Of a stretch of DNA of 64,000 bases, positions 1-64,000 are shown piece by piece. The notes beneath the pieces are model-generated. The model had not been told where the DNA came from. It saw only the letters and a program-made list of their open reading frames with translations, and did not search any database. The position numbers and the translations under genes were made by a program. Numbering within the stretch: position 1 is the stretch's first letter; each line of letters begins with the position of its first letter. Source of the stretch: Candidatus Omnitrophota bacterium (lineage in GTDB: Bacteria; Omnitrophota; Gorgyraeia; Gygaellales; Profunditerraquicolaceae); contig JBEKSD010000002.1 of assembly GCA_049517335.1 (NCBI GenBank), forward strand, positions 78,523 through 142,522. Direction: 5' to 3'.

Positions 1-18
1 ACCCAGAAGAGCAAAAAA

Positions 19-447
19 GTGCGGAAAATAACAATAAAAAATCTTCAAAGGAAGATTCCCGTCTATCCCAAAAGGATAAAAACAGCGGTTCTTAAAGTCT
101 TTACCGCGGAAGGTAAAAAATTATCCCTTGATATAACTGTCTCTTTTGTAAATGATAAATTAATCAGGGAATTAAACCGTAAATTCTTAAAAGTAAACCA
201 CCCAACCGACGTACTGGCCTTTGACTTAAGCCGTGCTCAAGGTAAGAAGCATCTGGTTGCCGACTTGGTCATATCTACGGACACAGCCGAGCACAACGGG
301 AAAATTTATAAAACTTCCACGCAGTACGAACTGGAACTCTACGCAATACACGCAGCGCTGCACCTTTTAGGTTATGACGACCGAACCTTAAAAGGCGCAA
401 ACCTCATGAGAAAAAAAGAATGCCAATTCATAAAACAGACGCCTTAG
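19..447 (+). CDS. ybeY: rRNA maturation endoribonuclease YbeY
   Basis: 142 aa; C-terminal HAALHLLGYDD matches the YbeY H-x3-H-x5-H zinc motif with the third His replaced by Asp. Confidence 0.7.
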   Translation: MRKITIKNLQRKIPVYPKRIKTAVLKVFTAEGKKLSLDITVSFVNDKLIRELNRKFLKVNHPTDVLAFDLSRAQGKKHLVADLVISTDTAEHNGKIYKTSTQYELELYAIHAALHLLGYDDRTLKGANLMRKKECQFIKQTP

Positions 448-1178
448 TTTTAAATAAACGGGAATTCCGCGAAACCTCCCTTATCGCGGATTTATTTACC
501 CGTGATTTTGGTAAAATTTGCGGCTTATTTAAGGCTATCCGCAGCGAACCGACAAAGTTCGCAAGCCCATTGGAAATATTTTCGCTCAACGAAATCATCT
601 TCTATTCCGGTAGAAGCTCGTCTCTACATCTGGTGAGCCAGTGCGATATAAAAGATAATTTCGGTGTTTTAAGACAAAGTATGACAAAAATAGGGGTGGC
701 AAGCTTCATGATGGAGCTTCTTTCGACGCTAATGCCACTGGAAGATAAAAACGAAGAAATATTTGATTTAACCGTAAACTGCCTTAATGAACTTAAAGTA
801 TGCGCTAATCCCAATAAAATAATGACTATCTTTAAAATCAAGGTGCTCGCACTCTCCGGTTTTAAGCCGCATTTTGATTCCTGTATATCCTGTGCGGACA
901 AAGTATCGGGACAGTCGAAATTCAGCCTTGCCTTGGGAGGGCTACTTTGTGGGAAGTGCGAAAAGAAAGATTTTACTTCGCGTAATATCTTCCGCGGCAC
1001 AGTAGCGTCCATCCTGCATATTGAAAAAAGCGACTTACGGGGCGCATTAAACCTCGGGATGAACCCCCAGATCAAACGGGAACTAGAAGCTATCCTAAAC
1101 GCATTTTTAAATTTTCACCTTGAGAAAGAATTAAAATCCCAGAAAGTATTCAATAAAATAGCGGCAATTTCAGTTTAA
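420..1178 (+). CDS. recO: DNA repair protein RecO
   Basis: N-terminal OB-fold-like ALVLNKREFRETS segment plus CxxC...CxxC zinc motif (CISCADK...CGKC); 252 aa. Confidence 0.75.
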   Translation: MPIHKTDALVLNKREFRETSLIADLFTRDFGKICGLFKAIRSEPTKFASPLEIFSLNEIIFYSGRSSSLHLVSQCDIKDNFGVLRQSMTKIGVASFMMELLSTLMPLEDKNEEIFDLTVNCLNELKVCANPNKIMTIFKIKVLALSGFKPHFDSCISCADKVSGQSKFSLALGGLLCGKCEKKDFTSRNIFRGTVASILHIEKSDLRGALNLGMNPQIKRELEAILNAFLNFHLEKELKSQKVFNKIAAISV

Positions 1179-1208
1179 AGTTTAAAATCAAAAAACTGGA
1201 GAAAATAT

Positions 1209-2141
1209 ATGAAAATAGTTATCGTCGGGCCTGGGGCAATCGGCTGCTTATTAGCTTCATTCTTATCCAAGAGCCGTGACGAAATCTGGCTGCTGGATAA
1301 GAATAGCGCACGCGTAGCTAAAATAAACGAAAACGGGATATCTGTTGAAGGCATATCCGGAGAATGTAGCGTAAAAGTAAAAGCTACGGTTGAAACAGAA
1401 AAAATCGGAAAAAGTGATTTAGTAATAATCTCCGTTAAGTCGTATGATACCAAAGAAGCAATATTGGCATGTAAAAACCTGATATCCGATAATACTTCCG
1501 TCTTGACCTTGCAGAACGGCTTAGGTAATCTTGAAATTATCGGTGAAACTGTGGGCACAGATAAAGTAATCGGAGGCGTAACAAATTTAGGCGCGACATT
1601 GTTAGGCGCGGGGAAGGTAAGGCATGCGGGTAAAGGCGAAACCATAATCGGGCGCATAGACGGAAAAATCACCGTCCAGATGCGCCGTATACGCGAGATT
1701 TTCAACGCCTGTGGCCTTGAAACAAGGATATCCAAAGACATAAAAGGCATCTTATGGTCAAAATTAATAATTAATGCCGGCATTAACGCGCTTACCGCCA
1801 TAACAAGACTGCATAACGGTAGAATAATTGAATTTGAAGGAACGCGCAAAATCCTTCGCGAAACAGTCACGGAAGCAGTGCGTATTTCAAAAAGGAAAAG
1901 AATCAAGCTCATTTATGACGATCCGCTGGCAAAAGCCGAAGCAGTATGCGAGGCAACTTCAGGGAATATTTCATCAATGCTGCAGGACGTTTTAAGAAAA
2001 AAACGTACGGAAATTGATTTCATAAACGGCGCCATTGTCCGGCAGGCTCAAGAATTAGGCATACCCGTCCCTTCAAACCAAATGCTGGTTGACCTGGTAA
2101 AAACCATAGAAACAAGTTATAAATTCGCCGTCAAAGAATAG
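1209..2141 (+). CDS. panE: 2-dehydropantoate 2-reductase (ketopantoate reductase)
   Basis: N-terminal Rossmann motif MKIVIVGPGAIG; ApbA/PanE-like length and layout; panB nearby. Confidence 0.7.
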   Translation: MKIVIVGPGAIGCLLASFLSKSRDEIWLLDKNSARVAKINENGISVEGISGECSVKVKATVETEKIGKSDLVIISVKSYDTKEAILACKNLISDNTSVLTLQNGLGNLEIIGETVGTDKVIGGVTNLGATLLGAGKVRHAGKGETIIGRIDGKITVQMRRIREIFNACGLETRISKDIKGILWSKLIINAGINALTAITRLHNGRIIEFEGTRKILRETVTEAVRISKRKRIKLIYDDPLAKAEAVCEATSGNISSMLQDVLRKKRTEIDFINGAIVRQAQELGIPVPSNQMLVDLVKTIETSYKFAVKE

Positions 2142-2149
2142 ACGAACAG

Positions 2150-3859
2150 ATGAATGTAGCTGAACTTAGCGCACTATTCCGCAATATTGCAAGCATACTG
2201 GAAATAAGGGGCGAGAATGTTTTCCGTATCCGCGCGTACGAGAAAGCCGCCGAAAGTATTGAGCGTTTCCCTAATACGCTTGAAACCCTGATTAAAGAAG
2301 ACAGGCTTAGCGAAATCCCCGGTATCGGCAAAGACCTCTCGTTAAAGATTAAAGAATTCTACGCAACAGGAAAGATCAAAGCTTACGAAGACCTAAAAAA
2401 AACAATCCCCCAAGGCCTGCTTGAGCTCCTTAATATCCCTTCGGTCGGCCCGAAAACTGCAAAACTCCTTTTTGAAAAATTAAAAATTAAGAGCCTTGCC
2501 GACCTTGAAAAAGCCATCAAGCAGAATAAATTAACCGGGCTAGCCGGAATAAAAGAGAAAACGATCCAAAATATCGCAAAAGGCCTTGAAATATTAAAAA
2601 AGGGGAGAAAACGCATGACCCTCCAGCAGGCAATGGACCTTTCAGATACTTTCCTCTCCAATATGAGCAAGACCCCCGAAGTAAAAGACATTGAAACTGC
2701 GGGATCCCTGCGGAGGAAAACGGAAACTGTCGGTGACATTGATATACTGATTACCTCAAAAGAACCGGAAAAAATAATGGATCTTTTTGTAAAATTACCC
2801 GACGTAAAAACTGTTTTAGCTAAAGGCGAAACTAAATCCTCAATACGCACCAAAAACGACATTCAGGTTGACTGCCGCGTGGTTGAACAAAGGTCATTCG
2901 GGGCTGCCTTATTATATTTTACCGGCTCCAAAGACTTTAATATCAGGCTCCGGCAGCTTGCTATAAAAAAAGGGTTAAAAATAAATGAATACGGCGTATT
3001 CAGGAAGGATAAATTTATCTGCGGCAGGACGGAAGAGGAGATCTTTAAGACCCTCGGCATGAGTTTCGTGGTGCCTGAATTGCGAGAAAACAGAGGGGAG
3101 ATAGAGCTGGCTTTAAAGGGAAAATTACCTGAGCTGATCGGGTTAAAAGACATTAAAGGTGACCTACATGTTCATTCCGAATGGTCTGACGGGCTTAACT
3201 CCATTACCGAGATGGCCGAGGCAGCAAAGGCTTTAGGATATTCCTATATTGCCGCAACCGACCACTCACAAAGTTTAAAAGTCGCTGGTGGCTTAAACGT
3301 TAAGAGACTGCTGGAGAAAAAAAAGGAAATTGAAAAAATTAACTCACGCTTGAGTAATTTCAGGGTCCTCTTAGGTACGGAAGCAGAAATAGATTCTGAC
3401 GGTAATATTGATTATAGCGATAAAATCTTGAAAGAAATAGACATCGTTGTTGCCGCCATACATTCTGGTTTTAAACAGGGGAAAGATAAGCTTACCAAGA
3501 GAACAATCAAAGCCTGCTCCAATAAATACGTACATATAATCGCCCATCCTACGGGAAGGCTCTGGGGGATGCGGGACGCTTATGAACTGGATTTTAAGGA
3601 AATTTTTAAGGCTGCCCATGATACGAATACTGCATTGGAAATCAACTCTTACCCCGAGCGCCTTGATTTAAACGACAACAATGCCCGTGCAGCAGTTGAA
3701 GAAAAAGTAAAATTAGCCGTTAATACGGATGCCCATAGAATTGAACACTTAAAAGCAATACAGTTCGGCCTTGCGGTCGCCCGCAGGGGCTGGGTGGCTA
3801 AAGATGACGTAATCAATACTTTAACAGTAGATAATTTATTAAAAAAAATAAAAAAATAA
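2150..3859 (+). CDS. polX: DNA polymerase X family protein with C-terminal PHP phosphoesterase domain
   Basis: 569 aa; Pol-beta-like HhH/palm N-terminus (GIGKDLSLKI, DIDIL); PHP His/Asp motifs (HVHSEWSDG, ATDHSQS). Confidence 0.8.
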   Translation: MNVAELSALFRNIASILEIRGENVFRIRAYEKAAESIERFPNTLETLIKEDRLSEIPGIGKDLSLKIKEFYATGKIKAYEDLKKTIPQGLLELLNIPSVGPKTAKLLFEKLKIKSLADLEKAIKQNKLTGLAGIKEKTIQNIAKGLEILKKGRKRMTLQQAMDLSDTFLSNMSKTPEVKDIETAGSLRRKTETVGDIDILITSKEPEKIMDLFVKLPDVKTVLAKGETKSSIRTKNDIQVDCRVVEQRSFGAALLYFTGSKDFNIRLRQLAIKKGLKINEYGVFRKDKFICGRTEEEIFKTLGMSFVVPELRENRGEIELALKGKLPELIGLKDIKGDLHVHSEWSDGLNSITEMAEAAKALGYSYIAATDHSQSLKVAGGLNVKRLLEKKKEIEKINSRLSNFRVLLGTEAEIDSDGNIDYSDKILKEIDIVVAAIHSGFKQGKDKLTKRTIKACSNKYVHIIAHPTGRLWGMRDAYELDFKEIFKAAHDTNTALEINSYPERLDLNDNNARAAVEEKVKLAVNTDAHRIEHLKAIQFGLAVARRGWVAKDDVINTLTVDNLLKKIKK

Positions 3860-3901
3860 TTTCTTTAAAAAAATCTTTGTGATAAAATTAAGCTTAAAAA
3901 A

Positions 3902-4726
3902 ATGTTCATAATAATCAATAAAGAAGAGCTGGCGCAGGAAATAACCAAGCTTGAAATCCAGGCGCCGCAAGTAGCGGATAAAGCCAAAGCAGGACAATTT
4001 GTAAAAATTATCATCAGTGAAAAGGGCGAGGCAGTGCCTTTAACTTTAGCTGATTGGGATAAAGAAAAAGGCACAATTACTTTAATTTTTCAGAAAGCCG
4101 GTTTTACCACAAAAACATTGGGGTTGCTTAACCGAGAGGACAATATCAACCATATACTCGGGCCACTTGGGCACCCTACTGAAATAAAGAATTTAGGGGA
4201 AGTTTACTGTATAGGCGCAGGTGTGGGTATTGCCGAACTATATCCTGTGGCGCGCGCTTTTAAGAAAGCAGGGAACCGTGTTATCGGGATTATCGGCTCG
4301 CGCAAAAAAGAGCTGGTTATTCTGGAGGACGAACTGCGTAAAGTTACGGACGAATTATTCATTACTACTGATGACGGTTCTTACGGAAAAAAAGGACTTG
4401 TTACCGATATTTTAAGAGAGTTGTTTGAAGTAATTGAAAAATCTACGCATACCAAATATCCGGCGCAAGTCTATGCAATCGGCCCGGTAAGAATGATGCA
4501 AGCAGTTGCGGAGTTTACACGCAATTATCAGGTAAGAACTATTGTCAGCGTAAACCCGATTATGGTTGACGCAACCGGCATGTGCGGCTCATGCCGCTGC
4601 ACTGTCGCAGGCAAAACTGTGTTTGGCTGCGTGGACGGCCCTGATTTTGACGGGCACAAACTGGATTTTGAAGAATTAGTAAAAAGACTGGATTCATTTA
4701 AAACACAAGAAGATAAACTTAAATAA
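3902..4726 (+). CDS. nfnA: NfnA/SudB-like ferredoxin-NADP(+) reductase small subunit (FAD, 2Fe-2S); PyrK-like fold
   Basis: 274 aa; C-terminal cluster motif CGSCRC...C.DGPDFDG; a GltD-like partner lies 2.6 kb downstream. Confidence 0.55.
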   Translation: MFIIINKEELAQEITKLEIQAPQVADKAKAGQFVKIIISEKGEAVPLTLADWDKEKGTITLIFQKAGFTTKTLGLLNREDNINHILGPLGHPTEIKNLGEVYCIGAGVGIAELYPVARAFKKAGNRVIGIIGSRKKELVILEDELRKVTDELFITTDDGSYGKKGLVTDILRELFEVIEKSTHTKYPAQVYAIGPVRMMQAVAEFTRNYQVRTIVSVNPIMVDATGMCGSCRCTVAGKTVFGCVDGPDFDGHKLDFEELVKRLDSFKTQEDKLK

Positions 4727-4732
4727 TTTTTT

Positions 4733-7324
4733 ATGAAAAATAACGGTATAAAAAATAAAACCGCCCTTAAAACTAACCTGCACTATAAATCTCAGGACAT
4801 GGACTTTGACTACATAAATTGTACCACGGAATTACTTTTTGATAAATTCAAAACAACAGAAAAAGGCCTTTCGGAAAATGAAGCCTCCCGCAGGCTAGCC
4901 GACTACGGCTATAATGAACCCGCCAAAAAAAAGAAAAGAACCATTGCTAGGGAAATTCTGTCCAAGTTCGTTAACCCTCTAGTTATAGTATTGCTTATCA
5001 TTGCTGGTTTCTCATTGTTTTTCGGTGAGAAAATAAGCGCTTTAATAGTTTCCCTCATGGCTATTATGAGTGTTACGCTTGCTTTTGTGCAAGAACACCG
5101 CGCAAGCAAGGCAGCTGAAAAGCTTAGCGAAATGGTGCGTACTACCGCCACCGTTATACGTAATGGTAAACCAAAAGAGATAAGTATTAAGGAAATAGTT
5201 CCTGGAGATGTTGTTGATCTTTTCGCAGGAGACATGATTCCCGCTGATTTACGCATAATTTCCTGCAAGGACCTGTTTATTAATCAGGCTTCTTTAACCG
5301 GAGAGTCTTTCCCGATTGAGAAAGTAGCTACTCCTATTACTCCCAAAAATAATTCTATTTCTGAATTAAATAACATTGCCTTTATGGGTTCAAGTGTTGT
5401 TAGTGGTACCGCTTTGGGTGTAGTCATAAAAACCGGCATAGCTACACAATTCGGAGAACTCTCACGTAAACTTACTACCATACGCATAGAAACTAGCTTT
5501 GATAAAGGAGTTAATAAGTTTACGATGTTAATGGTTAAGGTAATGATTTGTATGGTCGTGGTTATCTTTGCTATCATTGCTTTTCGCCATGGGAATTTTA
5601 TTGAAGCGCTGCTTTTTTCTCTTGGTGTTGCAGTTGGTCTTACGCCCGAAATGCTTCCCATGATTGTAACACTGAATCTTTCCAAGGGTGCAATTTCCAT
5701 GTCAAAAAAAGAAGTTATTGTCAAACGTCTGAATTCTATTCAGAACTTCGGTGCCATGGATGTCTTATGCACGGATAAAACCGGTACTCTTACCATGGAC
5801 AAGATTGTGTTAGAAAAACACTGCGATGTAGTGAGAAAAAATGACGATGATACCCTACGCTACGCTTACATCAATAGTTTTTATCAGACGGGCCTTAAGA
5901 ACCTTTTAGATAGGGCAATACTTAAGTATGAAAAATTACTGGTAAAGCAATATAAAAAGGTTGATGAGATACCGTTTGATTTTTCTAGGAAGATCATGTC
6001 TGTAGTAGTCGAGGCAGAGGATAAACACAAGATTATTTCAAAAGGTGCGCCGGAAGAGATATTCAAAAGATGTACTCAGTACGAGTTGGACGGAGAGATT
6101 AATGATATTGACCCACTTATTATTTCAGATCTAAAAGAGGAATTTGATAGTTTAAGCGCAGATGGTTTTAGGGTTTTGGCTGTCGCATATAAAAATTTCG
6201 ATAATAAGAAAGACGCATATTCAAAAGATGATGAGAAAGATTTGATTCTTAAAGGCTACATTGCTTTCCTTGATCCTCCAAAAACAAGTTCAAAAAGGGC
6301 TATTCAAGCGCTTAAAAAACTGGGTATAGATTTTAAGGTTTTAACTGGAGACAATGAATTAGTCACTAGAAAAATATGCAGTGAAGTTGGCCTGGATGTC
6401 AAAGGGTTAGTAACCGGAGATATAGTAGAAAAGGCAAGTGATAACGAACTAAAAGAGTTAGTGAAAACAACTAATATTTTTTCTAGGCTTTCACCTATGC
6501 AAAAAGAAAGAGTAATTCATGCCCTACATGCCAATGGGCATATCGTAGGCTATCTGGGTGACGGCATAAACGACGCTCCGGCATTAAAAAGTTCGGATGT
6601 CGGGATTTCGGTAAATAATGCAGTAGATATTGCCAAGGAATCGGCTGATATCATCTTGCTTAAAAAGAGCCTTATGGTCTTAGAGGACGGTGTAGTAGAG
6701 GGAAGAAAAGTCTTCGGTAATATTATTAAATATATTAAGATGGGTTCAAGCTCTAACTTCGGGAACATGTTTAGCATGACTGGCGGTAGCTTGTTTTTGC
6801 CGTTTTTGCCGATGTTGCCTATCCAGATTCTTTTGAATAATTTCCTTTATGATGTATCGCAGATTGCGATTCCTACTGATCAGGTTGATAATGAATATAT
6901 ACTGAAACCTAGGCCTTGGAACGTTAAGTATATCAGGAATTTTATGATGATTATTGGGCCAATCAGCTCAATTTATGATTTTCTAACTTATGGGGTTATG
7001 TTATTTATTTTTCATTCTTCAGCCGAACTTTTTCATACCGGTTGGTTTATAGAATCATTATGTACTCAGACTTTAGTTATACATATAATCCGAACAGGAA
7101 AAATTCCTTTTGTTGAGAGCCGGCCGAGTAGATTCTTAATGTTGATGTCTTTGCTTATAGTTTCTATAGGCATTGCTATCCCATTTAGCCCATTAGCTAA
7201 ACCTTTCGGGTTTGTAAAGCCGCCGCCTATGTATTTTGTGGCACTATTTATTATGACTGTTACTTACTTGTTTCTTGTTCAATTAGTTAAGAAATGGTTT
7301 ATTAGGAAGTACGGTTATGAATGA
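4733..7324 (+). CDS. mgtA: Magnesium-translocating P-type ATPase
   Basis: 863 aa; DKTGTLT phosphorylation motif, PEMLP motif in TM4, GDGINDAPAL hinge; no heavy-metal-binding N-domain. Confidence 0.8.
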   Translation: MKNNGIKNKTALKTNLHYKSQDMDFDYINCTTELLFDKFKTTEKGLSENEASRRLADYGYNEPAKKKKRTIAREILSKFVNPLVIVLLIIAGFSLFFGEKISALIVSLMAIMSVTLAFVQEHRASKAAEKLSEMVRTTATVIRNGKPKEISIKEIVPGDVVDLFAGDMIPADLRIISCKDLFINQASLTGESFPIEKVATPITPKNNSISELNNIAFMGSSVVSGTALGVVIKTGIATQFGELSRKLTTIRIETSFDKGVNKFTMLMVKVMICMVVVIFAIIAFRHGNFIEALLFSLGVAVGLTPEMLPMIVTLNLSKGAISMSKKEVIVKRLNSIQNFGAMDVLCTDKTGTLTMDKIVLEKHCDVVRKNDDDTLRYAYINSFYQTGLKNLLDRAILKYEKLLVKQYKKVDEIPFDFSRKIMSVVVEAEDKHKIISKGAPEEIFKRCTQYELDGEINDIDPLIISDLKEEFDSLSADGFRVLAVAYKNFDNKKDAYSKDDEKDLILKGYIAFLDPPKTSSKRAIQALKKLGIDFKVLTGDNELVTRKICSEVGLDVKGLVTGDIVEKASDNELKELVKTTNIFSRLSPMQKERVIHALHANGHIVGYLGDGINDAPALKSSDVGISVNNAVDIAKESADIILLKKSLMVLEDGVVEGRKVFGNIIKYIKMGSSSNFGNMFSMTGGSLFLPFLPMLPIQILLNNFLYDVSQIAIPTDQVDNEYILKPRPWNVKYIRNFMMIIGPISSIYDFLTYGVMLFIFHSSAELFHTGWFIESLCTQTLVIHIIRTGKIPFVESRPSRFLMLMSLLIVSIGIAIPFSPLAKPFGFVKPPPMYFVALFIMTVTYLFLVQLVKKWFIRKYGYE

Positions 7325-8688
7325 TGCCTAAATTGACGTCCAAACAAGGACCCAAAGAACGGATTAAAAATTTTTTCGAAGTTGCGCTGGGTTTCTCTAA
7401 AAAAGAAGCTGAAGAGGAAGCTAAGCGCTGCCTTCAATGTAAAGAGCCACTTTGCGTTAAAGGATGTCCGGTTGAAATTGATATACCGGCATTTATAAAG
7501 TTAATAAAAGAAGGCGAGCCTGAAAAGGCGCTAAAAAAAATAAAAGAAAAGAATGCCCTGCCTGCTGTCTGCGGAAGAGTTTGCCCGCAGGAAAACCAGT
7601 GTGAAGCAGTGTGCGTATTAAATAAAAAGAAAATCGCAATAAATATCGGGGCATTAGAAAGATACGCGGCAGACCATGGAATTAACAGGCCAGTCACCAA
7701 CGAGCCACTCCGCAAAAATATAAAAGTGGCTGTTGTGGGAAGCGGGCCTGCAGGCCTTACCTGTGCAGCTAGCCTTGCAAAAATGGGCTATATAGTGATG
7801 CTCTTTGAATCCTTGCACCTTCCCGGCGGGGTTTTATCTTACGGTATCCCGGAATTCCGCCTGCCTAAGGAAATAGTCCAGAGAGAGGTTGAATACATAA
7901 AAAACTTGGGCGTTGATTTAAAAACGGACATTTTAATCGGAAGTACATACTCCTTAAACGACCTTTTTGCTGCCGGCTACAAGGCAATTTTTTTGGCTGT
8001 GGGCGCAGGTTTACCGCAGTTTTTGGGCATTCCAGGAGAAAACCTTGCCCGAGTTTATTCGGCAAATGAATTCTTAACCCGGACAAACTTAATGAAAGCC
8101 TACAAGTTTCCCGAATACGCCACGCCTATAAACATAGGAAAGAAAGTGGCGGTTATCGGAGGAGGAAATGTGGCTTTGGATTCGGCAAGAACAGCTTTAC
8201 GCCTAGGAAAACAGGTCTTCTTAGTTTACCGCCGGACGGAACTGGAGATGCCCGGCCGACTTGAAGAGATTACAAACGCCAAAGAAGAAGGGGTTATTTT
8301 TAAATTCCTCACCCAGCCAATAAGGATACTCGGGGATGACTCCGGATTTGTCAAAGGCTTGGAGTGCATAAAAATGGAGCTGGGAGAAATGGATTCATCC
8401 AACAGAAGAAAACCCATTCCGGTTAAAGGCTCAAATTTTATTTTAGATGCAGATACGGTTATTGTGGCAATAGGGCAAAACCCTAATCCGCTCTTAGCAA
8501 AAACAACTGAAGGCTTAAAGATTAAAAGTAACGGCACAGTTATAGTTGATGAAAACTATATGACTTCATTAGCAGGAGTATTTGCCGGAGGCGATATAAT
8601 CACTGGCGCAGATACCGTAATTCAGGCAATGGGCGCAGGAAAGAAAGCCGCAATAGCCATAGATAAATATCTAACCCGCGGAGGATAA
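7321..8688 (+). CDS. nfnB: NfnB/GltD-like NADPH-dependent oxidoreductase large subunit (2x4Fe-4S, FAD)
   Basis: 455 aa; N-terminal Cys clusters CLQCKEPLCVKGCP and CGRVCPQENQCEAVC; two dinucleotide-binding GxGxxG regions. Confidence 0.65.
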   Translation: MMPKLTSKQGPKERIKNFFEVALGFSKKEAEEEAKRCLQCKEPLCVKGCPVEIDIPAFIKLIKEGEPEKALKKIKEKNALPAVCGRVCPQENQCEAVCVLNKKKIAINIGALERYAADHGINRPVTNEPLRKNIKVAVVGSGPAGLTCAASLAKMGYIVMLFESLHLPGGVLSYGIPEFRLPKEIVQREVEYIKNLGVDLKTDILIGSTYSLNDLFAAGYKAIFLAVGAGLPQFLGIPGENLARVYSANEFLTRTNLMKAYKFPEYATPINIGKKVAVIGGGNVALDSARTALRLGKQVFLVYRRTELEMPGRLEEITNAKEEGVIFKFLTQPIRILGDDSGFVKGLECIKMELGEMDSSNRRKPIPVKGSNFILDADTVIVAIGQNPNPLLAKTTEGLKIKSNGTVIVDENYMTSLAGVFAGGDIITGADTVIQAMGAGKKAAIAIDKYLTRGG

Positions 8689-8693
8689 ACGAG

Positions 8694-9524
8694 ATGCCAA
8701 AGATAACTGTTCAGGATATTCTGGCCTTAAAAGGTAAACGTAAAATAACCATGCTTACCGCTTATGATTATCCGCTTGCGGCATTAGTGGATAAAACAGG
8801 CATTGATATGATTTTAGTCGGAGACTCACTGGCTAATGTTGTTTTAGGGCTTGATTCAACGACAAAAGTGGGTATGCCTGAAATGCTGCATCATGCAAAA
8901 GCGGTAACCCGTGCGGTAAAACACGCGCTGGTAGCCGGGGATATGCCTTATGATTCTTATCAGGTCAACCCGGAAGAATGCGTAAAGAACGCAAGAAGGT
9001 TTATCTCTGAGGCAAACTGTGACTGTGTAAAGCTTGAGTGGTTTGACAAATGCTTGGAGGTAACCGAAAAAATCATCAAGGCGGGAATTCCGGTAATCGG
9101 GCATATTGGTTTAACTCCGCAAACCGCAGAAAAAATAGGCGGTTTTAAAGTTCAGGGAAAGGATGCAGAAGCCGCTAAACGCTTAATTGAGCAAGCACTT
9201 GAGCTGGAAAAACTAGGGGCCTTTGCGCTTGTCCTTGAATGCGTACCGGATAAGATTGCCGAAATAATCACAAAGAAGCTTAAAATCCCGAGCATCGGAA
9301 TAGGCGCTGGCTCCCATTGCGACGGGCAGGTTTTGGTGATGCACGATATGCTCGGCCTTTTTGAACGCTATACCCCGAAGTTTGTAAAAAAATATATCAA
9401 TCTTTCTCCCATGATCTTGAAAGCCATTGAAGAATTTAAAACAGAAGTTGTTGAAGGGAAATTTCCTGGTCCAGAGCATACCTTCAGTATCAAAGAAGAA
9501 GAAATAAAAAAACTTAAAGCATGA
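8694..9524 (+). CDS. panB: 3-methyl-2-oxobutanoate hydroxymethyltransferase
   Basis: 276 aa; conserved KITMLTAYDYP and VGDSLANVVLG motifs. Confidence 0.85.
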   Translation: MPKITVQDILALKGKRKITMLTAYDYPLAALVDKTGIDMILVGDSLANVVLGLDSTTKVGMPEMLHHAKAVTRAVKHALVAGDMPYDSYQVNPEECVKNARRFISEANCDCVKLEWFDKCLEVTEKIIKAGIPVIGHIGLTPQTAEKIGGFKVQGKDAEAAKRLIEQALELEKLGAFALVLECVPDKIAEIITKKLKIPSIGIGAGSHCDGQVLVMHDMLGLFERYTPKFVKKYINLSPMILKAIEEFKTEVVEGKFPGPEHTFSIKEEEIKKLKA

Positions 9525-10264
9525 AAATTAAAGATAGAATAATCAAATATTTAAGCGCAGCAATATTCCTTATTGCCGGCCTTAGCTTTATAGCCAAATT
9601 CGGAGGGCCTCAGATATTAAAGTATTACGTCCAAACAGGCATAGGCGACTGCGAAAGAATCCCGATTTTTTGCATGTCTCCGTACGAAACGATAGACGTT
9701 TCAAAACCGAATTCCGCATACATGGCCGAACTTGTTCCTTATAAAGCTTACAAAATCTCGGCATATGTACCGAAAGGTTTTAACGTCGTGCAGGAACTGA
9801 TTATGAAAACAAGCTTTAAAAAACATAAGCGCATGTTTAAGGGAGATATTATTTATATGCTTTGTCAGGATAAAGATTTTTTTACCCGACTATACCCCCA
9901 ATTGAAAAAAGAGGGCGTAAACGACAACTATGAGTTCATCCGCCGCGTTATGTACGCGAAAGAGGATGAAATCAATAATATAACCGATACCTTTTTCGTA
10001 ATTATGAAAGGAATATTCATTCCGGATATCGGAAACCAGTTAAACGCAAAAATGATACGGGTAAATCTAGGCGGATTCAAAGGCTTCATAAATTACAATA
10101 TGGAAAAAACGGGGAATTATTTTGACTGTAACGTTGTTGACGGAGAAGGGAAATTTTTTAAGGTATATATTAAAGATAAAAGCAGGGTTCTTAATTTGGA
10201 GAAGGTTTTTACCATTCTCTCAACCGTAAAATGCATTGACGCGGGAATTCTCTTGCCCCGTTAG
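9521..10264 (+). CDS. hypothetical protein with N-terminal transmembrane anchor
   Basis: 247 aa ORF; 4-nt overlap with panB; no recognisable motif. Confidence 0.4.
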   Translation: MKIKDRIIKYLSAAIFLIAGLSFIAKFGGPQILKYYVQTGIGDCERIPIFCMSPYETIDVSKPNSAYMAELVPYKAYKISAYVPKGFNVVQELIMKTSFKKHKRMFKGDIIYMLCQDKDFFTRLYPQLKKEGVNDNYEFIRRVMYAKEDEINNITDTFFVIMKGIFIPDIGNQLNAKMIRVNLGGFKGFINYNMEKTGNYFDCNVVDGEGKFFKVYIKDKSRVLNLEKVFTILSTVKCIDAGILLPR

Positions 10265-10308
10265 AAATATTATGGTAATATATTTTTCTATTTGAGGTTA
10301 TTAAATTT

Positions 10309-11622
10309 ATGCCTGAGAACTTAATGGAAAAAATAGTTTCTTTCTCTAAGCGCCGCGGGTTTATTTTCCAGTCATCGGAAATATACGGCGGCTTAAGCAA
10401 TACCTGGGATTACGGACCGTACGGTATTGAGCTTAAGAACAATTTAAAACGCGCCTGGTGGAAAACAAATGTTTACGAGCAGGACGATATTTACGGTATG
10501 GACGCAGCCATCCTTATGCACCCCAAAGTCTGGGAGGCAAGCGGGCATGTTAATAATTTCTTTGATATATATTTAGATTGCCTAAACTGCAAAAAAAGAA
10601 TAAAAGTTGACGACCCAACTTTCAAGAAAGTAACTAATACCTGTCCTTATTGTGGCGAGTCTGGACTCACTGATCCAAGAGAATTTAATTTAATGTTTAA
10701 AACTCATCAGGGTCCAATTGAAGAAGCAGCCAATCTGATCTATCTTCGTCCTGAAACCGCGCAGGGGATGTTTGTTAATTTCTTAAATATCCTTGATTCA
10801 AAACACTCTAAGTTGCCTTTTGGGCTGGCTCAAATAGGAAAAGCATTCCGCAACGAAATCACTCCGGGAAATTTTACCTTCCGTACCCGGGAATTTGAAC
10901 AGATGGAGATTGAGTATTTTGTCAACCCTGAAGAAGCAGATAAAAAATACGAAGAGTGGATTAATGCCCGGTTCAATTGGTATTTAGGGTTGGGGCTAAA
11001 AAGAGATAACATACGTTTAAGGCCGCACGGAAAAGAAGAACTTGCGCATTATGCCTTGGCGTGTACCGACATAGAGTATAATTTCCCGTTTGGCTGGTCT
11101 GAGCTTGAAGGGATTGCCAACCGCACGGATTTTGACCTAAAGCAGCATGCTAAAGTGAGTGGTAAAGATCTAAGGTATTATGACGACGCAACGAAAGAAA
11201 GATTCTACCCTTATATAATTGAGCCTTCCGGCGGAGTGGACAGGAGCATTTTAGCGTTCATGGTCGATGCTTACCATGAGGAGAAAGTAAAGGGAGAAAC
11301 GCGCGTAGTGATGAAATTACACAAAGAGCTGGCTCCGATAAAAGTTGCAATTTTACCGCTTTTACGCAACCGGCCTGAAATCGTAGAGCTGGCAAAAAAA
11401 ATCAGCGCGGAATTAAAAAAGAAACTTGCCACTGTTTACGACGATACCGGCTCTATCGGCAAGCTTTACCGTCGGCAGGATGAAGTCGGCACGCTTTATT
11501 GTATTACGGTTGATGTACAGTCTTTGGAGGATAAACAAATTACGGTTCGCGATCGCGACACGATGTTGCAAGAACGAGTTTCGGTCGATAAAATAAAAGA
11601 ATATCTTGCAGATAAGCTATAA
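10309..11622 (+). CDS. glyQS: Glycine--tRNA ligase (alpha2 homodimeric type)
   Basis: 437 aa; SKRRGFIFQSSEIYGG N-terminus and class II synthetase motifs. Confidence 0.85.
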   Translation: MPENLMEKIVSFSKRRGFIFQSSEIYGGLSNTWDYGPYGIELKNNLKRAWWKTNVYEQDDIYGMDAAILMHPKVWEASGHVNNFFDIYLDCLNCKKRIKVDDPTFKKVTNTCPYCGESGLTDPREFNLMFKTHQGPIEEAANLIYLRPETAQGMFVNFLNILDSKHSKLPFGLAQIGKAFRNEITPGNFTFRTREFEQMEIEYFVNPEEADKKYEEWINARFNWYLGLGLKRDNIRLRPHGKEELAHYALACTDIEYNFPFGWSELEGIANRTDFDLKQHAKVSGKDLRYYDDATKERFYPYIIEPSGGVDRSILAFMVDAYHEEKVKGETRVVMKLHKELAPIKVAILPLLRNRPEIVELAKKISAELKKKLATVYDDTGSIGKLYRRQDEVGTLYCITVDVQSLEDKQITVRDRDTMLQERVSVDKIKEYLADKL

Positions 11623-11642
11623 AAAGGAGGGTTTTAAAAGTA

Positions 11643-14381
11643 ATGGTAAAGAAATACGTTTACAGTTTTGGCGGAGGTAAAGCAGACGGAAATGAAAGCA
11701 TGAAAAATCTTCTGGGTGGCAAAGGCGCCAACCTGGCTGAAATGGCAGGGCATAAAGATTTGAAACTTCCTGTTCCTCCGGGATTTACGCTTACTACCGA
11801 GGTTTGCACATATTATTACCAGCACCACCGGACTTATCCTTCTACCTTAAAAACAGAAGTAAATAAGGCGTTAGCGCATGTTGAGAAATTAATGCTCAGG
11901 AAATTCGGCGACGTGGAAAGCCCGTTATTGGTTTCCGTGCGCTCGGGCGCAAGAAAGTCCATGCCCGGAATGATGGAAACGGTTTTAAACGTCGGCCTGA
12001 CTGAAAGGACTATCCCCGGACTGATCAAGCAAAGCGGAGGCAATGCGCGTTTTGTTTATGATGCCTACCGCCGACTGATTATGATGTATTCCGACGTTGT
12101 TATGGAGAAAGCGGCAGGTATCGAGCCAAAAGACGAACAGGGAATACGCAAGCAGCTAGAAAGAATTATGTTGCAGATAAAGAATGAAAAAGGCTATAAG
12201 AGCGATACCGACTTAACTGCCGAAGATTTAAAGAAGCTCTGCAACCTTTTTAAGGCGAGAATCAAAGAAGTATTAAAGAAGGAATTTCCGGATGAACCTA
12301 TGCAGCAATTATGGGGCGGTATAGGCGCCGTATTTGCTTCATGGAATGGCAAGCGCGCGATTTCCTACCGCCGCATTGAGAGGATTCCCGATGAATGGGG
12401 AACCGCGGTAAACGTGCAGACCATGGTATTCGGCAATATGGGCAATGATTCCGCAACCGGCGTTGCCTTCAGCCGTAACCCCGGCACAGGAGAAAACTAT
12501 TTCTACGGCGAATATTTACTTAACGCCCAGGGCGAAGACGTTGTTGCGGGCATCCGTACGCCAGCCCCCATAAATGAATTATCAAAATCAGAACACAATA
12601 AAGAACTGGTCACACTGGAAAAATCCATGCCTAAACTCTATAAAGAACTGGTTAACTACCGTGACCGTCTGGAAAAACATTACCGCGATATGCAAGATAT
12701 TGAATTCACCATAGAAAAAGGCCGCCTGTTTATGCTTCAGTGCCGCGTGGGAAAACGCAACGGCCCGGCAGCAGTATGCATGGCTATGGAGATGATAAAG
12801 GAAAAACTGATTAAACGGGAAGAAGCAGTTCTAAGAGTTTCCCCTGAGCAGCTTGACGAGCTGCTTCATCCGATTATTAATCCTAAAGCAGAATTAACCC
12901 ATAAGCCGCTGGCTAAAGGTTTACCTGCAGGGCCGGGAGGAGCAACAGGGCAGATTGTTTTTTCCGCAAATGATGCAGTAGAATGGACAAAGCAGGGCAA
13001 AAAAGTAATACTGGTGCGCGAAGAAACCAACCCCGAAGATGTTGAGGGTATGCGCGCAGCTGAAGCAATTCTGACTGCCCGGGGAGGAATGACTTCACAC
13101 GCCGCCTTAGTTGCCCGTGGCTGGGGAAAATGCTGCGTTGTCGGATGCTCTGCGCTACATGTTGAATTTGATAAGAAAGAAATATCTATCGGAGGTAAAA
13201 CCTTAAAAGAAGGCGACTGGATTACCTTAAACGGAAGCAAAGGGAATGTCTATGAAGACAAGCTCCCGATGATGGACGCCACAAAGGAAAATAAAGTCCT
13301 TAACGCTTTCTTAAAGATTTGCGCTGACATTAAGAAACTGGGGATTCGCACTAACGCCGACACTCCAGAAGATGCGGCTAAAGCAAGGGAATTCGGCGCA
13401 GAAGGTATCGGCTTGTTCAGGACCGAGCACATGTTTTACGGCAAAGGCTCTGATGAAGCCTTGTTCCTGCTGCGTAAGATGATTATTTCAAAGACCTTGG
13501 AAGAAAGGACAAAAGCCCTTGATGAGCTGGCTCCTTATGTCAAAAAAGACATAAAAGGAACCCTTGAAGCTATGGATGGATTCCCGGTAGTTATCCGTTT
13601 ACTGGACCCGCCCCTTCATGAATTCGTACCGCGCGATTCCGAAAAGCTTGAGCACCTTGCAAAAGAGCTTAACATCAGTATGGAAGAATTGTCCGAGCGC
13701 GCAGAAAATTTACACGAATCTAACCCGATGATGGGACACCGCGGGGTACGTTTGGGAATAACTTATCCTGAAGTAAGCAGTATGCAGGTCCGCGCGATAT
13801 TTGAAGCTACGGCAGAGTTGATTAAAGAAGGCAGGAAACCTTATCCGGAGATTATGATCCCCGTTGTCTGTGACGTAAAAGAACTGACTAACCAGCTTGA
13901 GTTATGCCGCAAGGTTTATGCCGAAGTGCTGAAAAAATATGGGTTAAAAAATATCAAGCATATGTTCGGGACGATGATTGAAATTCCGCGTGCGGCATTG
14001 CTTGCGGATAAGCTTGCGGAAGTTGCTCAGTTCTTCTCATTCGGGACTAACGACTTAACCCAAATGGGATTTGGCTTTTCGCGCGATGATATTGGGGGCT
14101 TTGTTCCGGATTATCTGAAATTGGGTATTTTACCGGAAGACCCGTTCCAAAGCATTGACCAGGAAGGGATAGGCCAGCTTATTAAAATAGGCATTGAACG
14201 CGGCCGCAAGACAAATAAAAAACTTGAAGTGGGCATTTGCGGCGAACACGGAGGAGAGCCGAAATCAGTTGAATTCTGCCATAAAGTCGGCATGAATTAT
14301 GTCAGCTGCTCGCCGTTCCGTGTTCCGATTGCGAAATTAGCTGCAGCTCAGGCGGTATTAAAAGAAAAAAGAAATAACTAA
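11643..14381 (+). CDS. ppdK: Pyruvate, phosphate dikinase
   Basis: 912 aa; PEP-utilising enzyme motifs (GGMTSHAALVARGWGKCCVVG catalytic His region), C-terminal TIM-barrel motifs. Confidence 0.9.
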   Translation: MVKKYVYSFGGGKADGNESMKNLLGGKGANLAEMAGHKDLKLPVPPGFTLTTEVCTYYYQHHRTYPSTLKTEVNKALAHVEKLMLRKFGDVESPLLVSVRSGARKSMPGMMETVLNVGLTERTIPGLIKQSGGNARFVYDAYRRLIMMYSDVVMEKAAGIEPKDEQGIRKQLERIMLQIKNEKGYKSDTDLTAEDLKKLCNLFKARIKEVLKKEFPDEPMQQLWGGIGAVFASWNGKRAISYRRIERIPDEWGTAVNVQTMVFGNMGNDSATGVAFSRNPGTGENYFYGEYLLNAQGEDVVAGIRTPAPINELSKSEHNKELVTLEKSMPKLYKELVNYRDRLEKHYRDMQDIEFTIEKGRLFMLQCRVGKRNGPAAVCMAMEMIKEKLIKREEAVLRVSPEQLDELLHPIINPKAELTHKPLAKGLPAGPGGATGQIVFSANDAVEWTKQGKKVILVREETNPEDVEGMRAAEAILTARGGMTSHAALVARGWGKCCVVGCSALHVEFDKKEISIGGKTLKEGDWITLNGSKGNVYEDKLPMMDATKENKVLNAFLKICADIKKLGIRTNADTPEDAAKAREFGAEGIGLFRTEHMFYGKGSDEALFLLRKMIISKTLEERTKALDELAPYVKKDIKGTLEAMDGFPVVIRLLDPPLHEFVPRDSEKLEHLAKELNISMEELSERAENLHESNPMMGHRGVRLGITYPEVSSMQVRAIFEATAELIKEGRKPYPEIMIPVVCDVKELTNQLELCRKVYAEVLKKYGLKNIKHMFGTMIEIPRAALLADKLAEVAQFFSFGTNDLTQMGFGFSRDDIGGFVPDYLKLGILPEDPFQSIDQEGIGQLIKIGIERGRKTNKKLEVGICGEHGGEPKSVEFCHKVGMNYVSCSPFRVPIAKLAAAQAVLKEKRNN

Positions 14382-14383
14382 AC

Positions 14384-14459
14384 TAGGGACGGTTCTCAAG
14401 GCGAAGCTAAACTGTCCCCTAAAGGGGACAGTTTAAGATTAAGTTGAGAACCGTCCCTA
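14384..14459 (+). terminator. Nested double hairpin after ppdK: a 16-bp outer stem encloses a 12-bp inner hairpin
   Basis: TAGGGACGGTTCTCAA...TTGAGAACCGTCCCTA outer arms; AAACTGTCCCC/GGGGACAGTTT inner arms; lies between the ppdK stop and the sigma gene start. Confidence 0.5.
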
Positions 14460-14468
14460 AAACAACCT

Positions 14469-15284
14469 ATGGAATCCTTAAAATTATACCTCAAGGAAGT
14501 CAGAAACATACCTTTATTGACTCCACAGGAAGAAATTAATCTGACCCGTAGAGTGAAGAAAGGTGATGAGCAGGCGCGTAAAGGCATGATCCGCGCAAAC
14601 CTCAGACTGGTCATAAATATTGCTAAGCGCTATATGTATTTGGGTATCCCGCTCATAGACTTAATAGAAGAGGGGAACCTCGGGCTTATCAAAGCAGTTG
14701 AAAAATTTGAACCAAAGAAAGGCTTCCGCTTTTCAACTTATGCCGCATGGTGGATTAAACAGGGGATTACCCGTTCAATTTCAGAACAGGGAAAAATGAT
14801 CCGCATACCTGTTTACATGAATGAGCTAATCTCCAAATGGCGCAAGGCCAAAGAGCGGCTTTCCCAGAAGTTAAAACGCCTGCCGAAAGATGAAGAAGTT
14901 GCCAAAAAAATCAAGCTTACAAGAGATAAAATTGAACAGATAAACTTCTGGATGAGCTCATCCACGTCCTCACTTGATACTCCCATAGGGGATGAAGAAA
15001 ACAGCCAGGTCTCTGATTTAATAGAAGATAAGACCTCCGCTTCGCCGGATGCGACCGTCGGGATTATGATGGACAAAGAAAGAGTGAACAACCTTCTTGA
15101 TATAATGAGCGGGAGGGAAAAAGAAATACTTGATATGCGCTTCGGGCTTAATGACAATAAACCGCACACACTGGCGGAAGTTGCGCAAAAGCTGGGAGTT
15201 TCCCGCGAAAGGGTACGCCAGATAGAAGAAGCGGCTTTAAAGAAACTCAAAAAATTCGTAACCGATCAGGAGGGCGAGTTATGA
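14469..15284 (+). CDS. RNA polymerase sigma factor, sigma-70 family (short group 1/2-like, regions 1.2 to 4)
   Basis: 271 aa; region 1.2 LYLKEVRNIPLLTPQEE; region 2 RANLRLVINIAKRY; region 4 HTH LAEVAQKLGVSRERVRQIE. Confidence 0.75.
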   Translation: MESLKLYLKEVRNIPLLTPQEEINLTRRVKKGDEQARKGMIRANLRLVINIAKRYMYLGIPLIDLIEEGNLGLIKAVEKFEPKKGFRFSTYAAWWIKQGITRSISEQGKMIRIPVYMNELISKWRKAKERLSQKLKRLPKDEEVAKKIKLTRDKIEQINFWMSSSTSSLDTPIGDEENSQVSDLIEDKTSASPDATVGIMMDKERVNNLLDIMSGREKEILDMRFGLNDNKPHTLAEVAQKLGVSRERVRQIEEAALKKLKKFVTDQEGEL

Positions 15285-15805
15285 GCCCTAAAATCAACTT
15301 AAAAGGAATAATAAGGAATATCCCGGATTTCCCCAAGCCTGGAATTTTATTTTATGACATCACAACCCTGCTCAACGATAGAAAGGCACTTAAATACGCA
15401 GTTAATGAATTAGTAAAAAAATTTAAAAGTAAAAGAATAGATAAAGTGGTTGCCGTTGAAGCAAGGGGTTTTATTTTCGGGGGAGCGATTGCGCACCAAC
15501 TGAACGCGGGATTTGTCCCAGTCAGAAAAAAAGGAAAACTCCCGTGGAAAACCAATTCGGCAACTTATGCATTAGAATACGGGACAGATACCCTTTATAT
15601 GCATAATGACGCCATAAAGCCTAAAGACAATATTCTAATCGTTGATGACCTGTTGGCAACCGGCGGCACGATTAAAGCAGTAACGGATTTAGTTAACCAG
15701 CTAAAAGGTAATATAAAAGGGATAATTTTCCTCATTGAGCTGCTGGATTTAAAAGGTAAAGAAAAGCTTAAAGGTTATCCGGTATTTTCTTTGATAAAAT
15801 ATTAA
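15281..15805 (+). CDS. apt: Adenine phosphoribosyltransferase
   Basis: 174 aa; PRPP-binding motif [10 protein letters not shown]; N-terminal [12 protein letters not shown]. Confidence 0.85.
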
Positions 15806-15863
15806 GCAAAATTCTGCAAATCGGAGGTGGAGGTACCCAGCCTATGTTGGCAATAATAATTAC

Positions 15864-16121
15864 CGGACGCCCCTTATTTCGCCTATTTACGCTGATTTAT
15901 CCGGATTACCCCCTATGCTCATCCAGGTTGGTGAATGGGAAATTTTGTTAAGTGGTGATTCCACCCAGCTGGCGGAGCGGGCCCGTAATGCCGGAGTTGA
16001 TGTAACGCTAGAGGTGTGGGATTGTATGTGACATGTATGGTATTACTTTACGCCCTATGTACCCGAGAGCAAGCGTGCCATTAAGAAAATTGGAGAGTTT
16101 CTACGTAGCCATATAGACTAA
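15864..16121 (+). pseudogene. 3-prime remnant of an alpha/beta-hydrolase (esterase/lipase fold-3) gene with an in-frame TGA
   Basis: Frame 3 reads [82 protein letters not shown], resembling esterase C-termini; no N-terminal portion; stops upstream in the same frame. Confidence 0.6.
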
Positions 16122-16221
16122 ACCTGATACGTAAATCAGTTTAAGATAGCCCATGCATCAAAGGCGAGAAAAAGAATTAAAATCAGGTCAGGGTAGGGAA
16201 TATTTAAAAATTATTTTATCT

Positions 16222-16295
16222 GCGCCTATAGCTCATAAGGATAGAGCAGCAGTTTCCTAAACTGCGTGCGGCAGGTTCGATTCCTGCTAGGCGCA
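16222..16295 (+). tRNA. tRNA-Arg (anticodon CCT)
   Basis: 74-nt cloverleaf folded by hand: acceptor GCGCCTA/TAGGCGC, anticodon stem GCAGT/ACTGC, loop TTCCTAA, T-loop TTCGATT. Confidence 0.85.
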
Positions 16296-16306
16296 TCTAT
16301 TTATCT

Positions 16307-16957
16307 ATGTATAACTTACACACCCATACATTATTAAGCGATGGGGTATTACTTCCTTCGGAAGTCGCGGTGCGTTATCTTGATAAGGGCTATAAGGTAA
16401 TCGCGATAACCGACCACGCTGATTACTGTAACATTAAACCCCTAATAAACGCCGTTACCGCTTTCTGCAGCCATTGGCCCAAAAATTCCGGCATAACCGT
16501 CCTACCCGGCATTGAGTTAACCCATATCCCTCCCGAACAATTTAAGCCTCTGGCTAAATACGCGCGAAAAAACGGGATTAAGGTAATTGTCGCTCACGGC
16601 GAAACTACAATGGAGCCGGTAATAACGGGAACTAACCGCGCAGCGATTATGTCCGATATTGATATCCTCGCGCACCCCGGATTAATAAACGATGGAGACA
16701 CACTGCTTGCAAAGGAGAGAAATATTTTTTTGGAACTAACCAGCCGCAGAGGGCATTCAGATACCAATAATCACGTGGCAAAACAGGCGTTAAAACACGG
16801 TGTAAAACTGATATTGAATAATGACAGTCATGAACCGCAAGATATAATCACGCCTGAAGAATTAGCCGAAATAGGGACTAATTCGGGAGTCAGTAAAGAG
16901 GGTATTGATATTATATATAGGAACATAGAAGAATTTATAAAAAGGAGGAAAGGATAG
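16307..16957 (+). CDS. PHP-domain metal-dependent phosphoesterase (histidinol-phosphatase-like)
   Basis: 216 aa; N-terminal HTHTLLSDG and internal ITDHAD PHP motifs. Confidence 0.6.
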   Translation: MYNLHTHTLLSDGVLLPSEVAVRYLDKGYKVIAITDHADYCNIKPLINAVTAFCSHWPKNSGITVLPGIELTHIPPEQFKPLAKYARKNGIKVIVAHGETTMEPVITGTNRAAIMSDIDILAHPGLINDGDTLLAKERNIFLELTSRRGHSDTNNHVAKQALKHGVKLILNNDSHEPQDIITPEELAEIGTNSGVSKEGIDIIYRNIEEFIKRRKG

Positions 16958-16958
16958 G

Positions 16959-17423
16959 ATGAAACGAAAAAATATAGTTCTCGTATTTGTGTCTTTGTGT
17001 GTCCTCGTGTTCGCCGGGTGCGCCATGATGCAGCAGGATAAATCCTTAAGCTCTAGTACCTCAACATTAGAGCCGCAGGCAATGATTAAATTTCCCGATG
17101 TCCCTGTTCCCAGCGGTTTCAAAAGCCTACCTAGCCAGTCATATTCCTTTGAAAGCTCGGGCGTGCGGGTCGGAGTCTTAAAATTCCAGGGAAAAGCTGA
17201 AATAGACCAAATCGTGAATTTTTACAAAGAACAGATGGTAATGTATAACTGGAATCTGCTGAATGTAATTGAATACGGGGACCGCCTCTTGAATTTTGAC
17301 CGCGAAAATGAAACCTGCGTCATTACCCTGATACCGAAAGGAAAAACGGTTATAATTACTGTTTCTTTGGGGCCGAAATCGCAGGCAGTTACTAAAAAAA
17401 CGAAGAAAGAACCGGTAAAATAA
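16959..17423 (+). CDS. hypothetical lipoprotein
   Basis: 154 aa; signal peptide with lipobox LVFAGC. Confidence 0.45.
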   Translation: MKRKNIVLVFVSLCVLVFAGCAMMQQDKSLSSSTSTLEPQAMIKFPDVPVPSGFKSLPSQSYSFESSGVRVGVLKFQGKAEIDQIVNFYKEQMVMYNWNLLNVIEYGDRLLNFDRENETCVITLIPKGKTVIITVSLGPKSQAVTKKTKKEPVK

Positions 17424-17449
17424 TATAAGGTGAGAGAAGCGTAAAAAAC

Positions 17450-17482
17450 TCTTGACAAACATAGAGTTATGTGATAAAAAGG
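17450..17482 (+). promoter_or_regulatory. candidate sigma-70 promoter (TTGACA, 17-nt spacer, extended -10 TGtGATAAA) heading a roughly 200-nt leader of the porin gene
   Basis: TTGACAaacatagagttatgtgaTAAAAA; the -10 is weak. Confidence 0.25.
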
Positions 17483-17674
17483 ACATAATATAATTTGGAT
17501 ATACCATTGGAGATGGCTTTAATGTTCGGCGGAAAGGAGGATGAAGCATATAAAATAAGCCGGAGGCCAGAGAAAATCCAGTGATATACTATAGAAAATA
17601 TACCTAGGATACAATTGAAGAACCTAGTTAAGTGATATAGTCAAGAATTTTATTTATCAAGGAGGATTAAGCAA

Positions 17675-19099
17675 ATGAGGAAACATTTAATATTAGTTCT
17701 GGCATTAGCGTTAGTAGCCGGCTTAACCGTTGGCGCCTACGCTGAAGTCCAGAATGTAAAGTTAAGCGGAGACCTAACAGTCTTGGGCTTATCCCGCGAC
17801 TTATGGATTACTTCTCACCCCGCTGAAAATACTCTGGCGAGCATTGCCCGTTTAAGAGTTGATGCTGACTTAACGGATAATGTCATAGCCACGGTAAGGC
17901 TGATCAATGAAAGATATTGGGGAGCAACGATGGAGACAGGAAGTACTTCTACGAGCGATATGTCAGAAAACACCAATATTGACCTTGATTTAGCCTATGT
18001 AACCTTAAAAGAGTTCCTGTATTCACCGCTGACCTTAACCGTTGGCCGTCAGGAACTGCATTTCGGAAACGATATGATTATTGGTGACGCTTATACCAAT
18101 AACCATGCTTCCAAAGACAGCGTATTCAATAATACCATTGACAAAGATTTAAGTATGCGCAAATCATTTGATGCTATCCGCGCAACCTTAAATTATGACC
18201 CCTTGGTTATTGATGTTGTAGGCGCGCAAATTAGAAAAAACTATACAACTTATACGAATATAGCGGGTTATACAACTAATGCCTTAACTAAAGATGACCA
18301 GGAAACCCTCATTGGTATGAACGCTAATTACGCTGTTAGTAAAACAACAGACGTAGAAGGTTATTTCTGGAGTAGAAGAATAGGTAAGGATTCTATTACT
18401 GCCGGCAACAAACAAGACACGACCAATGTCGCTGGTGCGCGCATCGTTACCAAACCTATTACAAACTTGACTTACCAATTAGAAAGCGCATTTGAGTTTG
18501 GTAGAAATACGGTTAATACCAATACTTACACTGACCTGATAACCGCCGCTCCTTCTAAGGACTTGCAGCGCAGGGCTTGGGCACTTGAAACATCAGCAAC
18601 TTATGACTTTAAAGACTACAAGAAGATTGGCCAGTATAAGCCGACAGTAACCGCGCTTTATGCTTATTTTAGCGGTGACAGAGGTTCCGGAAGCGGTAGC
18701 AAAACCAACGGCGCTTGGGATCCGATGTATGAAAACCAGAAGTTCGGCGACATCGCCAATGCAGCATTCAACATGAGCGACGGACACACAGCAGGCGGTA
18801 TCGTAACAATGAAGCCTGTTGATGATGTCATGTTAAAAGGCGAATATTATGCTTTTTGGTTGGATAAGAGATATGCCGATGGCCAGCAAGTTGCCGTAGT
18901 AGCAACCGACGAAGTTGCAACGATGACCCATAAGAAATTCGTAGGACAGGAACTTGACCTTTCAGCAACCTATGACTACACTGAAGATGTGCAGTTCGGC
19001 ATCCTCGGTGGTATGTTCTTCACCGGCTCAGCTCTCGCAAAAGATAACAACCGTAATGTGGCAAGTGAAGTTATTGGTTCAATGAAGGTAACATTCTAA
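17675..19099 (+). CDS. outer-membrane beta-barrel protein (porin-like)
   Basis: 474 aa; cleavable signal peptide (AYA-EV); alternating amphipathic strands; C-terminal aromatic residue (..MKVTF). Confidence 0.55.
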   Translation: MRKHLILVLALALVAGLTVGAYAEVQNVKLSGDLTVLGLSRDLWITSHPAENTLASIARLRVDADLTDNVIATVRLINERYWGATMETGSTSTSDMSENTNIDLDLAYVTLKEFLYSPLTLTVGRQELHFGNDMIIGDAYTNNHASKDSVFNNTIDKDLSMRKSFDAIRATLNYDPLVIDVVGAQIRKNYTTYTNIAGYTTNALTKDDQETLIGMNANYAVSKTTDVEGYFWSRRIGKDSITAGNKQDTTNVAGARIVTKPITNLTYQLESAFEFGRNTVNTNTYTDLITAAPSKDLQRRAWALETSATYDFKDYKKIGQYKPTVTALYAYFSGDRGSGSGSKTNGAWDPMYENQKFGDIANAAFNMSDGHTAGGIVTMKPVDDVMLKGEYYAFWLDKRYADGQQVAVVATDEVATMTHKKFVGQELDLSATYDYTEDVQFGILGGMFFTGSALAKDNNRNVASEVIGSMKVTF

Positions 19100-19118
19100 T
19101 AAAAGTTATGTAACATAA

Positions 19119-19157
19119 AAAAGCCCTTGGGGGCGTAAGTCTCCGAGGGCTTTTTTA
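19119..19157 (+). terminator. Rho-independent terminator
   Basis: AAGCCCTTGGGGGcgtaagtCTCCGAGGGCTTTTTTATT hairpin followed by a T-run. Confidence 0.6.
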
Positions 19158-19168
19158 TTACCCATTAT

Positions 19169-20734
19169 ATGCTATATCTTGCTTTCATCTTCCACATGCA
19201 CCAGCCATACTATAAGGATCTCCTCACCCAAGAGGCAGAGCTTCCGTGGGTGCGGCTGCACGGGGTCAAGGATTACCTTGATATGGTGCAAATCTTGGGG
19301 CAATTCCCGAAAATTAAACAGAACTTTAACCTTGTCCCGTCACTACTGGAACAAATTGAAGGCTACGCAAACGACACTTTAAAAGATAAATTCCTTCAAT
19401 TATCCTCTAAGCCCACAAATGAGCTCAGTTCTTCCGATCAACAATTCATACTTGATAATTTCTTTTCTATAAATATAGAGAAAGTCATCGCAACGCACCC
19501 GCGGTATTATGCTCTCTATTTTAAGCGCCTTAATAAAGAACAATTTACTGAACAGAACTTTTTAGACCTGCAGGTTTGGTTTAATTTAGCCTGGATTGAC
19601 CCCTCATTTAGAAATGAGATAGCTGAATTAAAGAAACTTATACGCAAGGCCCGTTTTTTTAGCGAAGAAGACAAGCAGGTTGTTTTAAGCAAACAGGCTG
19701 AAATCCTACAAAATATAATCCCTGTGTATAAAAAATTTATGCAGTCAAAACAGGTTGAATTCACGGTAACGCCTTATTACCACCCCATTCTGCCGCTTCT
19801 CTATAATACAAACATAGCAAAGGAAGCTAACAGCAAAACCATCCTGCCAAAAGTTAAATTTTCTTATCCGCAGGACGCAGAAACCCAGATAAATTTAGCG
19901 GTTGATTACTTCAAAGCAAAATTCGGCTCAGCACCAGTTGGTATGTGGCCATCTGAACAGGCGATAAGCGAACACATATTGCCTTACATAATTAAATCCG
20001 GAATAAAATGGATTGTCTTGGATGAAGCGATATTATTTAAGTCCCTAAGAAGAAAAAAGAGGGATACTAACCTGCTTTACCAGCCGCATTTTATAAAGAG
20101 AGAGGAAGGTGAGCTTTCAATAGTATTCCGCGACAGGAATTTATCAGATTTAATCGGATTTGTATACCATAAGTGGACAGCGGAAAACGCAGTTTCAGAT
20201 TTTATCAGGCACCTTGAGGAGATTGCCTCAAGTTTTAAAGACAGGGATATTTTGGTAACTATTGCTATGGACGGGGAAAACGCGTGGGAATATTATTCAA
20301 ATGACGGGCATGATTTCCTTCAGCTGCTTTATCAGAGGCTTTCGGAATCAAAGATGATTCAAACAACAACGGTAAGCGAATATTTGAATCTTAAGCCTAC
20401 TGCATTAAAAATTGACAGGCTTGCCGCCGGCTCATGGATTTTTGGGGAATTCGGAAAATGGATAGGCAATCCGAAAAAGGCGAAAGCGTGGGAATACCTT
20501 GCTAAAGCCAGGCAAGAGCTAGAAGAAATCAGAACAGGAATTAATTCCAGCTCCGCCAATATAAACTTCGAACTTGCATGGAAACAAATGTATATTTTAG
20601 AGGGGAGCGACTGGTTCTGGTGGTTTGGCGAGGATCCCGATGGCAGTTTTGACCGCCTTTTCCGCAGGCATTTAACAAACTTCTATAATATAATAGGTAA
20701 GGAAGCCCCAGAATATACAACTCGCCCCTTATAA
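19169..20734 (+). CDS. Glycoside hydrolase family 57 protein (alpha-glucan branching/amylase-type)
   Basis: 521 aa; N-terminal FHMHQPYY GH57 signature; internal GEF(G)KWIG and WFWWFGED-like motifs. Confidence 0.75.
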   Translation: MLYLAFIFHMHQPYYKDLLTQEAELPWVRLHGVKDYLDMVQILGQFPKIKQNFNLVPSLLEQIEGYANDTLKDKFLQLSSKPTNELSSSDQQFILDNFFSINIEKVIATHPRYYALYFKRLNKEQFTEQNFLDLQVWFNLAWIDPSFRNEIAELKKLIRKARFFSEEDKQVVLSKQAEILQNIIPVYKKFMQSKQVEFTVTPYYHPILPLLYNTNIAKEANSKTILPKVKFSYPQDAETQINLAVDYFKAKFGSAPVGMWPSEQAISEHILPYIIKSGIKWIVLDEAILFKSLRRKKRDTNLLYQPHFIKREEGELSIVFRDRNLSDLIGFVYHKWTAENAVSDFIRHLEEIASSFKDRDILVTIAMDGENAWEYYSNDGHDFLQLLYQRLSESKMIQTTTVSEYLNLKPTALKIDRLAAGSWIFGEFGKWIGNPKKAKAWEYLAKARQELEEIRTGINSSSANINFELAWKQMYILEGSDWFWWFGEDPDGSFDRLFRRHLTNFYNIIGKEAPEYTTRPL

Positions 20735-20781
20735 CAGTAAACTATTGACAGACAATGAGTTTTATGCTATAAAAAGCCGAT

Positions 20782-21345
20782 ATGGATAAGAAGGATATTT
20801 ACGAGCATCTGGCTAAAATATATCTTGATGCTTCGTCCACAAAAAAGAAGAAAAATAAAGTTTACTCCAAAATATTCAAAAATCTTTTCTTAATCAGCCT
20901 TGTGTGTGTTTTTGGATTATCCACCGTTTTGCTTTCAAATTTACGCAGGCCTAAGATAAATAATTCTGAAGTTGCCCTCATCTTGGCTCCTGAAGCCTTA
21001 AAAATCAACTTTAATTTTGACCCCGCTAAAAAAGAAACTCTTACCCTTGATTTAAACCGACTTAATTTAAACAATTACAAAAGAATCGCCTTTTCGGTAA
21101 AGAAACTGGATATTTCCAACACAATCGCTTTAAGGGTTGAATTTATAAGCGCGTATAAAGAAAGATCGGAAGTTTACCTGAAAAATATCCCTAGCAAATG
21201 GCAGGATTATACGTTTAATCTTTCTGATTTTAAGAATATAACTGATTGGTCGGAAACAAAAAATTTATCTTTTACGGTTGAAGAATGGAATACGAAAGAG
21301 AATAAAGGAATAGTTTATATAGATAACGTTAGAGTATTAAAATAG
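20782..21345 (+). CDS. hypothetical single-pass membrane protein with a CBM/CIA30-like beta-sandwich domain
   Basis: 187 aa; basic N-terminus, TM helix, C-terminal pattern ending IVYIDNVRVLK typical of carbohydrate-binding modules. Confidence 0.4.
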   Translation: MDKKDIYEHLAKIYLDASSTKKKKNKVYSKIFKNLFLISLVCVFGLSTVLLSNLRRPKINNSEVALILAPEALKINFNFDPAKKETLTLDLNRLNLNNYKRIAFSVKKLDISNTIALRVEFISAYKERSEVYLKNIPSKWQDYTFNLSDFKNITDWSETKNLSFTVEEWNTKENKGIVYIDNVRVLK

Positions 21346-21358
21346 AGAGGAGTGTTAG

Positions 21359-22495
21359 ATGCGTATAATCTGCGTCACCAATCAAAAGGGCGGGTGCGGT
21401 AAAACCACGACAGCGATTAATCTGGCTGCGTCTTTATCCTTAAATGACAGGAAAGTATTGCTAATTGACCTTGACCCGCAGGCGCACGCTACTTTAGGCC
21501 TGAATATAAAAGCAGACTTAAGCATCTATAACGTCTTATCCAAAATTACCAGTAAGAAAGCTCAGCTGGAAGAAATCATTAAAAACGTAAACCCTAATTT
21601 TGACATAGCGCCTTCTGGCATGATTTTGAGCACCTTAGAACAGGAGTTGGCAGGAGAAATCGGAAGGGAATCGTGCCTAAACGATACCATTAACAATTTT
21701 AAGGGCTCTTACGATTACCTGATAATTGATTCGCCCCCCAATCTGGGGATTTTGACGGTTAACGCCATACGCGCCTCAAGCGAGGTAATCATCCCGGTTG
21801 AAGCAAGCCGTTTTTCCCTGGAAGGAGTGTCCCAGCTTTTAAGTATTATTGAATTGATTAAAGACCGCCTGAACCATAAGGTCAGGCAGCGGGTTTTAGT
21901 CGCTAATTTTGATTCGCGCCTAAGGCATTCGTTTGAAATGCTGAATAAGATAAAAGCTGATTTTAAGGATATATTGTTCAGCAATATTGTGCACGTAAAC
22001 GTAAAACTGAAAGAAGCGCAAAATTCGGGGACGCATATTTTCAATTTTGACAAGTATTGCCGGGGCGCCAAAGATTATTTCAGCCTGAGCCGGGAAATTA
22101 TCACCGCGGAAACCGAAGTTCCTGAAAAATTCCCCACGGAGCTTAAGGATATTGTAAAAAGATTCACCGAGAAAAAAATGGCTAAGGTGGAAAAACGCCT
22201 TAACGAGATATTAAAGGAGGAACTGCCTAAGCTTAATGAAGTGGTGTTTTCAGTATCCGCACCGGCCGCAAAAGAGGTATTCCTTGTTGGTGAATTCAAT
22301 AATTGGAAGGCGGATGAATCCGGGAAGATGAATAATGTTGACGGGACCTGGATAAAAAGCCTCATGCTTCATCCGGGGAAATACCGTTACCGCTTTATCA
22401 TTGACGGCTCCTGGACAGAGGATGAAAAGAACCCGCTTAAAGAAAGCAACCCTTTCGGTACGCTTGACTCATTTGTTGAGGTAGAAAAAGCATGA
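21359..22495 (+). CDS. ParA/MinD-family ATPase fused to a C-terminal AMPK-beta/CBM48 glycogen-binding domain
   Basis: 378 aa; deviant Walker A NQKGGCGKTTTAINLA, LIDLDPQA, IIDSPP; C-terminal 90 aa VFLVGEFNNWKADESGKM...GKYRYRFIIDGSWTEDEKNP align with the AMPK beta GBD/CBM48. Confidence 0.75.
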   Translation: MRIICVTNQKGGCGKTTTAINLAASLSLNDRKVLLIDLDPQAHATLGLNIKADLSIYNVLSKITSKKAQLEEIIKNVNPNFDIAPSGMILSTLEQELAGEIGRESCLNDTINNFKGSYDYLIIDSPPNLGILTVNAIRASSEVIIPVEASRFSLEGVSQLLSIIELIKDRLNHKVRQRVLVANFDSRLRHSFEMLNKIKADFKDILFSNIVHVNVKLKEAQNSGTHIFNFDKYCRGAKDYFSLSREIITAETEVPEKFPTELKDIVKRFTEKKMAKVEKRLNEILKEELPKLNEVVFSVSAPAAKEVFLVGEFNNWKADESGKMNNVDGTWIKSLMLHPGKYRYRFIIDGSWTEDEKNPLKESNPFGTLDSFVEVEKA

Positions 22496-22818
22496 ACGCT
22501 GGAAGAGAAGAAAAAGAGATACAGGAGGGAAAGTTTTTTGCCATAATTTCGTATTTAAGCTTCCTGTGTATAATTAGCCTTGTCTTAAAAAAAGACAACA
22601 AATTTTCCCTTTATCATGCCAAGCAGGGCCTTGTGCTCTTTGTTTTTGAAGTCGGCTCTTTCATATTAACCATTATCCCTATTTTGGGAGGCGTAGTGAG
22701 GGTACTCAGCCTGATAATTTTTATCCTTGCTTCCCTTTGGTGTATCTTGCAGGTTTTAATGGGCAATTACAACCGTCTGCCCGTAATCTCAGAGATAGCG
22801 GATAATATTACAATTTAA
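22492..22818 (+). CDS. small membrane protein (DUF4870-like)
   Basis: 108 aa; two TM helices and YHAKQGL motif; 4-nt overlap with the parA-like gene. Confidence 0.5.
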   Translation: MNAGREEKEIQEGKFFAIISYLSFLCIISLVLKKDNKFSLYHAKQGLVLFVFEVGSFILTIIPILGGVVRVLSLIIFILASLWCILQVLMGNYNRLPVISEIADNITI

Positions 22819-22829
22819 GGAGGTGGGAT

Positions 22830-23201
22830 ATGCCTTCAAAAAAGAAAACAATAGGAAAAAAAACGGTAAAGAAAAAGGCAGTAAAGAGGAAACCGGCTGG
22901 GAAAAAAACAGGTAAGAAAACGGTTAGGAAAGTGCCTGTTGTAAAAAAACCGAAAAAAGAACCCATCATAGGTAAAGTAACGCATTATTTCCCGCACGTA
23001 CGCGCGGCTGTAATCAAATTAAAGGCGCCCTTGGCAGTAGGAGATACCGTAAAAATTAAAGGCCACACAACGGATTTTAACCAGAGAGTCTCATCCTTAC
23101 AGATAGACCGCACGCCAATAACCGAAGCAAAAAAAGGACAGGAGATCGGCCTTCTTGTGGATTCACGGGTAAGGCAACATGATGTGGTAATCAAAATTTA
23201 A
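22830..23201 (+). CDS. Lys-rich N-terminal tail plus EF-Tu-domain-2-like beta-barrel protein
   Basis: 123 aa; the first roughly 45 aa are K-rich GKKTV(K/R)K repeats; C-terminus VGDTVKIKG...EIGLLVD resembles a translation-factor beta-barrel domain. Confidence 0.45.
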   Translation: MPSKKKTIGKKTVKKKAVKRKPAGKKTGKKTVRKVPVVKKPKKEPIIGKVTHYFPHVRAAVIKLKAPLAVGDTVKIKGHTTDFNQRVSSLQIDRTPITEAKKGQEIGLLVDSRVRQHDVVIKI

Positions 23202-23222
23202 ACAACAGGAGGGGAGTCAGCT

Positions 23223-23405
23223 ATGAGGCTTTTGGCAATTGAAAAGAAAGCGAAGGATTTAGGTATCACTGATACCTGGAAATACTCCAAGAGTGACTTA
23301 ATTAAGCTTATCCAGAAGAAAGAAGGCAATCAGGAGTGTTTTGCCACAAAATCGCGTTCAAAATGCAACCAGTTTATTTGCTGCTGGAGGGCTGACTGCA
23401 CATGA
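23223..23405 (+). CDS. small protein with Rho_N/SAP-like N-terminus and C-terminal Cys cluster
   Basis: 60 aa; LLAIEKKAKDLGITDTWKYSKSDLIKLI then C-x7-C-x4-CC-x4-C. Confidence 0.35.
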   Translation: MRLLAIEKKAKDLGITDTWKYSKSDLIKLIQKKEGNQECFATKSRSKCNQFICCWRADCT

Positions 23406-23587
23406 AATATCGCTGCCAGATCTGTGACAGGGATATTGACGATTATGTCAGCATTGCCCATATAAAGGCCGAAGAATATCTTATTGATCTTATTCAAAAA
23501 GACCATCCGGAATGGCACGAAAGCAAGAAAACCTGCCATAAATGTATCGAATATTACCGAAAATTAGTTAAAGAAAACGAAATTTAG
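23402..23587 (+). CDS. small zinc-ribbon protein
   Basis: 61 aa; CxxC ... CxxC; ATGA overlap with the preceding small ORF. Confidence 0.4.
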   Translation: MKYRCQICDRDIDDYVSIAHIKAEEYLIDLIQKDHPEWHESKKTCHKCIEYYRKLVKENEI

Positions 23588-23592
23588 ACAAT

Positions 23593-23628
23593 AAACCGGG
23601 GTCGGAATTAATTCCGACCCCGGTTTTT
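23593..23628. terminator. Perfect 28-bp palindrome flanked by A3/T5 (bidirectional terminator-like); founding copy of a palindromic element family
   Basis: AAACCGGGGTCGGAATTAATTCCGACCCCGGTTTTT immediately after a stop codon. Confidence 0.65.
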
Positions 23629-23696
23629 AACCTTATTTCTGAGTATATACTCATATTAACCCCAGCGTTAAAAGTAAGTAAGTTCGAGTAAAGTAA

Positions 23697-24035
23697 ATGC
23701 AGTTACAAGGAAGGCCCAAAAAATATAGGATTGTGCGCACAGACCCCAAAATTAGCCAATTTAGCCCAAGGGGCCGTCCAGGAAGGCCTAATGAAGCGGA
23801 TCTCACTATGGATGAGTACGAAGCCATACGGCTTTCAGATTATATGGGATTATCCCAGAAAGAAGCCAGCCAATCAATGCACATATCCCAGCAAACTTTC
23901 AGCAGAATCCTGAAAAAGGCCCGGAAAACAATAGCAAAAGGGCTGATTGACGGAGCAACTATAAAGATTCAGGGCGGCCAGTACGTAGTTACATCCCACA
24001 AAGATTTCCAACCAAATTCCTACAAAAAACTCTAA
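23697..24035 (+). CDS. DUF134/UPF0251 family putative DNA-binding protein
   Basis: 112 aa; N-terminal GRPKKYR...RGRPGRP and an HTH-like segment. Confidence 0.6.
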   Translation: MQLQGRPKKYRIVRTDPKISQFSPRGRPGRPNEADLTMDEYEAIRLSDYMGLSQKEASQSMHISQQTFSRILKKARKTIAKGLIDGATIKIQGGQYVVTSHKDFQPNSYKKL

Positions 24036-24346
24036 AATTCCGGTAAATACAAGTAAACAACTATAGACGCTGAGCCTCAAAAGCGGTCGACTTGGTACCA
24101 AAATCGCTATTTGCTCAACTTCCTATAATATACATTATGTTAACTTGATGATATTGAGAAAATTACCTTATCTTATTCTATCCCAATAGGTTATATTATA
24201 TTGTTTTTATGCTGTGGATAAGTCAAAAACCGTTTCCTTAAACTTACTTCTTTTTTAAAAGGTTGATATTCCGGTGGGATTACTTTCATTTTCCTATAAG
24301 GTTTTTTTGCGTTTAATCGCTTATTTCATCTTGCGGGTAAAACTGA

Positions 24347-24670
24347 CTATGGCAGGATAGATTGAGTTTTCTCCAAAGCGGTCGCGTTAATCCGGTCTAC
24401 GGCTTTCAATAAGCCCTCCCTCCGTTTTTGCTCAAAAAACAAGACAGGGTAGCTTTCTCGGCAAAGCTCCCACTCCCAGAGCCCTGATTTCAGGGGTTCT
24501 AGGGCCTGTTTTAGCCAGTATTTTAAGGGATCTCTGGAAATCCCTATAACTTCATTGATTGCATGAGTCGAAGTTTTCTGAGCTGAAAAACTGCCTATTT
24601 CCGGGCCATTTAGCCAAAGATGAATGGTAAAACTAAGGAGATTTTGCTCCCTGAGCTGCCTGGTAACCAT
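24347..24670 (-). CDS. orphan hypothetical ORF (possibly a gene fragment)
   Basis: 107 aa; no recognisable motif; followed by about 310 nt of AT-rich non-coding DNA. Confidence 0.25.
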   Translation of the reverse strand: MVTRQLREQNLLSFTIHLWLNGPEIGSFSAQKTSTHAINEVIGISRDPLKYWLKQALEPLKSGLWEWELCRESYPVLFFEQKRREGLLKAVDRINATALEKTQSILP

Positions 24671-24803
24671 AACCTATCCAGGCTCTTATAAATTGGGGGT
24701 TTCTGGAACCACTAGGAAAGGTATACGAGTGGCCAATTGACTTGGGTAAACCGGGGTCAGAGTCTAAGGGTTCTAACTCTAATTAATGCGTAAAATCATT
24801 TGA

Positions 24804-26522
24804 TTATTTTGGGAGTTTTTTTAAGCTATATAAAGCTGCCTGATTTGCGGGATCTATTGTTAATGTTTTCTGCCACATCTTTCTTGCTTCATCATAATTA
24901 TTCATTTTAGCATAAGTAATCCCAAGCCCGTTATATGCCTCAGGGTATTCTTTATTTAATTCTACGGCTTTTTCGTAATACCTAATCGCATCTATATATC
25001 TTCCGTTTTGCCCTACAGCGCTGGCTAAATTATTCCATGCCCTATAAAAATTAGGGTCTAAATCCAAAGCTGCCTTAAACTCCTCAATGGCTTCTGCGGT
25101 CATCCTTTTATTGAAATAACATTTACCCAATTCATTATGGTCTTCCGCATAATTCTTATCTAAACTTACCGCGATTTTATACTCTTTAATCGCTTCATCC
25201 AATAAACCTCTTTCAACATAAAAAGCGGCTAAGGTACTATGAGGCAGGGAATTGGTAGGATATTTATCTACCATATTCATCCAAAAAATAATATTGTTTT
25301 TATAGTAGAAATTACCCGTGAACGTAAAAATAGCATAAAAAATAATAATAGCTATTGCTATATTCTTAGAAAACTTCGAAATTAGCAACGCAAGGATCAA
25401 ACAAAAACCTACTGCCGGTAAATATAAATAACGGGGGGCAATGTAATTTGATAACGGGTATATTATGTTAGAAACTGGAATAAGACAGGCAAAGAACCAA
25501 AATACCCCAAATGCAACCAAAGGAAGCTTCTTATGCAATTTAAACGTAGTAAAAACAATTGATATTATCAATAAAACCGAAATTATAACTTTCAGGTTAA
25601 GTAACGAGTATGAAATTAAACCTGGATCATCCGGCAACGTAGAATGAATATTAACGGGAAAGAACATCCATTGAACATATCTGGCCAAAACCCTTAGCAT
25701 GGTAAGAATATTTGTATATAAATTCCTCATTGGGTATGTAATTAACGGATTATCAATGCTAGCCATTACAAAAAACCTGATAAAAATATAAAAAATCAAA
25801 ACGCCTAAATACCCCAAATAATACCTTTTAAAATGAGAAATAACGTCTTTGGGCCTTTTATTCAACAAATAATCGTAACCTAATAAAAGAATAGGGAAGG
25901 TAACAGACATTTCTTTAGAAAATAATGCCAAACAAAAAGAGACTAAAGAAGAGAAGTAAAACAACGCCCTCCTCCCTGCCTCCTCCCCCCTGCTTTTTAT
26001 ATAAAAAATAAAGGCTAAAATATAAAACAAGAAAGCAAGCAGATCCTTCCTAAAAGAAATACAGTTTACTGCTTCTACATTTACAGGATGAAGAGCAAAA
26101 AACAAAGATGCCAATATGGCTACTACCTCATTTCCTACTATTAAGTTTATAAACATGAAAAGAAGCAACGCATTCAACATGTGCAGGATAAGGTTTGTAA
26201 AGTGGTACCCGAAAGGGTTCAGCTTCCAAAAAGAATAATCTAGGAAATAAGTAAAAGTCCCTATCGGTCTGTATGTAAACTCTCCGGAACCTGTATCCTT
26301 TTTTCCAAGATAATCCAAATCCGAAACTTTAGTCAGGTAACTTCTGTTAAAAAGACGGGGGAAATTATTCCAGGATTTGACAAAATCATTATTCACTATA
26401 ACTGTAGAATCATCCCATATAAATGAATTTTGGAGGGAATTAGAATAAGCTAATGCCGTAAAAAACACTATGAATATAATAACCCATTTATTACCGCGTA
26501 AAATTGTATCTTTCGATATCAT
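24804..26522 (-). CDS. multi-pass membrane protein with C-terminal TPR repeats (DUF1736/PMT-like glycosyltransferase architecture)
   Basis: 572 aa; more than 8 TM helices, then 4-5 TPR units (AEAIEEFKAALDLDP, YDEARKMWQKTLTIDP). Confidence 0.6.
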   Translation of the reverse strand: MISKDTILRGNKWVIIFIVFFTALAYSNSLQNSFIWDDSTVIVNNDFVKSWNNFPRLFNRSYLTKVSDLDYLGKKDTGSGEFTYRPIGTFTYFLDYSFWKLNPFGYHFTNLILHMLNALLLFMFINLIVGNEVVAILASLFFALHPVNVEAVNCISFRKDLLAFLFYILAFIFYIKSRGEEAGRRALFYFSSLVSFCLALFSKEMSVTFPILLLGYDYLLNKRPKDVISHFKRYYLGYLGVLIFYIFIRFFVMASIDNPLITYPMRNLYTNILTMLRVLARYVQWMFFPVNIHSTLPDDPGLISYSLLNLKVIISVLLIISIVFTTFKLHKKLPLVAFGVFWFFACLIPVSNIIYPLSNYIAPRYLYLPAVGFCLILALLISKFSKNIAIAIIIFYAIFTFTGNFYYKNNIIFWMNMVDKYPTNSLPHSTLAAFYVERGLLDEAIKEYKIAVSLDKNYAEDHNELGKCYFNKRMTAEAIEEFKAALDLDPNFYRAWNNLASAVGQNGRYIDAIRYYEKAVELNKEYPEAYNGLGITYAKMNNYDEARKMWQKTLTIDPANQAALYSLKKLPK

Positions 26523-26554
26523 ATTTTAAGCCTATTCTTTACAGTATAATTATT

Positions 26555-27763
26555 TTATAAGGATTCAACGATGGCATTATAAACCGTTTCCGGCTTAATT
26601 GTTTTAAGGCACTTATTATCGCTGCAATCAGAATTTCTATGGTTTTGGGCTGATAAGCAGGGTGAACATGGCCAATTTGAGTAAATTATGCGGCTATTCT
26701 TACCTATGGGCCCGAAAACCTGCGGGCTTTCTGGTCCAAAAAGAATAAATTTCTTGATCACAGTAAGCATTGCTAAATGCACCAGTCCGCAGTCATTTGA
26801 AATCAGAACTTCTGAAATAAGGAATAATTCCATAAGTTCTTCTAGTGAAGTTTTTCTGGTAAAATCTATACACCGGGAATTACTGATAGCTCCGCGCATT
26901 AACCCGCTCTTTTTAGTGGCACCTTCGGTTCCTATGATAAGTATATAGTTCCTGCTATCTTGTAATAATAAATTAACAAGTGAAATAAAATTCTCCAACG
27001 GCCACTCCCTTAAAGGCAATACGCCTTCACCGGGATTAATAAGGAATATCCTGCGTTTGCTACCGATACCAGCATCTTTTAATTTCTTTTCTATGCTTTC
27101 TTTAATCTTAACCTTTGAGGCGTATTCCGGGAATACTAATTCTTCTTCAATTATTGCCGAATCTAATTGCGGATGATCTTTGGAGCTCGCTGAAACCGCT
27201 TGGGCAAAAGAAAGATAGGTTTTACTTACATGATTTGAAGGGTTATATTGAATTTTATGTGTGAGGAGGCTGCCTCTATATAACCCTTCAAAAGTATAAT
27301 GATGCAATCCTACTCTCTTTTTAGATCCGGACAGATAAGAAATTATTGCAGAAAAACGCGAAAAGAACTCCAAATCGAAAATAATATCTACGCCTTTTCT
27401 TCTTAATTGCCAGATTATTTTCAATGTATCCAAGACAAAAGTCAGAGGCGTTGTTTCGTCTATCGTAAGGATGTTACTATCCGGTATTATATTTCCGAGT
27501 AATTTAAAAATATCCTTATTTTTATTAAATGTTACAAAAAATACTTCGGCTAAAGGGTATTCTCTTTTTATATGGTTTAAAAGCGGATAGGATAAAATAA
27601 CTGTGCCTAATTCTGGTAGCTTTATAAAGGCTATTTTCTCAGGCGGTTTGTTTATTTTATTTTTTATGCGCAGTATTTTAGAAATATAAACCAGGATACT
27701 TAATAAAAAACATAAGGGTATTCCCAGCCAATAATCTATTTTTCTTGCCTTATCTATGTCCAT
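26555..27763 (-). CDS. Glycosyltransferase family 9 (heptosyltransferase-like)
   Basis: 402 aa; GT9 two-domain layout; C-terminal ...ISNDCGLVHLA... core. Confidence 0.7.
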   Translation of the reverse strand: MDIDKARKIDYWLGIPLCFLLSILVYISKILRIKNKINKPPEKIAFIKLPELGTVILSYPLLNHIKREYPLAEVFFVTFNKNKDIFKLLGNIIPDSNILTIDETTPLTFVLDTLKIIWQLRRKGVDIIFDLEFFSRFSAIISYLSGSKKRVGLHHYTFEGLYRGSLLTHKIQYNPSNHVSKTYLSFAQAVSASSKDHPQLDSAIIEEELVFPEYASKVKIKESIEKKLKDAGIGSKRRIFLINPGEGVLPLREWPLENFISLVNLLLQDSRNYILIIGTEGATKKSGLMRGAISNSRCIDFTRKTSLEELMELFLISEVLISNDCGLVHLAMLTVIKKFILFGPESPQVFGPIGKNSRIIYSNWPCSPCLSAQNHRNSDCSDNKCLKTIKPETVYNAIVESL

Positions 27764-27937
27764 ATTGACTTTAATTATATCACAGATTCGGCAAATACGC
27801 GCCCTAACTTATTATCTTATCTAGCTGCCACCTGAGGCTGGTATTATTAAACGATATTTGATAAATGTTTACGCCGGTATCTATGGAAAAATAATATACA
27901 GATTCCTGACCCCGGTTTAAAGATTTTCCTTTTGAAG

Positions 27938-28543
27938 TCAATATTTTCTTATTACTGTAATAAGCTTGCCTATAACCTTAAATTCTTCAAATATTGGCGG
28001 GTAGTTCTGATTAGCGGCTTCTAAATGGAACTTACCGGCTTTAGTACGTAGCCTCTTTAAAGTAACTTCATTATTATCTAAGAGTGCCGCGACTATATCG
28101 TTATTACTGGCATCAGGCCGTTTTTTGATAATGGCAATATCGCCATCAAGAATTCCAGCACCAATCATACTGTCGCCTTTAACCCTTAAAGCAAAAACAT
28201 CATCAAAGCCTAAGCGGCCAAGGAATAAATCATCGGCATCCACATAACCCTGGATTTCTTCATAAGCCAGATTCGGCTTACCGGCCATTATGGTGCCAAT
28301 TATGGGAATCTTGTTAAAGCTGGCGCACTCAGTTAATTCAATTGCCCGGGATTTATTGTTCATACGCCTGACCAAGCCTTTCTGCATTAAAGCCTTTAAA
28401 TAGTCCCTTACTGTGCCCGTGGATTTAAACCCCAGCTCCTCCCCTATTTCACGGATTGTAGGAGGGAGCCTCTCCCCTACCTGTTTACGGATAAAATTAA
28501 GCACTTTTTCCTGCTTCGCAGTCAAATTCGGCTTCTTTTCCAT
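27938..28543 (-). CDS. lexA: LexA repressor
   Basis: about 201 aa from the internal start MEKKPN; N-terminal wHTH IREIGEELGFKSTGTVRDYLKALMQKG; cleavage site A-G; S24 peptidase VKGDSM...K dyad. The track start at 28564 lies inside the operator palindrome. Confidence 0.85.
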   Translation of the reverse strand: MEKKPNLTAKQEKVLNFIRKQVGERLPPTIREIGEELGFKSTGTVRDYLKALMQKGLVRRMNNKSRAIELTECASFNKIPIIGTIMAGKPNLAYEEIQGYVDADDLFLGRLGFDDVFALRVKGDSMIGAGILDGDIAIIKKRPDASNNDIVAALLDNNEVTLKRLRTKAGKFHLEAANQNYPPIFEEFKVIGKLITVIRKY

Positions 28544-28555
28544 GCTTCCACATAT

Positions 28556-28573
28556 ACCACACATTTGTGTGGT
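28556..28573. promoter_or_regulatory. Perfect palindrome ACCACACA-TT-TGTGTGGT in the lexA promoter spacer (candidate LexA operator/SOS box)
   Basis: Lies between a TTGACA -35 and a TATATG -10 on the minus strand, 13-30 nt upstream of the lexA start codon. Confidence 0.45.
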
Positions 28574-28713
28574 TTGTCAAGAAAAAAAACAAGCACCTTA
28601 AGTTTTTGTTCAGCGCAGTCTTTTGCACAAAGCGCAAAGGAAAAGTGCCTTATTATAGTAACATGAAAATATTTGAGAGTATTTCGATAAAATGGTAGAC
28701 GGAATGCAGCGTC

Positions 28714-29184
28714 CTAAAATCCTTTTCTATTTACACTTGTTACAGTTATATCGCCACTCACACGCATCCCTCTTGATTCTTTTCCTGTAGCATTAGAACT
28801 GTCCGCTTGCTTCTCCTTAATAACAATCACAAAAGACTCTTCATTTATTGGAGGCTTACCTTTTTCCCACGGACGCACATATTTAAAAAAGATAGTCGTC
28901 TTCCCTGCCTTAAGCGCTTCGATAGTCCACAGTTGTTTTCCACCTGAACCGATAAGTTTAGGGTTGTTTCCTGAATATGAAGACCTTATCAATTCCAACA
29001 TATCTTTATCTAATGACCTTGCAAATTGCCATCTGTAACCGGTAGTCGCATTTGATTCCAGCGTAATCGTGAAACTCTGGCCAGCATAGGTTTCAATAAC
29101 TTTAACTTGTTTTTGCTCTTGCGCAAAACAAATCGAAGAAAAAAATAACAAAATAAATACGGATTGAATAAGCTTTTTCATCAT
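28714..29184 (-). CDS. Secreted chagasin-family (I42) cysteine-protease inhibitor
   Basis: 156 aa; signal peptide; NATTGYRWQ motif matches the chagasin NPTTG(Y/F)xW loop. Confidence 0.65.
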   Translation of the reverse strand: MMKKLIQSVFILLFFSSICFAQEQKQVKVIETYAGQSFTITLESNATTGYRWQFARSLDKDMLELIRSSYSGNNPKLIGSGGKQLWTIEALKAGKTTIFFKYVRPWEKGKPPINEESFVIVIKEKQADSSNATGKESRGMRVSGDITVTSVNRKGF

Positions 29185-29190
29185 TTATGG

Positions 29191-29217
29191 GGTCAGGCCC
29201 GAAGTTCGGGTCTGACC
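29191..29217. repeat. GC-rich hairpin GGTCAGGCCCGAAGTTCGGGTCTGACC directly upstream of the chagasin-like start; outer arms related to the palindromic element family
   Basis: 11-13 bp stem; no U-tract on either strand. Confidence 0.35.
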
Positions 29218-29333
29218 ACTGTTTTGGGTAAATTACCTATTTCCTAATTATATCACTTCCATTTCAAAATAGTAAATGATTTAGAAAAAAGGGTGGCTGA
29301 ACGATTACTAAACACATCTATTTTCAAATTCAC

Positions 29334-29484
29334 GAGGTGACTCCCTTGAGGACGGGCAGTAATATTGCACAAGGGGACGCCCTCTCTGTAAACAGCTATT
29401 GGCAAATTTGAGAGGTATTCCCGTTAAGGACCCCAGAAAGGAGTCACCATAGAAAGACTCTCTGTAAACAGGTAGGGCAAAATT
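29334..29484. repeat. Two tandem diverged copies (A 29334-29409, B 29410-29484) of an intergenic repeat family (GAGGTGACTCCC...CTCTCTGTAAACAG.TA..GGCAAA)
   Basis: A and B share their 3-prime halves; A carries GGTGACTCC and B its reverse complement GGAGTCACC; a third copy lies at 35079-35131. Confidence 0.5.
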
Positions 29485-29501
29485 AGAGCGGACAAACTTT
29501 C

Positions 29502-30167
29502 TTAAATACATAAAGATGAATCTTCACGAGAAACAATCCTACCATCCTTAAGATAAACCACCCTCGCTGCCTGCGAGCCGAGCTTAGGGTTATGCGTAGT
29601 CAATATAACTGTAAGGTTTTCTTTCTTATTTAAATCAGCCAGTAGGCCAAAAATATCCTCACCGCTTTTTGTATCCAGGTTTCCCGTTGGCTCATCGGCA
29701 AAAAGGATCTTTGGCGATGTAACCAAAGCACGGGCAATAGCCACCCTCTGTTTCTCTCCTCCGGAAAGCTCTTTTGGCAAATGATTTATACGTTTTCCTA
29801 GTCCGACCCGTTCCAATAATTCTCTCGCCTGCCTAGCCTGCTGCGACATGCGCGCAAAAAGCAAAGGCAGTTGCACGTTTTCAATCGCTGTAAGCGTAGG
29901 GATAAGCAAAAAATCCTGAAACACAAATCCTAAATACTTACGGCGCATTGAAACAAGCACATTCTCCTTTGCCTTCGAAACATCTTTACCAAGTATACTT
30001 AAACTCCCACTTGTAATTGTAGTTAAGCAACCAAGGCTATCAAGCAACGTAGTTTTACCTGATCCGGATGGCCCCATAATAGCGATAAAATCTCCTGCCG
30101 CTACCTCAAGATTAACATCACGCACAGCATAAATCTCTTCGGCCAAGAGTTTATAAACTTTAGTCAA
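29502..30167 (-). CDS. ABC transporter ATP-binding protein (MacB/LolD-type)
   Basis: 221 aa; Walker A GPSGSGKTT, signature LSGGEKQRVAIARAL, Walker B ILFADEPT. Confidence 0.85.
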   Translation of the reverse strand: MTKVYKLLAEEIYAVRDVNLEVAAGDFIAIMGPSGSGKTTLLDSLGCLTTITSGSLSILGKDVSKAKENVLVSMRRKYLGFVFQDFLLIPTLTAIENVQLPLLFARMSQQARQARELLERVGLGKRINHLPKELSGGEKQRVAIARALVTSPKILFADEPTGNLDTKSGEDIFGLLADLNKKENLTVILTTHNPKLGSQAARVVYLKDGRIVSREDSSLCI

Positions 30168-30199
30168 TTTATTTGCTTAAATTATATATTCTTTCATAA

Positions 30200-31387
30200 C
30201 TATTCTCCCGCGCGAATCGCTTCTACTGGTTTCATTAGCGATGCCCGCAATGCCGGATATGCCCCGGCCATCAAACCCATAGCCACCGTGGCAAAAAAGG
30301 CTATCAAAAGAAACTCTGGTTTAATCAATACGAGTTTCCCTGACGGCGCATAAGGGAGGGTGTGACGGATGATTTTTTCTACAAGCGCGCTTCCTATAGA
30401 GGCAAGCATCACTCCAAATAACCCGCCGAATACGCAGATAAGCACTGTCTCTGCCCAGATTACCTTAAAGATATCTAGAGCCGAAGCTCCTAAAGCCTTC
30501 ATTACTCCTATTTCACGTGTACGTTCAAAAACCGACATCAGTATTGTGTTGGTTACGCCGATAACCGCAATAAAAATAGCGATTAATGCTATGGAATTAG
30601 CCATTGCCCGCGCCGAAGCCACGAGGTTGAGAATCGTTCCGCGTACCTGGGCAAGGCTGACCACCTGAATCCCCGGTTCGTTGTAAAGCGATTCTTCGAA
30701 CTCACCTATCTGCTGAATATTCTTAAGCTTTATACCAATACCAGTGAGTTTACCTGGTAAATTAAATATACGCTGTGCAGTAGCAAGCGGGATAAAAATA
30801 ACTCCGTCATCTTGTGTTCCGGTACGCTCAAATATCCCTTTCACGGTAAGCACCTTATTAATTCCGGAAACAAAAATCTTATCACCTATTAATCTCTGCT
30901 CTAATTCCGCGGCTTCATAGCCCATGATTGTCTCATCTGCATCGGAACCGGAAAACCATCCGCCGGATTTAAACTTCGACCAAGGTTTTAACTCAATGTA
31001 AGATTTATCTATGCCCATGTAAAGAGCAAATGATCCACGGTTCTGCGGACCGCCTTCCTGATTATAAACACTGGAAACCAATTGGGGCGTGATCTTGTCT
31101 ATGTGCTTGTCTTGTATTATACGCTTATAAACCGCATCATCCATATAGCGTAGCCCGCCGCCACCTTGAAGCATCAGCGTTGCCGCCTCATAGGGACAAC
31201 CCTTAGCCGTAACTAAAAGATGGTAGCCCAATTTATCAATATCCTTATTTAACCCGTTTTGATAACCTGCATCAAAACCAAAAAGACTAACTAATACCGC
31301 AACTGCCACTGCCACGCCTCCTATGGTAAGAGCAGTGCGAATTTTCTTACGTTTCAGGTTCTTATACGCTAAAGAGATGAATTTCAT
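30200..31387 (-). CDS. ABC transporter permease, FtsX/MacB family
   Basis: 395 aa; N-terminal TM helix, large periplasmic domain, C-terminal FtsX 3-TM bundle. Confidence 0.8.
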   Translation of the reverse strand: MKFISLAYKNLKRKKIRTALTIGGVAVAVAVLVSLFGFDAGYQNGLNKDIDKLGYHLLVTAKGCPYEAATLMLQGGGGLRYMDDAVYKRIIQDKHIDKITPQLVSSVYNQEGGPQNRGSFALYMGIDKSYIELKPWSKFKSGGWFSGSDADETIMGYEAAELEQRLIGDKIFVSGINKVLTVKGIFERTGTQDDGVIFIPLATAQRIFNLPGKLTGIGIKLKNIQQIGEFEESLYNEPGIQVVSLAQVRGTILNLVASARAMANSIALIAIFIAVIGVTNTILMSVFERTREIGVMKALGASALDIFKVIWAETVLICVFGGLFGVMLASIGSALVEKIIRHTLPYAPSGKLVLIKPEFLLIAFFATVAMGLMAGAYPALRASLMKPVEAIRAGE

Positions 31388-31758
31388 TTAAGCTCAACTC
31401 CTTCTCCAATAACGGAAATTTGATTATCTTCTTTTTTTACCTTGCCCTCTGCCACTACCTTGCTACCGACTGCCTGCGGTATGGCTATTTCAGAAGGATG
31501 CAAGTCAACTAATATAACTCCCGTAGCATCCTTAAGCATGAACCATCCTCCGGCAGGGCATTCCTGGACAATTTTTCCCTCTAGCCGTACGGACTTCCCG
31601 GAGAACTGATCTGATTGCTTTAAAATTTCTGTCACGGTAGTAACTTTTGCTTGACTAAGCTGGCTGCCGTAAATTCCTGGCTTCTTAGCGCAGCCGTAGA
31701 GAACAAACCATATGGAAATACCCGAAATCAACGTAAAAACTAATAATATTTTCTTCAT
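31384..31758 (-). CDS. Lipoprotein with BOF/YgiW-like OB-fold domain
   Basis: 124 aa; lipobox LYGC; pattern TVTEILKQSDQFSGKSVRLEGKIV...FMLKDATGVILVDL...GSKVVAEGKV typical of YgiW/BOF OB folds. Confidence 0.45.
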   Translation of the reverse strand: MKKILLVFTLISGISIWFVLYGCAKKPGIYGSQLSQAKVTTVTEILKQSDQFSGKSVRLEGKIVQECPAGGWFMLKDATGVILVDLHPSEIAIPQAVGSKVVAEGKVKKEDNQISVIGEGVELK

Positions 31759-31770
31759 CTAAACTCTCCT

Positions 31771-32361
31771 TTATTTCTGCGAAAGTAGCAATAGATCCAA
31801 AAGAATCATATTTTTTCTCAATCCCCGTAACGTCGCCCGGAAATCCTCAGGGCTGTTTGAGCTTGGGTCTTTTACAGAAACATTCCCCTTGATAAAATCG
31901 TCCAGCGTCAGGCCTTTGAACTGTGAAGTAAATTTAGTATTCATAAACTTGCCTGCTTCTGGAGAAGACATCTTTTGGTAATAGAAATCGACTATCTTAC
32001 CGTTTAAATCAGTGGCCATAATAAGCTGCATCCCCCCGTATTTGCCTTTTTGGTTTACCCCATGGACATAGCCGATTGGATCTTTACCCTTAAGCACCGT
32101 GTAAAAAACATAAGGAACATCCAAATTCTCATATACCGGCTCAAGTTTGTCATTCAGTTTATCTTCCACTTCTTTCTTTAATGTTTCTCCACCTTTTTCC
32201 TTAATAGTAACAAAGGTGGTTTTATAGCCGGTGGACTCTGGAAAGATCCTCGCTATGTCTCGGTCAGGGTCATTAAGGCTACAGCCCACCGCAGCCCAGG
32301 CAGAGCTGACGAATAAAAACAGCACGGCAAGAACCATTAGAGTCTTAAATATTTTTTTCAT
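31771..32361 (-). CDS. secreted periplasmic protein (weak FMN_bind-like pattern)
   Basis: Start set at the internal MKKIFKTL signal peptide; no firm motif. Confidence 0.4.
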   Translation of the reverse strand: MKKIFKTLMVLAVLFLFVSSAWAAVGCSLNDPDRDIARIFPESTGYKTTFVTIKEKGGETLKKEVEDKLNDKLEPVYENLDVPYVFYTVLKGKDPIGYVHGVNQKGKYGGMQLIMATDLNGKIVDFYYQKMSSPEAGKFMNTKFTSQFKGLTLDDFIKGNVSVKDPSSNSPEDFRATLRGLRKNMILLDLLLLSQK

Positions 32362-32362
32362 C

Positions 32363-33376
32363 TTAGTCCCCCAAGAAATAGAATTGCACCACAAATCTAT
32401 CTTCCGGCTTTGTATTCATCATACCAAAATCATGCAAGTATGCCGCGCTCAGCTTTGTCGACTGGCTTAGCCTGTATGTTGCACCAAGAGTAAGTGTAGG
32501 CTCATCACTAGATTTTATATGCATATCATTAATCCATGATTTATACTGCAACTCAAACTCTATGTTCTGATGCGCAGGAAGCGTGTAAACTATCTCAGTA
32601 AGATAGCCCAATACCTCATTTTTATCATCGCGGCCATAAGCACATTCTCCCTTAAAAAGAAACGGTCCGTAAAGATACTGTCCGTCTAAACCTACTCTAT
32701 TCTTATTCATCGCATCGGGTGATAAAAGCTTATCTTCAGGAAAAGTACGCATGCCTTCGCTCTCTAGGGTGCGGCCAGATAATAATGAGAGCCCAGCTTG
32801 TAAATTTCTACCTTGGGGTGTTCCTATTCTTAACGTTGCCAGATAGCTGTCGTCCTGGCGGCGTATGCTCATGCCTGATCCTGTTTGCAGACTGGCTTCG
32901 TAATCAAACTTTGGAAATGATCCGCGCATCTGCACACCCCAGTCTTTGTTAAATCCAATATCCTGGTCAGCTAAAGTCTGCAGTAACGTGCTGTGCGTAT
33001 CTACCACCGGCTCAAGGCCAAACGAGGGGGTAAAATGCCCCCCTCTTATTTTAAGATACTGCGAGATTTTATACTCGAGCCAGGCATTATGAATCTCTGC
33101 TCCCCCTGCCTGGTGGGAATTCTCCCTGCTATCATAGGCAGCGCGCATCTGCAGGTCAGCGGTAAGAAAATCTCCGTAATCTCCGGAAAACTTACGGTAT
33201 AATTCAAAACCTGCGGAGCTGTTCATTGTCCCGTTTTTGTCAATCCAACCATCCCGACTGGAATAACCTCCTATAAGGTTTAGTTCCTTATAGAAAAACC
33301 CTTCAGAATCTGCAAAAGCCCAAGATACAGGAAATAAAGCTATTAAGGCTAAGACTATTAATGATTTATAGGGCAT
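32363..33376 (-). CDS. putative outer-membrane beta-barrel protein
   Basis: 337 aa; signal peptide ...SWAFA; alternating aromatic beta-strand pattern; C-terminal YFLGD. Confidence 0.45.
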   Translation of the reverse strand: MPYKSLIVLALIALFPVSWAFADSEGFFYKELNLIGGYSSRDGWIDKNGTMNSSAGFELYRKFSGDYGDFLTADLQMRAAYDSRENSHQAGGAEIHNAWLEYKISQYLKIRGGHFTPSFGLEPVVDTHSTLLQTLADQDIGFNKDWGVQMRGSFPKFDYEASLQTGSGMSIRRQDDSYLATLRIGTPQGRNLQAGLSLLSGRTLESEGMRTFPEDKLLSPDAMNKNRVGLDGQYLYGPFLFKGECAYGRDDKNEVLGYLTEIVYTLPAHQNIEFELQYKSWINDMHIKSSDEPTLTLGATYRLSQSTKLSAAYLHDFGMMNTKPEDRFVVQFYFLGD

Positions 33377-33384
33377 AAATCTTT

Positions 33385-33666
33385 TTACAATTTCCTGAAC
33401 TGTCGGATAAGCTGCAGTATCTCCTCAATCTTTTTTGCGCGCTCAACTCCTGACTTGCCCCGTATAGCTTCGCTGACGCAACCGTTAAAGTGTCTCTCCA
33501 AAACTTTATCTTCTACAGAAACAAGTGCTTTCATTACCGCATGCGTCTGATTGAGGATATCCACGCAATACTTGCGCTCTTCAATCATTCTCTGTATTCC
33601 CCGCACCTGGCCCTCTATCCTCTTTAATGCCACGATGCTCTCTGTGTGATTCGGATATTCCTTCAT
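33385..33666 (-). CDS. CsoR/RcnR/FrmR-family metal-sensing transcriptional repressor (DUF156)
   Basis: About 93 aa from the internal start MKEYPNH; RIEGQVRGIQRMIEE..YCVDIL.Q..AV..AL signature; C-terminal HFNGC. Confidence 0.7.
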   Translation of the reverse strand: MKEYPNHTESIVALKRIEGQVRGIQRMIEERKYCVDILNQTHAVMKALVSVEDKVLERHFNGCVSEAIRGKSGVERAKKIEEILQLIRQFRKL

Positions 33667-33694
33667 AATGCTTCCCTCCTTTATCGTTGTATAT

Positions 33695-33724
33695 AGCATA
33701 CAATAGGGAGGTATAGTATGTCAA
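33695..33724 (-). promoter_or_regulatory. candidate sigma-70 promoter of the csoR-like gene with an embedded ATAC-N-GGGAGG-TAT candidate operator
   Basis: Minus strand reads TTGACAtactatacctccctattgTATGCT, 18-nt spacer; the spacer holds a G/C tract flanked by ATAC/GTAT, reminiscent of CsoR/RcnR sites. Confidence 0.4.
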
Positions 33725-33738
33725 GTATTTTATTAAGA

Positions 33739-33779
33739 CCTGCCCGTGCAAATATTAGCTATAATTACATCCTACGGTA
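33739..33779. repeat. Copy D1 of a 41-nt duplicated segment (core TGCAAATATTAG.TATAATTA.ATC)
   Basis: About 80% identical over 41 nt to 34985-35025; lies between the MFS stop and the csoR promoter. Confidence 0.5.
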
Positions 33780-33785
33780 TTAATT

Positions 33786-34967
33786 CTAATCAGAATATGC
33801 TTTTTGTTTACTGATAGCGCTAATAAATATTGGTAAAGCGGCAATCTGTAAGACTACTGAAAAGATAATCAGGGCAGGCAGTGATTTAACATATAGAATT
33901 CCCATAATAGCGCTCCCTAAAAACCAGGCAATTCCAAATCCGGTATCAAATACACCGAATGCTGTGCTTCTCTTATCTCTGGAAATCACATTAGCGAGCG
34001 TTGCTTTAAGAAGAGATTCTTGCGCACCCAAGCCAATACCCCAGAGTATCATGCCGATAATAATCAAAAAGAACTTGCCCAAGAAGACAAACGGAGCAAA
34101 GAATGCCCCGAGGAAAAAGGCAACTAGCATCACCTTTGGGCCTATTTTGTCTAATAAGCGGCCGAAAATAAGAGAACTGATTCCCGCCATGGCCATAGCT
34201 ACCGCATAAAGAATCGGAATCCAATGCATGGGAACATTTTTTGTTTTATCAAAATGAAATGCGATTAAAGCAAAATCTGCGAATCCCGCTCCAATCAAGG
34301 CTCCACCTGACAGATAAAGCCAGTAAACCTTTGTTAATCCTTTGGTTTCTAAGCCTACAGCTTCTTTTTTATCTAAATCCTGAGGCTTAGGAAAAAACAA
34401 TCTTGCAGCTACAAGCATTACTATACACAATAGTGCTGATATCAAAAGAACGCCATATCCGTATTTATAACTATTTTTTATAAATAACACCCAAGCCACA
34501 ATTAAAGGACCTATTGTTGCACCAAACTGATCCATGAACTCATTAAGCCCGAATACCCAGCCGATACCCATTTCTTTGCCAGCGAAGGAAAGCATGGTCT
34601 CTACCGCTGGTTTCCTGATAGCTCTTCCTGTGCGCTCTAGGATTATCAACACGCAAGCCACGGGCCAATTACCTGCTAAGGCCAAGGCAGGCACGGCAAG
34701 CATATTAATTGCATAACCAACAAAGGCAAAAATCCAATATTTGTGAGTTTTATCGGCAAAAAATCCTGCTATGGAGCGTAGCGCGTAACCGAGTAATTCT
34801 CCAAGACCAGCTACAAATCCCACTACAACGGCACTAGCGCCTAAACTGGATAAAAATGCTCCATTAATACTTCTTCCTCCTTCATAGGTAAAGTCTGCAA
34901 ATAAATTTACAATGCCTATAATCAGCACAAATTCAAATGCAAGTTGAGCAATATTCTTTTTATTCAT
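33786..34967 (-). CDS. MFS transporter
   Basis: About 393 aa from MNKKNIAQ; 12 predicted TM helices. The track start at 34997 falls inside duplicated element D2, where copy D1 reads ACG instead of ATG. Confidence 0.75.
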   Translation of the reverse strand: MNKKNIAQLAFEFVLIIGIVNLFADFTYEGGRSINGAFLSSLGASAVVVGFVAGLGELLGYALRSIAGFFADKTHKYWIFAFVGYAINMLAVPALALAGNWPVACVLIILERTGRAIRKPAVETMLSFAGKEMGIGWVFGLNEFMDQFGATIGPLIVAWVLFIKNSYKYGYGVLLISALLCIVMLVAARLFFPKPQDLDKKEAVGLETKGLTKVYWLYLSGGALIGAGFADFALIAFHFDKTKNVPMHWIPILYAVAMAMAGISSLIFGRLLDKIGPKVMLVAFFLGAFFAPFVFLGKFFLIIIGMILWGIGLGAQESLLKATLANVISRDKRSTAFGVFDTGFGIAWFLGSAIMGILYVKSLPALIIFSVVLQIAALPIFISAISKQKAYSD

Positions 34968-34984
34968 AATTTTTATTATTAAAT

Positions 34985-35025
34985 CCTGTCCATGCAAATA
35001 TTAGATATAATTATATCTTGTAGTA
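34985..35025. repeat. Copy D2 of the 41-nt duplicated segment, immediately upstream of the MFS gene
   Basis: See D1; contains TATAAT-like and TTGCAT-like hexamers on the minus strand. Confidence 0.5.
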
Positions 35026-35078
35026 AGAGATAGTTCAAGATAATCTGATGCCTTTTTTTAGACTTGTCTGAAATTTAA

Positions 35079-35131
35079 GAGGTGACTCCCGTAAGGACGC
35101 CCAGAAATACGGCGCGACAGAAAGACTCTCT
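35079..35131. repeat. Copy C of the GAGGTGACTCCC...AGAAAGACTCTCT intergenic repeat family
   Basis: Shares GAGGTGACTCCCGTAAGGACGCCCAGAAA with copy A and AGAAAGACTCTCT with copy B; lies upstream of the MFS gene (minus). Confidence 0.5.
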
Positions 35132-35216
35132 ATATATAAGCTTTTATAGTTTATATTTAACTCACTCAACACCTGTCTAACCTTCTCCCTCGAATCTCTA
35201 CAGTTAAATTCCCTCT

Positions 35217-36353
35217 CTAAAACCTAACATATTTCTCCGCTTTCTTAATCATCTTAGTTTGCCTGCCTAAGTCTTTGAGAGAGTGAAGCTTTGCTCCATT
35301 TTCCCGCAACGCAAGTATCCGCTCAACCATCACCTGCCCTAAACCGGGAACGCGAAGCAGGTGGTATTTATCAGCATTATTGATATTCACGGGGAAAAAC
35401 TCCGGGTGCAACCTCGCCCACATCTCTTTTGGGTCAAGGCTAAGGGATAGATTGCCGTCTGCCTCAAGAGGAATTTCATCACCTAAAAAGCCGTATTTAC
35501 GGATAAGCCAGTCCGCCTGATAGAGACGGTGCTCGCGCGTTAAAAGGTCGCTGTTATTGACGCTCGATTGTTCACCGGGCAGTTCAGGAGAGCCTGCGCC
35601 GCGCTGGTAAGCGCTAAAATAGATTCGGCTTAAGCCTAATTCCTTATATAATTTCCAAGAGTAGCTGAGAATCTCCTTGTCTGTTTCTTCTGCAGCACCC
35701 ACTACAAACTGGGTAGTATGTTTAACTCCTGCGTAGTAAGAGCCTTTTGCCGTAAGGCGGCTAATGAGCTGTATCGGACGAATGATATCGCGAAGATAAT
35801 TTTTGGTAGTACTTAGATGCCTGAAATTATTTTCACCAGCAGTTTCAATATTTAACGATACAGCGCTTGCCAAGGCAAGGCTTGAGCGAATAGCCGCATC
35901 AGATGCGCCGGGAATAATTTTTAAATGAATGTAACCCCTGAACTGCTTCCTGCGCAAATTAAGCGCCACGCGGTTAATACGCTCCATAGTAGCATCAGGG
36001 CTGTTGCTTACTGCGCTGCTTAAAAAAAGGCCGCTTACCCTGCAGGTTTTGTAATAGGAAAGAAAGGTACTGGTTAACTCCTCAGGGCTCAAGGAACAGC
36101 GCTGGGCGTCTTTCCCAACTCTGAGTGGACAGTATTTACAGTTATTGACGCACTCATTAGAAAGCAAGGTCTTAAAAAGATACATGTATCCGCCGTTAGG
36201 AAGGGTAACCGGGTATATCCATTTATTATCTTTTGAGCGCTTGCGGTGCTCATCTTCTCGGGTTGCGCAGGCACAGGCAAGATCGTATTGTGAATCCTGC
36301 GATAAAATCGTAAGCTTTTCGGTAGTATCAAGACTTCTCTTAATTAATGCCAT
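35217..36353 (-). CDS. putative DNA modification/repair radical SAM protein (TIGR03916-like) with C-terminal HhH
   Basis: 378 aa; CVNNCKYCPLR radical-SAM cluster motif; C-terminal HhH LLRVPGLGQVMVERIL. Confidence 0.7.
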   Translation of the reverse strand: MALIKRSLDTTEKLTILSQDSQYDLACACATREDEHRKRSKDNKWIYPVTLPNGGYMYLFKTLLSNECVNNCKYCPLRVGKDAQRCSLSPEELTSTFLSYYKTCRVSGLFLSSAVSNSPDATMERINRVALNLRRKQFRGYIHLKIIPGASDAAIRSSLALASAVSLNIETAGENNFRHLSTTKNYLRDIIRPIQLISRLTAKGSYYAGVKHTTQFVVGAAEETDKEILSYSWKLYKELGLSRIYFSAYQRGAGSPELPGEQSSVNNSDLLTREHRLYQADWLIRKYGFLGDEIPLEADGNLSLSLDPKEMWARLHPEFFPVNINNADKYHLLRVPGLGQVMVERILALRENGAKLHSLKDLGRQTKMIKKAEKYVRF

Positions 36354-36355
36354 TT

Positions 36356-37141
36356 TTAGCGAGAACTTACTAAATCCTCTAAGGTTATTTCAGGATTGTG
36401 ATAACGTTTCCTGTTTAGAGTACTCCTTCCATACTGGATAGCCTCTTTTGGGCACCATTGAAGGCAGGCAAAGCATTGTTCGCATTTATGCAGCCATTCG
36501 GGCTTTCCGTTTACAAGCCTGACATTATTCACCGGACAGACCCTTACGCAGATCCCGCAACTATTACATTTATCATTAACCCAGAACCCTTTATCCTGAA
36601 ACGGTATTGATGGCGATGCCAGATTGTAGATTAGGCCTGAGAATATCAGGTTGGCCAGAAAATTACCTCGTTTTATCCTGCATTGTTTCCCCTCTCTGAT
36701 TATCCCGGCTATCTCTTTAATCCTTTTTTTCTCTTTTTCAAACAGCTTATTTTGTTTCTCTACCGCTAGAGCTCCGTAAAGAACCGTATAATTCCCGGGC
36801 ATCTGGATAAAAAATCCTGCGCTAAGCTGAATACCTAAAGATTTAAACAGCCTGGCATTTTGTCCAAGGGTATCTGCAGCCAAGCCGCCCCCTGTAGCAA
36901 TGGCGAAGAAATATTTACCGGGGTTACCTTTAAACTTCTTGATAAAGCGCGTAACGATTAAAGGCATCCCGAATTCATAAACAGGATAAATAATACCTAT
37001 ACAGTCTGCCGATAAATCGAGCTCATTGTTAATTACCTGCGCTATATTGATAATACTCGTATCCCTGAGCTCTTTGGCTAAATCCCGCGCTACTTTCAGG
37101 CAGTTCCCTGTTCCCGTAAAATAAAAGATAGTTGTCTTCAA
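36356..37141 (-). CDS. Flavodoxin-like/2x[4Fe-4S] ferredoxin fusion protein (EFR1-type)
   Basis: 261 aa; N-terminal IFYFTGTGNCLKVA flavodoxin signature; C-terminal CNSCGICVRVCP and CEQCFACLQWCP. Confidence 0.65.
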   Translation of the reverse strand: MKTTIFYFTGTGNCLKVARDLAKELRDTSIINIAQVINNELDLSADCIGIIYPVYEFGMPLIVTRFIKKFKGNPGKYFFAIATGGGLAADTLGQNARLFKSLGIQLSAGFFIQMPGNYTVLYGALAVEKQNKLFEKEKKRIKEIAGIIREGKQCRIKRGNFLANLIFSGLIYNLASPSIPFQDKGFWVNDKCNSCGICVRVCPVNNVRLVNGKPEWLHKCEQCFACLQWCPKEAIQYGRSTLNRKRYHNPEITLEDLVSSR

Positions 37142-37165
37142 TTACCCCCTCCCCTCTCCTCTTTT

Positions 37166-37660
37166 CTATCTGTAATTTCCAAATGCAAGCGGGATAGGAA
37201 AATCCAACCCCCTTAAGTGCGCGATGACAGCCTGCAGTTCGTCCTTCTTTACCGAACTTACCTTAATCTTTTCTCCTTCAATTTGAGTTTGCACTTTCAG
37301 GCCCAGCCCCTTTATGATAGCTGTCAGCTCTTTTGCCTTCTCCTTATCTATACCCATACAAATCTCAACTACCTGGCGAAGATACCCTTCAAAAGCCTTT
37401 TCAGGGTTATTATATTTTAGAACCTTAAGAGAAACATTCCTTTTAGCCAAACGGGTAAGCAAAATATCGGTAAGGGCACGTAGTTTGAAATCATTATCGG
37501 CAATCAAAGTAATGTTTTTCTCCTTGCGGTCATAAGCAATAGAAGCCTTGCTGTTTTTAAAATCATAGCGCTGCGAGAGCTCCTTATTTGCCTGATTTAC
37601 CGCATTATCCACTTCCTGCAACTCTACCTCAGAAACAATATCAAAAGAAAAATTTGCCAT
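37166..37660 (-). CDS. yajQ: YajQ/UPF0234 family nucleotide (c-di-GMP)-binding protein
   Basis: 164 aa; N-terminal FSFDIVSEVELQEVDNAVNQANKELSQRYDFK is the YajQ signature. Confidence 0.8.
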   Translation of the reverse strand: MANFSFDIVSEVELQEVDNAVNQANKELSQRYDFKNSKASIAYDRKEKNITLIADNDFKLRALTDILLTRLAKRNVSLKVLKYNNPEKAFEGYLRQVVEICMGIDKEKAKELTAIIKGLGLKVQTQIEGEKIKVSSVKKDELQAVIAHLRGLDFPIPLAFGNYR

Positions 37661-37673
37661 ATCCTATCTCCCG

Positions 37674-38582
37674 TTAAAATAATAAAATCCCAATATAAAC
37701 AAGATTAACCCCTATATTAACCAAAATCGTGAGTAAACACATTCTCTCAAGCAGGACACGGTTGTTAAAATTCCCTGAGGCCATTATACAGATAGCTAGA
37801 AGAGAAATAACGCCAACCGGTAAATAAAATAAGCCTCCGGCTAGCGGCAAACCTTTAGTCAAAGAAATCAAAAATATTATAATTCCGCTTATCGCTACTA
37901 AGAGATAAATAAAAGCGGCCTTCTCCTTGCCAAGCCTGACCACTAAATTCCTTTTATTGGCCTGGATATCTGCCTGATAATCAGGGAATTCATTTATTAA
38001 TATCACATTAAAGATCGAACAGGCAATGGGAATTGCGATCCAGTTCAGATGAGAATTTATGCTACCTGCTTGCAGGTAAAACCCCACTACCAGAGGAAGC
38101 CAACCATAGCTATAGGCTATAAATAACTCCCCAATCCCTCTTTTTACCCAGCGCAAAGGTGGTTTTGAATAATAAAAACCGGTAATTATACCGCTTAAGC
38201 CCAGAGGTATGGTCCAAGGGCCTGTTTTAAAATAAAACTGAAGCAGTAACCCAATTGCGCATGCGCTTATTATTATTAAACGACTGGCTAAATCGACTTT
38301 GTCTGAAGAAACCAACCCGTCCACAATGACCTGGCTGCCTCCGTAAAATGGGCTTCTTCCCAGTTTCGCCGAAAACCTGTCTTCATTTATATCATATATC
38401 TCTCCGTTAAAATTTGCCGAGAGCATAATAAGCACGACCGCGCCAAGCCCCCAAAGAAATACCGGAAAGTTGAAAACTTTTACCGTTCGTAAGGCAAGAA
38501 GTGAACCGGCCACAAAAGGCAGTGCACCTGCGAAATGAAACGGCAAACGAGCAAGCAAAATCCATTTAATAATCGTTTTCAT
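37674..38582 (-). CDS. UbiA-family prenyltransferase (MenA-like)
   Basis: 302 aa; about 8 TM helices; Asp-rich region NFNGEIYDINED. Confidence 0.5.
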   Translation of the reverse strand: MKTIIKWILLARLPFHFAGALPFVAGSLLALRTVKVFNFPVFLWGLGAVVLIMLSANFNGEIYDINEDRFSAKLGRSPFYGGSQVIVDGLVSSDKVDLASRLIIISACAIGLLLQFYFKTGPWTIPLGLSGIITGFYYSKPPLRWVKRGIGELFIAYSYGWLPLVVGFYLQAGSINSHLNWIAIPIACSIFNVILINEFPDYQADIQANKRNLVVRLGKEKAAFIYLLVAISGIIIFLISLTKGLPLAGGLFYLPVGVISLLAICIMASGNFNNRVLLERMCLLTILVNIGVNLVYIGILLF

Positions 38583-38973
38583 TTACCTTGGCGCGCAGGG
38601 ATTTCTTTTCCGAGCGCTTGCGTTTTGCTTCCAGAATTTTTAATTTTGCCCTGCGGGAACGCCGGCGCTTCTGCCTGCGGATTTTTTCTCTACGCCTATT
38701 TTCTTCGGAAAGCTTTCCTAAGGTCCGGGATTCAATCTTTTTTAACAATATTCTTCTGGCGAGCAGCCTATTTGCGGATTGAATTCGTTCCTGCTGACAT
38801 TTAACTTCAATGCCGGTGGGGATATGGCGCAGATATACGCAGGTTGAAACTTTATTTACATTCTGCCCTCCGGGCCCCTGCGCACGGATGAATTTCTCAA
38901 CAATATCCTTCTCCCGCACGCCCAGGCGCGCCATCAGTTCACGCGTTTCTTTTTCCTTATCCAAAGCAATCAT
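38566..38973 (-). CDS. arfB: Alternative ribosome-rescue factor ArfB (peptidyl-tRNA hydrolase, RF-like GGQ protein)
   Basis: 135 aa; GPGGQNVNKV motif plus basic C-terminal tail. Confidence 0.8.
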   Translation of the reverse strand: MIALDKEKETRELMARLGVREKDIVEKFIRAQGPGGQNVNKVSTCVYLRHIPTGIEVKCQQERIQSANRLLARRILLKKIESRTLGKLSEENRRREKIRRQKRRRSRRAKLKILEAKRKRSEKKSLRAKVNENDY

Positions 38974-39079
38974 TATTTCATTCCGTATTACCCTGTTTTT
39001 TTACATTTTTAAATATCATCAAAGTTATCAGGTAGGCGAAGAAGCCAAAAAGTAAACCCAATAGAATATACCTCCCTTT

Positions 39080-40054
39080 TTAAGAGCCTTCCTTTAATAA
39101 CGAAGGTTTGATGTTTACTCCAGCAAACCTTTCTTCTCCGTAGGATTCCTGAATCCAGCCGTTATCCAGACCGAAATTATGCATTATATCCTGCGCCTCT
39201 GTATATTCTTTTTCCTTAAGGCGGCGACCGATATCCGAAAACTCTCTTGCTTTATAATACGGCAGGTATTGGCTCATAAGGCTGATGTAGGTCTCAGGAG
39301 AAAGTTCCTCACTTATAAATTTCATAATTGAGTGCGTTCCCGAAACACCATTGGGTAAAACCAAATGCCTTAGAATAACGCCTCTCTGGATTATGCCTTC
39401 CTTGTCAATATCGGCAATGCCTACCTGTCTGTGCATTTCTTTAAGGGATGCCTGATTATATTCAGGGTAACTGGGCGCTGATGAATATTTAATTGCCATT
39501 GAGCTGTCGCCGTAGCGCATATCAACAAGGTAAATATCCACGATCCCTTCAAGCATCTTTATAATCTCCGGCAATTCATAACCAGACGTATTATAAACTA
39601 AAGGTATATTCAGGCCTTGGGGAACGGCAATCAGAAGGCTTTTTAGGATTTGCGGCATCACGTGGGTAGGCGTCACAAGGTTTATATTATGGCATCCTGA
39701 CTTTTGCAGTTGCAACATAAAATCCGCCAATTCTTCAGGTGGCACTTCCCTACCTTGGCCTAATTGACTGAATTCATAGTTCTGACAATATACGCAAGCC
39801 ATATTGCAGTGGGAAAAAAATATCGTCCCTGAACCGTTCTTTCCTGAAACAGCCGGCTCTTCCCCGTGATGGCCCATAAAACTACAGACCTTTGCCTTAA
39901 GACCCGTCTTACAGAACCCTACCTCACCCTTTTTACGGTTAACTTTACATTTACGCGGGCAAATTGAACAGGACTCAAGCATACTAAACGCTTTGTTGGC
40001 AATTCTTTGTAGTTTTCCGCTATTAAATGTTTCTAAATAAGAGGGAGAGCGCAT
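39080..40054 (-). CDS. Radical SAM protein, PFL-activase-like (possibly AmmeMemoRadiSam-type)
   Basis: 324 aa; N-terminal Cys-rich CSICPRKCKV...GFCKTG, then CNMACVYCQN CxxxCxxC. Confidence 0.6.
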   Translation of the reverse strand: MRSPSYLETFNSGKLQRIANKAFSMLESCSICPRKCKVNRKKGEVGFCKTGLKAKVCSFMGHHGEEPAVSGKNGSGTIFFSHCNMACVYCQNYEFSQLGQGREVPPEELADFMLQLQKSGCHNINLVTPTHVMPQILKSLLIAVPQGLNIPLVYNTSGYELPEIIKMLEGIVDIYLVDMRYGDSSMAIKYSSAPSYPEYNQASLKEMHRQVGIADIDKEGIIQRGVILRHLVLPNGVSGTHSIMKFISEELSPETYISLMSQYLPYYKAREFSDIGRRLKEKEYTEAQDIMHNFGLDNGWIQESYGEERFAGVNIKPSLLKEGS

Positions 40055-40578
40055 ATTTTCTTCAGTTGTTGCCCGTATATTTCCCTTATCCTGGTTAATA
40101 TATCTATATATTCTTTGGTCTTATAGTCCTGGTAAGTCCATTCCCCCGGTAGAAAAGTATTATGCTTAAAATACAAAGTTATTTCCGCAAATATCCCTTT
40201 GTCCAGATAAATACGGTGGATATAATCTTTAGTAGTTGCCAAAATATATTTAGCCGAGTCCAGGTATCCCGGGTCAATATTAACCAGGCGTAGCCCAAGC
40301 CTAGAAAATTTACCTTCTACTCTGTTAGTAAATAATTTTATTTTTACGAGTTCTTGTGGGTATATTAGGTTTGAAAAACTTAAGAATTTCTTTTTTAAGT
40401 TGCTGCCGAACTCAAACTCATAGTAATCGGTGAAATTAAAGGGGAGGATACTGCTTTCGTAATCAACGGCACCGAATTTTCTTTTTAAGATTGTTTCGGC
40501 TTTTTTTAATACGGATTCTTCCTTAAAAATCAGGCCCATTACCAGTTTGACGGGATTTGCTTTTCTTACCTTCCCCAT
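40033..40578 (-). CDS. hypothetical protein (DUF4416-like), overlapping the radical SAM gene
   Basis: 181 aa; NIDPGYL and AKYILATTKDYIHRIYL motifs recalled as DUF4416-like. Confidence 0.35.
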   Translation of the reverse strand: MGKVRKANPVKLVMGLIFKEESVLKKAETILKRKFGAVDYESSILPFNFTDYYEFEFGSNLKKKFLSFSNLIYPQELVKIKLFTNRVEGKFSRLGLRLVNIDPGYLDSAKYILATTKDYIHRIYLDKGIFAEITLYFKHNTFLPGEWTYQDYKTKEYIDILTRIREIYGQQLKKICALPLI

Positions 40579-40958
40579 GTCACTGCGGCAGGAGCTTCCT
40601 TAGGCAGGAATTGATTCACATATTGCGAGATCTTCTTACGCTGGTCTTCCCTTATTCTGTTAAAAAATATGGCGACATTAAATCCGCTACCGTCCGGCTC
40701 ATCCTGAACCCTCACAATCACGCCGTTACATTCAATAGCCAGATGTTTTACTCCCTCACTCATGGCCACAGGGAGGCTTAATTTTATAGCTACCCGCGTA
40801 AACGGCGGGATGTACTTATCAATACGGCAATAAGTGCCGAGGCAGCTAATATTCTGGGTTGCGGTCTTGAAATCAAAGCCGTTGGCCGCTACCTTAAGCG
40901 GCAGAGAATGGTCCAGGCGCGGATGCAGCCTTTTCTCTACGCCTATTTTCTTAATCAT
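40566..40958 (-). CDS. PilZ-domain protein
   Basis: 130 aa; RLHPR (RxxxR) and D.S..G (NISCLG) c-di-GMP-binding motifs. Confidence 0.65.
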   Translation of the reverse strand: MIKKIGVEKRLHPRLDHSLPLKVAANGFDFKTATQNISCLGTYCRIDKYIPPFTRVAIKLSLPVAMSEGVKHLAIECNGVIVRVQDEPDGSGFNVAIFFNRIREDQRKKISQYVNQFLPKEAPAAVTWGR

Positions 40959-41158
40959 TGTTTCTTCTCCGCTTTTTGCTTCTCCAAAAAGTCTTTATAG
41001 CATTTCTTGGCGCAATAGAATTTACCGTCGCGGTAATAACGTTTTAGCTTCTTGATAGGTTTATTGCAGGTTATGCAATTTGCCTGTTTCTCTACTTTTG
41101 GTTGTTCTGCTACAATTACCGGAGCCGCTACCTGCGGTGCCTGTGTCTGATCTGCCAT
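40955..41158 (-). CDS. small zinc-ribbon protein
   Basis: 67 aa; CITC...CAKKC; 4-nt overlap with the downstream PilZ gene. Confidence 0.4.
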   Translation of the reverse strand: MADQTQAPQVAAPVIVAEQPKVEKQANCITCNKPIKKLKRYYRDGKFYCAKKCYKDFLEKQKAEKKQ

Positions 41159-41183
41159 TTCTTTTTAAATTTCCTTTCGTTGT

Positions 41184-41522
41184 TTAAGCTTGTTGTGTGC
41201 TCACGTAATCCGCCAAGTATCCCTTATCAGTCAGCCCCAATTCTATGAATTCCAGCCCGATATGATTCCTGTAAGAGTGCGGCAGGGGCTGAGTACGGGT
41301 AACCTTGCCTATCGCCCTTAATGTCCGCGAAAAAATGTTAATTTCCAGCATTAACGGAGTTGCGGGAGGTATGAAACGTTCGCTTACGAACCCTAAACCG
41401 CCTAAGCTGATATTATCACAGATTGTGTTATCAATACGGGACTCGCCCCTTACCTGATAAGTAACGGGGGTACGCAGTTCAACACGGGGAAAACGCCTGT
41501 TATCTTTTGTAATAGCGGCCAT
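41184..41522 (-). CDS. PilZ-domain protein
   Basis: Start set at the internal MAAITKDN preceded by an AAGGAA SD; RRFPR (RxxxR) and DNISLGGLGF (DxSxGG) motifs. Confidence 0.6.
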   Translation of the reverse strand: MAAITKDNRRFPRVELRTPVTYQVRGESRIDNTICDNISLGGLGFVSERFIPPATPLMLEINIFSRTLRAIGKVTRTQPLPHSYRNHIGLEFIELGLTDKGYLADYVSTQQA

Positions 41523-41608
41523 GATTTCCTTAAAAAATATTTTAAGAGAAGCCGTGGCTTTCCTTCCCTGTTGTAAATAGTAACACATAATCCAACTGAT
41601 GTCAATAC

Positions 41609-41637
41609 TTTACAAGGGGGCGTAATTTTGTTATAAT
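41609..41637 (+). promoter_or_regulatory. sigma-70-like promoter for the exeA-like gene
   Basis: TTTACA, 17-nt spacer, perfect TATAAT, GAGGA SD, ATG at 41654. Confidence 0.5.
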
Positions 41638-41653
41638 CATTGATGAGGAAAAT

Positions 41654-42478
41654 ATGTATTCTGAATTTTTTCAATTAAAAGAGCGCCCCTTTAACGTCAC
41701 ATCAGACCCTGCTTTCTTCTATTTTAGCCGCAAACACAAAGAAGCCCTCTCCCATCTTCTTTACGGCGTCTCCCAGAGAAAAGGGATTATCGTTCTAACC
41801 GGAGAAATCGGTACCGGGAAAACTACGCTTTGCCGCTATTTCTTAAACCAACTCGGCTCAAACGTCAAAACAGCCTTTATCCTTAACCCCCATTTTTCAG
41901 AAATGCAATTACTGGAAGCTATAGTCAAGGATTTCGGCATTACGCCGCGCGATAATTCCCGTCTCGGCTTGGTTAAAGATTTAAATAGATTCCTGCTTAA
42001 TGAGTCCGAAGCACAGAATAACGTTGTTTTGATTATTGACGAAGCCCAGAACCTTAAGACCCAGATGCTTGAGCAGGTACGCCTGCTTTCTAACCTTGAG
42101 ACCGATAAGGAGAAATTATTACAGGTATTGTTAGTGGGGCAACCTGAATTAAATAAACGGTTAAATGTTTATGATTTGCGTCAACTCAGACAAAGGATAA
42201 TGGTCAGGTACCATATCGCTCCGCTAGAGGAAGACGAAATAAAAAATTATATTTATCATCGTTTAACCGTTGCGGGCTCGGATGGAAGGATAATCTTTAC
42301 AGATGAAGCCGTTAAGATGATCTGGAATTTCTCCGCCGGTACTCCCCGTTTGATTAATATGCTTTGCGATCGTTCGCTCTTAGCCGCCTTTGTCGTCGAA
42401 ACGCACAAGATTGACGCAGAGATTATAAAAAGAAGCCTTGAAGAACTGGAAAGTTATTTTGTGGGAGAAAAACTTTGA
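41654..42478 (+). CDS. ExeA/GspA (MshM)-type AAA ATPase for secretin assembly
   Basis: 274 aa; Walker A GEIGTGKTT, Walker B VLIIDEAQ, ExeA-like N-terminal FFQLKERPF. Confidence 0.75.
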   Translation: MYSEFFQLKERPFNVTSDPAFFYFSRKHKEALSHLLYGVSQRKGIIVLTGEIGTGKTTLCRYFLNQLGSNVKTAFILNPHFSEMQLLEAIVKDFGITPRDNSRLGLVKDLNRFLLNESEAQNNVVLIIDEAQNLKTQMLEQVRLLSNLETDKEKLLQVLLVGQPELNKRLNVYDLRQLRQRIMVRYHIAPLEEDEIKNYIYHRLTVAGSDGRIIFTDEAVKMIWNFSAGTPRLINMLCDRSLLAAFVVETHKIDAEIIKRSLEELESYFVGEKL

Positions 42479-42963
42479 GTATAATCTATGACGCTCTTAA
42501 GAAAGTTGAACAATCAGGCACTCCTCTTTTAAAAAATAAAAGCGATAAGGAAATAACTGTGCCTAAAAATAAGGTGAAAAGATACCTTATCTATATTTTA
42601 TTTATGGCGCTGGGATTATTTTTCGCGAACATTCTTTTATCTTACCTCGGACCGGCGCTCACCAAAGTTAAAGCCGTAAATGAAACCAAAAGTAACCTCA
42701 CCCAAAACAAACTTCCTATTCAGCCACCCGTACAGCAAACCCTTCCTCCTCCTGCTATTATAGAAAAACCCGCACCTCCTCCTAAGCCAACGCTTGCGTT
42801 AAACGGAATATTTTTCTCAGGAGAGGAAAGTTACGCGCTTATTAATAATCAGATTGTAAAAGTGGGGGATAAAATCAGCGGGGCTGTCATTAAGAAAATT
42901 TCTTCCGATGAAGTGCTGCTTAATTTTGAAGGGTCGGAAATAAAGCTAACTACGGCCCATTAA
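42475..42963 (+). CDS. GspB/ExeB-like protein (TM anchor, Pro-rich linker, C-terminal beta domain)
   Basis: 162 aa; TM helix; PPVQQTLPPPAIIEKPAPPPKP; C-terminus LNGIFFSGEESYALINNQIVKVGDKI; ATGA overlap with the exeA-like gene. Confidence 0.5.
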   Translation: MSIIYDALKKVEQSGTPLLKNKSDKEITVPKNKVKRYLIYILFMALGLFFANILLSYLGPALTKVKAVNETKSNLTQNKLPIQPPVQQTLPPPAIIEKPAPPPKPTLALNGIFFSGEESYALINNQIVKVGDKISGAVIKKISSDEVLLNFEGSEIKLTTAH

Positions 42964-44044
42964 TCCTGTTTCTGAGCGCCTCTTTTATAATAGCAAACGG
43001 AATATTATCAACAACTTTCACCTTTCCTATTCCGGCGCAAAGCACAAACCTGTTTCTTTTCCCGGTGAATTTCTTATCTTTATAATGAGCACTAATAATA
43101 TTTCCCGAGTCTATTTTCTCAATAGTTATCGGCAGACCCGTTTCTTTTATGACCTTTTCAATACGCCCTAAAGTCTTACTATCAGTTAAACCAAGCGCAA
43201 CGCTTATATCGCCTGCCACAAGCATACCTATGGCCACCGCTTCCCCATGATTATAAGAGTTGTACCTGCCGGCTGTCTCAATCGCATGCCCCAAAGTATG
43301 GCCGAAATTTAATATAGTACGAAAACCTCTTTCTTCGCGTTCATCTTTACTTACGATATCGGCTTTGATTTTACTACAACGCTCAACAATAAACTCTAAA
43401 TACGTCTGTCTCTTTTTTAAGACGGATTTATAATTTTTTGCAAGGAAAGAAAACAACTCCTTGTCTTTTATAATCCCGTATTTGATGACCTCTGCCAACC
43501 CGGTTTTCAACTGCCGGGAAGAGAGGGTCTGTAAAAAATTGGTGTCGCTAAAGACAAGCCGCGGCTGATAGAATGCTCCCACAAGGTTTTTGCCTGCTGA
43601 CAGGTCTATAGCGGTCTTGCCTCCGATGGCCGAATCCACCTGAGCCAATAATGTAGTCGGTATTTGAATATAGGGAACCCCGCGTTTATAAATAGAAGCG
43701 ACGAAACCGCCTAAATCTCCTACCACTCCTCCACCGAAAGAAATTATGAAGACTCTTCTGGCTTTATCAAAGCCTGCTAAATCTTTAATTACTGCGGAAG
43801 CAGTTTCTACGGACTTACTTTTCTCGGTATCTGGAATTATCCTGAATCTGGCAGTTATACCCGAAGCCCTTAGTGAAGATTCCAGAGCTTTACCGAATTT
43901 CGTTCTTATAAGCTTATTTGTAATTATAAAAGCATCTGTACCTAATTTTAAAGCTCTGATTTCCCTGCTAAGGCGCTTAAGGATACCGCTTCCTACAATA
44001 ATCTTATAAGAGCGCTTCTTAAGATTTACTTTTATTATTTTCAT
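42950..44044 (-). CDS. aroB: 3-dehydroquinate synthase
   Basis: 364 aa; GGGVVGDLGGF NAD-binding glycine-rich motif and metal-binding His residues. Confidence 0.85.
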   Translation of the reverse strand: MKIIKVNLKKRSYKIIVGSGILKRLSREIRALKLGTDAFIITNKLIRTKFGKALESSLRASGITARFRIIPDTEKSKSVETASAVIKDLAGFDKARRVFIISFGGGVVGDLGGFVASIYKRGVPYIQIPTTLLAQVDSAIGGKTAIDLSAGKNLVGAFYQPRLVFSDTNFLQTLSSRQLKTGLAEVIKYGIIKDKELFSFLAKNYKSVLKKRQTYLEFIVERCSKIKADIVSKDEREERGFRTILNFGHTLGHAIETAGRYNSYNHGEAVAIGMLVAGDISVALGLTDSKTLGRIEKVIKETGLPITIEKIDSGNIISAHYKDKKFTGKRNRFVLCAGIGKVKVVDNIPFAIIKEALRNRINGP

Positions 44045-44052
44045 TGTCGGTT

Positions 44053-44820
44053 TTATTCTACTGCTTCTATAGAAACAATTTCAATAATGGGGTATTTCCC
44101 TTGGTAGCCGCTGAGTTTTCCGGTGACTTTTACTTTATTATAATTAATAGCGTCCAAACTTTTTTTATTACCCTTAAGAAGGTAAGTTTTGTCTAGGGAG
44201 ACGAGCTTATGGGTGGCTTGACGGCCGAATATCCTGCCGTAAGGCTGAATGATCCCTGTTATCGCGACTAAATCCGGTGAGGGCAGATCCAAAACCGGGG
44301 TAGGAATTAATTCCGGTCCCGGTTTTGACTCCGGTTTTTGCGCCGGCTTTACAAACTTCTTATTTACATAACCGAAGCTGTTGCGAATGGGCTCAATTTG
44401 AAACCAACCATTGGCATCCCCTAAAACATTTACAATCTCATCTTTATTAACCTTCCCTAAGATTTGCGAGTTCTCAGAAGGCTTAAGCCTGACATTAATC
44501 CTGTCTTTAGTGGCTTTAGCACTGCTACAGCTGGGTTCAAGCGGAAGACACTCAAATAAAGACTTTTTTACGAAAGAAGGGGCGTTTTTAGGCAGGCGTA
44601 TCCTATACCAGTCATATAATTCAGCACTTACCTCAACTGTATCATGGCTCTTTAATACGCAAATTACTTCGGAGGAGACCGTGGTATCGGCCCTGACATT
44701 AATGTTGTCAGAAGATATTTCCCCGTTAAATTTCCGGAATTCCTGCGCGAATGTAGTTGTGGCTGACAAAACCGCCACTGTCAACAGGACGAATACTATT
44801 CTAGGCAAAAAACAGCGCAT
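44053..44820 (-). CDS. secreted protein with two bacterial SH3 (SH3b) domains
   Basis: 255 aa; signal peptide; two INVR....(D)WYRI / GWFQI SH3b-like units joined by a Pro-rich linker. Confidence 0.6.
   Translation of the reverse strand: MRCFLPRIVFVLLTVAVLSATTTFAQEFRKFNGEISSDNINVRADTTVSSEVICVLKSHDTVEVSAELYDWYRIRLPKNAPSFVKKSLFECLPLEPSCSSAKATKDRINVRLKPSENSQILGKVNKDEIVNVLGDANGWFQIEPIRNSFGYVNKKFVKPAQKPESKPGPELIPTPVLDLPSPDLVAITGIIQPYGRIFGRQATHKLVSLDKTYLLKGNKKSLDAINYNKVKVTGKLSGYQGKYPIIEIVSIEAVE
44291..44326. repeat. Copy P2 of the palindromic element, in-frame inside the SH3 gene (encodes linker SKPGPELIPTPVL)
   Basis: AAAACCGGGGTAGGAATTAATTCCGGTCCCGGTTTT; 36 nt, 12 codons, imperfect palindrome; compare 23593-23628. 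Confidence 0.5.
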
Positions 44821-44827
44821 TTTTTAG

Positions 44828-45133
44828 TTATTTCTTTTCTGCTTTCGGAGCTGCGGTTTTTGCGGGTGCGGGTTTTGCAGCTACTGCGGCGCCTGTCGCA
44901 GTCGCTGCTGCGGGAGCGCCTTCCGCTCCGGCAACAGTTACTTCGGCAGGTTTTTCAATCTTTTCTTTCTTGATCTTAAGCCTCACAGCCTTGATTTTAG
45001 GCAGGCGGTAAACATCATCCCCTTCTTTCCACTGCCCTTTTTCCATCATTGACCTGAGGCGCTCGCTGCGCTTTAGGACGGACCTTTGTTTTTTGTCTTT
45101 TTCGGAAACTGCTAACGACGGATGAATTGACAT
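44828..45133 (-). CDS. small basic protein with Ala/Pro-rich low-complexity C-terminus
   Basis: 101 aa; N-terminus HPSL.VS.KDKKQRSVLKRSERL then KxxK repeats; resembles the small-basic-protein family by recall. Confidence 0.4.
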   Translation of the reverse strand: MSIHPSLAVSEKDKKQRSVLKRSERLRSMMEKGQWKEGDDVYRLPKIKAVRLKIKKEKIEKPAEVTVAGAEGAPAAATATGAAVAAKPAPAKTAAPKAEKK

Positions 45134-45139
45134 TATCCC

Positions 45140-45700
45140 TTATAACCTCCTTAAATGGCAACCCTGGTATTTTTTAGCCAATTGAGCTAATAAAGATTGC
45201 GCGGTTTCTTTGTCAGTAAATTTCCCCACACATAATATCGTATAATTGCCTTTAGATATGATTTGCGGCGAAAAACCCTTCTTTTTCAAAAGCTCGGCTT
45301 CTTTCTGGGCGAAAGCCCTTGTTTTGTAACTTGCAAGCTGGATAGTGTATCCTGCCCCGTATTCAGCCGCCTTTTTTGTATTTTGAGCGGGACTCGTATT
45401 TACGCTTACTATCGGAAGCGGCTCAAACTGTTTAGCCTGTAATGTATTTACGGCAGCCGTAACGGCAGCCTTATCTTCCGTGCTCTCCGTATTTTTTAAA
45501 GGTGCAATACGCTTGCCTTTTTCAACCCCGATAGAAAAACATATTATGCCTGTTACGGCAATCCCTATGATTAAAATAATTTTCTTTTCATAAGCGCGGA
45601 TAAAAGAATAAAAACGCTCCTGTTCATGCAAGCCTTTTACTTGGGGTTTACCGGATTGCGAAAATAAATCAAGCTGCAGGTTCTCTTCTTTTTCCATCAT
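45140..45700 (-). CDS. SPOR-domain membrane protein (septal peptidoglycan binding)
   Basis: 186 aa; TM helix; C-terminal SPOR pattern YTIQLASYKTRAFAQKEAELLKKKGF...ILCVGKF. Confidence 0.6.
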   Translation of the reverse strand: MMEKEENLQLDLFSQSGKPQVKGLHEQERFYSFIRAYEKKIILIIGIAVTGIICFSIGVEKGKRIAPLKNTESTEDKAAVTAAVNTLQAKQFEPLPIVSVNTSPAQNTKKAAEYGAGYTIQLASYKTRAFAQKEAELLKKKGFSPQIISKGNYTILCVGKFTDKETAQSLLAQLAKKYQGCHLRRL

Positions 45701-45716
45701 ACGGGGTATTATATCT

Positions 45717-46784
45717 TTACTTTAATGGTAATTTCAAGTAATTTTTAGTTTTAATTTTTTTTACTACTTTAAGGAACGCCTCGACGACTTTAGGGTCAAA
45801 TTGTTTATTGCTTTTCTTCTTTATCTCCCTCACCGCAGAAGCAATATCCATCCTTTCGCGGTAAGGCCGGCCGTAAACCATAGCCTCAAAAGCGTCGGCA
45901 ACGGACATAATACGCGCACCCAGGGGAATCTGCAATTTCTTCAACCGCGATGGATACCCCGTGCCGTCATATTTTTCATGGTGATGCATGATTATCGGGA
46001 TAACCGGTTTCAATGTCTGGAATGACCGGAGTATATTTGCGCCCTTTTGCGGATGGGTTTTGATTATATTATATTCTTTAGGCGTCAATTTTGTGGTTTT
46101 AGTCAGTATTTCAAGCGGGATTTCCGCTTTGCCCGCATCATGCAGCAAGCTGGCATATTTCAGGCTCTCAATCTGTTTTTCATCCAGATGCATCTGATTG
46201 CCTATTGAGGTTACCAGCCGACTGAAATACGGGGAATGAGTAAATTCTTGTGGTACACGGGTATCCAACAAAGTAACCAGCGATTTTATGCTCCCTAACA
46301 CTGTCTTTTGCTGCTCCTCGTAAAGCTGCAGGTTTTTAATCCCGATTACCGACTGTTCAATGAGGGTATTAAGTATCTGCTGGTCAAATTTTTCAAAATG
46401 CGGCTGGCCTTTTCTGCGCCGTAGGATGATAATTCCTATTATATCTTCGCAGATCATCGGGCTCGCAAGAAGTCCGTCCTTCCTAATTGTGGAAAGATTC
46501 CGCAGAATCTGTTTTTCAATACGGTTTGTAATCCTGCGTTTTTTATCACAGACAACTTTCCTTTTCCTGTCAGCGATGCATCTTATAAGCGAACACTGGT
46601 GGGCCTGATCAAGAATTAGAATTGCGCAGTATTGCGTATTGAATATCTGGCAAATTAGTTTGGTAAGGCGGGAGACCAATTCTTTAAGCTCATAAGTAGA
46701 ATTAATCAGCCGGTATATACTGTGTATACCTGAAGCTAAAGTGTTATACTTTTTCGTAGGGGTAAAATAGTTTTTTATATTCAT
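45717..46784 (-). CDS. GAF plus HD-GYP domain c-di-GMP phosphodiesterase
   Basis: 355 aa; HD motif (LLHDAGK) and HHHEKYDGTGYP. Confidence 0.8.
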   Translation of the reverse strand: MNIKNYFTPTKKYNTLASGIHSIYRLINSTYELKELVSRLTKLICQIFNTQYCAILILDQAHQCSLIRCIADRKRKVVCDKKRRITNRIEKQILRNLSTIRKDGLLASPMICEDIIGIIILRRRKGQPHFEKFDQQILNTLIEQSVIGIKNLQLYEEQQKTVLGSIKSLVTLLDTRVPQEFTHSPYFSRLVTSIGNQMHLDEKQIESLKYASLLHDAGKAEIPLEILTKTTKLTPKEYNIIKTHPQKGANILRSFQTLKPVIPIIMHHHEKYDGTGYPSRLKKLQIPLGARIMSVADAFEAMVYGRPYRERMDIASAVREIKKKSNKQFDPKVVEAFLKVVKKIKTKNYLKLPLK

Positions 46785-47898
46785 CTAACGCGTACCTATC
46801 GGTCATGCCCGCGATATAATCGCAAACTACTCTCTTCACGCCGTCTTTTGGTATTTTCTTCTGTATTTGCGCCGGTAACTGCTCCGGTTTCTTAAGATAG
46901 TCCTTAAATAACTCGGTTATAAAACGTTTTGCTTTATTACTCATCCTTACCACCCGGTAATGGTGATAAAGATCCGCCATAAGGAACTTCCGTAAAGGCT
47001 TCCTTAAGTCCAGCATCTCTTTACTAAAAACAACTACTTTAATGCCGCATTTTTTTGCTTTGAATGCGGAATCCAACTTAAGCCTCTTTAGGTTATTTTC
47101 CGTCTGCGATATGAGATCGGTAACCTGAATATCAATAAGAGACCTGATAATCTGGTATTTACGCAATTCGACATTTATTTTAGCATATTTAGAACCTATT
47201 TGTCTATTTATATTCTCCCAGATAGCCAGTCTTTCAAGTTCACCTTCCCTGATAAGTCCGGAAGTCAGGCCGTCATCTATATCGTGGTTATCGTAGGCGA
47301 CCTCATCGGCAATATCAACTACCTGCGTTTCAAGTGTGGGCATCTCTTTAGCGGAAAATTCCCTGATTTTTCCGGCTTTATCAAAAAGGGAAGAATGCCT
47401 TACGATACCTTCCCTTACCTCCCAGCTTAAATTCAGGCCGGGAAAACCGGGGTATCTTTCTTCAAGATAATCCACCACTCTTAAACCATGGACATTATGA
47501 TTAAAACCGCCACAGTCTTTCATTAATTCATTCAGCACCTCTTCCCCTGAATGGCCGAAAGGAGTATGGCCCAAGTCATGCGCAAGGGCAATGGCTTCGG
47601 TTAAGTCCGTGTTTAACCTCAGTGCCGAAGCTATAGTGCGGGCGATTTGAGCTACTTCTATCGTATGGGTCAGCCTTGTCCGGTAATAGTCCCCTTCATG
47701 GTTTACGAATACCTGCGTCTTATATTCAAGCCTCCTGAAAGCGGCAGAATGTATTATCCGGTCGCGGTCCCTCTGATAAACAGAGCGATAAGCATGTTCC
47801 TTTTCGGGATACTTCCTCCCTTTTGAGTTACAGCTCTTCATGGCGTAAGGCGCCAGAAAAACATCCTCGTATTCTCTAATTTGTCTTTGATTCAGCAT
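46744..47898 (-). CDS. dgt: dGTP triphosphohydrolase-like HD phosphohydrolase
   Basis: 384 aa; RLTHTIEVAQIAR HD motif; dGTPase-like length. Confidence 0.8.
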   Translation of the reverse strand: MLNQRQIREYEDVFLAPYAMKSCNSKGRKYPEKEHAYRSVYQRDRDRIIHSAAFRRLEYKTQVFVNHEGDYYRTRLTHTIEVAQIARTIASALRLNTDLTEAIALAHDLGHTPFGHSGEEVLNELMKDCGGFNHNVHGLRVVDYLEERYPGFPGLNLSWEVREGIVRHSSLFDKAGKIREFSAKEMPTLETQVVDIADEVAYDNHDIDDGLTSGLIREGELERLAIWENINRQIGSKYAKINVELRKYQIIRSLIDIQVTDLISQTENNLKRLKLDSAFKAKKCGIKVVVFSKEMLDLRKPLRKFLMADLYHHYRVVRMSNKAKRFITELFKDYLKKPEQLPAQIQKKIPKDGVKRVVCDYIAGMTDRYALDEYKKLFYPYEKV

Positions 47899-48352
47899 CT
47901 CTTAAACGTTTATATAAATCTTTGAGCGACTGCGAAATCACCCTTACCTCGCCGATGGTGGCAATAAAATTAGTATCGCCTACCCAACGCGGCACGATAT
48001 GCAGATGCAGGTGCTCGGTAATTCCCGCTCCTGCCGCACGCCCGAGATTTGCGCCGACATTATATCCGTCGGGTTTTAATACTGTATCGAGCAGCATCTT
48101 GGCTTTGTTTAACGCTCTTATAAGGTCCAGCATCTCTGTTTCTTTAAGCTGGGCAATATCAGGGATATGCCTCTTTGGAGAAACCATAAGGTGGCCGTTA
48201 TTGTAAGGGTATAGATTCAGCATGCAAACGCAATGCCTAGTCCGAAAAACTACAAAATCCTTTTGTGAGTCGCAAAAAATACAGCGGGATTTCTTTTTCG
48301 CTTTACTGATATAGTTTATCCTCCACGGCGCCCAGAGTGTATCCATAGTCAT
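47876..48352 (-). CDS. HIT-family nucleotide hydrolase
   Basis: 158 aa; HLHLHIVPR histidine triad; N-terminal CxxC. Confidence 0.8.
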   Translation of the reverse strand: MTMDTLWAPWRINYISKAKKKSRCIFCDSQKDFVVFRTRHCVCMLNLYPYNNGHLMVSPKRHIPDIAQLKETEMLDLIRALNKAKMLLDTVLKPDGYNVGANLGRAAGAGITEHLHLHIVPRWVGDTNFIATIGEVRVISQSLKDLYKRLRDAESKTN

Positions 48353-48837
48353 AGTTTGACGAGTTTTAACTCAATCTTATTGTTTAATTCAATTATTCCG
48401 TAGGTATTTTCTTTGGCATAAACTTTATCGGTAGGGCTGCCCGGGTTAAAAAATATAATTCCGTTCTTTTCCTGATTCAGGCCCAAGTGCGAATGGCCGA
48501 AAATAACAATGTCCACCGAATCATTCCTGAATATCTCGCTTAAAAACTCTACTAAATTTGCCGCAGCCCCATAACCGTGGTAAACGCCTATCCTGAATTT
48601 ACCGGCGCTGACTATCTGCTTTTCCGGAAACTTATTCCTGACTTCCGCCGGGTCCATATTGCCGCAAACCGCTATTACATTGGGACAAACTTTTTTTAGC
48701 TTATCTATAACACTACAATCCACTAGATCCCCGGCATGGATTATCAAATCCGCCCCCTTAAAATCCTCAAGCATCTTCTTTGGGAGCTCCTGCGATTTAT
48801 CGGTTAAATGTGTATCGGAAAGTACCCCTATTTTCAT
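48349..48837 (-). CDS. YfcE/MJ0936-family metallophosphoesterase
   Basis: 162 aa; GVLSDTH, HAGDL, GHSH motifs. Confidence 0.75.
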   Translation of the reverse strand: MKIGVLSDTHLTDKSQELPKKMLEDFKGADLIIHAGDLVDCSVIDKLKKVCPNVIAVCGNMDPAEVRNKFPEKQIVSAGKFRIGVYHGYGAAANLVEFLSEIFRNDSVDIVIFGHSHLGLNQEKNGIIFFNPGSPTDKVYAKENTYGIIELNNKIELKLVKL

Positions 48838-50426
48838 ATTATCACTCTCGGCTTATAAAATAAATCCAAAATTTGGTTTAAATTATTGGCATCCCACGTC
48901 CAGATTTTTTCTTCCAGAGCCCTTAACCGCGCATTCGTGTCAATATCGGAAAGCGTAATAATAATTTTCCTCTGTAGTTTATGGCGGTATTTTTTGCATT
49001 CTTTTGCGAAATCGGTGACGTCCTCTTCGGTAAGTATTTCCCGTTTGACAGCCATAATCCATAAACTGTCATTAGACCTGCCGATAAGTCCGTCTTTTAA
49101 GGTTTTTGAGTTGAATTCAAACTGCTTTACTTCCCTGAAATGGTTCAGCCGTACCCGCTTTCTTTCCAGCAGGAACGTTTCATCTTCAAAAAGGCGCATC
49201 AGCTCAGTCAGGCGTTGGGAAATCGACTTTTGTGCGGCCAAGAGGAATTCTTCAATCATATCTTCTATGTGGTCGCGGAATTTTTTCTTCTGGTTCTGGG
49301 CGTCAAATGTAAGCGACTGGAGTTTTTCCTGATACACAAACTTAAGCCAGAATCCGAAGACACGGTCATTAATTTTTAAGAAATCCCCGCTTTTAGTTAT
49401 GGTATCTGCCTCAAGCAGACGATTGATATCCGCATTAAGCTCTTTCTGCGTCTTTTTTAAGACATGCGCGATATCCTTGATTTTATTCCTGCCGTTTGAA
49501 ATTAAATAAAGCAGTGATATCAGGTCGTTTTCATGCGCCGAGTCCGAAAAACGCTTGAGGTAGTTGGAAAACCTTTGATTTAAAGCACCCGATGAGTCAA
49601 ATAAAAGATTTTCCAGAATATCCGCGAGGTGATTTTTATCCGGCTTAAGGAGTGAATTGCCGACCAGTTTTAGATAAAAGGGGTAGCCTCCAGTAAAATG
49701 CACTATAAAATTCTCTAACCCCTTATCCAGATTAGGGCCTTTAAGGTTTAAGTTGAGGAATATTTCCGCATCCCTTGTGTCAAACGGCTCAACATTAATT
49801 ACCTCAAAATTGCCGAATAAAAGCGAGAGGTTCCGGGAGAGTATCGAGTGCGCTTTAAACTTAAGCGAGCTTATGATTACATGCAAGGTTGATTTCTGGA
49901 TAATCAAAAGTTTGGACCATTCCTTATAAAGGTTATTGAAACCGACGTGTTCTAAATTATGGAACTCGTCAAATATTATTACGCTAAATTTTCCGGTCTC
50001 CTGATGGATGCTCTCGGTCAAAGAAAGAAGATCGGTAAATATATTAACCTTCTTCCTCTTTTCCATCGCAACCAGGATATTCCTGATTTTTTCAACTGTC
50101 TTTGGGATATACTTATCCGATTTAGAAAGGAGGAATTCAAGATCTTCTCTTAAAGGGATACCGCTTACGGATAAGAAGTTATAAAGAAGTACCCCGATGA
50201 AACGTCGGATAAATGAATTCAAAGACTCCGGCCTTACTTCCAGATAAAGCAGGATTACCCGGTTATCGCAGAAGACATTTAAGAATTTATGGATTATCGC
50301 GGTTTTGCCGACTAATTCATCCCCGGTGATAGCGATATTCTGGCGGTAGCCCTCTTTTAAATCAAGGGCCCGTTTCTCCAGTATGTTCAGGTATTCAGTC
50401 CTGCCAAAAAAATTATCCTTTATCAT
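48834..50426 (-). CDS. AAA+ ATPase of the archaeal-type ATPase (PF01637-like) family with C-terminal DUF234-like domain
   Basis: 530 aa; FFGRTEYL...ITGDELVGKTAIIHKF Walker A region, DEFH Walker B. Confidence 0.6.
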   Translation of the reverse strand: MIKDNFFGRTEYLNILEKRALDLKEGYRQNIAITGDELVGKTAIIHKFLNVFCDNRVILLYLEVRPESLNSFIRRFIGVLLYNFLSVSGIPLREDLEFLLSKSDKYIPKTVEKIRNILVAMEKRKKVNIFTDLLSLTESIHQETGKFSVIIFDEFHNLEHVGFNNLYKEWSKLLIIQKSTLHVIISSLKFKAHSILSRNLSLLFGNFEVINVEPFDTRDAEIFLNLNLKGPNLDKGLENFIVHFTGGYPFYLKLVGNSLLKPDKNHLADILENLLFDSSGALNQRFSNYLKRFSDSAHENDLISLLYLISNGRNKIKDIAHVLKKTQKELNADINRLLEADTITKSGDFLKINDRVFGFWLKFVYQEKLQSLTFDAQNQKKKFRDHIEDMIEEFLLAAQKSISQRLTELMRLFEDETFLLERKRVRLNHFREVKQFEFNSKTLKDGLIGRSNDSLWIMAVKREILTEEDVTDFAKECKKYRHKLQRKIIITLSDIDTNARLRALEEKIWTWDANNLNQILDLFYKPRVII

Positions 50427-51097
50427 GGTAGATAATAATAGGGATTCTCAGAGATATACCCTTTCCTAACTTCAAAATGCAAATAAACGTTTTTGTCCCT
50501 GCCGGCTGAACCTGCCTTGGCGATTAATTGGCCCTTTTGGACAACGTCTCCGGCTTTTACGAAAATCTGGCTGTTACGGGCGTAAACCGTTGAAAGGCCA
50601 TCTCCGTGGTCAATAATTAGAGTTTTTCCGAACCCGCCGAAATTCCCAGATGAAAAAACCACTTTCCCGCTGCGGGATGCACTGACGTCGGAATTAGTTA
50701 CCGGCCGTATATTTATCCCTTTATTGACCATATTATTATAGACGGAACCAAACGAAGCAATCACCCTTCCTTTTATAGGCCAGATAAAATCATCTCCCGA
50801 AGAAAATACTGGAAGAGGTTCCTGTCTCTTTTGACCCGGGATAAATATCAACTGTCCAACCTCGAGCGCGGTTGCGTCTGAAATACGGTTAAGCCTTGCC
50901 AAATTATCCAAGTCTACGCCGTAAACCTTGGAAATCCCCCATAAAGTCTGCCCCCGCTCCACCCGGTGGTATATACCGCTTGAACCTTGAGGAAGGGCTT
51001 CCGGAGAAATTAAAGGCGTGGTTGCGCATCCAAAAAGAGTAAACGCACAAAAAATAAAGGTTAAAATTATTAAATACTTCTTGCTTTTATTCAGCAT
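50423..51097 (-). CDS. LysM plus M23 family peptidoglycan metalloendopeptidase
   Basis: LysM (LWGISKVYGVDLDNLARLN); M23 (GINI...DHGDGLSTVYA.N...VKAGDVV.KGQLI...G...HLHFEV). Start set to the internal MLNKSKK because the track start abuts the tRNA. Confidence 0.75.
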   Translation of the reverse strand: MLNKSKKYLIILTFIFCAFTLFGCATTPLISPEALPQGSSGIYHRVERGQTLWGISKVYGVDLDNLARLNRISDATALEVGQLIFIPGQKRQEPLPVFSSGDDFIWPIKGRVIASFGSVYNNMVNKGINIRPVTNSDVSASRSGKVVFSSGNFGGFGKTLIIDHGDGLSTVYARNSQIFVKAGDVVQKGQLIAKAGSAGRDKNVYLHFEVRKGYISENPYYYLP

Positions 51098-51111
51098 TTT
51101 TAAAAAAATCA

Positions 51112-51182
51112 AGCGGGCGAAGGGAATTGAACCCTCCTATCCAGCTTGGGAAGCTGGTGTTCTACCGATGAACTACGCCCGC
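51112..51182 (-). tRNA. tRNA-Gly (anticodon CCC)
   Basis: 71-nt cloverleaf on the minus strand: acceptor GCGGGCG/CGCCCGC, anticodon loop TTCCCAA, T-loop TTCAATT, discriminator U. Confidence 0.85.
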
Positions 51183-51186
51183 AAAC

Positions 51187-52476
51187 TTACCTGCCGGTAG
51201 ACAGACATTCTTCCATTACTTTTATAGAACAATAATTCCCGCACATGGTACAGACGCCCGAAAGTCCGGGTTTTGAAGATTGCCTGTATGCCCTTGCTTT
51301 ATCAGGGTCAATTGACAATGCTATTTGTTTTCTCCAGTTACGCTTTTTGCGTGACTCCGACATTAATCTATCCCAGACAACCGCCCTACTCTTAATCTTT
51401 ACCAAATCAGCGGCGTGTGCTGCAATCCTTGAGGCAATTACCCCTTCCCTTACATCATCAACCGAAGGGTGCCTTAAATGTTCCGAAGGAGTTACGTAAC
51501 AAAGGAAATCAGCTCCCGCGCTTGCGGCTATTGCCCCGCCTATTGCGCAGGTTATATGATCGTATCCTGCTGCGACATCCGTAACCAGCGGCCCCAATAC
51601 ATAAAAAGGCGCTCCCTGACAGATTTTTTTCTGGAGCGCGATATTTTTTTCTATCTGATCCAAAGGGACATGGCCCGGTCCCTCAATCATTACCTGCACA
51701 TTCCTTCTTCTTGCTTCCTGCGCAAGTTCGCCTAAGATCCGTAATTCAGTAATCTGGGGTTTATCGGTTGCGTCTAAAACAGATCCCGGCCTTAAACCGT
51801 CCCCCAAGCTTATCGTAACGTCGTATTTATAACAAATATCCAGTATTTTATCAAAATACTGGTAAAAAGGGTTCTCTTTACCGTTCCTTTTAATCCATGC
51901 TGCCAAGATTGCCCCGCCTCTTGAAACAATGCCCATTAGCCGTTTCTGTTTAATCAGGGCGTTTAAGCTTTTTTTCGTTACGCCGGAGTGTAGGGTAAAA
52001 AAATCCACCCCTTCTTTTGCCTGAGCCTCAAGTACGCCGAGCATATCATCAGAGTCAAATTCTAAAAAATCCTTTCTTTTCTCTTGCGCATTTACGGCGA
52101 TTTCATAAACAGGGACGGTGCCGACGGGAACAGTTGAACGTTTAATAATCTCACCCCGAATTCTTTTAAGGTGTGGGCCTACGCTTAAATCCATTACCGT
52201 ATCAGCCCCGTATTTAATGGCGGTGCTGAGCTTTTTTAATTCTTCATTTAGCTTTGATTTATCGGTTGAGGTGCCAATATTGGCATTGACTTTTGTAGAT
52301 AGACCCAATCCGATACCGCAGGGTTTTTTAAGGCGGCGGTTAATATTCTGTGGGATTACGATCTTGCCTTTACGGATGTTCCTAAGGAGAGTAAGAAGAG
52401 GAATTTTCTCCTGCCTTGCAACTTTTCTTATTATGGGAGTTGCGATGTTTTTTTTAGCTGCTTCCAACAAAGTCAT
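51187..52476 (-). CDS. thiC: Phosphomethylpyrimidine synthase
   Basis: 429 aa; ThiC core motifs; C-terminal CxxC..C cluster (CTMCGNYCS). Confidence 0.9.
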   Translation of the reverse strand: MTLLEAAKKNIATPIIRKVARQEKIPLLTLLRNIRKGKIVIPQNINRRLKKPCGIGLGLSTKVNANIGTSTDKSKLNEELKKLSTAIKYGADTVMDLSVGPHLKRIRGEIIKRSTVPVGTVPVYEIAVNAQEKRKDFLEFDSDDMLGVLEAQAKEGVDFFTLHSGVTKKSLNALIKQKRLMGIVSRGGAILAAWIKRNGKENPFYQYFDKILDICYKYDVTISLGDGLRPGSVLDATDKPQITELRILGELAQEARRRNVQVMIEGPGHVPLDQIEKNIALQKKICQGAPFYVLGPLVTDVAAGYDHITCAIGGAIAASAGADFLCYVTPSEHLRHPSVDDVREGVIASRIAAHAADLVKIKSRAVVWDRLMSESRKKRNWRKQIALSIDPDKARAYRQSSKPGLSGVCTMCGNYCSIKVMEECLSTGR

Positions 52477-52477
52477 T

Positions 52478-53113
52478 TTAATTTAAAACCTTATAAATAC
52501 GGTCTGCAATTTCCTTAAAGTTATCTTTTTCTAATATTGCCCTGCAAATAGCCGCCCGCTTTGCTCCCTGAGCGACTACGCTTTCTATATTGTCTTGCTT
52601 AATATCCCCTATAGCAAAATAGGGAATTTTGATTTTCCCTTCTAATTCCTTAAGGCCTCTTAAGCCGATTGGCGGATAATCGGGTTTTGTTTTTGTAGCG
52701 AACAGCGGGCCTATCCCGATGTAATCCGCACCCTGCCTCTGGGCAATTCTGGCCTGCTTTAGGCTATGACAGGAAACCCCAATTATTTTATTTTTACCCA
52801 GCAGTTTCCTTGTCTTCTTTACGGATGAGTCATTTTGCCCCAGATGCACCCCGTCGCAATCAGCAATCTTTGCTATTTCAGGGTAGTCGTTTATGATAAA
52901 TATTTTTCCGGAACTCTTAAATATCCTATTCAGCCTTATAGCTTCTTTCAGAAGGTTATTTTTATTTTCGTCCTTCGCCCTAAGCTGAATGATATCAATC
53001 TTTGAATCTTTAATTTTACCGGCAATTAAGTTTAACGGCTTATTGGCGCACGTTTTTTTATCTAATATGAGGTAAAGACGCGATTTTTTTAAGAGCTTCT
53101 TTTTCGGTTTCAT
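52478..53113 (-). CDS. thiE: Thiamine-phosphate synthase
   Basis: 211 aa; RLYLILD start, IIQLRAK, IGVSCHS, YIGIGPLF motifs. Confidence 0.8.
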   Translation of the reverse strand: MKPKKKLLKKSRLYLILDKKTCANKPLNLIAGKIKDSKIDIIQLRAKDENKNNLLKEAIRLNRIFKSSGKIFIINDYPEIAKIADCDGVHLGQNDSSVKKTRKLLGKNKIIGVSCHSLKQARIAQRQGADYIGIGPLFATKTKPDYPPIGLRGLKELEGKIKIPYFAIGDIKQDNIESVVAQGAKRAAICRAILEKDNFKEIADRIYKVLN

Positions 53114-53501
53114 AAAGGCGGTAGCGCATTTTCTTAAAGCCTATGGCAGCCTGTTTATTTATAAGCTTGCTGAATTCTTCCAACACGCGGATACTCTCTT
53201 TAACCCTCTGGATGTTGGCAATGAATATATCTTCCACATCGGCCCTTTTAAGTTCTTTAGCGAAGATATTTATACCCACGTCCTCCGCGCTGTAGCGGCA
53301 TCCCAGTAAATCCTCTTTGTTGATAAGCGATTCTATTAAACTGCTGATTTCATGCCTTGTGTTTTTTAATTCGCGGGTAAGTTTTCGGTCCTCAAGCAGG
53401 AAACGGGTAATTTCTTCGCAGACACGTAAACCTTCCTTACTGCGGTTTATGTTTGCGTCAATTATCCTGATTATTGAATTTAGCTTAATTTGTTTTCGCA
53501 A
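53058..53501 (-). CDS. ThiE-associated N-terminal (ThiD2-like) domain protein, overlapping thiE by 56 nt
   Basis: 147 aa; RIIDANINRSKEGLRVCEEI motif typical of the domain often fused N-terminally to ThiE. Confidence 0.4.
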   Translation of the reverse strand: MRKQIKLNSIIRIIDANINRSKEGLRVCEEITRFLLEDRKLTRELKNTRHEISSLIESLINKEDLLGCRYSAEDVGINIFAKELKRADVEDIFIANIQRVKESIRVLEEFSKLINKQAAIGFKKMRYRLYETEKEALKKIASLPHIR

Positions 53502-53964
53502 TTTTTTTGATAAGGTTTGTAGTAGAGCGGTCTTTGGCTAATTTCACCGTCTTTACCCTGCCGCCGTATGATTTAACAAAATCCGCTCCCACAATACCTC
53601 TGCCTTTCCAATCAGACCCTTTAACTAATATGTCGGGTTCTAATACCTGAATTATTTTTAAAGGGGTTTTCTCGCCGAAGACAACGACAAAATCTACGCT
53701 TTGTAAGCCGGCTAAGACTCTTGCCCTGTCAAATTCATTTACTACCGGACGGCCTAAGCCTTTTATCTTCCTGACGGAAGAGTCAGAATTTATAGCGACA
53801 ACAAGACAGTCGCCTTTTGCTTTAGCTTTTTCAAGGTACATCACATGCCCGTAATGCAATATGTCAAAACAACCGTTGGTAAAAACAATTTTTTTACCTC
53901 TAGCCTTCAGGGCTCTGATTAACTTCTTAAGGCTACCGAGTTTCTTTACTTTTGTTCCTGACAA
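53485..53964 (-). CDS. D-glycero-beta-D-manno-heptose-1-phosphate adenylyltransferase (RfaE domain II-like cytidylyltransferase)
   Basis: 159 aa; FTNGCFDILHYGH nucleotidyltransferase motif. Confidence 0.75.
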   Translation of the reverse strand: MSGTKVKKLGSLKKLIRALKARGKKIVFTNGCFDILHYGHVMYLEKAKAKGDCLVVAINSDSSVRKIKGLGRPVVNEFDRARVLAGLQSVDFVVVFGEKTPLKIIQVLEPDILVKGSDWKGRGIVGADFVKSYGGRVKTVKLAKDRSTTNLIKKIAKTN

Positions 53965-54524
53965 AGCATCTGCTCCACAAGTTCACAAATAATATGCCCT
54001 ACGGTAATATGCGCTTCCTGAATTCTTGCCGTAACAGCAGAAGGGACAATAAACGAAACATCCGCCAGTTTTGCGAGTTCCCCTCCGTCTCCGCCGGTGA
54101 GGGCGACCGTCTTTATGCTGCTTTTCTTCGCCTGTTTTAAAGCAAGTGCGACATTCTTTGCTTTCCCGCTGGTTGAAATACAGATTAATATATCGTTTTT
54201 CTGGGCCAGGGCTTCAACCTGTTTGGAAAACACCACATCGTAACCGTAGTCATTAGCTAATGAGGTGAGCACCGAGGTGTTGGTGGTTAAAGAAACAGCT
54301 GCAAGCGCGGTTCTGTCGCGTTTAAAACGCCCAATAAGCTCAGCTGCGATGTGCTGGGCATCGGCAGCTGAACCACCGTTACCGCAAAGGAGCACCTTGC
54401 CTCCCTTTTTAAGACAATCAATGATGAGGTCGGCGATATTCTTAATCTGTCCGACATAGCTACGCAATAACTCTTCCTTTACCTGGATACTTTCCAATAA
54501 TATGTCTTTTATTCTGTCTCTCAT
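53946..54524 (-). CDS. gmhA: Phosphoheptose (sedoheptulose-7-phosphate) isomerase
   Basis: 192 aa; SIS domain; GNGGSAADAQH motif. Confidence 0.8.
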   Translation of the reverse strand: MRDRIKDILLESIQVKEELLRSYVGQIKNIADLIIDCLKKGGKVLLCGNGGSAADAQHIAAELIGRFKRDRTALAAVSLTTNTSVLTSLANDYGYDVVFSKQVEALAQKNDILICISTSGKAKNVALALKQAKKSSIKTVALTGGDGGELAKLADVSFIVPSAVTARIQEAHITVGHIICELVEQMLCQEQK

Positions 54525-54555
54525 ATTTTACCCTCTTTTTTTTAAATGGGTTCGT

Positions 54556-55590
54556 CTAGCCAAAGAATACCTTGGCAATATCATAGAGCTCTTTGTCAAC
54601 GAGTTTCAGCTCTTTAACCGCATCCTGTAAAGGCACGTCAATAATTTTTATGCCAGAAAGCGCGACCATCCTTCCGAATTTCTTGTCCTTAATCAAATCA
54701 ACGGCTGCAACTCCGAAACGTGTCCCTAAAACGCGGTCAAAAGCCGTAGGCGAGCCGCCCCTCTGGATGTGGCCTAAAACGGTAACCCGGGTCTCATAAC
54801 CGGTTCTTTTTTCAATTTCTTCGGCAAGGATAGCGCCGATACCCCCTAAGCGCACATGACCGAATGAATCAAGTTTCTGCTCCTGAAGTACCGTATCGCC
54901 TTCTTTAAAATGCGCACCTTCTGCAACCACCACGATACTGAAAGTTTTCCCCCGTGAATGCCTTTTTCTTATTATATTGCATACCTCATCCATATCTATC
55001 GGCAATTCCGGGATCAATATGACATCCGCCCCTCCGGCAATGCCTGCTTCAATGGCAATCCAACCGGCATGTCTGCCCATTACTTCAGCTACCATAATCC
55101 GGTGATGGCTTTCCGCAGTCGTATGCAGCCTGTCTATGCATTCCATTGCCACGTTTAATGCCGTATCAAAACCAAAAGTATAATCTGTTGCCGAAAGGTC
55201 ATTATCAATTGTTTTGGGCACGCCGACAATATTCGGTATGCCGTCCTTGATTAATTTTGCGGCAACCCCCAAAGTATCTTCCCCTCCTATCACCACAAGG
55301 GCGCCGAGTGAGAGCTTTTTAAAATTCTCCTTAACCCTCTTCAAGTCTTCCTCTTTTTTGTAGGGGTTGGTTCTGCTAGTGCCAAGTATGGTGCCGCCGC
55401 GAGGCAATATGCCTGAGACAGCTTCAATATTTAAAGGCATGGTATCAGCTTCAACAAGCCCCTTCCAGCCATTTTTTATACCTATAAATTCATAACCTTC
55501 TAAAAGGCCTTTTCTCACCATCGCCCGAATAACCGGATTTAACCCCGGGCAATCTCCTCCTCCTGTTAAAACTCCGACTTTCAAACTCAT
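54556..55590 (-). CDS. pfk: 6-phosphofructokinase, probably pyrophosphate-dependent
   Basis: 344 aa; GGDCPGLN, IGGEDT (Asp where ATP-PFKs have Gly), PKTIDNDL (Lys where ATP-PFKs have Gly). Confidence 0.8.
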   Translation of the reverse strand: MSLKVGVLTGGGDCPGLNPVIRAMVRKGLLEGYEFIGIKNGWKGLVEADTMPLNIEAVSGILPRGGTILGTSRTNPYKKEEDLKRVKENFKKLSLGALVVIGGEDTLGVAAKLIKDGIPNIVGVPKTIDNDLSATDYTFGFDTALNVAMECIDRLHTTAESHHRIMVAEVMGRHAGWIAIEAGIAGGADVILIPELPIDMDEVCNIIRKRHSRGKTFSIVVVAEGAHFKEGDTVLQEQKLDSFGHVRLGGIGAILAEEIEKRTGYETRVTVLGHIQRGGSPTAFDRVLGTRFGVAAVDLIKDKKFGRMVALSGIKIIDVPLQDAVKELKLVDKELYDIAKVFFG

Positions 55591-55615
55591 CTCTAAACCT
55601 CTCCTCTCTTAAAAA

Positions 55616-56215
55616 CTACATTCTTCCGTAGCCGCTAAACGGTATTACCGGCTGCTGTTTTTTATCTTTTTCTTCCTGCGGAACAATTTTTACGATATGT
55701 GTATTCACGAATATCTTCTCTTCTAACCCCAAAACTTCCTGCATCTTTCCTTTGGTCATCTCTTCAAGACGTTCGGTTAAACCCGGGATATTCGCTTCGG
55801 ACCTTAAAACCACGCGCAATTCTACGGTAATGCCCCTTTTGTTGGCCTTTACGTCTGGCCTTAACTCTTTCACTTCCGGCATAAAGCTAACAATCCTTTT
55901 AATCAGATCCTCAACGGCTGAAAGCGCGATAGTCACTTCTCCGGAAGCAGTCTTAAAGGCAATTGTTTTCTCTCTCTGGAACCTCCCCAAGATTAACTGG
56001 GCCAATGAGATACTCACCAGTATAAGAAGGATACCGGAAAGTGCGATAATCACCCTCACGTGTGCATTCTGCTGAACATAAAGAATGGCGCTATTGATAT
56101 ACTGTGCACCCTGCGGCTGAAGGGAAGAAAAAGAAAAGATAAGAGTCAAGATAATTAAAGCTACGCCTATTAACACTAATACCGCAGTATAAAATAATAT
56201 TCCCAATGTCCTCAT
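55616..56215 (-). CDS. Asp23-membrane-anchor (AmaP)-like membrane protein
   Basis: 199 aa; two N-terminal TM helices; adjacent to an Asp23 family gene. Confidence 0.4.
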   Translation of the reverse strand: MRTLGILFYTAVLVLIGVALIILTLIFSFSSLQPQGAQYINSAILYVQQNAHVRVIIALSGILLILVSISLAQLILGRFQREKTIAFKTASGEVTIALSAVEDLIKRIVSFMPEVKELRPDVKANKRGITVELRVVLRSEANIPGLTERLEEMTKGKMQEVLGLEEKIFVNTHIVKIVPQEEKDKKQQPVIPFSGYGRM

Positions 56216-56252
56216 CTTCCCTCACTCCTTCCTTACCTGCCGGTAGGCAGGC

Positions 56253-56609
56253 TTACTCTTTTTCTATCGCCTTTACTTTTATATTTATGTCCCTGACCGA
56301 TAAACTGGTCATTTTCTCCACCGACTGCCTGACATTTTCCTGAACTTTATTGGCAATCTCGGGAATATTGTATCCGTATTTTATTATTAACGGGATTTCT
56401 ATGGCCGCCTCGCCGCTTTTATTTATTTCAACTTTTATCGCGGAGTAAGATTTTTTGCCGACTATTGAAAACAACCCGCTTTGCAAATTCCCTCCCACGC
56501 GCTTAACGCCTTCTATCTCTACGGCTGCGATAGCAGCAATGGAAGCAATCGCGTTTTTGTGTATTTTAATTGCGCCTAAATCCGTTATAGACTCATCCTT
56601 ATGCTGCAT
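56253..56609 (-). CDS. Asp23/Gls24-family alkaline shock protein
   Basis: 118 aa; IAAIAAVEIEGV ... IKVKAI pattern. Confidence 0.7.
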   Translation of the reverse strand: MQHKDESITDLGAIKIHKNAIASIAAIAAVEIEGVKRVGGNLQSGLFSIVGKKSYSAIKVEINKSGEAAIEIPLIIKYGYNIPEIANKVQENVRQSVEKMTSLSVRDINIKVKAIEKE

Positions 56610-57974
56610 TTATTCCTCTCCTTTGCTTTCAATGTTAAGCATATCAGGCACAAAATGAGTGGATATGTCCCCTTTTAAGAATTGCGGGTGCTGGAGAAGC
56701 TTTAAATGGAAGGGTATCGTAGTTTTGATGGGCGCGATGGTGAATTCGTTTAAAGCCCGCGCCATCGTCTGTATGGCCTCCGCCCTGTTATTGCCGCGGG
56801 TGATCACTTTGGCGACAAGCGAATCGTAATACTGAGAAATCTCATATCCCGGGTAAATATGGGTATCCACGCGCACATTCGGACCGCCGGGCAGGATTAA
56901 AGTCTCAATTTTCCCGGGAGAAGGCATAAAATTATTTTCAAAATCTTCGGCATTGATACGACATTCAATGGCCGCGCCTCTCATGGGTACCTGATCCTGT
57001 TGTATCTTTATTTTTTCTCCCGCAGCGATACGAATCTGTTCCTTTATCAGGTCTATTCCGGTTACCATTTCAGTCACCGGGTGCTCTACCTGAATGCGGG
57101 TATTCATCTCCATGAAATAGAAATTATTTTGCGAAGGGTCAAACAGCAACTCTATTGTGCCTGCTGAAACATAATTTATGGACTTGATGCCTTTTAAGGC
57201 AAGCTCCCCTAAACGTTTGCGCAATTTGGCATCTACGACCGGCGAAGGGCTCTCTTCAAGAAGTTTTTGGTGCCTCCTCTGGATACTGCAGTCCCTTTCT
57301 CCCAGATAAATCGCATGCCCGAATTTGTCGCTGAGAATTTGTATCTCAATATGGCGCGGCTTCTCGATGTATTTTTCAATATAAACGCTGGGGTTTCCGA
57401 AATTAGCCTCAGCTTCGCTTTGCGCGGTCATCAAGCTTGAAATAAGAGTCAGGTCGTTGTGGCAGACACGCATACCCCTGCCCCCTCCGCCGGCAGCAGC
57501 TTTTATAATGACGGGGTAACCGATACTTTTTGCAATTCTAACTGCTTCTTCTTTGTTTTTGATGGCGCTGGCACTTCCGGGGATGATGGGGATGCCGGCT
57601 TTCTGCATGGTTGAGCGCGCAACCATTTTATCTCCCATTAGCCGGATATTTTCCGGGGTAGGGCCGATAAAGGTTATTTTACAAGATTCGCATATTTCGG
57701 CAAAGTGGGCGTTTTCAGAGAGAAAACCGTATCCGGGATGTATGGCCTCAACATCGGCAATTTCTGCAGCACTGATTATGGCCGGGATATTAAGATAGCT
57801 TGAACTGCTGGCAGCTTTTCCGATGCATATTGCTTCGTCCGCAAAACGCACATGCAATGAAGAACGGTCAACTTCGGAATAAACCGCAACGGTCCTAATC
57901 CCTAATTCGCGGCAGGCGCGTATAATCCTAAGGGCGATCTCGCCCCGGTTGGCAATCAGTATTTTAGAAAACAT
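56610..57974 (-). CDS. accC: Acetyl-CoA carboxylase biotin carboxylase subunit
   Basis: 454 aa; [14 protein letters not shown]; ATP-grasp motifs. Confidence 0.9.
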
Positions 57975-57982
57975 TTTATACT

Positions 57983-58444
57983 TTAGAGGGGTTCAACGAG
58001 GAGTATCGGCTGCCCAAACTCAACCGGCTCGGCATTATCAACTAAGATTTCAAGTATCTTTCCCTTAATCTCGGATTTAATTTCATTCATCAGTTTCATC
58101 GCTTCAATGATACAAATGACCTGGCCCGGTTCCATGACCTGGCCCACCTCCACATAAGGAGGTGCTTCCGGAGAAGGGGCGCGATAAAACGTCCCAACCA
58201 TGGGCGCTTTGACTTCTACGGTCTTAAGCGACGATTTATCCTGCTCTCCTAGAGTTTGTAGCTTCGCCTGCTGAGCTTCTATCTGGACACTCTGCCTTTC
58301 AACCAGAATAGGTCCGTTGAAACCTTCCTGAGGCGAAGAAGTCTTTTTTAACTTAATACGCATGCCGTCTTTTTCAATTTCCATCTCCATGAGGCCGTTT
58401 TCATTCATCAAAGTTATCATTTCTTTGATTTCTTTAATATTCAT
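57983..58444 (-). CDS. accB: Biotin carboxyl carrier protein
   Basis: 153 aa; biotinylation motif EAMKLMNEI. Confidence 0.85.
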
Positions 58445-58455
58445 TTATACTCCTT

Positions 58456-59022
58456 TTAGGCAACCCTCTCTACGTAATTACCGCTGCGGGTATCCAGTTT
58501 AATTTTGTCTCCCTCGTTAATAAATAAAGGAACCTGCACTATTGCCCCGGTGTCAATTTCAGCCGGCTTGGTGCCGCTTTTTGCGGTATCGCCCTTGATG
58601 CCGGGCTCGGTATGAATGATATTAAATGCAATGAAATTGGGAAGATTGACGGTAAGCGTGTCTCCTTTATAGAAATTACCCGCTACCTCCAGGTTATCTT
58701 TAAGGAATTTTTTTGTATTTTCGGAAAGGTTGTCTTCGGATATAGGGATATCTTCATAGGTCTCAGTGTCCATAAAGTGGTACATATTCCCAGAATGGTA
58801 CTGATATTGCAGCTTCCTCTCTTCCACAAAAGCTTCATCAATCTTTTCGTCTCCGCGGAAGGTTATTTCTTGTATATTGGAAGTCTTCATATTGCGCACC
58901 TTTGCCCGCACAAAAGCCGAACCCTTGCCCGGCTTAACATGCTGCGCATCTACTACTACATAGACTATCCGCTCCACTAAAATCGTTATTCCTGATTTAA
59001 TTTCATTAATTGATAGCGCCAC
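58456..59022 (-). CDS. efp: Translation elongation factor P
   Basis: 188 aa; KPGKGSAFVRAKVRN loop (modified Lys position). Confidence 0.9.
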   Translation of the reverse strand: MALSINEIKSGITILVERIVYVVVDAQHVKPGKGSAFVRAKVRNMKTSNIQEITFRGDEKIDEAFVEERKLQYQYHSGNMYHFMDTETYEDIPISEDNLSENTKKFLKDNLEVAGNFYKGDTLTVNLPNFIAFNIIHTEPGIKGDTAKSGTKPAEIDTGAIVQVPLFINEGDKIKLDTRSGNYVERVA

Positions 59023-60073
59023 TTAAAACTTTTACCCCTTTCTGTGTTACTAATACCATATCTTCTATTCTTACGCCGAATTTACCGGGTAAGTATATGC
59101 CCGGTTCAACGGTAAAAATCATTCCCGGCCTTAAAATACAGTTTTCTTTTGCCGAAATACCCGGCTGCTCATGGACTTCAAGGCCTATCCCATGGCCTAA
59201 ACTGTGCCCGAAAAAGTGCGCAAATCCTTTCTTTCCAATATATTGCCTTCCAGCTGCATCAACTTTTGCTGCCTTCACTCCGGGCTTAACCGCTGCAATA
59301 GCCCTTCTTTGCGCTTCTGCGACAATGCTATGGATTTGTCTTAAGAGAACCTTAATTTTACCCAAAAAGAATACCCTTGTCAAGTCAGATTTATAGCCGT
59401 GGTAATCAATGCCTAAATCTATCAATACCAATTCATTGTTACGGATTTTGCGGTAACCGGGAATATGGTGAGGAAGGCTTGAATTAGGACCGGAAGCGAC
59501 AATAATGTCAAAGGCAGAGTTGGTTGCCCCAAAATACCTTATAAACCGTTCAAGTTCAGCAACCACCTCAAGTTCCGTGGTGCCAGGTTTTATGAATTTT
59601 TTGATATGTCTTAATGCTTCCCCGGTAATTTGAACCGCCTTTTTCATTTTCGCTATTTCTGAAGGCTCCTTTACCTGCCTTAAGGCTTCAATTATGCCGT
59701 GGGATGGTATTATTTTAGTTTCTCCGGAGATCTCCTTCTTTATCCTGTTATATTCGGCATAAGGAAGATACCTTTCTTCAAAAGCAAGGCGGACCAATTT
59801 TAATTCTCTAGAGGAAGAGGCGATTAATTCAAATACTGAGCCGTTGGCCTTTCTAACTATAGCAATATCTTTCAGTGCTCTTTGCGCTTCTTCCGTATAA
59901 CGTAAGTCCGTAAAATAAATATTTCCCTTACGGGAAGCTAAAAAATAAGAATCACGGCTGGGATATTTAGTCAGATAAGTTATATTAGCGGGCGTTGAAA
60001 CAAGGATGGCATCAAGCTTTAGTGCGTCTAACTCCTTAGAAAGTTTATGTAATCGTTCATTCATATCAATCAA
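59006..60073 (-). CDS. pepP: Xaa-Pro aminopeptidase (M24 family)
   Basis: 355 aa; metal ligand motifs HGLGHGIGLEVHE and DLGIDYHGY. Confidence 0.8.
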   Translation of the reverse strand: MIDMNERLHKLSKELDALKLDAILVSTPANITYLTKYPSRDSYFLASRKGNIYFTDLRYTEEAQRALKDIAIVRKANGSVFELIASSSRELKLVRLAFEERYLPYAEYNRIKKEISGETKIIPSHGIIEALRQVKEPSEIAKMKKAVQITGEALRHIKKFIKPGTTELEVVAELERFIRYFGATNSAFDIIVASGPNSSLPHHIPGYRKIRNNELVLIDLGIDYHGYKSDLTRVFFLGKIKVLLRQIHSIVAEAQRRAIAAVKPGVKAAKVDAAGRQYIGKKGFAHFFGHSLGHGIGLEVHEQPGISAKENCILRPGMIFTVEPGIYLPGKFGVRIEDMVLVTQKGVKVLSGAIN

Positions 60074-60114
60074 AAAAGGTAAGAGCCTTTAGGCCTTGAC
60101 TCTTTTTTTTAAGT

Positions 60115-60549
60115 TTAAATAATATCTAATAAAGCTTCCAGCCCCAAAAGGTAGCTCTTATGTCCAAAACCTAGAACCGTTCCCTTAGCTACGGGGCTGA
60201 TTAAGGATTGATGCCTGAATTCTTCGCGGGAGTAAATATTGGAAAGGTGCACTTCAACAGTGGCAATTCCAGAAGCGACAATGGCATCCCTTATGGCAAC
60301 GCTAGTATGGGTATATGCCGCAGGGTTTATAAGCAGGCCGTCAAATTTGCTTTTTGCTTTGCCTATCAAATCCACAATTTCGCCTTCATGGTTTGACTGT
60401 TTTATGGTGAGTTTTACTTTCTTCTTTTCCGCGAGGTTACGGAGTTTGGCGTTGATTTCTTTTAATGTCAACCGGCCGTAGGTTAGCGGTTCCCTCTGCC
60501 CCAGCAGATTCAGATTAGGACCATGTATAACTAAGATTTTTTTTGTCAT
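60115..60549 (-). CDS. aroQ: 3-dehydroquinate dehydratase type II
   Basis: 144 aa; [17 protein letters not shown] and NPAAYTHTS motifs. Confidence 0.85.
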
Positions 60550-60560
60550 AGTCTATGCAA

Positions 60561-60716
60561 TTAACTTTCCGCCTCATCAATAAGCATAACTGGAATCCCG
60601 TCTTTTATGGGGTATTTCCTTTTGCATTTCTTGCAGACGATTTTATTCTCTTTCAATTCAACATCCCCTTTGCACGCGGGGCATATTAATATATCCAAGA
60701 GCTCTTTATCGATCAT
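60561..60716 (-). CDS. Trm112/UPF0434-family small zinc-binding protein (missing from the ORF track; under 60 aa)
   Basis: Translates to MIDKELLDILICPACKGDVELKENKIVCKKCKRKYPIKDGIPVMLIDEAES; ATGA overlap with the upstream DUF1844 gene. Confidence 0.6.
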   Translation of the reverse strand: MIDKELLDILICPACKGDVELKENKIVCKKCKRKYPIKDGIPVMLIDEAES

Positions 60717-61099
60717 TTTATACCCTCCTGCTGCTTAGCGAGATACATAGTCCTTAGTTCATAGAGCACATTTTCAAGCAGCTTACTTTCTTCAGGGTTG
60801 AGGTTGCCTTTGGTCTTCTCCTGAAGCATACCCAAAGTATCAATTAAGAACTGCGCCTGCTGTGGCTCATATTCGGTTTTATTCGTTGCCGGGTTGGGTA
60901 TCTGACCCAAGGCAATTGATGCCTGAAGGGCAAGCGTAGTGATGAAAAAATTAAAATCCGGCTCAGGTGCGTTTAATTTACCTTGGTTTTTTAGCGCTTC
61001 TTTTTCCTTATCTACTGCTTCCTTCCAGCTTTCGTCGTTTTTTTTCTGATTTTCGTCCATAATTTTAAACGATTGTGATTCCGGCATAGCCAACGACAC
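60713..61099 (-). CDS. DUF1844 domain protein
   Basis: 128 aa; PEPDFNFFITTLALQASIALG...IDTLGMLQEKTKGNL matches the DUF1844 consensus. Confidence 0.6.
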   Translation of the reverse strand: MSLAMPESQSFKIMDENQKKNDESWKEAVDKEKEALKNQGKLNAPEPDFNFFITTLALQASIALGQIPNPATNKTEYEPQQAQFLIDTLGMLQEKTKGNLNPEESKLLENVLYELRTMYLAKQQEGIK

Positions 61100-61880
61100 T
61101 TCTAAAATCTCCCGTTGACTCTCCGCTGGTTTGATATTTGACTAACTCACCCCTATTTGCGCCCAATGCCTTTGCCGCGCAAATCAAAGCCGTTACAGGA
61201 GCGTACCCACACATGGATATACCCAGTTTCAAGACCCTATCCATTAATTTATCTTCGTTTAATTCCAGTATTGCTTCAATCGCAAGCTTATCTTTTTTTT
61301 CTGCCGCGTCCTGCGATTCATAATGGGTCATATCGGAAGAGGCAATTAAAAGGCATTCTTTTTTACCGCCTAAAACCCCGGCAACGGTCTTTCCGATTTC
61401 CTTTAAAGCCGTTAAATTATCACTCCTAAAAGCTATCGGTACAATTTCAAAATTCTTTTTTAAATACTGTAATAAAGGTAGCTCTACTTCCAGAGAATGC
61501 TCATACTTGTGCGCAAGAAAATCATCTTTTAGATACTTGGAGGCCCCTAAAATGTCCTTTGCCAGGTGGCTGTCTATTTTAACTGCGCCTAAGGGAGTCT
61601 GCCAGAGGCCTTCACTCATGATACTGAATTCCGGGCCTTCACCGGTATGGTTCGGGCCAAAGAGGATGATTTTATCCCTGATCACAATCCGGGAAAGTAC
61701 AGCTGCCGCTACTTTTCCGGAATATTCATAACCGGCATGGGGTAGGACACAGCCGATAACCTCCGATTTGCGTTGCCCCTCGTCAATGAGGCCTTTAATC
61801 TGATTTTTAAGCCCAGGAGGGGAAGAAAGATAAAATGCCCTTCCCGCCTCACCGCCTGCTACGGGTTTCCTCACGATCAT
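61065..61880 (-). CDS. MEMO1-family protein (AmmeMemoRadiSam system protein B)
   Basis: 271 aa; HAGYEYSG motif and dioxygenase-like His/Asp ligands. Confidence 0.75.
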   Translation of the reverse strand: MIVRKPVAGGEAGRAFYLSSPPGLKNQIKGLIDEGQRKSEVIGCVLPHAGYEYSGKVAAAVLSRIVIRDKIILFGPNHTGEGPEFSIMSEGLWQTPLGAVKIDSHLAKDILGASKYLKDDFLAHKYEHSLEVELPLLQYLKKNFEIVPIAFRSDNLTALKEIGKTVAGVLGGKKECLLIASSDMTHYESQDAAEKKDKLAIEAILELNEDKLMDRVLKLGISMCGYAPVTALICAAKALGANRGELVKYQTSGESTGDFRSVVGYAGITIV

Positions 61881-61882
61881 TT

Positions 61883-62794
61883 TTACAGATTCCTTGAAAG
61901 GAATTCTTTTGCTTTACGTAACTCTTCAGGCGTAGCCGGATAATGCGCTTCAATAACTTTAATGGTTTCCTGTTTAAGGTAAGGTTTTAAACGCTTAAAA
62001 TCCAGCTCTCCTTGACCCGGTGCCTGATGGTCACGGCAGCCGGTAATATCATGCAGATGTATGCCAAGCATTAAATAAGCATAAGAGCTTAAGAAGTCCA
62101 GATGTTTTCCTAGTTTGAGGTTTTCTATAAGCTGGGCATGTCCCGTATCATGCCAGTAAAAAATATTTGAACCCTTAAACCTTTTAAGGATTAATCCGAT
62201 TTCTTCAAATGAAGGTATTTCACGGTAATAATAGCGGGTTTCAAGTCCGAGTAATACGCCTTTTTCTTTTGCGTATGAATTCAATTCATCCAGACTCAGG
62301 AGCGTTTTTTCAAAATAAGCATTTGCGAAAACGTTCCTCTCCCTGATTATATCATCCCGCAGCTTATTAAACTCTCCCGATTCTTTCTTGCCTGATTCGT
62401 AGAGGCTGATAAGGACTTTTGTCCGCTCTTTAAGCTCAACCCTACCGCAGTGAAGCACAACGGCTTTAGCGCCTAAGCTTACTGCGCTATCTATTGAGCG
62501 CTTTGTATATTTAAGCGCGCATTTACGTTCATCCTCATCAAGGGAAGACATGGAATAACAGTCCGGCAGCGCTTTTTCTCTTGAGAACGCTTCGGGAAGC
62601 GGGCAGTAATTGTGCACGCTGGAAACCTTAATTGAGCTGTTTTTGATTAAGCTTACGATTTCCGAAACCATCACAGGCTCAAGGTTAAAACTAAGCTCAA
62701 CGCTGTCGAAACCTAACCTCCCTATTTCAAAGAGCATCTCCCTGCCGCTTTTATGGCGGAAGGCATTCCACGAGGTTGAAAGCGCAAAATCCAT
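61883..62794 (-). CDS. Sugar phosphate isomerase/epimerase (xylose-isomerase-like TIM barrel)
   Basis: 303 aa; AP-endonuclease-2/TIM family pattern with Glu/His/Asp metal ligands. Confidence 0.6.
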   Translation of the reverse strand: MDFALSTSWNAFRHKSGREMLFEIGRLGFDSVELSFNLEPVMVSEIVSLIKNSSIKVSSVHNYCPLPEAFSREKALPDCYSMSSLDEDERKCALKYTKRSIDSAVSLGAKAVVLHCGRVELKERTKVLISLYESGKKESGEFNKLRDDIIRERNVFANAYFEKTLLSLDELNSYAKEKGVLLGLETRYYYREIPSFEEIGLILKRFKGSNIFYWHDTGHAQLIENLKLGKHLDFLSSYAYLMLGIHLHDITGCRDHQAPGQGELDFKRLKPYLKQETIKVIEAHYPATPEELRKAKEFLSRNL

Positions 62795-62799
62795 TTTTA

Positions 62800-62970
62800 C
62801 TATCTTCTTCCTTTGGCTTTCTTGCGTTTACGCTCGCTGGGCTTTTCGTAGTATTTACGGTCGCGGACTTCCCTTAAAACCCCTTCCTGTTCAATCTTTT
62901 TCTTAAAACGCCTTAAAGCCGACTCAAACGACTCGTCTTTTTTAACTTCTATTTCGGACAATATAATCAT
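62800..62970 (-). CDS. rpsU: 30S ribosomal protein bS21 (missing from the ORF track; 56 aa)
   Basis: Translates to [56 protein letters not shown]; strong AAGGAG SD. Confidence 0.8.
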
Positions 62971-63046
62971 CTCCTTTCTTAAATTAAGCCATAACTTACG
63001 CCTGGCTACTCGCTCTCCCTAATTTGAAACAAAGGATAAGATAATT

Positions 63047-63075
63047 ATATTATCACTTATTTTCTAGGGTGTCAA
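63047..63075 (-). promoter_or_regulatory. sigma-70-like promoter upstream of rpsU
   Basis: Minus strand reads TTGACAccctagaaaataagtgaTAATAT, 17-nt spacer. Confidence 0.4.
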
Positions 63076-63088
63076 CCCCGCATCGCTC

Positions 63089-63790
63089 CTACTCAATCTC
63101 AAAGGAAATCACCACATTAAAGGATAATTCCCGGTAATCCAGCTCCTTGGGGAAATTCGGAAAAGGAGAAGCATCTTTTACGCTCTTGAGGGCTATTTCG
63201 CGTAGGTACCCTGCTGCGGTTGATTTCTCCGCAACTAAACGTGATTCCCTAAGGTAACCGTCATTTGAAATCACAAAGGTTATATAAACCTCTCCCGTAT
63301 CGGCGTGAATGTAATTCTGGTAGGCAGCACGGCGGATTTTCTCTCTAACAATCTGATAATAACTTATGTAGGAAGGGTTATTTATTTTATCCAGGTCAAC
63401 CGGAGGAAGACTTATTTTTTTCCGGATTGAGATCACGTCCAGCTTAACTAAAGCAGGCTTCATTAATGCAGAATCGCGTAAATTAAACTGCTTTTCCTCT
63501 TGGTTAAAAAACTTTTCCTTATCAAGATAAGCAGGCGGAACGCGGTTATCAACAGTTATTTTTGAGGGTATCTTCAGAAAGGGTTCGCTCTTATTAGGTA
63601 AAACCGGCCTGATATTTAGGCTGGGTCTTTTCTCTTTAATCACGCGAGGTTTTAAATAAGTAACCTCAATTTTCGTTTCTTTTTTGCTAAAGAATGGTGA
63701 AAGAGAAAAAGAAGTATTTTGCGACAATACCGCAATGTGCACTGCCGTAGAAATTACTAATGTAGCTATAAGTAAGCGTTCTAAATACAT
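63089..63790 (-). CDS. TonB-family C-terminal domain protein
   Basis: 233 aa; N-terminal TM helix, Pro/Lys-rich spacer, C-terminal TonB_C pattern GEVYITFVISNDGYL...FNVVISFE. Confidence 0.6.
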   Translation of the reverse strand: MYLERLLIATLVISTAVHIAVLSQNTSFSLSPFFSKKETKIEVTYLKPRVIKEKRPSLNIRPVLPNKSEPFLKIPSKITVDNRVPPAYLDKEKFFNQEEKQFNLRDSALMKPALVKLDVISIRKKISLPPVDLDKINNPSYISYYQIVREKIRRAAYQNYIHADTGEVYITFVISNDGYLRESRLVAEKSTAAGYLREIALKSVKDASPFPNFPKELDYRELSFNVVISFEIE

Positions 63791-63830
63791 GCTAATAGTA
63801 TACCAAGCGATGGCTTTTGAAACAAGAAGA

Positions 63831-63877
63831 AAACAGGGGCGTTTAGCTTTAAGGATAGTTAAGAAACGCCCCTGTTT
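63831..63877. terminator. Perfect 14-bp stem hairpin (AAACAGGGGCGTTT/AAACGCCCCTGTTT), bidirectional terminator-like
   Basis: T-rich tract on both flanks; probably terminates a minus-strand gene lying beyond the window end. Confidence 0.45.
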
Positions 63878-64000
63878 GAGCTTTGACTTTGATTTTTAAA
63901 AAGTATAGTCGATTTTTAAACTAAAATTTCTCCCCGGGTTAGGGTAATAGAATTTGTCCCCTATCGTATGTCCAGAGGAGAAAGACGAAAGGATACCGGC

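Follow-up and report, generated by a model that had tools for sequence, protein, structure and literature searches.

A gene in a 64-kb stretch of an Omnitrophota genome (i.e., the whole stretch of DNA analyzed here, referred to as the window) encodes a ParA/Soj-type ATPase fused to a C-terminal, AMPK-beta-type glycogen-binding module (CBM48). In this fusion and its homologs, the catalytic residues, the glucan-contact residues, and most of the DNA-contact residues are conserved, the gene is specifically paired with genes for peptide-bearing partners, and glycogen genes are enriched in its vicinity. As judged from the sequences, this suggests that the fusion and its partner may be a system, hitherto undescribed, for anchoring or distributing the glycogen of the cell. 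We hold, with about even confidence, that the fusion would be a self-contained Soj-type ParA module coupled to cytoplasmic glycogen and served by an adaptor of its own instead of ParB/parS.

Domain architecture of the fusion protein

The ParA motifs named in the original prediction were all found in the fusion (KGGCGKTT at residues 10 to 17, DLDPQ at 37 to 41, and DSPP at 124 to 127), and the proposed HMM searches for CbiA/ParA and AMPK1_CBM/CBM48 returned both domains above the curated Pfam thresholds. Residues 1 to 175 matched AAA_31 (E = 1.7e-53), and the ATPase part also matched CbiA (E = 2.8e-18). Chromosomal ParA/Soj proteins were closest in both sequence and fold: the best PDB match in the sequence search was Myxococcus xanthus ParA (8RAY; 5e-50), Helicobacter pylori Soj (6IUB) and Thermus thermophilus Soj (1WCV) were also recovered, and Foldseek placed Soj/ParA on top. 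The fusion shares with these proteins the deviant Walker A motif (KGGCGKT, with the signature Lys10 and Lys15) and most residues of the putative DNA-binding basic patch; Asp39 (in DLDPQ) and a Walker B motif (DYLIIDSPP) are also present. The residues diagnostic of ParA/MinD (SIMIBI) ATPases of the deviant Walker A type (K10, K15, D39, and D124) were unchanged across 51 homologs, and K15 and D39 were likewise unchanged in the near and far fusions scored.

The basic patch by which BsSoj binds DNA nonspecifically consists of R189, K201, R215, and R218 (PMC6393308). In our alignment, the equivalents of R189, K201, and R218 in the fusion are all basic (R187, K199, and K216). The position of R215 is taken by V213 and is hydrophobic in every fusion aligned, and 12 of 36 far sequences have a non-basic residue at the position of R218. 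Because the R189 equivalent is invariant among fusions and Omnitrophota keep three of the four basic residues, the capacity to bind DNA has probably been retained.

The structure prediction proposed for the fusion (AlphaFold) gave a ParA core (residues 1 to 250), one long stalk helix (260 to 288), and a C-terminal beta-sandwich (293 to 375). The core was modeled with moderate confidence (mean pLDDT, 70; residues 42 to 70 low) and the linker helix with low confidence (pLDDT, 45 to 49). The linker segment LEKRMNEILKEELPKL is partly conserved among homologs, and the linker is longer in Phycisphaerae-type homologs. Coordinates of all features are given in Table 1.

Table 1. Features of the fusion gene and its neighbors in the window
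Feature	Coordinates	Strand	Basis or remarks
AlgE-like outer-membrane beta-barrel with signal peptide	17675..19099	+	Alginate_exp, E = 5.9e-24
GH57 amylopullulanase-like alpha-glucan hydrolase	19169..20734	+	Glyco_hydro_57, E = 1.2e-66
orf187 (187 aa), candidate cognate adaptor/activator	20782..21345	+	Conserved N-terminal peptide, TM helix, beta-sandwich
orf187, invariant N-terminal peptide in putatively cytoplasmic helix, residues 1-18: MDKKDIYEHLAKIYLDAS	20782..20835	+	Conservation
orf187, TM helix, residues 30-54	20869..20943	+	Predicted; K-rich stretch between peptide and TM helix
orf187, jelly-roll beta-sandwich, residues 64-186	20971..21339	+	Predicted periplasmic
ParA-CBM48 fusion, ORF	21359..22495	+	378 aa
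Fusion, ParA/Soj-type ATPase domain, residues 1-250	21359..22108	+	Pfam AAA_31, PDB, Foldseek
Fusion, charged helical linker, residues 251-292	22109..22234	+	AlphaFold, one long helix at 260-288
Fusion, CBM48/AMPK-beta-type glycogen-binding module, residues 293-378 (stop codon included)	22235..22495	+	AMPK1_CBM, 1Z0N
orf108, small protein with ~3 TM helices	22492..22818	+	Start overlaps fusion stop by 4 nt; no Pfam family
orf123, lysine-rich N-terminal tail followed by small EF-Tu-domain-2-like beta-barrel	22830..23201	+	Weak Pfam

The putative glycogen-binding module

The C terminus had been predicted to be a CBM48 domain, a claim that was to fall if this region failed to score; it scored above Pfam's curated thresholds. 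Residues 303 to 377 matched AMPK1_CBM (PF16561; E = 1.1e-12, 48.5 bits; gathering cutoff, 26.8), and CBM_48 (PF02922) was also matched (E = 1.4e-6, 29 bits; cutoff, 22.4). The predicted motif FNNW...GKYRYRFIIDGSWTEDEKNP lies at residues 313 to 359. The best PDB match of this part was the rat AMPK beta1 CBM (1Z0N; 1e-10), and its closest sequence relatives are AMPK beta CBMs, pullulanase, SEX4/LSF1, and branching enzymes. AlphaFold modeled the module with eight beta-strands at residues 293 to 375 (pLDDT, 78 to 88).

The glycogen-contact residues of the AMPK beta1 CBM were defined by mutagenesis (PMC2642990). Of these, W100, K126, W133, L146, and N150 correspond to W316, R345, W352, F366, and D370 of the fusion. 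Both tryptophans are kept in 75 of 75 complete fusions, which have F/Y at the position of L146 and N/D at that of N150; the K126 equivalent is K/R in 36 of 36 far sequences and otherwise K/R, or Q in 12 near sequences. The contact residues persist in fusions with as little as ~35% overall identity, and this conservation across deep divergence points to selection for sugar binding. The module would bind glycogen or another alpha-1,4/1,6-glucan, and, the fusion having no signal peptide, the ligand must be cytoplasmic. The AMPK beta CBM is non-catalytic and tethers a nucleotide-dependent regulatory enzyme to glycogen, as the fusion's module would. Unlike the AMPK beta CBM, the module of the fusion is bacterial, is joined to a P-loop ATPase, and is not part of a kinase complex; its K126 equivalent is mostly Arg, its L146 equivalent is Phe/Tyr, and T148 of AMPK beta1 is not conserved.

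Gene neighborhood in the window

The genes for the GH57 enzyme, orf187, the fusion, orf108, and orf123 form a compact array on one strand (gaps, 47, 13, -4, and 11 nt). The fusion had been placed directly downstream of the GH57 gene; the two belong to the same array, but orf187 intervenes. The description of the GH57 gene product as a branching/amylase-type enzyme was right as to family (Table 1) and wrong as to branching: it reached only 23.5 bits when the cutoff of the Thermus branching-enzyme model is 920, has no BE_C domain (Pfam), and carries WPSE and DGENAW rather than WLPECGY and DAELFGHWW. Among solved structures, that of the Aquifex aeolicus GH57 amylopullulanase comes nearest to it (8ZYI; about 1e-88), and it has the conserved regions of that enzyme (HMHQP, WPSE, DGENAW, and EGSDW; PMC12106739). 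Judged by these motifs, the window enzyme is degradative and amylopullulanase-like, and it is probably cytoplasmic because it has no signal peptide. The proposed synteny of the fusion with GH57 holds here but is not general, since GH57 occupies position -2 in only 26 of 41 near loci and this synteny is limited to one Omnitrophota clade.

The AlgE-like barrel lies upstream of the module in 28 of the 41 near loci, including the GH57-less clade, and the order porin-orf187-fusion-orf108 is kept even without GH57. orf108 is at position +1 in 22 of 41 near loci, and orf123, with weak Pfam matches (GTP_EFTU_D2, 3.5e-4; HC2, 0.03), is downstream in 33 of 41. Promoter and terminator scans of the 15.7- to 24.9-kb interval gave fewer sites than shuffled controls and were uninformative on the limits of the operon.

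A shared N-terminal peptide on unrelated partners

At window-type loci, the invariant partner of the fusion is the hitherto unnoticed, peptide-bearing orf187, not GH57. The N-terminal peptide is the most conserved segment of orf187, whose large domain has a CBM11/8/30-like fold; in the predicted membrane topology, the peptide would face the cytoplasm. More generally, the fusion is almost always adjoined by a gene whose product begins with a conserved peptide. In the window, this peptide has the form (D/E)IYEHLAKIYLD, and outside Omnitrophota it resembles the ParA-activating N terminus of ParB (LGRGLEDVSHLFLS). In the genome set, the motif was found on 51 of 1,220 ORFs, 49 of which directly adjoin a fusion on the same strand. 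In an independent metagenome set, six-frame translations totaling 1.27 M residues contained 27 occurrences of a strict LGRGLxDVSHLFLS-type motif; 26 of these begin immediately downstream of a fusion, and the 27th is on a DUF4912 protein adjoining a GH57 branching enzyme (GH57-BE).

Four unrelated bodies bear the shared peptide: a TM protein (orf187), a pseudo-ParA (c12), a NucS-like, DNA-binding-like protein (c13), and DUF4912. The DUF4912 adaptor, next to GH57-BE, also has a Glucodextran_B-like domain; in the literature searched, DUF4912 is merely touched on, in two papers on other subjects. orf187, orf108, and c13 matched no family in Pfam or NCBIfam. Loci outside core Omnitrophota have soluble partners and lack the porin, and at Phycisphaerae-type loci no dedicated adaptor is apparent. 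In ParB, the N-terminal motif that binds ParA activates it through hydrophobic residues and a central R/K (PMC12462528). As in ParABS, the partner of the fusion carries a putatively activating N-terminal peptide, in which even the LGRGL core of ParB is found at far-type loci, and it may stimulate the ATPase activity of the fusion.

Distribution and glycogen genes

The fusion is apparently nearly ubiquitous in Omnitrophota, where it is highly conserved (66 to 87% identity). Full-length fusions were also found in MAGs labeled Myxococcota, Rokubacteria, Thermodesulfobacteriota, Planctomycetota, and others; these labels are record titles, some of which are probably wrong. One probable case is that of the "uncultured Planctomycetales" MAGs, whose fusions are 63 to 69% identical to the window protein and have the same gene order. 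No fusion was present among 72,556 plasmids (PLSDB), and a role in plasmid partition was rejected on this basis. Searches with the C-terminal part did not serve for counting fusions: the last 126 aa alone gave only 3 matches against an index of 5.8 billion proteins, owing to its word index, and an exhaustive search of representatives with the CBM alone gave 7,774 matches (E <= 1e-3) that were dominated by multi-copy CBM48 proteins.

Omnitrophota MAGs have been reported to encode glycogen synthesis (PMC8542988). In the window's clade, an Aquifex-type GH57 is near the fusion. At far-type loci, inspected individually, we found GH57-BE with DUF4912 (L051, L052, and L086), the same pair with GT4/5 and a solo CBM48 (L057 and L084), a GH13 GlgB (L096), GlgP with a GT (L105), and GlgC (L046 and L047); the GTs are glycogen-synthase-like. 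About 10 glycogen genes were observed in 0.89 Mb of flanking DNA against 1.8 to 2.7 expected by a rough estimate. In other lineages, GlgB, GlgP, GlgC, a glycogen-synthase-like GT, or GH57-BE is near the fusion ~4 to 8 times as often as a rough chance estimate would give. The synteny with glycogen genes that had been proposed for survey was therefore seen in several lineages, but at only about 9% of far-type loci within the flanks searched. Neither glgA nor glgC was found in the 64-kb window, and Escherichia coli glgA/B/C/P/X and malP/Q probes gave almost no matches in the loci, partly because several lineages use GH57-BE, GT4/5, and DUF4912 instead.

Comparison with known systems

Unlike chromosomal ParA/Soj, the fusion has a C-terminal helical stalk and CBM48, all members have a hydrophobic residue in place of one DNA-contact arginine, and the window gene is near a dif-like site rather than the origin. 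Unlike ParABS, it has no adjacent ParB or parS, and its partners are unrelated to ParB.

The carboxysome positioner McdA/McdB and the orphan systems PpfA/TlpT, PomXYZ, and ParC/ParP resemble the fusion system in that a stand-alone ParA-type ATPase is accompanied by an adjacent, dedicated, rapidly diverging adaptor, and the presumed job, to space a large cytoplasmic body other than DNA and secure its inheritance, would be the same. In the McdA/McdB type, however, the adaptor recognizes the cargo, whereas here the ATPase itself bears the cargo- or matrix-binding module; the adaptor bodies (membrane protein, pseudo-ParA, NucS-like, and DUF4912) differ as well. Membership in McdA was rejected on the basis of the neighbors (orf187, orf108, and orf123, with no BMC genes) and a weak match to 6NOO (5e-15), and the fusion module may work like McdA-type positioners without being one of them. 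In the literature searched, no polysaccharide cargo was described for orphan ParA/MinD positioners.

As in MinD, the C-terminal extension of the fusion is a putative surface-binding element that would bind strongly only as an ATP dimer, and the activator peptide of the partner would, as in MinE, be located at a surface. The extension of MinD is an amphipathic membrane helix, whereas that of the fusion is a folded 85-aa glucan-binding domain. Identity with MinD was rejected: in sequence the fusion is far nearer to Soj, minD models scored 59 to 65 bits against cutoffs of >200 (minD_bact, 59 versus 213), the C terminus is a charged helix plus CBM48, and no MinC, MinE, or other min genes were found near the fusion. 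BcsQ was rejected as well (cellulose_yhjQ, 69 bits versus 158; no BcsR, BcsA, BcsB, or BcsE gene in the window). PhaM and PhaF lead, for PHB granules, to the outcome proposed here, a storage polymer kept on the nucleoid so that both daughters inherit it. They are passive bivalent tethers without ATPase activity, and both the polymer and the proteins are unrelated to the fusion system.

Proposed mechanism and alternative readings

In the glycogen-coupled module that we favor, ATP would drive dimerization of the fusion, and the dimer would use the Soj basic patch, which is largely retained, to bind the nucleoid and would present two CBM48 modules on helical stalks. Because two modules are presented, glycogen particles would be held with avidity only by the ATP-bound dimer, and, because orf187 would be anchored in the inner membrane, their release would be concentrated at the cell periphery. 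In this way, glycogen would be tethered, spaced, and inherited relative to the nucleoid in an ATP-dependent manner. That granules are positioned along the nucleoid, as originally suggested, and positioning behavior of any kind are inferences. Set against it are the about 90% of far-type loci that show no glycogen gene within the flanks, the hydrophobic residue at one of the four Soj DNA-contact positions in every fusion, and the Omnitrophota adaptor candidate itself, a membrane protein with a predicted periplasmic CBM-like domain near an outer-membrane porin, which the model leaves unexplained.

Glycogen could also be the matrix rather than the cargo, with CBM48 in the role of the C-terminal membrane-targeting helix of MinD. 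ATP dimers would bind the surface of the glycogen particle bivalently through paired CBM48 modules, in a ParA/MinD-type cycle on this surface instead of DNA or membrane, and release would be stimulated by partners that bear the peptide and sit on the membrane, on DNA, or on glycogen (via DUF4912). Other components would be patterned or docked relative to glycogen, or the ATPase-adaptor contact would link glycogen to the membrane or DNA; the interchangeable adaptors sharing one activating peptide (membrane-anchored orf187, DNA-binding-like c13, pseudo-ATPase c12, and glycogen-cluster DUF4912) would connect the polymer to the membrane, to the nucleoid, or to the machinery that makes it. Since a classical ParA adaptor rides on the cargo and the CBM is here on the ATPase, C-terminal as in MinD, a matrix role fits no worse than a cargo role does. 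The occurrence of one peptide on four unrelated bodies is in keeping with it, as is the erosion of the Soj patch (R215 equivalent lost in all fusions, R218 equivalent in a third of far sequences), and the DUF4912 adaptor with its Glucodextran_B-like domain beside GH57-BE is plausibly glycogen-associated, which would mirror MinE and MinD on one surface. A polysaccharide matrix would, however, be unprecedented among known ParA/MinD members, and the invariant R189 equivalent, with three of four basic residues kept in Omnitrophota, argues that DNA binding was probably retained; we regard this reading as rather unlikely.

A search for ParB (tblastn with Spo0J and the GERRxRA motif; 1.83 Mb) found none in the 64-kb window and none in 159 of the 160 related loci, and no parAB operon arrangement occurs at fusion loci, so that homologs in parB/parS contexts, the case that the original prediction had named against itself, were not seen beyond a single ParB-bearing locus. 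These results, together with the location of the window gene, which has a dif-like site of the terminus ~1.6 kb away and is not near the origin, make it improbable that the fusion is the organism's chromosome-segregation ParA, working with ParB/parS elsewhere, whose accessory CBM48 couples segregation or nucleoid organization to glycogen or energy status in the manner of the AMPK glycogen sensor. Against such a role are also the low score on NCBIfam ParA_partition (NF041546; 107.1 bits versus a cutoff of 180), the absence of a ParB domain from the peptide-bearing neighbors (TM protein, pseudo-ParA, NucS-like, and DUF4912), and several far-type fusions on multi-megabase contigs labeled delta proteobacterium or Myxococcota (L048, 2.97 Mb; L068, 6.2 Mb), lineages that have canonical ParABS. 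In its favor are the affinity of the ATPase domain to chromosomal ParA/Soj (8RAY), the conservation and apparent near-universality of the fusion in Omnitrophota, the ParB-like partner peptide at far-type loci, and an invariant E96 in the fusions, equivalent to E117 of M. xanthus ParA, which helps dock R13 of ParB. So are the Phycisphaerae-type loci without an apparent dedicated adaptor and the sole exception in the ParB search (L162), where a genuine ParB C terminus ends ~330 nt upstream of the fusion; in the Phycisphaerae-type subfamily, the fusion may work simply with chromosomal ParB.

We consider it very unlikely that the fusion serves as cytoplasmic ATPase in a glycan system that spans the envelope (BcsQ-like or BY-kinase-activator-like), organizing or localizing a complex of the AlgE-like barrel and orf187 for glucan export or uptake. 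The order porin-orf187-fusion-orf108 that persists without GH57, the CBM11/8/30-like domain of orf187, and a weak CBP_BcsQ match (45 bits; Pfam) are compatible with it, and BY-kinases are controlled by a TM activator with a short cytoplasmic peptide. The cluster, however, contains no synthase, glycosyltransferase, inner-membrane transporter, or PCP/OPX component, CBM48 is cytoplasmic, and outside core Omnitrophota the partners are soluble and the porin is absent. ParA scores lie far above BcsQ and BY-kinase scores, and membership in either family was rejected on scores and context.

Least probable of all is that the CBM48-like domain is an E-set/Ig-like module for protein interaction or dimerization with a coincidental link to glycogen: such folds are known in non-glycan contexts (a T9SS plug protein was weakly matched) and the majority of loci have no glycogen genes, but the glucan-stacking tryptophans (75 of 75 fusions) and polar contacts are conserved across deep divergence, the nearest sequence relatives are those listed above (AMPK beta CBMs to branching enzymes), and the neighborhood is enriched in glycogen genes.

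Implications

ParA/MinD ATPases are the means by which plasmids, chromosomes, carboxysomes, chemoreceptor arrays, and division sites are generally spaced. Our literature search found no report linking such an ATPase to a polysaccharide store and no description of a ParA-CBM48 protein or of glycogen served by a ParA-type system, in agreement with the earlier remark that no such system was known to have been described. Glycogen is the most widespread bacterial carbon store, and for its organization and inheritance the fusion family is a concrete candidate: a simple two-gene module with variants in many phyla. The shared putative activating peptide on four unrelated adaptor bodies offers a natural experiment in cargo acquisition by ParA, and through the module DUF4912 and the orf187 family would for the first time be placed in a functional context. 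If glycogen is the matrix, the fusion would be the first polysaccharide-based ParA/MinD member, with modular adaptor swapping over at least six phyla. Omnitrophota are a poorly understood phylum that includes ultra-small cells, and the fusion probably matters for their cell biology because the family is near-universal there.

Domain composition and distribution of the fusion protein

The original prediction of a ParA-type ATPase joined in a single ORF to a C-terminal CBM48 domain was borne out exactly, down to the ORF boundaries. In Pfam searches, residues 1 to 175 matched AAA_31 (E = 1.7e-53), with an additional CbiA match (2.8e-18), and residues 303 to 377 matched AMPK1_CBM (E = 1.1e-12; 48.5 bits versus a gathering score of 26.8); CBM_48 scored 29 bits versus 22.4. 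None of the NCBIfam equivalog cutoffs was reached (ParA_partition, 107 versus 180). Among solved structures, the ATPase part was nearest to chromosomal ParA/Soj proteins, namely, 8RAY (5e-50), which is M. xanthus ParA (PMC12462528), and then HpSoj and TtSoj. The C-terminal part was nearest to the carbohydrate-binding module of rat AMPK beta1 (1e-10), with pullulanase, SEX4/LSF1, and branching enzymes ranking next. An AlphaFold model (alignment of 51 homologs; mean pLDDT, 70) comprised a ParA core at residues 1 to 250, a long charged helix at residues 260 to 288 (low confidence), and a beta-sandwich at residues 293 to 375 (pLDDT, 78 to 88), and Foldseek matched it to Soj/ParA structures. The sequence places the ATPase among the Soj-like members of the ParA/MinD superfamily and the C terminus among CBM48 modules of the AMPK-beta type.

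The same two-domain architecture was present in 120 of the 120 best clusters (66 to 87% identity) of a 5.8-billion-protein collection, where the named members were Omnitrophota. When one genome per species was scanned, 584 relatives were obtained, the best 80 of which were essentially all full-length fusions. Loci L001 to L041 were Omnitrophota (44 to 74% identity), and L042 to L080 carried full-length fusions (35 to 45% identity) in MAGs labeled Omnitrophota, Planctomycetia/Phycisphaerae, Myxococcota or "delta proteobacterium," Rokubacteria, Eisenbacteria, Thermodesulfobacteriota, and Auribacter; the names come from record titles and are doubtful in some cases. At least 80 more full-length fusions came from a separate metagenome scan with an alignment of the more divergent (far-type) fusions. 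No fusion was found in 72,556 plasmids, whose ParAs aligned with the ATPase domain alone and whose five CBM matches were amylase or glycogen-binding genes. Database names of the fusions are generic ("AAA family ATPase" and "chromosome partitioning protein"). Literature searches yielded neither a ParA-CBM48 protein nor a ParA-type glycogen system.

A representative-protein search with the CBM also brought up multicopy CBM48 proteins. These included a large family (e.g., P0137 to P0160; about 480 aa each) with four tandem copies, each 36 to 41% identical to that of the fusion, and giant proteins in which the copy number reaches 18 (P0124; 1,812 aa).

Positions of features in the window and at related loci
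Feature	Locus	Position (nt)	Strand	Description
GH57 gene	Window	19169-20734		GH57 enzyme
orf187	Window	20782-21345	+	187 aa; transmembrane (TM) and beta-sandwich protein, candidate adaptor
Fusion	Window	21359-22495	+	ParA-CBM48 protein, 378 aa
orf123	Window	22830-23201	+	Histone-H1-like lysine-rich tail fused to small EF-Tu-domain-2-like beta-barrel
Small ORFs	Window	23224-23406 and 23403-23588	+	Cysteine-rich
Hairpin	Window	23590-23626		Perfect, GC-rich, flanked by A- and T-runs; aaaccggggtcggaattaattccgaccccggttttt
dif-like site	Window	24118-24145 (surrounding region, 23500-24350)	+	28 bp; ACTTCCTATAATATACATTATGTTAACT
Multi-TM protein and adjoining gene	Window	24804-27763	-	572 aa, C-terminal TPR repeats; GT9 heptosyltransferase-like gene
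DUF4912 protein	L051	13725-15608	+	Next to GH57 branching enzyme (GH57-BE)
DUF4912 protein	L086	around 4700		Next to GH57-BE
Stand-alone CBM48	L057	6337-6642	-	101 aa; between ParA-CBM48 module and GH57-BE
Stand-alone CBM48	L084	around +3.3 kb
ParB/Spo0J C terminus	L162	1-280 (frame 3)		Upstream of fusion

Conservation of glucan and DNA contacts

Mutagenesis of AMPK beta1 has identified W100, K126, W133, L146, and T148 in glycogen binding (PMC2642990). When 77 fusions were aligned with the AMPK module, both glycogen-contact tryptophans (W316 and W352 in the window fusion) were found in 75 of 75 complete sequences. The K126 position was K or R in all 36 far fusions, the less divergent (near) fusions having R, K, or Q there, and the L146 position was F or Y. 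N or D occupied the position of AMPK beta1 N150, reportedly a glycogen contact in the Polekhina structure. That these contact positions persist even where overall identity falls to about 35% speaks for continued glucan binding by the CBM. Lacking a signal peptide, the fusion must meet its ligand in the cytoplasm, which in practice leaves glycogen or maltodextrin.

The ATPase domain showed no variation at the signature lysine, D39, or the Walker motifs. Nonspecific DNA binding by Soj involves four basic residues, R189, K201, R215, and R218 in BsSoj (PMC6393308). Omnitrophota fusions keep equivalents of R189, K201, and R218 (R187, K199, and K216); the R215 equivalent is hydrophobic in all fusions, and that of R218 is nonbasic in 12 of 36 far fusions. 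With two of the four contact positions changed in all or some fusions, DNA binding is plausible but not certain.

Partner proteins and a shared putative adaptor peptide

A longer upstream protein (c11), found in the more divergent loci L043, L045 to L047, L050, L059, L062, and L080, has the same C-terminal domain as orf187 (hhalign, 97.5%; E = 7e-12) and an N-terminal motif, LA(D/K)xYF, related to the orf187 peptide. For most other lineages, the partner gene comes immediately after that of the fusion (gaps of 1 to 24 nt), and the partner starts with KLGRGLEDVSHLFLS or close variants. By our own reading of the sequences, the orf187 peptide E-H-L-A-K-I-Y-L-D matches the second half of this motif, E-D-V-S-H-L-F-L-S, position by position.

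The adaptor motif is highly specific to neighbors of the fusion. It occurred on 51 of 1,220 ORFs in the genome set, 49 of them adjoining the fusion on the same strand. In six-frame translations of an independent metagenome set, the strict LGRGL-type pattern occurred 27 times in 1.27 million residues, and 26 of the 27 occurrences began directly 3' of a fusion. Four bodies follow the peptide, none with a ParB domain: a degenerate ParA/MinD-like protein (c12/c77) with CbiA and AAA_31 matches and a mostly lost Walker A motif; c13, which weakly resembles the C-terminal nuclease fold of NucS (E = 8e-4 in a profile comparison with 2VLD) and in which the catalytic E-x-K is not conserved; the TM/beta-sandwich protein; and a DUF4912 protein.

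Glycogen genes near the fusion

Contrary to the original prediction, the GH57 gene of the window does not adjoin the fusion directly: orf187 stands between them. The GH57 protein lacks a BE_C domain, and its score on the Thermus branching-enzyme model was 23.5 bits against a cutoff of 920. Of the branching or amylase type predicted, branching-enzyme identity was rejected; the nearest structure is a GH57 amylopullulanase of Aquifex aeolicus (8ZYI; about 1e-88). The A. aeolicus enzyme hydrolyzes alpha-1,4 and alpha-1,6 bonds, including those of glycogen, and has the conserved regions HMHQP, WPSE, DGENAW, and EGSDW in common with the window GH57 (PMC12106739), in which no signal peptide was found. 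The rest of the 64-kb window consists of housekeeping genes, with no glgA, glgC, ParB, or second ParA. Omnitrophota MAGs have been reported to carry glycogen synthesis genes (PMC8542988).

E. coli glg probes matched solely GlgC-like genes in L046 and L047; glycogen clusters of other types were identified by reading single loci. In L057, the fusion, c12, and c13 precede a stand-alone CBM48 protein, a GH57 that has BE_C and scored 336 bits on the Thermococcales branching-enzyme model, a DUF4912 protein, and a glycogen-synthase-like GT4/5 enzyme; L084 is arranged likewise. The stand-alone protein (AMPK1_CBM, 2e-14) represents the subtype of glycogen-binding domain that the fusion also carries, here as a free protein. 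In L051 and L086, a DUF4912 protein with the adaptor peptide KKLGKGLEDISTLFLS at its N terminus precedes a GH57-BE; in the metagenome set, it was the only peptide carrier away from the direct neighbor of the fusion. This protein also bears a lysine/alanine-rich repeat region and a Glucodextran_B-like domain. DUF4912 and GH57-BE lie 9.5 kb off in L052, GH13 GlgB is directly upstream in L096 (48% identity to E. coli GlgB over 734 aa), and L105 encodes a GlgP-like phosphorylase together with a GT. No functional literature on DUF4912 was found; its recurrent pairing with GH57-BE (L051, L052, L057, and L086) suggests a glycogen-associated protein.

About 10 glycogen-enzyme genes were observed in 0.89 Mb of far-type flanks versus 1.8 to 2.7 expected under rough assumptions (Poisson P between 2e-5 and 5e-4), or six versus 0.6 to 1.3 by independent lineages. 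Given this excess, and about 90% of far-type loci without any glycogen gene in the flanks covered, the association is real but sparse.

A probable replication terminus and other neighbors

The dif-like site is identical at 25 of 28 positions to the B. subtilis dif sequence. It lies exactly at the sign change of GC skew, where genes switch from the + to the - strand, and together these features make the surrounding region probably the replication terminus. In 14 other Omnitrophota loci, the 28-mer recurred with 0 or 1 mismatch at 1.25 to 3.5 kb 3' of the fusion gene; a 15th (L003) had five mismatches, and in three divergent loci (L045 to L047), the 28-mer lay 5.6 to 9.4 kb from the fusion. None was found within 10 kb of the fusion in the clade without GH57.

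Just 3' of the module, orf123 is kept in 33 of 41 Omnitrophota loci and may belong to the system as a nucleoid-associated component or have no connection with it. The hairpin, which ends the + strand array after the small cysteine-rich ORFs, looks like a bidirectional intrinsic terminator; it was not among the sites listed by a consensus terminator scan. The region encoding the multi-TM protein has a low GC content (0.34 to 0.36 versus about 0.41 elsewhere) and may be a horizontally acquired envelope-glycosylation island beside the terminus.

A proposed role in glycogen positioning

We infer function from sequence, predicted structure, and gene neighborhood. The best-supported reading, held with moderate confidence, is a self-contained ParA-type module that has a physical link to glycogen in the cytoplasm and is driven through its cycle by an adaptor peptide of its own. 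Its mode of action would most resemble that of orphan ParA cargo positioners (McdAB and relatives), or possibly that of MinD. Membership in ParABS was rejected, with no ParB or parS in context and a score under the equivalog cutoff; assignments to MinCDE, McdAB, and BcsQ were also rejected.

The main rival, which we consider unlikely, inverts the roles: the CBM48 would bind the matrix, like the C-terminal helix of MinD, and the ATPase would cycle on the glycogen surface. Glycogen as the matrix accounts better for the DUF4912 adaptor and for a CBM carried by the ATPase itself but is a poorer fit to the conserved R187, K199, and K216. Rather improbable is a chromosomal ParA role in Omnitrophota, for which L162 offers some support: a genuine ParB/Spo0J C terminus (…GKITIEFYSLDDFDRITERIGL…), the only one among 160 loci, ends about 330 nt before a Phycisphaerae-type fusion begins. 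Phycisphaerae-type fusions have a longer linker, and no dedicated adaptor was detected for them. The porin and a predicted periplasmic CBM-like domain suggest an envelope-glycan role, but with neither a synthase nor a transporter such a role is highly doubtful. Least probable is a nonsugar role for the CBM, given the conserved glucan-contact residues.

In the self-contained glycogen-coupled module, ATP dimers of the fusion would bind the nucleoid via the retained basic patch, and their two CBM48 modules, on helical stalks, would grip glycogen particles; with two modules per dimer, avidity for glycogen would arise in the dimer only. Docking of the adaptor peptide at the dimer interface would lead to hydrolysis and release, and given the predicted inner-membrane anchor of orf187, release would take place at the cell periphery. 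Glycogen would be tethered, spaced, and inherited in an ATP-dependent manner.

Follow-up and report, generated by a model that had tools for sequence, protein, structure and literature searches.

The locus studied here raises the question of whether a small, very basic protein encoded just downstream of a ParA-type ATPase is the partner of that ATPase. It lies within a stretch of 64,000 nucleotides from contig JBEKSD010000002.1 of a Candidatus Omnitrophota bacterium (assembly GCA_049517335.1). This whole stretch is referred to as the window, and all coordinates are positions within it. A ParA partner is expected here, because the ATPase part of the protein (ParA-CBM48) is a canonical Soj-type ATPase with a deviant Walker-A motif; among solved structures the closest is 8ray, a 'ParA family protein' (E 5e-50), and Soj comes next. 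No description of ParA fused to CBM48, or of glycogen positioning, was found in the literature searched. A sequence-only reading of the window had proposed as partner the 123-aa product of a gene two genes downstream, called the barrel gene in the following. The relevant features of the window are:

19169..20734, + strand: GH57 alpha-glucan enzyme, head of the conserved cluster (Glyco_hydro_57, E 1.2e-66)
20782..21345, + strand: hyp187, a 187-aa membrane-anchored protein directly upstream of ParA-CBM48
21359..22495, + strand: ParA/Soj-type ATPase with a CBM48 glycogen-binding module (AAA_31, E 1.7e-53; AMPK1_CBM, E 1.1e-12; CBM_48, E 1.4e-6)
22492..22818, + strand: 108-aa membrane protein between ParA-CBM48 and the barrel gene (ORF list, sequence)
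22817..22825, + strand: Shine-Dalgarno site AAGGAGGTG of the barrel gene (read off the sequence)
22830..23201, + strand: gene of the lysine-tailed barrel protein, 123 aa, ATG start (ORF list)
22830..22964, + strand: Lys/Arg-rich, disordered N-terminal tail, residues 1-45 of the barrel protein (composition, predicted structure)
22965..23198, + strand: beta-barrel domain of the U32_C / EF-Tu domain II type, residues 46-123
23223..23587, + strand: two small genes, encoding a 60-aa Rho_N-like, Cys-rich protein and a 61-aa zinc-ribbon-like protein

The open reading frames are arranged as had been described: the barrel gene is co-directional with the parA-like gene, with only the 108-aa membrane protein between them. 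The gene of hyp187 shares the same direction. The ORF at 22830..23201 is a genuine gene whose product is small and very basic, and a protein identical to this product at 100% (P0001) is encoded in an NCBI Candidatus Omnitrophota MAG. Its GGAGG sits 6 nt before the ATG, and AAGGAGGTG overlaps the stop codon of the 108-aa membrane-protein gene. So strong a Shine-Dalgarno site would suit an abundant protein. The start of the 108-aa gene in turn overlaps the ParA-CBM48 stop by 4 nt (ATGA), and the first of the two small downstream genes begins 21 nt past the barrel gene's stop codon. Promoter-like sites around the cluster were fewer than in shuffled sequence (11 vs 17.7), terminator-like sites were equally frequent (8 vs 8.0), and none of the latter lay between ParA-CBM48 and the barrel gene. 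The 108-aa membrane protein carries the motif FFAxISYxxFLCIxxLxLKKxNKFxxYHAKQGLVLF. Among the small downstream products, the 60-aa Rho_N-like protein is Cys-rich at its C-terminus, and the 61-aa protein contains CxxC...CxxC and has a median identity of 79% over 38 loci, above that of the ParA ATPase domain.

The architecture proposed for the 123-aa protein, a 45-aa K-rich tail followed by a barrel like domain 2 of EF-Tu, was confirmed by the ORF, its composition and its fold. The tail (residues 1-45) contains 19 K, 2 R and a single acidic residue, and was predicted without secondary structure at a pLDDT of ~50. The repeat GKKTV(K/R)K, which had been said to occur several times, is present in two copies plus one partial copy. 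The whole 123-aa protein has a pI of 10.9, and the barrel alone has a net charge of +6 and a pI of 10.1. Across 81 orthologues the K+R fraction of the tail is 0.48, its median length is 57 aa and the consensus start is M-[AP]-L-K-K-K-K; within the window's clade the composition of the tail is kept and its sequence is not. The barrel has a median identity of 72% in this clade, about equal to that of the ParA ATPase domain (73%).

No match to the 123-aa protein was obtained in NCBIfam, PHROGs or PADLOC, and its matches in Pfam stayed below the respective cutoffs: GTP_EFTU_D2 (PF03144) with E 3.5e-4 and 21.4 bits (cutoff 30.3), Peptidase_U32_C (PF16325) with E 0.009 and 16.6 bits (cutoff 28.2), and, for residues 4-42, HC2 (PF07382) with E 0.03 and 14.9 bits (cutoff 40), a compositional match. 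The likeness of the barrel to its structural relatives is one of fold, at 11-21% identity, and these relatives bind RNA or belong to RNA-modifying enzymes. Conserved residues of the barrel were considered as a special ligand pocket, and this idea was rejected. No pocket can be concluded because most of these residues (G-x-E-I-G, R-x-x-D-x-V) are fold motifs common to domain II of translation factors. A structural analogue is Pbp11 / PF0907 of Thermococcales (PDB 7anu, 4pgo), in which a flexible N-terminal tail precedes a barrel; it bound tRNA only with the tail present, binds the ATPase PAN via its barrel and gave no DNA shift (PMC9540759). Neither 7anu nor 4pgo was among the matches of a PDB profile search with the barrel protein at E<=10.

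When the barrel alone was used as query against 1.84 billion cluster representatives, 2252 clusters (50% identity) were retrieved at E<=1e-3, 771 of them at E<=1e-10. Most of the best 150 representatives have a C-terminal barrel behind a tail of 20-150 aa with a K+R fraction of 0.35-0.55 and almost no acidic residues, and tail-less members form a minority. Because of this prevalence the tail-plus-barrel architecture is ancestral and no local invention; the lysine tail is a family-wide trait and no adaptation to ParA. About a quarter of the family representatives, including those of a deep Omnitrophota clade, have an amphipathic helix at the start, before the tail, which is absent from the window protein and its close relatives. 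Such starts (MVFKKLFKILKRAF, MKFLKKLGKVLF, MGFLKRLKKTL) occur in P0197, P0173, P0158, P0203, P0209, P0254, P0256, P0403, P0443 and others, and resemble membrane-targeting sequences. The distant members of the family were characterised by GC content, mostly without taxonomy.

Two further architectures were observed in the family. In P0125, P0137, P0143, P0172, P0219 and P0270 a TIR-like N-terminal region is followed by two tandem barrels, with no lysine tail; the TIR assignment is confirmed for P0125 only (PADLOC TIR models, E ~1e-11). These members suggest that defence-type proteins can use the barrel for sensing or binding. The Margulisiibacteriota relatives P0190, P0206, P0182, P0187, P0210, P0223 and P0249 (loci L083-L088) possess a Pro/Ala-rich extension after the barrel, which ends at the C-terminus in a conserved K-(K)-F-[LFIM]-x-F. 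This element looks like a short docking peptide.

Conservation of gene order was assessed by scanning one genome per GTDB species, which yielded at least 593 relatives; the best 80 of these were all from Omnitrophota. Window genes were mapped onto the loci by tblastn, and loci were counted only where they had enough flanking sequence. At the species level, 67 Omnitrophota loci had 2.5 kb or more of upstream sequence, and in 66 of them hyp187 and ParA-CBM48 both precede the barrel gene; GH57 was present in 43 of the 47 loci with at least 4.5 kb. A deeper, Velamenicoccus-like clade of Omnitrophota, whose barrel is ~57% identical and whose N-terminus is the amphipathic helix MVFKKLFKILKRAF, has the same order with ParA-CBM48 upstream in four loci; counting deeper-clade or extra loci, ParA-CBM48 was upstream in 5/5. 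Further upstream, this clade has likewise retained the phosphoribosyltransferase, PHP and porin genes. Hence, the co-occurrence with ParA-CBM48 that had been suggested as a check holds inside the phylum, and the linkage is real because 66/67 species-level loci and the deeper clade keep the order. Intergenic gaps of 8-60 nt are typical of the Omnitrophota loci. Such short gaps suggest an operon, and the barrel gene is probably co-transcribed with the upstream block.

The linkage is part of a larger arrangement in the window:

11643..24035, + strand: block of PPDK, sigma-70, phosphoribosyltransferase, PHP/RNase P p30-like gene, small lipoprotein-like gene, porin, GH57, hyp187, ParA-CBM48, barrel gene, small proteins and DUF134

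This ~12-kb block is syntenic across many species-level Omnitrophota genomes, and the conservation of its gene order is unusually deep for functionally mixed genes. Among the 29 loci with the full 10 kb upstream, PPDK and sigma-70 were found in 20 and the porin in 25. The block is an old frozen arrangement that includes clearly unrelated genes. Of the 67 loci whose upstream flank reaches 2.5 kb, 35 contain the 108-aa membrane protein, which is thus an optional element of the cluster, and the 60-aa Rho_N-like and 61-aa zinc-ribbon-like genes occur in 36/63 and 32/63 loci with at least 1.5 kb downstream, respectively. In 15 loci from both clades (L004, L006, L016, L029, L036, L037, L041, L042, L044, L054, L064, L089, L090, L126 and L140) the barrel match is preceded, at a distance of about 0.6-1.1 kb, by a nitroreductase-family gene (~165 aa) that separates it from ParA-CBM48 or from the membrane protein. 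A nitroreductase gene was also detected in L171 and L172, and OsmC is additionally inserted in L089 and L172. The near-adjacency of ParA-CBM48 and the barrel gene in the window may therefore be secondary and due to gene loss, because unrelated genes intervene elsewhere. At least three Omnitrophota-like loci (L063, L106 and L116) have no ParA-like gene nearby.

A family of 103-118 aa proteins was observed directly downstream of the barrel gene in L089 (7434-7745) and L090 (7654-7965) of the deep clade, and in L063 (10251-10607). It shows the zinc-ribbon motif HLLxxGDxxGDCxxCR...CPxC and has no Pfam match. In L063 and the deep clade, the barrel gene may be accompanied more faithfully by this family than by ParA. 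As it is absent from the window's clade, however, downstream zinc-ribbon proteins were rejected as the true partners of the barrel protein.

Outside Omnitrophota, the association with ParA disappears. The Margulisiibacteriota copies, which have the same tail and barrel plus the C-terminal extension, have a YgiQ-type radical-SAM gene before them, ProRS after them or acetolactate decarboxylase as a neighbour, and no ParA-like gene was found within 6-7 kb of them. A metagenome scan seeded with distant members of the family returned 80 loci. No ParA-like gene was present within 6 kb in the ~70 of these that are not from Omnitrophota (GC 0.30-0.72), and ParA was nearby only in Omnitrophota-type loci with enough upstream sequence. 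The neighbours in the ~70 loci include aconitase B, short-chain dehydrogenase, methylmalonyl-CoA mutase, M23 peptidase, Fmt and PhoH. No neighbour was common to different lineages among these loci and the Margulisiibacteriota; the neighbours are lineage-specific and metabolic or housekeeping genes. Translation or RNA genes are not consistent among them, so that an RNA role gains no positive support from gene context in other phyla. The family is broadly conserved in unrelated contexts, an outcome that had been named beforehand as speaking against a ParA partnership. What stands of the proposed ParA partnership is thus the linkage within Omnitrophota, whereas its specificity is doubtful in a family that is widespread without ParA. 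The place of the barrel gene beside the ParA-like gene most likely reflects the old Omnitrophota gene order more than a proven ParA partnership.

The barrel protein could still be an ATPase-activating or adaptor partner of ParA-CBM48 within Omnitrophota. Its tail would then slot in at the ParA dimer and accelerate ATP hydrolysis in the manner of ParB, McdB, PomX and MinE, its barrel would bind cargo or the nucleoid, and the two proteins together would position glycogen granules. Guilt by association would call a linkage found in 66/67 species loci and 5/5 deeper-clade or extra loci functional, the genes are co-directional with short gaps, the N-terminus M-[AP]-L-K-K-K-K is basic, and the structural analogue Pbp11 contacts an ATPase (PAN) through its barrel. 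This has to be set against a tail-bearing family that occurs in many phyla, and likewise in L063, L106 and L116, without a nearby ParA-like gene, against the nitroreductase (15 loci), OsmC and membrane-protein genes that separate ParA from the barrel gene, and against the functionally unrelated genes further upstream, which are almost as syntenic. Peptides that activate ParA normally sit at the extreme N-terminus. Precisely this part differs between the two ParA-linked clades (MPLKKK vs the amphipathic MVFKKLFKILKRAF), and non-linked relatives share similar lysine-rich starts with the ParA-linked members. Moreover, ParA-CBM48 itself already possesses a cargo-binding module, and it is hyp187, with its conserved basic N-terminal peptide, that is always immediately adjacent to ParA. 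In a mirror-tree analysis of 49 loci with GH57 distances as phylogeny control, a rough test given the short barrel, the partial correlation of the barrel was 0.16 with the ParA ATPase domain and 0.14 with CBM48, compared with 0.50 for hyp187 and the ParA ATPase domain and 0.40 for ParA and its own fused CBM48. Co-evolution of the barrel with ParA thus appears weak. We consider a direct partnership unlikely; it retains a minor share of the probability, since a linkage of this strength across the phylum cannot simply be set aside.

By the same measures hyp187 appears to be a better candidate than the barrel protein, and the most plausible partner of ParA-CBM48, because it combines a conserved basic N-terminal peptide with constant adjacency to ParA and a partial correlation of 0.50. 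Among 70 orthologues its N-terminus, MDKKDIYEHLAKIYLDASS-KKKK, is the most conserved part of the protein, and the first 20 residues are far more conserved than the membrane helix or the C-terminal beta-rich domain. The peptide is predicted to be cytoplasmic, ahead of a variable membrane helix, and the motif is kept in the deep clade as MKKE[IV]S[DE]HLA[KR]xF.

Given its fold, its charge, the breadth of the family and the stand-alone occurrence of the barrel, we infer that the barrel protein is a general polyanion or nucleic-acid binder, with RNA (tRNA or rRNA) favoured and DNA possible, and assign this reading a probability of about 0.5. In this model, borrowed from Pbp11 and from the way the fold faces RNA in translation factors, the disordered lysine tail would attract polyanions electrostatically and without specificity, and specific contacts would fall to the conserved, basic barrel. 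In Omnitrophota, the barrel gene lies at the downstream end of the ancient, probably co-transcribed syntenic block, in which ParA-CBM48 is followed optionally by the membrane protein, nitroreductase or OsmC and then by the barrel gene; its product would not specifically be an ATPase-activating partner of ParA-CBM48. The fallback offered by the sequence-only reading, a nucleic-acid or nucleoid binding tail, fits better than ParA partnership.

Other polyanions or a different nucleic acid would require other roles. As a nucleoid protein similar to histone H1, the barrel protein would coat DNA and serve ParA-type systems only indirectly, the nucleoid being their matrix. The tail resembles bacterial H1-like proteins in composition and weakly matches HC2 (E 0.03), the protein as a whole is highly basic, its gene has a strong ribosome-binding site, and small putative nucleic-acid binders (Rho_N-like, zinc-ribbon-like, DUF134) are encoded downstream. 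However, the HC2 match concerns composition only and is far below threshold (14.9 vs 40 bits), the structural relatives of the barrel are linked to RNA and not to DNA, and Pbp11 did not shift DNA, which makes such a role quite improbable. Lysine-rich tails bind polyphosphate and acidic lipids as well as nucleic acids, and AlgP, a lysine-rich histone-like protein, associates with polyphosphate granules. The barrel protein might accordingly be associated with membranes or granules, its tail resting on acidic phospholipids or polyphosphate in a scaffold role. The amphipathic helices (MVFKKLFKILKRAF, MKFLKKLGKVLF) that open about a quarter of the family, including the deep Omnitrophota clade, would suit this placement, as would the two membrane proteins and the glycogen-related genes in the Omnitrophota operon. 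Yet the window protein and its close relatives lack that helix, no lipid or polyphosphate role is known for the barrel fold, whose relatives are RNA-linked, and no polyphosphate genes were seen in the neighbourhood; we regard this placement, too, as quite improbable. Compared with these roles, a nucleic-acid binder with a preference for RNA remains our favoured reading.

It is also conceivable, if improbable, that the Omnitrophota barrel protein has been recruited as the third component of an undescribed system for positioning glycogen granules. ParA-CBM48 would hold the granule via its CBM48 module, and hyp187 and/or the barrel protein would control the ATPase cycle or tether the complex to the nucleoid via the basic tail. 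Here a family that presumably binds nucleic acid elsewhere would link the storage polymer with the chromosome. If true, the ParA/MinD positioning systems would gain glycogen as a new cargo, as well as a new type of adaptor. The nucleic-acid reading, if right, has mainly descriptive value: it would concern a family of more than 2000 clusters (50% identity) without a Pfam or NCBIfam model of its own, which spans several phyla of mostly uncultured bacteria and whose members are now mislabelled 'putative protease' or 'elongation factor-like'. The combination of a poly-lysine tail with a U32_C / EF-Tu-domain-II-type barrel makes this family a concrete target for RNA- and DNA-binding assays. The question of the ParA partner is redirected from the barrel gene to the adjacent hyp187, and the ParA-CBM48/hyp187 pair is the more promising object.

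Among known systems, the C-terminal domain of the U32 'peptidases' (PF16325; PDB 4he6) has the same 3D fold as the window barrel, which differs in standing alone behind a poly-lysine tail, without the U32 catalytic domain. We know of no function assigned to the U32 C-terminal domain itself. The fold is likewise common to domain II of the translational GTPases (EF-Tu, IF2/eIF5B, SelB; PF03144), but the window protein has no GTPase domain, and its family has conserved motifs of its own, THYFP and KGHTTDF. Pbp11 shares with the window protein the stand-alone EF-Tu-domain-II-like barrel and the flexible N-terminal tail. It differs in being archaeal and only ~15-19% identical, and in its tail of ~20 residues, compared with 40-150 lysine-rich residues in the barrel family; Omnitrophota have no PAN-type proteasome partner. 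The lysine-rich H1-like bacterial proteins (Hc1/Hc2) resemble the window tail in their low-complexity Lys-rich segment with almost no acidic residues; they have no barrel, and the resemblance is compositional only. Like the partners of ParA/MinD ATPases (the N-terminal peptide of ParB, McdB, PomX, MinE), the window protein is small, has a basic N-terminus and is encoded co-directionally downstream of a ParA-type ATPase, but its family has no ParA linkage outside Omnitrophota and apparently no fixed N-terminal motif, and searches by sequence and by fold revealed no resemblance to ParB, McdB, PomX or MinE. We class the barrel protein, which belongs to no named family, as a long-tailed bacterial form of the translation-factor-type barrels that stand alone.

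Follow-up and report, generated by a model that had tools for sequence, protein, structure and literature searches.

Three full-length copies of a 34-bp palindromic unit are present in the window, that is, the whole 64-kb stretch of Candidatus Omnitrophota DNA analysed here, one of them intergenic and the other two in frame within coding genes. They are related to each other and restricted to this lineage, and we give about even chances to the interpretation that they form a small REP-like family of palindromic elements, low in copy number and confined to this lineage. The unit consists of two 15-nt arms (AAACCGGGGTCGGAA) with a TTAA loop between them, and the similarity between the repeats ends at the 34-bp unit, with no longer shared repeat. 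Its exact 12-bp centre, GGAATTAATTCC, was found three times in the window, and these are the three copies. When we read the unit directly, two of its three frames were open on either strand; the stop codon (TAA) occurs in frame 2 only, while frame 1 encodes KPGSELIPTPV and frame 3 encodes TGVGINSDPG. The copy in an SH3-domain gene uses frame 1, and the copy in a GH57 gene and a solitary arm in a dinB remnant use frame 3.

The 34-bp palindrome between and within genes

Copy 1 (23593-23626, no strand assigned) is a perfect 34-bp palindrome, AAACCGGGGTCGGAATTAATTCCGACCCCGGTTT, in which the core CCGGGGTCGGAATTAATTCCGACCCCGG (23596-23623) is bordered by AAA and TTT, and two more T follow. The preliminary description had reported a perfect 28-bp palindrome after the stop of a zinc-ribbon gene and had assigned it a terminator role; the palindrome is exact and even longer than claimed, and its sequence has the form expected for that role. 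The distance from the TAG stop of the 61-aa zinc-ribbon ORF (23402-23587, + strand) to copy 1 is 5 nt, and the DUF134 gene begins 70 nt past it. The zinc-ribbon gene is conserved across Omnitrophota, with 110 homologs that are nearly all 61 aa long. The RNA of copy 1 was predicted to form a 15-bp stem with a 4-nt loop (-27.7 kcal/mol, z = -5.8), and copy 1 is the only copy with all features of an intrinsic terminator, namely a GC-rich hairpin followed by TTTTT and located 5 nt past a stop codon. We presume from these features that copy 1 acts as the Rho-independent terminator of the zinc-ribbon transcript. The bases immediately outside it are GACAAT and TTAACC, which form no direct repeat. Copy 1 and the two half-sites described below were reproduced at 99.99-100% in contigs from two other samples (JGI 3300038451 and Logan SRR13021960), indicating that they are not assembly artefacts; copy 1 is present in the independent contig L131. 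The GC content of the window is about 41%.

Copy 2 (44292-44325, - strand) is a decayed palindrome with 31 of its 34 bases identical to copy 1. It lies in frame in the inter-domain linker of an SH3-domain lipoprotein-like gene (44053-44820, - strand), which encodes two SH3_3 domains and a C-terminal beta domain. Its core (44295-44322) has 3 mismatches, where 0 matches are expected in shuffled sequences. The reading is AAA CCG GGA CCG GAA TTA ATT CCT ACC CCG GTT, corresponding to KPGPELIPTPV(L), so the claim of an imperfect, linker-encoding copy that leaves the frame unbroken is borne out. The bases outside copy 2, GATCCA and TGACTC, again form no direct repeat, and neither a target-site duplication nor a GTAG or CGTC tag was found at copies 1 and 2. 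In an AlphaFold model based on 22 sequences, pLDDT values fall below 50 at linker residues 163-180, which follow the second SH3 domain and precede the C-terminal beta domain, and the element-encoded residues, K166-L177, lie inside this segment. An arm-like 13-mer, AAACCGGAGTCAA (44325-44337, - strand), abuts copy 2 and belongs to three tandem codon quartets of the type AAR-CCG-Gnn-nnn (KPAQ, KPES, and KPGP).

We then compared the SH3 gene with its orthologs, a check that the preliminary description had proposed. The nearest ortholog, in L120, has 82% amino-acid identity in a multiple alignment and 79% by BLASTP (86% nucleotide identity to the window over 3.4 kb), and it contains a decayed copy, AACAAAGGGCGGGAATTAATTCCGGTCCCGGTTT, at the same place, with the codons AAC AAA GGG CGG GAA TTA ATT CCG GTC CCG GTT. 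The right arm of the L120 copy, TTCCGGTCCCGGTTT, is the exact reverse complement (15/15) of the left arm in the window, AAACCGGGACCGGAA, suggesting that both lineages inherited a perfect palindrome and that decay then affected one arm in L120 and the other in the window; judged from the two sequences, the ancestor of both SH3 copies was probably such a palindrome. The two copies differ at 9 of 34 positions and their flanks are 14% diverged. Since the copy has thus diverged no more slowly than its surroundings, the hairpin is not conserved inside the gene. In orthologs with 60-69% identity, the linker measures 14-27 aa, is unrelated in sequence, and contains no copy.

Copy 3 (20527-20555, + strand) is a decayed, in-frame relic in the part of the GH57 gene (19169-20734) that encodes a variable loop. 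It was matched by an nhmmer profile made from the known copies with 16.3 bits (E = 7e-4), compared with a best score of 12.4 bits among 20 shuffled windows. Its centre, at 20537, is exact, and about half of its arms has decayed. The GH57 loop comprises 16 aa in the window (EEIRTGINSSSANINF), 7-8 aa in L121 and L123, and 12 aa in L140, and it is 8-9 aa longer than in L121 and L123 precisely at the position of the relic.

Searches beyond the window gave the following picture. About 6 kb of additional sequence from the same strain contained no further copy, so the approximately 70 kb available hold 3 copies and 2 solitary arms. A profile scan of 118 kb from relatives found no copy except the orthologous one in L120, and the plasmid, phage, and viral collections gave no match to the family. 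A metagenome scan with the element core returned 7 hairpins, all of them unrelated, and this is a weak negative because the scan missed the JGI contig that is known to have copy 1. Rfam matched no family in the window or for any of the hairpins, and a literature search with sequence strings found primers only.

Solitary arms in the lexA-dinB region

The 13-mer AAACCGGGGTCAG occurs exactly at 24748-24760 (+ strand) and 27906-27918 (- strand), and the stretch common to both half-sites is 14 nt, TAAACCGGGGTCAG (24747-24760 and 27906-27919). When we allowed at most one mismatch, the 13-mer was seen 5 times in the window, where 0.08 would be expected. By our own arithmetic, about 0.5 exact 14-nt inverted pairs within 3.2 kb are expected per 64-kb window, and the pairing of the arms by itself therefore proves nothing. 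We keep the arms as probably related to the family because they share the exact 12-mer TAAACCGGGGTC with copy 1, which exceeds chance (about 0.005 extra occurrences expected by composition). The two sites had been taken for half-copies of the palindrome. The exact matches do exist, at a length of 14 nt, but neither is free-standing, each being embedded in the remnant of a native gene and apparently composed in part of native coding sequence.

In relatives, the gene order is lexA, p102 (a 102-aa SOS-operon gene), and dinB, followed by DUF134 on the opposite strand. In the window, lexA is followed by 18 nt, TAAACCGGGGTCAG with the end of p102, a GT9 gene, a TPR gene, about 15-20 nt, and a remnant of dinB. 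The lexA-side arm (27906-27919, - strand), 18 nt past the lexA stop, continues in frame into the final 36 codons of p102, which is truncated here. The other arm (24747-24760, + strand) lies in the dinB pseudogene remnant, where the minus strand reads TCT GAC CCC GGT TTA (SDPGL); this remnant is frameshifted, begins near residue 214, and includes CTGACCCCGGTTTA. The 5' two-thirds of dinB have been replaced by the GT9-TPR block (24804-27763, - strand), which is formed by two genes, one for a GT9 glycosyltransferase (26555-27763) and one for a TPR membrane protein (24804-26522). An intermediate arrangement was found in L135, whose nucleotide identity to the window is 88% in lexA and 80% in the cassette. 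There, an intact p102 is followed by the GT9-TPR block, and neither arm is present.

The sequence CCGGGGTCAG in the p102 remnant aligns to CCGCGGCCAG (codons RRGQ) in the intact L135 gene. When we compared the codons, CGC CGC GGC CAG GAA in L135 and (AA)C CGG GGT CAG GAA in the window, the differences were at third codon positions, and the G-Q codons of p102 are conserved in all relatives, so that the lexA-side arm appears to be native at 6-10 of its 14 nt. The dinB arm is bordered by native codons, GAA CCC TTA GAC (EPLD; EPLE in L140) upstream and CCC AAG TCA ATT GGC (PKSIG) downstream. Since the solitary arms overlap native-looking sequence, they may not derive from elements at all. The candidate origins are decayed copies that lost one arm and footprints of microhomology-templated rearrangement.

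Two larger structures were considered for this region and rejected. One is a split hairpin, in which the 3.1-kb GT9-TPR block would occupy the loop of the lexA terminator; native dinB codons lie on both sides of the arm, the junction between cassette and dinB is about 25-30 nt upstream of the dinB arm, and the lexA-side arm runs into the 3' end of p102. The other is a cargo element bounded by terminal inverted repeats; the block in L135 has neither the two arms nor any inverted repeat at its borders.

The preliminary description had also included a related hairpin at 29191-29217. This GC-rich hairpin, GGGGTCAGGCCCGAAGTTCGGGTCTGACC (29189-29217, no strand assigned), does exist 5 nt upstream of the start codon of a chagasin-like inhibitor gene, and it was predicted to fold with -25.8 kcal/mol on the + strand, but its kinship with the family is not established, as only the 9-mer GGGGTCAGG is shared with the family arms. 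A match at 47447, AAACCGGGGT, was rejected as a family member, being merely the codons for YPGF in a dGTPase-like gene.

Hairpin turnover in related genomes

We examined the slot of copy 1 in relatives with the same gene order, which have a conserved promoter block upstream of DUF134 that includes the palindrome GAGTATATACTC. Between the zinc-ribbon stop and this block, each lineage has a different hairpin, with five others, unrelated to copy 1, in L145, L141, L140-144, L121, L123, and L133. The slot of L145, whose zinc-ribbon protein is the closest one retrieved (87%; 79% nucleotide identity), contains GGCGCCGGCC..GGGCTGGCGCC. That of L141 contains GGGCCTATT..AATAGGCCC, a 64-nt element, TAGGGACGGTTCTC..GAGAACCGTCCCTTA, is found in L140, L142, L143, and L144, and other hairpins are found in L121, L123, and L133. 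L140 and L141 are 99.98% identical upstream of the slot and 99.7% identical downstream of it, and the single break between them is the 64-nt versus 41-nt module. Hairpin modules thus demonstrably turn over in this clade. The comparison across lineages suggests that a terminator is present in each of them while the hairpin itself is rapidly replaced, and such replacement between strains 99.7-99.98% identical at this place could serve as a practical marker for strain typing.

A second palindromic family, GGGGACGGTTCTC..GAGAACCGTCCCC, was found in the window at 14384-14459, at 4 or more sites in L121, and in L140, L142, L143, and L144; it is this family that is exchanged at the slot of copy 1 between the near-identical strains. 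The window element fills the spacer between the pyruvate phosphate dikinase and sigma-70 genes. The spacer between lexA and p102 is 45 nt in L121, a hairpin-only expansion by the second family, and 3-11 nt in L122, L123, and L135. The linker of L121 dinB contains an in-frame variant of the second family with perfect 22-nt arms, which encodes NQGNGSLENKRTVTLI. Arms of this family are also present on two IMG/VR contigs with GC contents of 49% and 57%.

In L121-L123 and L133/L134, but not in the L140 group, an in-frame inverted repeat, ACTTACCGGGATTTT...AAAATCCCGGTAAGT, encloses the linker of dinB. The repeat is intact in L122, L123, and L133/L134, and its right arm in L121 has been replaced by the second-family palindrome. 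Since several relatives have inverted repeats here, the linker is a recurrent home of palindromic sequence. The second family shows that short palindromes of this clade move or are exchanged and that they can be accommodated in frame, which by analogy lends support to the 34-bp family.

Origin of the elements and relation to known systems

Based on these observations, we suggest that the copies arise by insertion of a hairpin-forming unit. A copy landing just past a stop codon, as copy 1 may have done, would become a Rho-independent terminator, and the palindrome of copy 1 is still perfect. Copies landing in an open frame would persist as added peptide segments and decay at a roughly neutral rate. 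The surviving coding copies sit in tolerant regions of the proteins, the disordered SH3 linker and the variable GH57 loop. The solitary arms in the p102 and dinB remnants would most simply be further copies minus one arm, lost by palindrome-stimulated deletion. A RAYT/TIRYT-type HUH Y1 transposase encoded elsewhere would be the obvious candidate for the moving enzyme. When we scanned about 40 ORFs of the window by Pfam and also used gene tables (two ORFs at 51187-53113 excepted), no transposase, integrase, or Y1 gene was found. No empty site was found at nucleotide resolution for any copy; the linkers and loops concerned are too variable for alignment. Thus, of the mobile palindromic family proposed in the preliminary description, the family and its in-frame copies are real, but the mobility of this family is putative.

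Here, we need to consider that the palindromes could have arisen without any transposition, through local hairpin-templated (template-switch) inverted duplication, and could have been spread or homogenised by short-patch gene conversion and by homologous recombination of the flanks between strains; the solitary arms would then be footprints of microhomology-mediated rearrangement of the SOS operon. We regard this explanation as unlikely, although a number of the observations fit it. The solitary arms hold apparently native sequence (GGT CAG in p102; native codons flanking the dinB arm). In L121, native GAA AAT C.. GGT AA codons run into the left arm of the palindrome in dinB. The module swap between L140 and L141 has identical flanks, as homologous recombination predicts, and copy 2 is a hybrid, with a left arm of the GGGACC type and a right arm near the copy-1 type, which suggests conversion. 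However, local inverted duplication predicts a separate arm sequence for each locus, whereas three loci 3-24 kb apart have the same centre and two of them share 31 of 34 bases, and the copies are in unrelated genes without flanking homology able to support conversion.

It is also conceivable, and in our view not likely, that kinship is limited to the two or three full palindromes and that chance or codon usage produced the solitary 14-mers, the 29191 hairpin, and the 47447 match. The expected number of inverted pairs given above, the YPGF codons at 47447, the in-frame position of both arms in coding remnants, and the 9 nt shared by the 29191 hairpin are in agreement with this. The 12-mer common to copy 1 and both arms, with all three occurrences within 4.3 kb, and the excess of 13-mers with at most one mismatch speak against it. 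A functional motif of 13-14 nt, such as an uptake-like signal or a protein-binding half-site, which accumulates by mutation and drive and is single in coding DNA while its inverted pairs double as terminators, seems very improbable to us. Neisseria DUS and Haemophilus USS resemble the window in this arrangement, with a short unit single in coding DNA and inverted pairs that form terminators. The solitary arms lie in coding contexts and look partly native, as motifs born by substitution would, the inverted pair makes a terminator, and four arms cluster around the SOS genes lexA and dinB. Against this, the arm-like sites are clustered and their density is about 0.1 per kb (7 in 64 kb), roughly ten times below the density of about 1 per kb of DUS and USS, and the core hexamer CCGGGG/CCCCGG occurs about as often as expected (28 times versus 25 +/- 5); an uptake sequence was rejected as the identity of the unit on density and enrichment. 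Furthermore, the loop and centre are conserved between copies, which a half-site motif would not need, and 118 kb from relatives do not contain the motif.

Returning to REP-like elements as the preferred interpretation, we compared the family with known systems. REPs are 20-40 bp long and are usually located less than 20 bp from the 3' ends of ORFs; they have been proposed to act in transcription termination and mRNA stabilisation, and their families differ between species and strains (PMC3733652). A variable number of REPs lie wholly within ORFs and add residues, many of them in DNA-repair genes including error-prone polymerases; such intragenic REPs reach their highest numbers in Opitutus terrae and R. 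conorii, and at about the same site in recB, two Xanthomonas species have different REPs (PMC3733652). The window unit is likewise a hairpin-forming palindrome within this size range that adjoins the 3' end of an ORF and is also intragenic. It differs from tagged REPs, among which it cannot be counted, in having no GTAG or CGTC tag. Other differences are the 3 copies in about 70 kb with no RAYT among the scanned ORFs, and a perfect palindrome whose loop is 4 nt long and whose flanks are A/T tracts.

Rickettsia palindromic elements (RPEs) are present in tens to hundreds of copies in a genome, and those of the RPE-1 type are about 100-150 bp long. As Ogata et al. reportedly described in 2000 and 2002, RPEs occur between genes and also in frame inside intact genes, in tolerant surface or linker regions. 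The window copies are similarly both intergenic and in frame in intact ORFs (SH3 and GH57). However, the 34-bp unit is far shorter and comes from a different phylum, and its length places it outside the RPEs. The analogy to RPEs drawn in the preliminary description therefore holds for the in-frame position in intact ORFs, but the size is that of a REP, and intragenic REPs are known outside Rickettsia (PMC3733652). Unlike MITEs, which have terminal inverted repeats with target-site duplications and measure 70-300 bp, the 34-bp unit has no unique interior and no target-site duplication, and it is not a MITE by length or by its flanks. Copy 1 resembles intrinsic terminators of the bidirectional type in its stem, loop, U5 tract, and upstream A-tract, whereas ordinary terminators do not have near-identical copies inside coding genes.

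We next considered the TIR repeats that flank RAYT-like TIRYT genes, which have the motif GGGGWSAS and include self-complementary families in S. maltophilia (PMC3733652). The sequence GGGGTCAG of the solitary arms and the 29189 hairpin fits this motif, and the inner arm of the 14384-14459 element reads GGGGACAG. The arm of copy 1, GGGGTCGG, departs from it at one position, and those of copy 2, GGGGTAGG and GGGACCGG, do not fit. When we scanned reference genomes with AAACCGGGGTNNG..CNNACCCCGGTTT, the matches listed were dominated by hairpins of high-GC Proteobacteria and Actinobacteria. Among the matches listed were more than 119 AAACCGGGGT..G hairpins from Stenotrophomonas, Massilia, Luteimonas, Limnobacter, and others, and these were mostly AAACCGGGGTCAG... 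hairpins, which fit the TIR motif. A hairpin pair at the Stenotrophomonas locus L014 was rejected as a transposase unit; it flanks an ordinary 157-aa gene, which, judged by its sequence and its neighbours, would encode the chi subunit of Pol III.

As the link to TIRYT and Y1 enzymes depends on an 8-nt motif, we treat it as a lead. Its most extended form, which we consider decidedly unlikely, is that a RAYT/TIRYT-type Y1 transposase, recognising a motif conserved across phyla, uses the hairpin modules of the clade as its ends or substrates. Cassettes would then be exchanged at terminator slots, even between near-identical strains, and modules would insert preferentially into open frames of linkers, recurrently in the SOS polymerase DinB, and would thereby contribute to remodelling of the lexA-dinB operon. 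This reading takes in the 34-bp family as well as the GGGGACGGTTCTC family and the arms with GGGGTCAG, which share the start GGGG-W-C-R-G.

If the REP-like interpretation is correct, one element would have met three fates, namely a co-opted terminator, fossil residues in a linker and a loop, and possibly single arms at rearrangement junctions. Caution in annotation is advisable, since SH3, GH57, and DinB proteins may contain additional residues that are derived from repeats. In a brief check of full-text literature, judged by the titles listed, no report of such repeats in Omnitrophota surfaced. The behaviour observed here, a putative terminator together with in-frame copies, is already known from REPs and RPEs and represents no new class of mechanism, and the family would extend selfish palindromes of the REP/RPE type to Omnitrophota, an uncultured phylum.

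The remodelled SOS operon and a candidate LexA box

Comparison of the window with its relatives revealed that the SOS operon is remodelled at 24333-27937. The gene order in the relatives is lexA, a gene for a 102-aa protein and dinB, while in the window only the last 36 codons of the 102-aa gene are left (27804-27911) and dinB is a frameshifted pseudogene (about 24333-24790) that begins near residue 214, the ORF at 24347-24670 being a dinB fragment. Between these two remnants lie two genes of lower GC content (35%), which encode a GT9 glycosyltransferase and a TPR membrane protein.

Upstream of the annotated lexA start, or overlapping it, the minus strand carries TTGACA-AA-CCACACAAATGTGTGG-TATATG (28557-28580). 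Since this 16-bp palindrome sits between -35-like and -10-like hexamers, its sequence makes it a candidate LexA box. Translation of lexA probably begins at an ATG further downstream (MEKK...), which matches the 200-201-aa orthologs.

Repeats in the DinB and SH3 linkers

In several relatives, an in-frame inverted repeat, ACTTACCGGGATTTT (LPGFF) ... AAAATCCCGGTAAGT (ENPGKS), brackets the DinB linker. It is intact in the loci L122, L123 (for example 11552-11587) and L133/L134, and L121 has the left arm only. The interior is variable, and that of L133 consists of 130 nt with hairpins of its own. In these lineages the bracketed linker appears to take the place of part of the thumb region; this part is kept in DinB of the L140 group.

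In the SH3 gene, three tandem 12-nt units on the minus strand (44326-44350), AAG CCG GCG CAA, AAA CCG GAG TCA and AAA CCG GGA CCG, encode KPAQ, KPES and KPGP in the linker and run into the palindrome copy in this gene. In L120 the first unit is missing, as is a PSPDL duplication further downstream.

Other palindromic elements

A second family of palindromic repeats, (T)AGGGGACGGTTCTC..GAGAACCGTCCCC(TA), fills intergenic spacers. It was found in the window (14384-14459), L121 (5959-6037, 10630-10660, 10985-11022 and 11660-11707), L140 (8196-8247), L146 and L147, and the linker of the L121 dinB gene contains one in-frame copy. Between L140 and L141, from strains 99.7-99.98% identical at that region, the element is exchanged for another terminator. 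The occurrences of this family include two IMG/VR contigs with quite different GC contents.

The palindrome GAGTATATACTC (23641-23652), with GGTAAGTACCC and similar versions in the relatives, precedes the DUF134 start by about 45 nt. It is conserved in all of these relatives, while the adjoining hairpin varies, and probably serves the DUF134 regulator gene as an operator or promoter element. A strong hairpin, GGGGTCAGGCCCGAAGTTCGGGTCTGACC (29189-29217), precedes the ATG of the chagasin-like inhibitor gene by 5 nt. Its T-tract is on the plus strand only, and no gene ends on that strand there; the hairpin could act by stabilising the 5' end of the mRNA or by terminating an antisense transcript.

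Similar hairpins in reference genomes

Among the matches listed in the reference-genome scan (L001-L119), hairpins that combine the outer stem AAACCGGGGTCAG...CTGACCCCGGTTT with a variable palindromic interior were common in Stenotrophomonas, Luteimonas, Massilia, Duganella and Limnobacter, as well as in some MAGs of Actinomycetota and Acidobacteriota. Most of the matches listed had CA at the two positions that the search pattern left free. The solitary arm within the dinB remnant of the window has 17 nt (AAACCGGGGTCAGAGTC) in common with the Stenotrophomonas-type hairpin.
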